NCBI RefSeq assembly: GCF_036971445.1 | Contig: NC_091482.1 | Span: 62,806,001 to 62,844,928 of the forward strand | Direction of reading: 5' to 3' | DNA: 38,928 bases | Source of the DNA: Narcine bancroftii | Taxonomy: Eukaryota | Shown: positions 1 to 38,928 of the stretch, one piece after another | How the letters are laid out: each line of letters opens with the position of its first letter | Position numbering within the stretch: position 1 is the first letter of the stretch | Notes under the pieces: generated by a model | What the model was told of the DNA's origin: nothing | The model's input: only the letters and a program-made list of their open reading frames with translations | Databases searched by the model: none | Program-made: the position numbers and the translations under genes

Positions 1-13270: not shown

Positions 13271-13632
13271 CAGGCCATGGCAGCTGCTGATGGCGGCGAC
13301 CCCACTCGGCTGTGCCGGTGCCCACACTCTCCCGAGGAGGTGGCAGCTCTCCCACTGCGCGTGGCTCAGCCTGGCCCCCTTCACGCCCCCGGAGCGCCGC
13401 TCAGCCACGAAGCCGGGAGCAAAGAGAGCTTGGTTGACGGTCAGGTTGAAAGACAATTGGCGGCCCTGGTGCGAGAGCTTGTAGTACACGGAAGGGCTGA
13501 GCAGCCGCTGTGCCGCCAGTTCCCGGCGCTGGAGACGCCTCGGCTGGTGAGACAAGTCGTGAGACAGGAAGCGGCCCAGGTGGTCAACTTGGACTGGGTA
13601 GACAAGGTCGGGCAGAGCCTGCGGAAAAGGTT
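13271..13632 (-). CDS. ADAMTS7: ADAMTS7-like metalloprotease, coding exon 2 (prodomain)
   Basis: Acceptor CTCTCTCTCCCCAG|AA and donor CTG|GTAAGA; 362 nt. Translates (E)PFPQALPDLVYPVQVDHLGRFLSHDL...VYYKLSHQGRQLSFNLTVNQALFAPGFVAERR...CHLLGRV...AAISSCHGL, matching ADAMTS prodomain motifs (PVxVDxxGxFLS, FNLTxNQ, APGFV, CHLLG, AAISxCxGL). Confidence 0.9.
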
Positions 13633-13989
13633 CTGGGGAGAGAGAGGGACACGGGGTGAGCGCAGGGCTCGCTCCTCGTCAAGAGCGTTCCTGGGGGGGC
13701 CCGGCTCAAAAATCACTCCCACCCACTCCCAACATAGTGTCCAAACACTGCCCACGGCTGGGACCCACACAGATACAAAGAGTCACAGGCTGTTGGAGGC
13801 TTACAACGTGTCCCACGCAGCCCCGACCCTCGGGGATCCAAGGGTTTGTCTGCCGAGGGTCGGGAGAGTGGCCGAAGCCCTGAACCAGCTCCCGCCCGAC
13901 CCCCTCTCGCAGGGGCCGGCTTTACCCGCCGACCGTGTTCCCCCCCCCCCACCACCCCCCCGAGTATGGGCGGAGGACAGCACACTCAC

Positions 13990-14134
13990 CCTGCACCGCG
14001 TCGCCCCAGTGGCCGTGGCCGGCAGCTCGCCCTTCGCTCAGGACAAAAGCGACGAGAGTGGTCAGCACCCGGACAACGCCCCGCATGTTCCCCGCGAGGT
14101 CCCGCTGAGCTCCAGCCGGCTGCCCCCGGGCCAT
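13990..14134 (-). CDS. ADAMTS7: ADAMTS7-like metalloprotease, coding exon 1 (signal peptide)
   Basis: ATG at 14134 in strong Kozak context (GCCATGG), with a second in-frame ATG at 14086. Encodes MARGQPAGAQRDLAGNMRGVVRVLTTLVAFVLSEGRAAGHGHWGDAVQ, which has a hydrophobic core. Ends at donor CAGG|GTGAGT (phase 1), in frame with exon 2. Lies in a CpG-rich region. Confidence 0.78.
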
Positions 14135-14277
14135 GGCGTACACAGCCGCCGGCTCGGGTGGCGGGGGGGGTTTGAGAGGCAGCCTGGGCTCAAACTGCGT
14201 GTCGAGCCGCCGGCGCTCTGCGCTCCCCCAGCGCCCTGCCGCCGGTTATGTACAGAGTTCCGCCCCCTCCCGCCCCA

Positions 14278-14930
14278 ACATACACACACCCCTCCACAAA
14301 CACCTACCCACACACTCATCTCCACCCACCACACTCACTCACACACATATACCCCTACCCACACACACCCTCACCCAAACACTCACAGAATACCCACCCA
14401 TACATACCTACCCACACACACATCCCCACCCACCTCCACACCCTACTCACATACATAACCCCACCACACACTCACACATACCCCACCCACCTCCACACCC
14501 TACCCACATACCCCACATACGCACACATACCCCCACCCACACACCCACTTACACAAACACCCTACCCACGTACCCACACACTCGCATCTCTCATACCCAC
14601 CCACATTCACACACATATACTCCCACCCCAACACACCCCCAGACATACCCACAGACACACCCACCCATACTCACATAGCCACACATTCAGACACACACAC
14701 ATATACCCACACACACATTCACATACCCACCCTCTCACACCACATACACACACAATCTCCGACACATTCTCAGTCACACAATCACATACACATACGTACA
14801 CGTATGCACCCCTCACACACAAGGCACACAAACCTGTACTTTTTCTCTCACACACCCCCACACCCACACACTCAGACACACACACAGAGCCACCCACACA
14901 TTCTTGTCTCTCTCACACACACACACAGTC
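14278..14930. repeat. Degenerate CA/CCCA-rich low-complexity tract
   Basis: About 650 bp of cacacac/cacccac/cacatac variants, nearly G-free on the plus strand. Confidence 0.9.
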
Positions 14931-17900
14931 AGCACCCATGAGTTTGCTTTCAACCAAGGATTCACATCTACAGAACTAATATATAATTGAAACTGGAACC
15001 CAATTAACTTTTCTTGCTGTAATCATTTCCCTCTCCCTGAGCTATCATCAAATGCTTTATTTCCAGGTTCAATCATCTCTCTCCCTCTCCCATCTCTCTC
15101 TCTCTTCCACTCATTCTCTTTCATTCGTCTCTCTCTCTCTCTTTTGTACCTCTCCCTATTCAGATCTTTATTAAATGGGCAATTTCTATTTTAATAAATG
15201 AACCGGGATTCACAATGTTTCATGATTTGCTGAGTGTCTGCTCTTCAAGATGTTTCAATGACAGGGTGACCCTAAGGTTCTGTGAAGGGTAGCAGCTCAG
15301 GTTTTGTGGGTAGCAGCTCTGGTGATCCTAACCTCCCGTGTTGTCAGAGTGGGGCATGTACATTCTATTGCCTCAGGAGAAAATAAAGAATGGGGTAAGT
15401 TCAAGTGTTTGATGGTTGGCATGGATGTGGTGGACCGAGTGGCCTCTTCTGGCTGCGTCTATGTGATGCCACTCCATGGATTCAGGAATCAGGAGTAGAA
15501 AGAACAGGACGGTCAGGGGAAAGGAGCTTTGGGCTTGTGTTTGGAGCCACATGGTGGGAATTGTGAGAACAGCAGCCCGTTCAAGGGGCACTGATTCACA
15601 AATGCTGCAGGAAGCCAGTCCTGCAGCGTCCATAGGGTATAGTATAGTCAAAGAACAGGAAGACGTAGGAATAAAGACTGAAGACTGGCAGGGGGAGGAG
15701 TCCAGACCAACAAAACGTGTTAATTGAATGTGACAAGAGGAGGGGTGAGAATTGATTTTGGGTCTGTGAAAGGAGATGGAGGGAAGAAGGAAGAGAGATA
15801 GAGACAGAGTTGGGGTAAAGACAATGAAGGGAAGAAAGGGGGGGGTGGGGGTTGACGGAAACCAGAGAAGATGTTAATGCCATCTGGTTGTGTGAAAGGA
15901 GATAGAGGGAAAAGGGAAGTGTGAGAAAAGAAGGGCTCAGGCCTGAAAGGTCAGTAGAGACGGGCCGAGTTCCTCCAACATTTCTGGGTGTTTTTACTAC
16001 AATCAGAGCGTCTGCGGACTTTCGTGTTTCACCGATTCACAATTTGCTGAGGAAGAGTTAAAAATGGATGGGTCTGGGGTCCCACAGAGGGTCTTTGCTC
16101 ACGAATAGCAATTTCCATCCGTGAACCAGATGTGATTTTATGACTATTGAGGTGTTTTCTGGCTAATAATCTGGGCAACTTTTAAACATCCAGATTTATT
16201 TAATAAATTGAATTTAAATTGTCCGTCTGCTCTGGTGGGATTGGAACTCATGCTTCTTCATCATTAGGTCAGGATCTATCCTGAATGTCCCATCAATTAA
16301 TCATTACACCACCATATTCATGGCTTGACAGCCAGTGAACCACATCTGCAGAACCAAGCCAATGTGACATGGAGACATTTAACAGTTAAATTGCAGGTTA
16401 CTGGACCACTGTCTTCACTGGAGCAGTGCAGGACAGAGGTGATCAGTCAGTCAGTTAGCCTTTACTGTCGCTTTAACACCAGGTACTACGGAATTAAAAT
16501 GAACAACGTTCCTGGGACCACAGTGATTTTACAAAAGCTGTTTAACGAAAACAGTGCTACGGGCAATTAATTTTTCAGAGACTGGTTGCAATCTAGATGT
16601 TACAAATGTCCGCCAGCTCAAGTGGAGAAGAACGTTCTCCGATCCTGAGGGGCCGCTGCGGACTGCTAGTCGTGCAGCCATCACAGGTCAGGTTACTGTC
16701 CTCTCCAGGACAATTTGTTAACAGTCCACCAGCGTTGGGGGAAACAGGCAACCTCACAGTCATAGTTCACGGACATCCCAATAGCTCCAGCGGCGTCTGC
16801 CATGAGGCTCAGGACAATGCATCTTCTAGACCTCCAAACCCTCCGTGAGGCCCAGAGCACGGCATCGTTAGACCTCTGAACCTGGCACGGCTCCGCAGCT
16901 CCTGCCACCTTCGACTCCACTGCTCCGTCCTTTCCTTTCGACCTCTGGCAGCGGACACCCCCGATGTAGACCCAATGAGTCTGAAAAGCCGCCAGGCCAC
17001 ATCAGCACAAAGCAACTCAACCTCCTCCTCTAGACCGACCCTGGTTCCGTTCTTCAGTGGACGGGTTCTCCGCAACTTGGCAGCAGTGGCTCGGAACGGC
17101 TCCTTCCTGTTCAGTGCTTCCCACTTGCAACACACGACTCGCAGAGATACAAGTCCAACTTCATCAAATGAAAAGATATGTATGGCACCAGGTTGAGAGT
17201 TCCTGCAGCAACCGTGGTCCAGAGTAGCCGCTGCGGGCTGGACCCACGCCACCATTTTCCTCATTATTCACATTCATGAGTTTGGATTGAATTGGATTGC
17301 TGAACGGGATGAAGCTGCTCGATGAACAGAATTCTAGCAGAGTGAGTAGAATCTTAAACAGGGTCATTTGAGCATGGAATCAGGTCAGGTGTATTAATGG
17401 ATGTGGCATTGGGTATCTTTCTATCGATGTGCTCAGTTACCCATATCAGTCTAATGGCAAGCAGTCTACATATGTGTGTACATGCATGCACACATCTGTA
17501 AAGATTGCCCCTTTAGATGCAGGAGGAATTAATAACAGGAGGGAAGAAATTGCACACAAAGCTGTCAGGTGGTCTCACTGATGATCAGCTTCTGTAGCTG
17601 TGCGAGGTATGAGGAAATGCTTCAGTGTGATTTGCACTGTTTGAGGGTGGTCAGATATGCAGCAGACACTGTGGACCAGATAGGAAGGAAAGCAGATGAG
17701 AATAATGATAGACTGAGACAGTGAAACGAGATCTGGATGCCTTTGTACACCAGTCAACGAGATGCAGCAGTTGGTAAAGAGGTGTGTTGGCCATCAGTTG
17801 AGTACAGGAGAAGGTTGTTTATTCAAAATATCCAGGGCCTCGGTGAAACCAAACCTTGATCTCCTTATCTGAGGAACAAAGTTCCATTGGAAAAGTGAAT

Positions 17901-19104
17901 CCAGCAAAGGTTCATCTGGGATGGCAGGACCAGCTTATAAAGGGAGGTTGGGTTATCATTTAAATGTGTGAGAGAGGACCTCATTGAAACTCACAAGCTC
18001 CTCACTGAACTGGCCGAAGGGGAAGACCAGCATCATGGGTCTGGGGGAACTGTTTAGGAGTGAGATGGGGAGAAGTTTCTTCACTCAAATAGTGGAGAAC
18101 CTTTGGAATATTCCACCACAAAAGACAGGTGAGGCCAAACGATTAAATATAATCAAACAGTAGTTATTTAAATTTCAGATTTTTTTTGTCAGAGTACATA
18201 CGTACATCACATACAACCCTGAGATTCTTACTGTGGGCGAGGCAGAATTACCACTTATTGGTAGTGCAAATAAAACTCAATATATTCATGTAAACAAATA
18301 TAAACAAACTGACTGTGCAATATAGAGAGAAAAACAATGAAGTGCAAAAGTCAGACTCCTTCAATGAGTCCCTGCTTGAGTTTGTTGTTGAGGAGTCTGA
18401 TGGTGGAGGGGGAGCAGCTGTTCCTGAACCTGGTGGATGTGAGTCTTGTGGCACCGAGACCTAATTGATTGAGCTAAAGAATATGGGAGAAGGGGGGACA
18501 GGGCACTGATCAGGTGGAGCAAGCAAAAGAATTGAATGCGCTTGTCCTGTCCTTATTGATCTCTACCTGCATGGATAGAACGACTCAGAGCATAGAGCAC
18601 AGAACCAATTCGTTTCGTCCTCATCAGAGTTTCTGATCCATGTGAACCTTCTCACCTCATCCTACACCCTTCATAGTTTTATTAACCTGTCCGGCCAGTG
18701 ATGCGTTTTAAGGTGGGTGAACCCATGGGGTGGGGGGGGCGGGTCGGTGCCCAAGGTGGTAGCTCCCATGCTTGGCAGCCCAGACCTCTGGGGAGAACGG
18801 ACTGTTGCAGGGCACTGGAGAGGAAGACCCCCAACCCCCATGCCAGCCGAGAGGGAGAGGGACCTCGGGTGCTGTGTGGCTGCAGAGGTTGTGGGCATGA
18901 GCTGGATCCTCCCAAACTTGGTGTCTCTTGGGGGGGAGGGGTGGATTCTCTTTATTGGTAGGGTCACTCTTTGTGTGTCTTTCTGGCAGAGAAACTTTGA
19001 TGAATTTTGCATATTATGTACTTGACAATAAAGGAATTGTGGATCTTGACCCAGAAATGTTGCGGTAATTACAAAACAGAATTCCCCTGGCTGCTTTCAT
19101 TGTG

Positions 19105-19725
19105 GTAGGAATGATCTACTACATGGGGTGCTCCCTTAGTGGCCTTCTCTACACCGGAGAGACTGGGCACAGACTGGGAGATCACTTTGCTGAGCTCCTT
19201 TGCTCTGTCCTCATCAGTGACAGGAACTCCCAGTGGCCAACCAGTTCAATTCTGCACCCCACTCCAATGCTCACACCTCTGTCTGTGGCCTCATTCACTA
19301 TTCCACCAAGGCCACCTGCAAATTGGAGGAACGAGACGATTTCCCCGTGGGCATTCTCCAACCAGATGGCATTTACCTTGATATCTCCGGCTTCTTCTTG
19401 CCTACTCCGCTCTCTGTCCCATCTCTTTCCAATGTCTTCTTTCCTCCAGCTCTCCACCCTCTTCCCTCTCCATTCAGAGCAATCCCTCCTCCCCCTGTTT
19501 GCTAGTGTTCCCTCTCTCCCTTATCCATCTATTACCGCCCCTCCACTCCACCATTTCGATCGGGCACCTGCCTACATTTTGCTCACACCCTGATAAAAGA
19601 CTCAAGCCTGAAACGATGGTTATGTATCTTTATCTTTGCTATATAAAGTACACTGTTTGGCCTGCTGAGTTTCTCCAGCTTGTGTTTTTACTCAACCACG
19701 GTGTCTGCAGACTTTCATGTTTTAC
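19105..19725 (+). mobile_element. Penelope-like element 3' fragment (GIY-YIG endonuclease remnant plus terminal repeat)
   Basis: IYY..CS..GLLYTGETGHRLGDHFAE matches the GIY..YIGETxRxLxxRFxEH motif, followed by a pyrimidine-rich tract and the ctgctgagtttctccagc...gtctgcagac tail. Confidence 0.8.
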
Positions 19726-20340
19726 TGCTTTCATTGTGGACAGGTGAAAGGAATTCCCTTGACAAGGTGAAGAAGTGATGAAGCCAGATTAATGTCGCTC
19801 CAAGCCATTTTCTATAACATCTGCTTTATTTTCTGAGCAGGCATTTGTTGAGTGGGAACTGCCAAAAAGATAATTATTCTCTTCTGTTAAGTTCACCTGA
19901 TTGCAGTTAAATATGCAAGCACATTAAGGTAACACACCGATGCATTTCAACACAAGCTTGTTATCCAACTGTTATCAGTGGGAATGAAACCTCAAATCCT
20001 TTCAATCTGATCCTTCAGGTCAGTGCAGACTCTCCCACGACTACAATCCTTGTTACTTCAGATGTCTGCTCTTTCAGAAAACGTGGATCAAGCAGCATAA
20101 ATGAGACATTCATTCGATTCATTTCATGTGCTCTGAGTGCCTGACTGTTGGCTGCAAACTCATGCATCTGTAGATAAAAGACAGAAAGAGCCCTTCCTCC
20201 CACGCCACAGGCTGGGATGATTGTTCCGTGTTTAAAATGTTCCAATGTTTTAAATTAACTCCTTCATCAGAAAATCTGAACCTGATTAAATTCAAACTAT
20301 TTATAATGTTCAGAACTGAGCATCATGTTATGAACATTAG

Positions 20341-20560
20341 GAATGGTAGGTACAACACTATTTCAGCGCCAGTGACTCGGGTTCAGATCCTGCGCGGTCT
20401 GTCAGGAGTTTCCCCGTGTCTGCATGAGTTTTCCCTGGGGGTTCCGGTTTCCCCCCACTCTTCAAAACGTTAATTTGGGTGTAATTGGGTGGCATGGGTT
20501 TAAATCGCTGGAACCAGCTTCTACCATGCTGTAAATAAATACATTTTTAAAAATTTAAAA
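20341..20560 (+). mobile_element. tRNA-derived SINE
   Basis: gggttcagatcc box B-like motif and the shared core. Confidence 0.7.
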
Positions 20561-20853
20561 CAGAACTATGAAGGCCCACGACACACATTGCTCTGTGCTT
20601 CTGCCAGCTCCTTCTTGATAGATCTTCAATCAGTTCTATTGTCCTGTAATTTTCTGCCCATCAGGTATTTGTCTAGGGGTATTCTCCACTCACTTTTTGT
20701 TTCATGTTAGCCACATGAGCAGCACAGGAAACCAGCCTCAAAATTCAGGGGGGAGTAGATTTTGGACGGAGATGGGAAGGAATTGCTTCTCCCAGAGAGG
20801 AGTGAATCTGTGAAATTCTCTGCCCAAGGAAGCAGTTGATGTTGCCCCATTAA

Positions 20854-21075
20854 GGGCGGAACGGTTAGCGTGACGCTATTACCGCGCCAGCAACCCGGAT
20901 TCAAATCCAGCGCTGCCTGCAAGGAGTTTGTACTTTCTTCCAGTGTCTGTGTGGATTTCCTCCCGTGCTCCAAAAAATTAGAGGGTTAATAGGGTAATGG
21001 ATGTATTTGGGTGGCGTGGGCTCGGGGACCTGTTACAATGCTGTACTTCTAAATTTCAAGATAAAATAAATTAAA
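20854..21075 (+). mobile_element. tRNA-derived SINE
   Basis: Same head, core and tail as the 21714 copy. Confidence 0.8.
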
Positions 21076-21713
21076 TATGGAGTTGGCTAACGGACAATGG
21101 GTCAGTTCAGCATCTCTGCTCTAGTACATTGGCTTATGAGGTCTCATTGTGTCAGGGTTCAATGAGTGGGATGTTAAGAGTCATGCGGAAGGTGACTTTG
21201 ATGAAGTGCCAAATGTTTTTAGCACATTATAGACTGGGCTGCTGGAAGCTGTCTACTGATGGATCTATAATCTGCAGATCAGTGGCAAATCTAATCCATC
21301 TGGAGGAGTACCAGCCCATGGAACATCACACTTTATCTCACCATTAATTTGGAGAATCATACTGGGCCCTTGGATTCTGCAGTAAGTGCATAAGCGATAT
21401 CTCTTATAACCAAGCATTCTACTTAGGACATGAGAGTCAAGTGAATACTTCGGAAACTTGTCATAAATTTTTGAAACTTTTTCTTATTTTCTTTCAATTA
21501 TTCTTTTGTTTATTTTATTCATAACTAGCCTGACCATTTACCACAAAGGAAGGATTTGAGATTCCATTCCAATTTTACATTGGTGGAGGTTATTATAACA
21601 TGTGCTTCCATTTAGCCCTTGAACACGGTAAAGGTAATTGTGAAAGGAAAAGCCCTCTGGTTCACATGTTCTTCTGGGAAGAAAGTTTACCATTCTTCTC
21701 AGTAACTTGGTAA

Positions 21714-21959
21714 GGGGCGGCACGGTTATTGTAGCAGTTGCACAACGCTATTACAGCACCAGCGACCAGGGTTCAATTCCGGCGCTGTCTGTAAAGATTT
21801 TGTCCGTTCTCTCCGTGTCCACGTGGGTTTCCCCCAGGTGCTCCACTTTCCTCCCACCGTTCAAATCGTACTGGGGTTGTAGGTCAATTGGGTGTAATTG
21901 GGCGGCACTGGCTCATGGGCTGAAAGGGCCTGTTACCGTGCTGTATGTCTAAACTAAAC
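21714..21959 (+). mobile_element. tRNA-derived SINE, full length
   Basis: GGGGCGGCACGG head, box B GTTCAATTCC at 21771-21780, core gggtttccccaggtgctcc..ttcctccca, and a ctaaa tail. Confidence 0.85.
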
Positions 21960-22164
21960 CATTCCCACACCCATCCATTTGGCCTCATGAGGCACATTCT
22001 CAAAAACATCTGAGGGGCAGTCAATAAACATCAGTCACACCCACAATTCTGAATCAGAATTTATCGGCATGAACATGTGTCATGAAATTTGTTGTTTTAT
22101 GACAGTATCTTTGTGCGTTACATGTGAAAAAAATTGCAATGGAATTTTTAAATACACAATTTTA

Positions 22165-22790
22165 ACTCATGGTGTCACCCTCTCCCCCCTCCCTGGACCT
22201 CGTCCCGTACCAGACCATGCAAAATCCTTAGTAACGTTATTGTACTAATGTTATTCATAAATCGTAATTTCCATATATCACTGAATGTAACAGCAATAGT
22301 AGTGAGATAAACAACCAGCAAAATTATAATTATGCCTTTAAATTACAATATCATACTACTTCATTCTCAAAAAGTTATTGATCTTGGTTCACAAATACTA
22401 ATGACCACGCTATTGTTGCTAAAACACCAGAAAATTTGACAAAAGCAGCAACTATAAAAGTACCAGCAGTAACAAAAACAACAGCGCTTGCTGGTGGCGC
22501 GTGCAGACACGTGATTCAAAATGTCATTGGGTAATAAATGACAGCTCTGACCGGAGCACATTAGAAGGTTCAAAAAGTAAATTAGCAGAGAGTTTTAACC
22601 TTGTAGGTATATTGATACAAGGCTGGGCTTACGAAAAATGTTTTTGTGGTTATAACTAACTACAGGGATATTTTTATAAAAAAATAATACATTTTTGCAA
22701 CACAAAAAATGTATAGATGGTTATTTTGGTGTCACCCCCCACCCCCGATGGTGTCCCCCACTGTGGATTGCAGCCCTTGTGACGCCAGTG
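22165..22790. mobile_element. Probable hAT-type non-autonomous element within a LINE remnant
   Basis: Repeated GGTGTCACCC subterminal motifs and a GTGACGCCAGTG end. The other terminus was not found. Confidence 0.4.
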
Positions 22791-23152
22791 GAGGGGAGGA
22801 AGCTGTTTTTTGTATCATTGGGTGTTTGTCCTCTGGCTCCTGCACCTCCTTTCTGATGGTAACAGTGAGAAAAAGGCATGGCCTGGGTGATGAGGGTCCT
22901 TCAGGATAGATGCTTTCTTGAGACCCCACCTCTTGCAGATGTCGTCGATGGAGTGAAGACTGATGCCCATGGAGGCGCTAGCTGAGTTAACAACCCTCTG
23001 TAGCCTTTTCCTGTCCTGTGCATTGGCACCTCCAGTGATGCAACCTGTTAGGATATTCTCCACAGTACTTCCATAGAAATTTGCAAGAGTCTTTGGTGAC
23101 ATACCAAATCTCATCAAACTCCTCACAAAGTATAAACACTGGCGAGCCCTTC
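22791..23152 (-). mobile_element. Rex1/Babar-type LINE reverse transcriptase C-terminal remnant
   Basis: ORF 22815-23126 reads FGMSPKTLANFY..VENILTGCIT..DRKRLQRVVNSA..ILKDPHHPGH.FFSLLPS.RR. A homologous fragment lies at about 6630-6790 (+). Confidence 0.8.
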
Positions 23153-23700
23153 TTCACCCTCTCTACTGCTCACCCTGCAACGAGGACTGATTTGTGTTCT
23201 GACTTCTCCCTCCTGAAGTCCTCAATCAGTTCCTTTGGTTCATCTTCTGAATCTCATCACACACTATGCGACTGAGTCAATGCTTTCTAAACAATTCCAA
23301 ATCTACAGCAGTCCTTCCCTCAGCTTCCTTTCCATTTCTTCCTTTCAACTTTCCTCCCTCTTTTGTAACTGGGCGCCCAGATGAACGTGTGAAGAGCTCA
23401 AATGACTGTCACTGCAGGAATTGAAGCCCAACAAGGATTCAGTGTTACGTGAAGGGGAAGCGATCAGTTTGATGTTATTGAAAATAAAAGATGTCTCACA
23501 GCAATTATTATATTTCTGCAGTCTCATGTATTTTGCAAAAAATAGAAACCATTGCCATAGATAATGTTGTTACTGGTTACACGACCCAATTTTCCTTCCA
23601 TATATAAAATACCCAACAATTATCAGCGGGGATCTGGAATCATATCATGTCATTTCTCAATTCTCAAAGGAAAAAAAAACTTTTATATTTGCATCTAAAC

Positions 23701-23936
23701 CAGTGGTTCTCAACCATTTACTTTCCACTCACATTCCACTCTAAGTAACCCCTATGCCATCAGTGCTCTGTGACTAATAAGGGATTGCTTAAGGTGGGGT
23801 GTGGGTGGGAAGGGAAGGTTGAGAATCACTGCTCTAGACCCAATTGTTACTGAAATATTTTGCTTGAGAAAAATTGTCAATGGCCCATTTCCTTTGGAGT
23901 TCTGAAACAGTGCACATAACAAGCCAATTAGGTGCA
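23701..23936. mobile_element. hAT MITE, truncated copy of the 7250-7613 family
   Basis: Starts CAGTGGTTCTCAACC and shares the internal sequence (gttactgaaatattttgcttgagaaaaattg). Confidence 0.8.
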
Positions 23937-25960
23937 GTGTCTAGAACCAGGGGTTGTCGTGTCATAATGAAGGACCAGCCAATCAGCATGGATAATAAGA
24001 ACTTTCTTCTCCCAGTGGATAGTGAACCTCGAACTCTGCACCAAAGAGGATTGTGGATGTACAGTCAATGAACAGTTTAAAGACAGAAATCAATAAACAT
24101 TTAGATATTAAGGGAATCAAGGAATTTGGGAATGTAGAGGGAAAGCAGTGCTTTGGTCTCAGGCTCAAGGGGGGGGGGGTCGAATGCTGCCTCTATTTAG
24201 TGTGTACTCTCTGGGATTGGCATAGTATTAAATAGGAATGGTGTTCCATTGGAGGGCACTGGTGTGATACTAAATAGGATCAGAATGGTATTAGAAGGGA
24301 TTAGTGCGATTAATGAATCCTAAATGGTCCGAGAGATTCATCATTATATGTAAACCATCTGAACCTCTCGCACAATTACGGTGTGGAATCAGTCCTGGGT
24401 TTTTATTCCAAACCTTGAAAGAGCAGGTCTGTGTTGTATGGAATTAGGTAAGGATCCAAAAGTGTGGAAACAGTGTGCCATAAATATCTTACTTTACAGG
24501 CTTCTCAGATTTAACAGCTGCTGTTAAGACTCCTGTAAAATATTGGTATTGAGGGAGGGGAAATGAGAGGAGAGAGGCAGTGGAGACAGAGCAGGAGGGT
24601 TACACAAACCCACCTTCTGGATGCTCTTAAACACAATGTCATGAACATCATTTTTTCTAATTTAAGTAACCATCTTGATCTGGTTTCATCATTTCTACTT
24701 CTTTCCCGATTCTCAATCTTAACTTTCTTTCTAATCTTCCTCCCTTCCAGCGGTCTTTCCCTCTACTTCCACCTCTCGCCCTCTGTCCAATACTGGACAC
24801 TTCTAAGCCTTTCCCCCTTCCTTTCCACGTTTTTTATCCTTCCCTCAATACACCCCCTTCTTCCTTTAGTCTCGATGAAGCATCCTGATCCAAAACAGCG
24901 ACTGACCATTTCTACCCCTGGACGCTGTCTGACCCACTGAGTCTCTTCATTTTTCTCATTGCTGAAGATTCCAGGGTATGGAGTGTTTGTTTCTTTCTAA
25001 ACATAGATCTACCTCTGGACTAGCCCAGAGGACTCTGGTCACTTCGACCTTTCCCAGAGCAGTCTTCAAACTTTTCACCCTTTAACCCAGAGGCCAGATG
25101 GCTCCACTAACCTAGAGCCTATAATTTGTGTGGCAAAATATACTGTTTCCTCACTGCTGCTATATTTAATGGAAGGTCATACACTGACAGACTCGCAATT
25201 ATTTAAAACGATTTATTTGTTATATTACTCTGGCAGCAGCTAACATTCGTGATTTTCCTTCAAATTTTATCTGCTATTTATCATTCTGAATATGATCCAT
25301 TACATGCACTTAATTACTCTATTGTGGTAATGCTGTAGGAACACACGATTTATGAAAATAATTAAACCAATATGGTGATATTCTAATAGTTTCAATAACA
25401 GGACTTAAAGGAATTCCCATAAATCTGAATGTTCCACTCAGCAGCCATGAACATCCTGTGGAAGATGAATGCAAGGCACCAGCTGGTCCACAGAGGTCCA
25501 ACATTATGGGGACTATGCACTGTGGAGTGGAGGCTTAAGATTGGAAATTATTCAGTAATGGAGGATGTTCAAGTGGCTGTATGACGAACTCCAGCTCCAT
25601 GTGCTTCCATCAAAATCTCTTCCTATAGAAATAAAATTTGGTGCTTATACGTGAAAGGTTAATGAGGGAGATTAGCCAGCCGTCTTGAAGTTGCTGAAAT
25701 TGGTACCGTAAAACATTTGGAGAAATGTTAGCCCTTCTCATTTTGTTACAATTGGCATAAGACCAAAAGAGCAAAGACCAACAGCTGAAATTCTGGTAGG
25801 CTTTCACCTCCTCAACCATCTCACCTATTAAACAGGACTCACACGGCAAGGTCTCAATAGTGGGGAAAATGGCCCCAGGCCTGTTGACCAGTGGTCTACC
25901 ACCACTGACCAATTTCCTCCCCAATGGTTCAGGTGGAAAAAAACTGAAGAGAAGAGTGAA

Positions 25961-26184
25961 ACCCAATGAGCCAGTGGATCGAGCTGAAGGGCAGCTAACA
26001 TCGAACAAAGGCAGGGTGGGTGAAAAATCCAGTTATACCAAGAGATCATTCACACCAGCTCTGAGAAAGGATACCCAATGAGCCAGTGGATCGAGCTGAA
26101 GGGCAGCTAACATCAAACAAAGGCAGGGTGGGTGAAAAATCCAGTTATACCAAGAGATCATTCACACCAGCTCTGAGAAAGGAT
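25961..26184. repeat. 112-bp tandem duplication
   Basis: 25961-26072 and 26073-26184 are identical except tcgaac versus tcaaac. Confidence 0.95.
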
Positions 26185-27274
26185 AAGGAGCCATGGAAGA
26201 GATGGCCAATCACTGATGAGAGAATGACTCACGTGGCCAAACATCAGCTGATACATTCTAAATCCCAAAGAAAAACCAGGAGACTGCAGATGCCAGAATC
26301 TGGAGCAAAATAACAGTCTAATGGAGGAACTTAGCAGGTCGAGCAGCATCTATGGGAGAGAAAAAAAAAAATCGACGTTTTGGGTTGGAGCTCTTTATTC
26401 AGTCTTGATGAAGGGTTCTGATCCAGAATGTCAACCATTGTTTTTCTCCCTCTGATGCCATGCGACTCACTGAGTTTCTCCAGGAGAGTACTCCAAAAAA
26501 TCTGCAGATGTTGACATTTTGAAATAAAACAGAAAATATTGGAAATACAAAACAGGTCAGGCAACATCTGGGGAGAGAGAAACAGAGTTCATATTTCACG
26601 CCTGAGAGCTACATCTAAGCTGCTATTAGTTGAATTGAAGAAGAGCCTCTGACACTAGACAACAATTCTTTTTTGTAAGTTTTGCTTCCTGAAAAAAAAT
26701 TGGGGATTGTGATAGACAACTACAAGCTGTACACAGAGATAATTTCAGATTTGCTGTATCACATAGGAAGTCAGAGAAACATTAATTTTTATTGACATTA
26801 ACATGTTTAATAGTGCTAACAGATTGCTCTCAGATTGAGTGCACATGTTGCACAACAAATGTGAGGAGTCCAGGATTTGTCTTGGTCACCAATTTTACAA
26901 CTGAAGTAGAGTTCATAGGCTTTCTTAATAAGTATTGTCATGCTGTGTCTTTGAGCCTTAAGTGTATACTCACCACAAATGTTAACAGAATGGATCCCAG
27001 CTGTTGCAACATTTGCAAGACATTACTGCTATAGTGAATCTTCCTGAAGGCAATAAATGCTCTTGTTAAGTCCCCTCACTGTGCTATTGCCTGAAGAACA
27101 TGTGCATCAACTTGCATTCAATCTATATCAATGTAATGCACAGCATCTGTAGATGTGAGCTGCTTTTATAATCTGTCTGCCTCTATCCTGTCGAAGCATG
27201 CCCAAGCCTAAGACAATATTTGCATAGCACCTGTCCTGAGAGCATGCTTGGACTGACCAAAACAGCTTGCTAAA

Positions 27275-27430
27275 TGGGCAATGTTCTAGTCGACTTTAAA
27301 AAATAGGTTATAAGATTAAAAAAATGGAAACTTGAAAGGAAAATTTTAAGATAACTTTCAGCAGTCCAAAATCCATAAAATACCTGTAGACCCAAAAGTG
27401 TTAAGGAAGCAAAATCTTTGCTGACCAGTG
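27275..27430 (-). mobile_element. Left-end fragment of the same DNA transposon
   Basis: cagcagtccaaaatccataaaatacc...gctgaccagtg|tta is the reverse complement of the 31943 left end. Confidence 0.65.
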
Positions 27431-28589
27431 TTATCAGAGAGACTGTTATTCTCCACAACTATCTGCTATGCTGGGGGTCTGCAAATTCTTCACAATTTGA
27501 AAAGTAAACTAGTTTAGAAGATCTGTAAATAAAAATGCAGCTGCTGGAAATCTGAAATTAATACCTGCTGAGCGCCTCCAGCCTTTTCTGTTTATATTGT
27601 AGCCAATTTGTTATATCAATGATATTTGTAGAAACCTGAAATAAAATTGTTTAGAGGCTCCTCGTTGTCTGTCTTTTTTGTAAATGGCAAAGGGACAGGA
27701 GGGTTGGAAGACTCTGAAGCTCCCAGGAAAAGCCATCAATCTCTTTGACAGTCTGACTGGTGTTTCTCTTCAAACATTTGTTTTAAGTAGCGACATTCTG
27801 AAGTCATCATGTTTTCTTTGCCTTTCCTGTCAGCCAAAGTGAAAAATCAATTCCTGGAACCAGTTATTTTAAAACAACATTTTGCTATCAGATTTTATTG
27901 GAAGGGACTCAGGTGAACAATCTGTGTTATTTATGTTACCGCTCAGGTTTATATGATTTTGGAAACAGTAAGTCCCACGTCCTGTAACATGTGATAACAA
28001 TTCTAATGTAACTTCAAAACCAAGGAGATGCTAAAAACCAGCTGAGGGGAGGGAGAGAGAGAGAGAACACAGAATGTAGGTTTTCACTAATGCATCAGAT
28101 TGGTCTAAACTAAAAGGCATTGTCTTATTCAATTTTGTTCTTTTTAAAATTAATTTAAACATTGCAGCATGTCATTTATGGATATCTCTGCAGCTGTTCC
28201 AAGGTTCGTGGATTCTGAGGGTGTACAATAGGCATTGCATTAAAAACCTTCCAATTTCAAAGATGCCTGTGCGGTTGCAATTAAATTTCTTTTTCTCCAT
28301 TTTTTTATGCTTTCCTTCATTCTCTCCACCATTCTCCCCTGATTTTTTTTTTATTGTCACCATCCAGAACATTTTAGGTTCAGATGTGCCTTACTCTTGT
28401 CTCTTGAGTCCAGGAGTTGTGAGCTCATTGCCCCCACCTCAGTAGCTTGGTAACTCCAATATATTTTCCACCTTTACTTATTTTTCCGTTTTCTTTCCAG
28501 TCTCTCATGCAAAGGAAAGGAAAACAAAATAATTCCTGCAGTGCTATTCAGGAACACACGATGAACTGAAGCATTTTACAGTCAATGAT

Positions 28590-29060
28590 GCATTCTTAGA
28601 TTCTTTCAGATTTACATACCTGACATCATGTACAACCCTGAAATTTTTTTTACTGCAGGGAAGGCAGAATTACCACTTATTGGCAGTTCATAACATATAC
28701 ATGTAACAAATAAAGAATTGTAAACAGATAATGAATGTACACAAACTGTGCAATACAGAGATAATTTTTTAAAAAATCAATAAAGTGCAAAAGTGAAAGT
28801 CCTTAAATGAGTCCGTGATTGAGTTCGTTGTTGAGGAGTCTGATGGTGGAGGGGTAGCAGCTGTTCCTGAACCTGGTGGCTCCTATATCTCTTTCTTGAT
28901 GGCAGCAGCGCATGCTGGGTGGTGTGGATCCTTGATGATTGCTGCTGCTCTCTATATTTTCAATAGTGGGGAGGGTTTTGCCTGTGATGCCCTGGGCTGT
29001 GTCCACTACCTTTTGGAGGGCTTTATAGTTAGGGGTATTGGTGTCCCTATACCATTCCAT
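28590..29060 (-). mobile_element. Rex1-type LINE 3' fragment
   Basis: WY..TNTPNYKALQKVVDTAQGITG..LPTIE..RFRNSCYPSTIRLLN. The 3' UTR is shared with about 18175-18460. Confidence 0.75.
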
Positions 29061-30002
29061 AGATTCTGATGAATCTATGTTACCGCTCAGCACATGGAAT
29101 GCGTGCCCACTGAAGATGTGGAGGCTACCTCAGTAAATATATTTAACACAAGGTTAGGTAGATTTTTACAGAGTAGGGTCATTGAAAGATTATGGGGAAA
29201 AGGCAGGTAGGTGAAGATGAGGCTGTCAGGCATGATCTCATTGAATGGCAGTACAGGCTTGATGGGCTGGATGGCCTACCCCACTTCTATTTCTTATGTT
29301 CTTATGCTACTGTTGGACAAAATGATTTTCATGTTGCAAGCACCCAAGATCCAAGTCATTTGACAATAATGTTCTCAGTGGTTGAGGAATCAGGCCGTGG
29401 GTGACCTGCGGTCAGAGGACCTGCATGGGCTGCAAGAGACTGGTTCAGGGGGACCAGGTAATGGAGCCAGGATTTGAGAGGGAGCTGAGGGCTCCTGAAG
29501 GTTTCAGGGCCTGAAGGCTTCCTGATCGTGTCAGAAGTTTGGATCTGCAGTTTGAGTTGCCGATGATTCGAACAGGATTCTTGTGCCAGCTGCAAAGGAT
29601 GCAGGAGTGTGGACCTGAATCCACGGGCGTTCAGTGACTCTGAAGGGCCTCTCTTTTGCTTCTCTCTCTCTTGTATTAAGGAATGGCGGACAACATTAAT
29701 GACAATGGCAAGGAAAAGCCAATTTTGTGTAATATTACGTTCTGTCCTATTAATATGACAATATAGGAATCTTGAAATGTTGGTTAGGGTAATGAAGGGA
29801 ATGGCTTGTTCTTCGGGATAGCCCAGAGCACAGACGAGGCCTTTACCCAACAGGATAGATTGGCTCATGGTTTAAATAGACATATAGCACCCTATTTCCA
29901 TTGGTATGCTGATGTACTGGAGTCTCTGCTTTAACCTTGTGCTCATCCTGCCGAGGTGGGAACGGAATCAACAACCCTTTAACTTAGAGAAAAAAATGAC
30001 AA

Positions 30003-30303
30003 TGCGGCGGTACGCCATTAGGCAGGCGAACCAGCCCCGCTTGTCACGCACGCGGCGGGGCAGCTGGCCAAAATGGCGCCGTCAGGGGTTTCCTCCCAAC
30101 CTCAGCACCGGGCTCAGAAGCCCGTGCTTGGGGACCCAAGTGATGCCCCGGTGACGTTGGGGCCCCCCCAGCGCAGTTCTCAGCCAGGTCTGGGCTTTGG
30201 GTATAAGACCAGCCAGGCAGCCTGCAATAAATCAGTTTTTGCTCACTGAACTCAACCTGTCTGGTTGTGCGATCCTTCAGTTAGCAGTGAAGCTGCCGCT
30301 ACA
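30003..30303 (+). mobile_element. Solo LTR
   Basis: TG...CA termini with short inverted ends (TGCGGCGG / CCGCTACA), TATAA at 30202, AATAAA at 30226, CpG-rich, flanked by ATGACA repeats. Confidence 0.75.
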
Positions 30304-31942
30304 ATGACATTTCATTCAATGCAAAAGTTACAAATTGAAAAGTCAGGCAGTCCATTTGCCAATGCGAAATTATAGGTTGTCCTCTTGTACCGTTACAGAG
30401 TGGTGAACAAATAATTGTCAAGCTTTGTGGGGAATGGAGGTGGGAGAAGATTGAAAGAAATATCTGTTCATAAAATGTGCCTATTAAATTTGTATTTATG
30501 TTACATATATTTGTCTGAATGTACAATTATTTGATTAATTGAATGTGGATGTCTCCAGACATCATCTTCAATCAAAGAGTGGGGTCAGAATCAGAATTTA
30601 TTGTCTTAATCCATCTGTCACAAAATTCATTGCTTGCAGTAGCACGACAGGAGCAAAAATTCCGATAAATTACACTTTAAAAAATACCCAGTACATTACT
30701 GCAAAAAGAAGAAAAAAAAAGGTGAGGGATTATCGGAAAAAAAATAGGAAACAGTGGCTGAGACAAATATTTTCACATCATGAACCAATTTAATAAGGTG
30801 AGTTAGAGAAGTAAAAGAATAATCTCAGGATTGGAAAGCTTTACACTGGAATTGAAAACTGAAGATGCTGAAAACAAGGTCAGATATGATGATGTGTTGG
30901 TGGCGGGGGGGGGGGGGGGTGTGGGGGGCGGGGAGAAGAGAGAGAGAGAGAGAATGTTTCGGGCCTGACACCCCTGTCAGAACAGATAGGCTAGCTTGTT
31001 TCCGGCAGCAGGGAGAATATGTAGGAGGTATCTGTTCTTTCGCTGAGAGATTGAAAACCCAGTGGCAGATTTAAAGTAATTGGCATAAGGATTATATGGG
31101 TGGGAGGTAGGGGTAGAAATTTTCCCCAGTAGGTGAGTCAGAACACCATTGCCTAAAATGTTGATAGTGGCAGAAATCTCATCACTTTCAATGTGGCTGG
31201 ATATGTATTTGAAGAACTTTTGGAAGGGATGTTCAACTGAAACTTTTTTTTTGAAAACAGCTGTTTTTCAAAAGAAAAGCAGGGAAGATATTCTGGTCAA
31301 TATTTGGCTCAGGGCCCAACTCCAATCCCACTCTCCCACATTCCCTGGAAGAGATCGCCGCTGCCTACGGAAGCTTGCTGCGCACACATCAGGTGACTGG
31401 GCCTCTAAGTGGTGAAAGTGACCATACTTCAGAAGTAGTGTGCAAGTTGTGAAGTGTTCTGCGTTGACCTGAGTTCAGGGGAAGATGCAATAGAATTGTC
31501 AGTCTTTTTTTTATATAAACGTTTCCCTCATGTGTTCCAAGGCAGAAAAAAAACATGATACTGTAATGGTTGGAATTCAAAAGGCACAGACCTCTCCAGT
31601 TCACATCCAGACCTGGCTGTGACAAGATGCAATGATGTGGGAGTTGTTGAATAATTACATCAATGAAAATAACCATGTCATTTAGTCAATGAACAAGGAA
31701 GGCTGAAAAAAAACTCAGTGGATCTGGCAGCATCCATGGAGAGAGGAGGTTACTCAATGTTTCAAGTCAGGGTCCCAAACCCCTTCAGTGAACAACCTCG
31801 GAACAACTAGCTAGGCCCTCATCAGGTGCTGGATTTGTGATTCAATCCATAGATAATTCCAGAATTTTACCCGATGCTGGGCTTTAGTCAGAAGAACAAG
31901 ATCTTGGCTTCAGAGATTAAGGGAGGCGATGCTGGCAAATTA

Positions 31943-32357
31943 CACTGGTCAATGAAGATTTTGCTTCCTTGACATTTATGGGTATATTTTATGGATTTTG
32001 GACTGCTGATCACAAAAATCACATTGATTTTTTTCCTTTTTTTTTGTAAATAACCTATTTTTGTTATTTCCTGCCATATTTTAAGTCAACTTCAAGCTTA
32101 TAAAACTATGAAATACAACAGGTCATTGAAAATTCATTTTCTGCATTCGCACTTGGACTTTTTCCCTGCTGATCTTAGTGACGAACGTGGTGAAAGGTTT
32201 CACCATGATATTGTGACTGTGGAAAAGTGGTATCAGGGCGACTGGAATCTCTCAATGGTGGCCAACTATTGTTGGACACTGACACAAGAGGCATCAGATG
32301 CTGAGTACAAACAAAAATCAGCGGCAAAACATTTTTAGGTCCGTTCAACCAGTGCAG
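31943..32357 (+). mobile_element. Second copy of the same DNA transposon, right end missing
   Basis: TTA|CACTGGTCAA start. ORF 32108-32338 (KIHFLHSHLDFFP..SDERGERFHHDI..EKWYQG.W..MVANYCW) is a transposase C-terminus homologous to about 11845-12065. Confidence 0.78.
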
Positions 32358-33299
32358 TGTCTAAACACCTTTTATTTCCACATGCAGTCATATCATGTGA
32401 GCATCCAAACAAAATACATAGATCTGTTACGTGCATCAATCTATCTTATTTGAATTCTGTTCATGAAGCATCATAGATTTAGGCACCCAATTAACCTCAT
32501 TCTAACCAATATGCAGTCACCTATACTTCTTGATATGCCCATTGTGACACTTACAAGCTTAAAGAGGAGAGGATCAGAGTAAATCTTATAGAATTTACCA
32601 TTGTGTCATGACTATAGAAGCACTTATATACAATAACAATCTCATTTGTCTACATGACTCCCATTACAGGTAGAGTGCACCTGTCGAACTCCTCCCCCCC
32701 ACTGAGATTACCAGAGGTTAAATCCTTAATCATTCGGTAACCAATTGATGTTGAAAACATCAGTCCTTAGATGGAGTTTAGCTGTTATGCTTTCCATCAA
32801 ATATACACTTTCTTTCCATTGTTGGACAGTTGGTGGTTTTACATTTCTCCATAATGAAACAAGCTGAATTCAATAAATGTTAATTTACTGTTTCTCCACC
32901 TTCCTCCGTGATACAGCAAATCTGAAATTATCTTTATGCTCATCTTGAAGTTGTCTATCATAATCCCCCATATTTTTCTGGAAGCAAACTTTAAAAAACA
33001 ATATTGGTCAGTATTATTGGACATTGGAGACACACAAAATTGCAGATGCTCGAATGCTGAGAAGCTGGAGCGACTCAGCGGGCTGGGCGGCATCTGTGGG
33101 TCAGTGGATGATTCGGTTCGCGACCCTTCATCAAGATAAATAATTTGACACACCGTTACGGGACCACGCGGGCACAAAACACACGCATCAATGAGAAAAT
33201 TTGAACTGAGGCGTTGATTGGTACCTAACATGAAGTTAATAGAAATCCTCAAAATAGTTTTATTGGACTATTATGGAACAATGTGCTCAGGTCCAAAAA

Positions 33300-34229
33300 T
33301 GAAAGCTTTTTTCCCGTGGAAGATGAGCACTCGGCGAGGAGCTCTGAATGGTCAGCACGACCAAGGTGTCTCTTGGCAGTGCGGCCGGTTCCTGTTTAAT
33401 CTCCAGCCGTGGATTGTGGCTCGATACGCCGAAGCACTGCACCGAGAGACCTGGTCCCGGTTTTACCGCAGAGCACACAAAAAACGAAAGTTCTCGCCAG
33501 TGAGTTACGAACAATGACCCTCGGCCACAGGCGACACCACAGATTGGAATGGCCATTTCCCAGAGTGATGGACAAAATTAATTTCTCGCCTTCGGGGTGG
33601 GGGTGGCGGGGGGCGAGGAAATGCCTATGGGTACCCCGGGTGACTGCCCTCTTTGAGAAGCTGCCCCATCTCCTCTGGGTGATGGAACGGGTTAGAATCC
33701 CAGAACCTTTCTTCATTAACTGATACCCATTGATCGTCCAGCTCCTCGTTGCTCCAACTCGGAAACTCTAACGTTTATTACATCGCCAAACCAAACAAAT
33801 GCAAATAAAGGTCCAGAGCTTTATTCTGATCTTGCTCGGACAACCACCTCCACCCCCCGAAACCTTCAGTTTCAGCACCCCGGACAGTGGCAGGGCGCAC
33901 GCCCGAGTGACGCGTCCTTGGACCCGTGGCCGTGCAGAATCCTCCAAGGCACAGCCAATGGGAGCGCGGGATGGGCGGACAGTCCAGGTTGACTTGATTC
34001 AAACCGGAGATCCGCCTTGACTCCTAAAGACCAGAGAAGCAACCGAGGTCCCCGAGTTTCCGCGAGTCTGTGGCCAAATTTGGCCCTCAGCCGCACACCG
34101 GACCAGCAGCTGCTATCGTTAAAAAAAAAGCACGTTTGTTTGATGTCTCTTGCTTTGGTGCTGAGGCTGGGATGTGAATTGGTCTCATTAGTAAGTCAAG
34201 AGCCACTCGAATGCAGCAGGCTGGAAACC
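33300..34229 (+). promoter_or_regulatory. CpG-rich putative promoter/5' region of the RXFP3-like gene
   Basis: CpG-rich sequence upstream of the ATG, with a CRE-like TGACG near 33908 and CCAAT at 33955-33959. Function is inferred only. Confidence 0.4.
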
Positions 34230-35303
34230 ATGGATCATTTGATGTTGACCGTGTGGGTGCACAACTTCTCCTCGAGGTCGACAGAGCAGAACTGCAGCCT
34301 GGATAAGATGGAGCTGCAGGGAGACGGCTCCCCCGCTCTGAGGATCAGCATCTCCATGACCTCATCCATGGTGTGCGCCGTCGGTGTGGTGGAAAACCTC
34401 CTGGTCTTCTGATGAAGGCGAAGCCAGGGCGCAACAAATCCTCCACCATCGATGTCTTTATTCTCAATCTGGCGGCGACCGACTTCCAGTTCTTCATGAC
34501 CCTGCCGTTTTTGGCGGTGGACACAGCTCTGGACTTCAGCTGGCCTTGTGCAAGATCAGTCATGAAGATGTACGCCGGCGTTTTCTTCCTGACGGCTATG
34601 GGCATTGTCCGGTACTGGTCGGTGGCGTCAGCCCAAAAGACCAGGAGTCGCCGGTGGTCCTGCTCGGGGAAATGGATCAGTATCCTTCTCTGGGCGGTCG
34701 CTGGTCTGGCCACGTTGTCCACCGCTGTCTTCTCCGCCGCCGGCGAACACCTCTGACTGCTGGATTTCCCGTACTGGCTGGCACTCTACCACATGCAGAA
34801 GATTGTGCTCGCCTTTGTTCTGCCCATGGTCACGCTGACGGTCTGTTACCTGTTCCCCCTCAGATTTTTGAGGCAGCAAACACCCCCAGGAGAAAGTCCC
34901 GAGCGACCAGGTCCATCATTATCATCGCTTTCTTCTTCTGCTGGTTACCCAACCACCTGATTACATTCTGGGGCGTCTTGGTCAAACTCAACGTCATTCC
35001 TTGGGACAGGGCGTACTACTCCATGCAGACCTATGCGTTCCCAATCACCGTGGGCTTGGCGCACACAAACAGCTGCCGGAACCCGGGACTCGACTGCTTC
35101 ACGAGGCCCGAGTTCAGGAAATCCGTAAAAGAGTCTTCTGGAAGATCTCCAATCCGGCTTGGGCCAGCCCCGTCAACCGGGAGCCCCTACACCTCCAAAT
35201 CGGGATCTCTCTGAACGTTGTGGAGAGCGCGAATGACAGCCGGGACTCGGATTCCAACAGAAAGTGCTCCCTGCAACTGCACCACACAACCCAATCCCAA
35301 TGA
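34230..35303 (+). pseudogene. Relaxin-3 receptor-like GPCR (RXFP3 family, rxfp3-3 type) pseudogene, intronless
   Basis: Three ORF frames stitch into a class A GPCR: DGSPALRISIS..VCAVGVVENLLVF / NLAATDFQFFMTLPFLAVDTALDFSWP / MYAGVFFLTAM..RYWSVASA / WLALYHMQK / CWLPNHLITFWGVLVKLNVIPWDRAYY..YAFPITVGLAHTNSC. Lesions: frameshift with TGA at 34410-34412, in-frame TGA at 34754-34756, frameshifts near 34880 and 35128, and several short deletions. Confidence 0.9.
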
Positions 35304-36267
35304 ACCTCGGTTTGAGCCTTTATTACAATAACCGGGCAACCCTCATGCAGAAAGGGGATCGCTGCTGGGAATGCCTTCTTCATCAACATTGGAGATTATG
35401 GGCAAAGCCGCGGCTGCTTTGGCCAATTCTCCCTTCCTTTGGCTTTAGAGACGACAAACTCGACGCTCAATCGCATTCAGTTTCCTTACAATTTTTTAGA
35501 AGTTGTGGTTTAGTTTCTGAAATGTATTGGGGGGGGGGGGGGGGAAATGAACGTGATCATCCAACCTGTCCGTCTCAGGGCTCGAGAGAAGCAGCCTCAT
35601 CTGCGTGGACTCGGGGTGGGAGGGAGATCAGATCACGACTCGGGCAGCCGTGGGTCAGATGTTTCTTTGCCCGTGCAGTTCGTAGTAAGTGACCTTACGG
35701 AGGGGGCTTTGCCTTCGGGCGCTACGTGCAAGACGAATCCCCCCCCCCCACCTTGAGAACCCGCACTAGAAAAAAAAGACTAAGGTCCTCTTGATTTGTT
35801 AATTAAAAAAGTTATTCAGTTATGTGGTGGCATATTTATTTAAAGTTTTGAAGTGTTACCATTATCCGTTTCCTGAAATTTCATTCAATAATTGTTTTCA
35901 ATGGGACCGCACCTATTTAACGTGGTTAACTTTTGTTTTTTTAATAATCATATGTCAAAGGATTGATAGATGACCTGTCATAAATCCGCCAAAATCTATA
36001 AATATCGAGCGAACACTTTTGACCATGTTATTAACCTTTAAAAGGATGAAGTGGAACGAAGACTTTCTTCTTAGTATGATGGACTTTTCCAGCATTTCAT
36101 GAAATGATTTTTTTTTGGACGGGGGAAGGGGGATGAACGAGCAAGTGTCAGGACTTGCACAGTTTTGTCCATGGTGTGAATGCTAGATTGTTCAACTTCT
36201 ATAATTGAATATTTAAAGCTTGGAGCGACGGTTATTTAATCCAATCTATCATATAAACACGTTAAAG

Positions 36268-36928
36268 AGGGAAGTCTGCAGACGCCGTGGCTGAAGTGAT
36301 CACGTTCATTTTCGCCACCCCCCCCCAAAATACATTTCTGAAACTAATCCACAACTTCCAAAACATTGTAAGGAAACTGAACGCGATTGAGCTTCGAGTT
36401 TGTCGTCTCTGAAGCCAAAGGAAGGGAGAATTGGCCAAAGCAGCCGCGGCTTTGCGCATAATCTCCAATGTTGAAGTGCTGGGGAAACTCAGCAGATCAC
36501 GCAGCATCGAAACGATTTGGGCCTGAGACCCTTCGTCTGGCCTGAATAAAAAGGGGACGGAGGAGAACCGGTGGCCTCCTCGACATCGGAGACACTTGGT
36601 ATAGACCGGGAGACCGTTTCGCTCCGTTGGCTGCAATAACGGGGACCTCCCAGTGGCAACTCATTTCAATTCCACACCCCATCTCTTCTCTCCAACCCCC
36701 CACCCCCCCGCATGTCTGCCCCTGTCCTCGTACACTGCCAAACGGAGACCACCCGCAAATTGGAGGAACACCTAATATTCTCTTCAACCAGACCCCTCCA
36801 GTTTTCTCTTTCCCCCGCCCTCTGCCTCCATTCCCCCAGCTCCTCATCTCTTCTCTCTTCTCCATGCAGAGAGCTCTTCTCTTCCTCGATCACCAGCTTT
36901 CCCCCCCCCTCTAACCCTCCCACCTCTT
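36268..36928 (+). mobile_element. Penelope-like element fragment with an inverted 5' terminal repeat
   Basis: The reverse-oriented tail (gtctgcagac...aactcagcag) precedes a degraded ggcctcctcgacatcggagac GIY-YIG remnant homologous to about 19140-19450. Confidence 0.7.
36297..36474 (-). repeat. Inverted duplicate of 35383-35559
   Basis: The reverse complement matches tcaacattggagattatg...aaatgaacgtgatca with scattered substitutions. Confidence 0.93.
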
Positions 36929-37917
36929 CCACTCACATACCACCTTAAGTAATCGCTTACTAACCACACAGCACCTATGGAGTAGGATGCTGTAGGTTAG
37001 GGGAGGCCAAACCGTAGCTTGCGAGCCACAGGTAGCACTTCAACATATGAATGTGCGGCTCACGGAAATATGTTGGGTGAGACAGGAATCGTCGTGCTCA
37101 CAGTGATAGTTTCATTGGGTGCAGCTCCAGTTGCGGGAAGTAAAATTAGCCAAGTCTAAGTGTGATCCAGGCCGTCCGCCCTCACACTATGAAGTTTGGT
37201 AGTCAAGCATCACACAATCCTTACAAACCAACACTTGACAGAGATAATTCTAGAGCCTTAACACACATCAGCTGGATTTTCAATTGCTCATAGCCAAGAT
37301 GGAGATTCACAATCATCAGTCAGGATTTAGAAAATATTTGCTAAGTTTATGTGTACTTTTAGATTATTGAAATGAATACAAATTAGCTGGTTAAAAACTG
37401 AATATATGAATAAATATTACATGCATATATTTCTTAATATTTATATAAAATATTTGTGACAAAATAGGATGCAAGAGTAAAAATATGTTTGTAATATTTT
37501 TTCATGTCTTGCGGTTCTCAAACATCAATATCACAATATTGTCACATAATACATTTAGAATGTAACATACATGTGGCGCTTACTTTTAGCAAATTTGGTC
37601 ACCCTGCTTCTAGGTGCTCAGTGAGGGGTTGCTTAAGGTGGTGTGCGAGTGGAAAGGGAAGGATGAGAAACACTGTTCTAGACCCAATTGTTACTGAAAT
37701 ATTTTGCTTGAGAAAAATTGTCATTGGCACATTTCCTTTGGAGTTATGAAACCGTGCACATAACGAGTCAATTAGGTACAATTAAAACAGTGGTTTCAAA
37801 CTTTTTTTTCCACCCACATCCCACCTTAAGCAATCCCTTATTAATCACAGAGCACCTATGGCATAGGGAATACTTGAAGTAGTATGTGAGTGGAAAGAAA
37901 AATTTTGAGAACCACTG
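36929..37917. mobile_element. hAT MITE of the 7250-7613 family, interrupted by a second hAT element
   Basis: Family sequence at about 36929-36985 and 37612-37917, ending TTGAGAACCACTG. Confidence 0.7.
36998..37606 (+). mobile_element. Internally deleted hAT transposon with a transposase C-terminal remnant
   Basis: Ends TAGGGGAGGCCAAAC and ATTTGGTCACCCTG. About 37220-37330 reads LTNQHLTEII...DFQLLIAKMEIH across frameshifts, resembling the tail of the hAT dimerisation domain. Confidence 0.6.
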
Positions 37918-38928
37918 CTCCAACACATTTGTGTACACACTGTACACAAGTTAATACATGGCAAGTTAATACTTTTTTTTCCAATGAAGCTTGGCAAAAC
38001 ATTCAACTAAACCCCAGCCCAGATATGTAAAGAGATACTTGATGACTTATATGGGTAGAATGGACCATTTATTCTAAATATACTTTAGGGCTTCAGGACT
38101 TTAGATGCCTGACAGCCCTCTGGTGGGAACAGATCGAACAACACAGATGTAAAACAGGAAAATCTGCAGATGCTGGGGAGTAAAAACTCACAGTAAATGG
38201 AGGAACTCAGCCAGTCTCACAGCTTCCATCGGAGGTAAATATGTATTACGACTTTTTGGACCTCCGCCATTTTTCAAGTGAAACACAGAAACCAGGTGGT
38301 GGAAACTTGAGCGAGTACAGAGAAACTGGAGGGACTCAGTGGGTCAGGTGGCATCCAGAAATGGTCAGGCATTTAAGACCAGGACCCTTTAAGAATAAAG
38401 TGGGAAGAGATGTGATATAAGGGAATTGAGTGTAAAGGTTCTAATATTGTCACATAATACATTTAGAATGTAACATACATGAAATTCTTCAACTTTTGTC
38501 TACCGTAGTCATCACTTTGTCCCATGCCCCTCACAGAAACCTCAGGAAGGAGGAAATCGGTCTTTCTTGTCACTATAATAAAGAATATTGTAGAATTAAA
38601 AAAATTGCTCATTAGTAAAATTAAAGTAGGTTGAAAATTTTCCATGTAGATGATACCTCTCACATCTTGTCAAAGGTGCAACTATATATTGGTGAAACAG
38701 TCAAATGACAGGAATTTGTGGTCAGATCTTACCTTGGTTGTACTTGCCAAGTTATCATGAAATGTAGTGCAGAAGTTAAATTAATAAAGAGTATTATAAA
38801 ATCATGAGGGGTCATGGATAAAGTGACTGTTTACAGTCTCTGTTCCAGAATAGCTGCTTCTAGGACTCGAGAGCAGAGGTTTAAGGGGTGAGATTTAAAA
38901 GGGACCTGAGGGATACCATTTTCCCTCC

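What the first reader, a model, noticed from the sequence alone, without database searches (positions are those of the whole stretch)
34230..35303. Relaxin-family receptor (rxfp3-3 type) appears to be dead: possible lineage-specific loss of a neuropeptide GPCR
Seen in sequence: a frameshift after TM1 (34410), TGA at the ECL2 position where the conserved disulfide Cys is expected (34754), frameshifts in ICL3 (about 34880) and the C-tail (about 35128), and substitutions in hallmark motifs (TM1 GN->EN, NSCLNPVLYC->NSCRNPGLDC). It lies beside an ADAMTS7/12 gene, as human RXFP3 lies beside ADAMTS12. This suggests a unitary pseudogene at its ancestral locus rather than a retrocopy (inference).
Basis: partly seen in the sequence, partly recalled or inferred. 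Interest (0 to 1): 0.7.

Follow-up and report, generated by a model that had tools for sequence, protein, structure and literature searches.

The report
Electric ray lost relaxin receptor rxfp3-3
In an electric ray, the gene for one relaxin-family hormone receptor (rxfp3-3) is broken by six frameshifts and a stop codon at what is likely the same ancestral spot where humans carry a dead copy; it is a real but familiar kind of gene loss, likely tolerated because three sister receptors and the likely hormone genes remain.

Summary
Against seven intact ray orthologues, 34230-35303 has 11 deletions (116 bp; six shift the frame), one 3-bp insertion and TGA at the ECL2 cysteine. It has changed 29 of 183 conserved core residues, against 5 of 204 in the genome's intact rxfp3-1. 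Trees place it in the ray rxfp3-3 clade. It lies between an ADAMTS gene and MORF4L1, matching the human RXFP3-3 pseudogene at chr15:79.12 (PMC3310001). Contigs from other samples carry the lesions. No intact copy was found; three paralogues plus rln3 and an insl5-like gene look intact. Exact protein matches label the genome's paralogues Narcine bancroftii. Full-length orthologues exist in 19 other cartilaginous fishes; one is truncated and two species were not seen. Loose end: a possibly antisense RNA contig spans the locus.

The parts
34230..35303 (+). rxfp3-3 pseudogene: single-exon coding remnant, from the ATG aligned with the sawfish Met1 to the old stop region
   Evidence: trees
34143..34229 (+). 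In-frame upstream ATG and a 29-codon extension resembling the N-terminal extension of skate orthologues; possibly the original start
   Evidence: local scores 88 and 77 against P0003 and P0125
34405..34412 (+). 4-bp deletion at the end of TM1 giving TGA at 34410-34412; the product from 34230 stops after 60 aa
   Evidence: bridged by contigs of X1, X5 and X6
34546..34559 (+). Two mutually compensating out-of-frame deletions (13 + 14 bp) that remove 9 codons of ECL1/TM3
   Evidence: bridged by X1 and X5
34736..34771 (+). Two in-frame 12-bp deletions in ECL2, flanking TGA 34754-34756 at the conserved ECL2 cysteine
   Evidence: bridged by X1 and X5
34878..34927 (+). 13-bp deletion in ICL3 (frameshift) and 6-bp deletion in TM6
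   Evidence: the ICL3 break is bridged by X1, X5 and X6
35053..35108 (+). Cluster of TM7 substitutions (C301G, L309R, V312G, Y314D, L316F, R319P; four are T>G within 40 bp)
35133..35260 (+). C-tail deletions of 1, 27 and 8 bp
   Evidence: X1 and X5 cover all three, X6 covers the first two
33814..35011 (.). Colinear 1198-base contig of run X5 (RNA by guess), depth 42.5, with 3 allele differences and no gaps; strand unknown
33820..33825 (-). AATAAA on the minus strand, 6 bases inside the left end of the X5 contig (hint of an antisense polyadenylated RNA)
35362..35559 (+). Former 3' flank; left arm of a local inverted duplication
36297..36495 (-). Right arm of the inverted duplication (88% over 186 nt)
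13990..14086 (-). Predicted first coding exon (signal peptide) of the neighbouring ADAMTS gene, likely ADAMTS7
   Evidence: ATG and GT donor, phase matching exon 2
13271..13632 (-). ADAMTS propeptide exon (Pep_M12B_propep, E 1.9e-18)

Best explanation
This is a dead rxfp3-3 receptor gene, broken by six frameshifts and a stop codon and lying between an ADAMTS gene and MORF4L1, and it was likely lost in the electric-ray lineage because sister receptors made it dispensable. Shown: the lesions, orthology to intact ray rxfp3-3, the gene order, relaxed constraint, and open reading frames for three paralogues, for rln3 and for an insl5-like gene. Inferred: one first inactivating change was tolerated because RLN3/INSL5 signalling could still run through rxfp3-1, rxfp3-2 and an rxfp4-like receptor; the sequence then decayed neutrally, likely for tens of millions of years; and no receptor is made (the product from the ATG ends after TM1). 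It parallels the independent losses of the same ohnologue in tetrapods, including human.
For: Lesions: 11 deletions, 1 insertion and 1 stop. Relaxation: 29 of 183 invariant core residues changed, against 2-11 of 200 in four intact rays and 5 of 204 in the genome's own rxfp3-1 (Fisher p 2.6e-6; the two five-species reference sets differ in one shark). Orthology: it falls inside the ray clade with 100% SH-aLRT, in the group holding database-named rxfp3.3 proteins (quick trees). Synteny: 8 MORF4L1 exon matches 15-36 kb downstream on the same strand, found with a paddlefish model that fuses rxfp3-3 with MORF4L1. The paralogous ADAMTS/rxfp3-1 head-to-head pair is on C8. The human RXFP3-3 pseudogene is at 15:79.12 Mb, and an ADAMTS7 SNP lies at 15:79.09 near MORF4L1. 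Not an assembly error: the X5 contig (33814-35011, a second haplotype with 3 differences) has no gap, and X6 pieces bridge three frameshifts with no difference. No intact close copy: the best other hits are 62%, 51% and 47% identical to the sawfish orthologue, and the DNA search finds only 68-71% paralogues. Ligands are retained.
Against: Redundancy as the cause is untested; ligand-receptor pairing of rxfp3-3 is unresolved even in teleosts (PMC3449138, passages). Teleost rxfp3-3 genes are under strong purifying selection (same paper), and 19 other cartilaginous fishes keep a full-length model, so it is not dispensable everywhere. Two of the surviving paralogues have very long branches (1.4 and 2.2) and may have changed function; their names are provisional. 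The age is not calibrated: the epaulette-shark rate (7e-10 per generation) would need about 9e7 generations, so it cannot be transferred as is. The species' reference assembly is reported to miss some exons of another gene (PMC13023373, passage), so an unassembled duplicate is not strictly excluded.
Confidence: 0.9

Rival explanations
1. The protein is dead but the locus has a second life as a non-coding, likely antisense, polyadenylated RNA of about 1.2 kb made in one tissue from a retained CpG-rich region.
For: Run X5 (RNA by guess) has one colinear contig over 33814-35011 at depth 42.5, while its listed neighbouring unique contigs are at 3.5-4.7. X7 has only short pieces at 2.8-5.2, and X8 holds next to none of the words. 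The left end lies 6 bases past a minus-strand AATAAA, and 2.8% of local positions are so placed. No plus-strand AATAAA or ATTAAA lies near 35011. CpG observed/expected is 0.73, as in two of the three intact paralogues (0.70, 0.73; third 0.50), against 0.33 in the upstream background.
Against: Contigs cannot show strand, ends or expression level, RNA status is only a guess, and no splice joint was seen at the locus. It comes from one run of one study. Pervasive transcription from CpG islands needs no function, and nothing shows selection on the RNA.
Confidence: 0.15
2. This is a redundant duplicate whose intact twin is missing from the assembly.
For: The species' reference assembly is reported to lack two exons of another gene (PMC13023373, passage). 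Genome searches score only the best candidates.
Against: The copy sits at the syntenic position. At 85% likeness, none of 4 runs laid showed a longer second copy; the only divergent pieces were 26-37 bases long. No electric-ray rxfp3-3 protein appeared among the 120 best hits of either search.
Confidence: 0.04
3. The lesions are assembly or sequencing errors.
For: None, beyond the general risk for frameshifts.
Against: Most deletions are 4-27 bp and not homopolymer slips; amino-acid decay accompanies them; contigs of X1, X5 and X6 reproduce them.
Confidence: 0.01
4. The loss was adaptive, tied to the feeding or neuroendocrine biology of electric rays, like the INSL5-RXFP4 losses in carnivorous mammals.
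For: Repeated loss of INSL5-RXFP4 in carnivores is published (PMC6386725, passages), and rxfp3-3 is a proposed Insl5 receptor in teleosts (PMC3449138). An unchecked scan note reports FFAR4 loss in this genome.
Against: Here the insl5-like gene and an rxfp4-like receptor are intact, unlike the paired loss in mammals. Other carnivorous rays keep the gene. Unchecked notes list several unrelated losses in this genome, which fits general gene shedding as well.
Confidence: 0.1

Closest known systems
Intact elasmobranch rxfp3-3 (database label 'relaxin-3 receptor 1(-like)': P0001 Pristis, P0002 Mobula, P0123 Hemitrygon, P0004 Leucoraja; P0191 Callorhinchus, named rxfp3.3b)
   Same: Orthologous by tree; 70-76% identity in read-through; single coding exon; same motifs where not decayed.
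   Different: This copy has six frameshifts, a stop, 116 bp deleted and a longer branch (0.31, against about 0.05-0.14 from the ray fork for intact rays).
Human RXFP3-3 pseudogene, chr15:79.12 Mb (Yegorov and Good 2012, PMC3310001; passages and supplement 8 seen)
   Same: Same 2R ohnologue, dead in place near ADAMTS7/MORF4L1, with RXFP3-1, RXFP4 and the ligands retained.
   Different: Independent event in a cartilaginous fish; the ray also keeps a likely rxfp3-2, which tetrapods lost. The human sequence was not compared here.
INSL5-RXFP4 loss in carnivorous mammals (PMC6386725; passages seen)
   Same: Loss of a relaxin-family peptide GPCR by inactivating mutations.
   Different: There ligand and receptor are lost together and the receptor is RXFP4; here only rxfp3-3 is lost and the insl5-like gene is intact.
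Human RXFP3 (PDB 9kfi) and RXFP4 (PDB 7yj4)
   Same: Best solved-structure matches; peptide-binding class A GPCRs.
   Different: Paralogues, not orthologues; the window's sequence cannot encode a seven-helix receptor.

Membership tests
RXFP3/4 family, rxfp3-3 ohnologue | Class A GPCR sequence closest to RXFP3/RXFP4 | tested here: met
   Pfam 7tm_1 in 3 of 4 pieces; top PDB hits are RXFP3, then RXFP4
RXFP3/4 family, rxfp3-3 ohnologue | Groups with rxfp3-3 rather than rxfp3-1 in a tree | tested here: met
   Inside the ray clade (100% SH-aLRT) within the group holding proteins named rxfp3.3a1/a2/b; the genome's rxfp3-1 falls in the other clade (quick method, no bootstrap)
RXFP3/4 family, rxfp3-3 ohnologue | Conserved position matching human 15:79.12 Mb (ADAMTS7-MORF4L1) | tested here: met
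   MORF4L1 exons downstream and ADAMTS exons upstream; human coordinates. The name ADAMTS7 is inferred from position, not from a sequence test
RXFP3/4 family, rxfp3-3 ohnologue | Intact seven-helix frame with TM3-ECL2 disulfide and TM7 NP motif context | tested here: not met
   TGA at the ECL2 Cys, 9 codons lost at ECL1/TM3, frameshifts: it is a pseudogene, not a working member
RXFP3/4 family, rxfp3-3 ohnologue | Binds RLN3 or INSL5 and signals through Gi/o | not testable with these tools
   Ligand pairing is unresolved for rxfp3-3 even in teleosts; the Gi/o coupling is recalled
Unitary pseudogene (definition recalled) | Disabling mutations that are real and not limited to one haplotype | tested here: met
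   X5 contigs (second haplotype) cover all 12 indels and the stop; X6 bridges three frameshifts
Unitary pseudogene (definition recalled) | No functional copy of the same gene in the genome | tested here: met
   Searches find only older paralogues; limited by assembly completeness and candidate scoring (105 of 364 candidates scored)
Unitary pseudogene (definition recalled) | Intact orthologues in related species | tested here: met
   Full-length models in 7 rays, 11 sharks and 1 chimaera; Cetorhinus model truncated; none seen for Hypanus sabinus or Mustelus asterias
Unitary pseudogene (definition recalled) | Neutral evolution (dN/dS near 1) | tested here: inconclusive
   No orthologous DNA was available; the protein-level proxy shows a six-fold excess of change at invariant residues over the genome's own rxfp3-1
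Processed pseudogene (retrocopy) | Lies away from the parent locus, with an intact parent elsewhere | tested here: not met
   It occupies the syntenic locus and no parent was found; lack of introns is uninformative because the paralogues are also single-exon

The most novel reading that the evidence does not exclude
Electric rays lost rxfp3-3 early, in parallel with humans and at the same locus, and the relic has been recycled into a tissue-specific antisense polyadenylated RNA transcribed towards ADAMTS7. Its decay, rich in 8-27-bp deletions and with clustered T>G changes, would record an unusual local repair or mutation process in this heavily rearranged genome.
Probability: 0.12. Interest if true: 0.55.

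Novelty: new member of a known kind. Interest (0 to 1): 0.3.

Why it matters
It extends the repeated loss of the RXFP3-3 ohnologue, so far described for tetrapods, to a cartilaginous fish. It also supplies a natural knockout among rays that otherwise keep this receptor: comparing a numbfish with a stingray or skate could help settle which peptide (RLN3 or INSL5) rxfp3-3 serves, an open point in teleosts. The many lesions also make a convenient marker for dating the loss across electric rays. As a kind of event it is ordinary.

Tried and rejected
Search for fragments of the same pseudogene from other electric rays among 63-202-aa proteins: 2 hits of 26 candidates, neither from a ray by name or identity; a blank, not evidence. 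No RNA holder on record was listed; uncovered parts in X6, X7 and X8 are not counted as evidence. The Pfam insulin search found 12 matches (an insulin, four IGF-like genes by sequence, two relaxin-like A-chain exons) but missed rln3 and the insl5-like gene, which motif patterns then found. B-chain exons for the two relaxin-like A-chain exons were not found in 20 kb upstream of each, so they remain unassigned. GC-biased gene conversion as the cause of the substitution pattern: rejected, W>S 21 of 290 against S>W 13 of 204, p 0.86. A dramatic deletion mutator at this locus: weakened. The first control gave p 0.003 for 7 of 12 indels of 8 bp or more; after realignment with cheaper gap extension the background share was 22-27% and p was 0.006-0.02, post hoc (52 of 97 independent repeat pairs used, those under 20% divergence). 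Microhomology at the deletions could not be tested without orthologous DNA. The T>G/A>C excess (16 of 38 changes in that class against 19% background) shrinks to small numbers on the stricter site set (5 T>G of 17 changes). One search used a truncated shark model and undercounted invariant sites; it was superseded. The careful tree did not finish, so quick trees were used. The name ADAMTS7 could not be checked by a sequence look-up. The bacterial promoter scan is irrelevant here. Locus L076 was fetched but not analysed. Literature searches listed no paper on rxfp3-3 in cartilaginous fishes; the library lacks most subscription journals, including later reviews of this family, and bioRxiv supplements were closed.

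Full report
Observation. The stretch 34230-35303 (+) encodes pieces of a class A GPCR spread over three frames. Three of four pieces match Pfam 7tm_1, and the best solved-structure hits are human RXFP3 and RXFP4. A frameshift-aware alignment to the sawfish orthologue P0001 gives 270 of 354 identical residues. A nucleotide alignment to a codon profile of seven intact ray proteins resolves 11 deletions (116 bp) and one 3-bp insertion, with the same sizes under three gap settings. Six deletions shift the frame (4, 13, 14, 13, 1 and 8 bp, after 34408, 34546, 34558, 34878, 35133 and 35259) and five do not (6, 12, 12, 6 and 27 bp). TGA at 34754 replaces the ECL2 cysteine. Translation from 34230 ends after 60 residues.

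Is it real? Seven of eight listed runs hold the stretch or a part of it. X1, which may be the source sample, matches 33900-35431 without a difference. X5, a different sample of the same organism label and another study, gives one contig over 33814-35011 with three allele differences and no gap, and another over 35083-35404 with none; together these cover all indels and the stop. X6, labelled a different organism and from a third study, has five listed short pieces over the gene without a difference, bridging three frameshifts but not the stop. X6 is nearly identical to the window in the other listed pieces too, so it does not date the loss; a recent mitogenome study finds one cohesive Western Atlantic Narcine lineage (PMC13546158, abstract). 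X5 may be the other haplotype of the same animal rather than a second individual. Either way the lesions are on two haplotypes.

What it is. The closest proteins are from rays. Two intact paralogues from this genome are letter-identical to records labelled Narcine bancroftii, an electric ray. In two quick IQ-TREE runs (35 and 23 rows) the read-through nests in the ray clade with 100% SH-aLRT, inside the group that holds proteins named rxfp3.3; the genome's gene at C8:50.75 Mb falls with rxfp3-1. Upstream on the minus strand lie ADAMTS exons (propeptide E 1.9e-18; exon limits; further exons). Downstream on the plus strand lie eight MORF4L1 exon matches at window-scale positions 50658-70908, found with a paddlefish gene model that fuses rxfp3-3 to MORF4L1. 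Yegorov and Good located the human RXFP3-3 pseudogene at chr15:79.12 Mb (PMC3310001; passages and supplement 8), and an ADAMTS7 SNP lies at 15:79.09 Mb near MORF4L1 (PMC10469559, passages). The intact rxfp3-1 has its own head-to-head ADAMTS propeptide exon about 33 kb upstream, the likely ADAMTS12 pair. So the window holds the ancestral rxfp3-3 locus; the name ADAMTS7 is inferred from position.

Is it the only copy? Protein searches of G000 find three intact RXFP3/4-type genes, at 62%, 51% and 47% identity to the sawfish orthologue, and then unrelated GPCRs at 37% or less for either query apart from one at 41% (105 of 364 candidates scored). The DNA search finds only the window, a local inverted piece and two paralogues at 68-71%. 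I read the three as rxfp3-1, rxfp3-2 and rxfp4-like; the last two have very long branches and their names are provisional. Both exons of rln3 (C8:249.36 Mb) and of an insl5-like gene (C11:93.70 Mb) are open, with B-chain and A-chain cysteines in place (names from recalled motifs). The ligands were therefore not lost with the receptor, unlike the paired INSL5-RXFP4 losses in carnivorous mammals (PMC6386725, passages).

Other species. Full-length models in the orthologous clusters come from 7 rays, 11 sharks and 1 chimaera; not all of them were put in the trees. The Cetorhinus model stops in TM6. None was seen for Hypanus sabinus (RefSeq-annotated) or Mustelus asterias (whose rxfp3-1 is present). 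These may be annotation gaps or further losses. No other electric-ray genus was represented by name.

Decay and age. Of 200 core residues invariant in five reference species, 183 are in register in the pseudogene and 29 have changed (15.8%). Four intact rays differ at 2-11 of 200, and the genome's own rxfp3-1 at 5 of 204 (p 2.6e-6). At fully determined nucleotide sites the change is 38 of 494, or 17 of 282 on a stricter 15-sequence set. The only rate I could cite (7e-10 per generation in epaulette sharks; PMC10587355, passages) would need about 9e7 generations, which approaches or exceeds the roughly 195-212 Myr since electric rays split from other rays (bioRxiv 2025.02.26.637739, passages). 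The intact rxfp3-1 branch is about twice the skate's (0.13 against 0.066), so this lineage is likely faster. An age of tens of millions of years is my inference, not a measurement.

Mechanism. The best reading is loss of a 2R ohnologue in place, tolerated through overlap with sister receptors, followed by neutral decay. Redundancy is inferred. In teleosts rxfp3-3 genes are conserved, brain-expressed and of unresolved ligand (PMC3449138, passages). Tetrapods lost RXFP3-2 entirely and RXFP3-3 often. Unchecked scan notes list other in-place losses in this genome (FFAR4 exon 1, pinopsin, REXO5, ARL10, a Myb-type gene), which makes one more loss less surprising.

Loose ends. (a) The X5 contig is about ten times deeper than its listed unique neighbours and ends 6 bases beyond a minus-strand AATAAA (2.8% of local positions are so placed); the region keeps CpG observed/expected of 0.73. 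This hints at an antisense polyadenylated RNA, but contigs cannot show strand, ends or level, and RNA status is a guess. (b) Seven of 12 indels are 8 bp or longer, against 22-27% in repeat pairs from the same genome (p 0.006-0.02, post hoc), and four T>G changes cluster in 40 bp of TM7. (c) About 190 bp of the 3' flank is duplicated in inverted orientation about 750 bp downstream, at 88%.

Novelty and score. The kind of event, and loss of this very ohnologue, are known. The listings showed no paper on rxfp3-3 in sharks or rays, and the scan had no look-alike note. PMC12702675 (passages) adds only general background. PMC10195156, on lost genes giving lncRNAs, was seen only in a search listing. 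Verdict: a well-supported new instance of a known loss; interest 0.3.

Noticed in passing
window 35362-35559 and 36297-36495: Local inverted duplication of the old 3' flank (88% over 186 nt, arms about 750 bp apart), found nowhere else in the genome by the DNA search.
   Followed up: partly
window 33814-35011: Run X5 contig about ten times deeper than neighbouring unique contigs, ending beside a minus-strand AATAAA; possible antisense RNA.
   Followed up: partly
window 34648: An X6 contig matches 34542-34648 exactly and then continues with 173 unrelated letters: an insertion in that sample or a chimeric contig.
   Followed up: no
window 32900-36800: CpG-rich stretch (observed/expected 0.54-0.95 in 300-base bins, against 0.33 upstream) that is wider than the pseudogene.
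   Followed up: partly
P0006 (Cetorhinus maximus): The rxfp3-3 model has an unrelated N-terminus and stops in TM6; possibly another broken copy or an assembly fault. No rxfp3-3 protein was seen for Hypanus sabinus or Mustelus asterias.
   Followed up: no
L004 (G000:C8:287.56 Mb) and L002 (G000:C11:191.53 Mb): The likely rxfp3-2 and rxfp4-like genes are intact but on very long branches (1.4 and 2.2); their nearest orthologues were not in the tree.
   Followed up: partly
L036-L045: Besides insulin, four IGF-like genes appear in the genome (C1, C11, C23, C27), each with B- and A-domain exons.
   Followed up: no
L046 (G000:C8:295.42 Mb), L047 (G000:C1:6.29 Mb): Two further relaxin-type A-chain exons with open frames; their B-chain exons were not found within 20 kb upstream by my motif.
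   Followed up: partly
L011 (G000:C22:79.40 Mb): GPCR match in an open frame of only 120 aa; possibly another broken receptor gene.
   Followed up: no
window 9446-10154 and 25961-26185: A perfect 19-bp minisatellite of 37 copies inside the ADAMTS intron, and a 112-bp tandem duplication at 99%.
   Followed up: no
L024-L025 (about 77.6-80.2 kb before the window start): An 864-codon minus-strand open frame with a thrombospondin-like repeat followed by a long low-complexity region, likely the mucin exon of the ADAMTS gene.
   Followed up: no
repeat pairs in 489 kb of fetched G000 DNA: Neutral DNA of this genome shows 0.08-0.14 indels per substitution, mean 5.4 bp, with about a quarter of 8 bp or more; no other species was available as a control.
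   Followed up: partly
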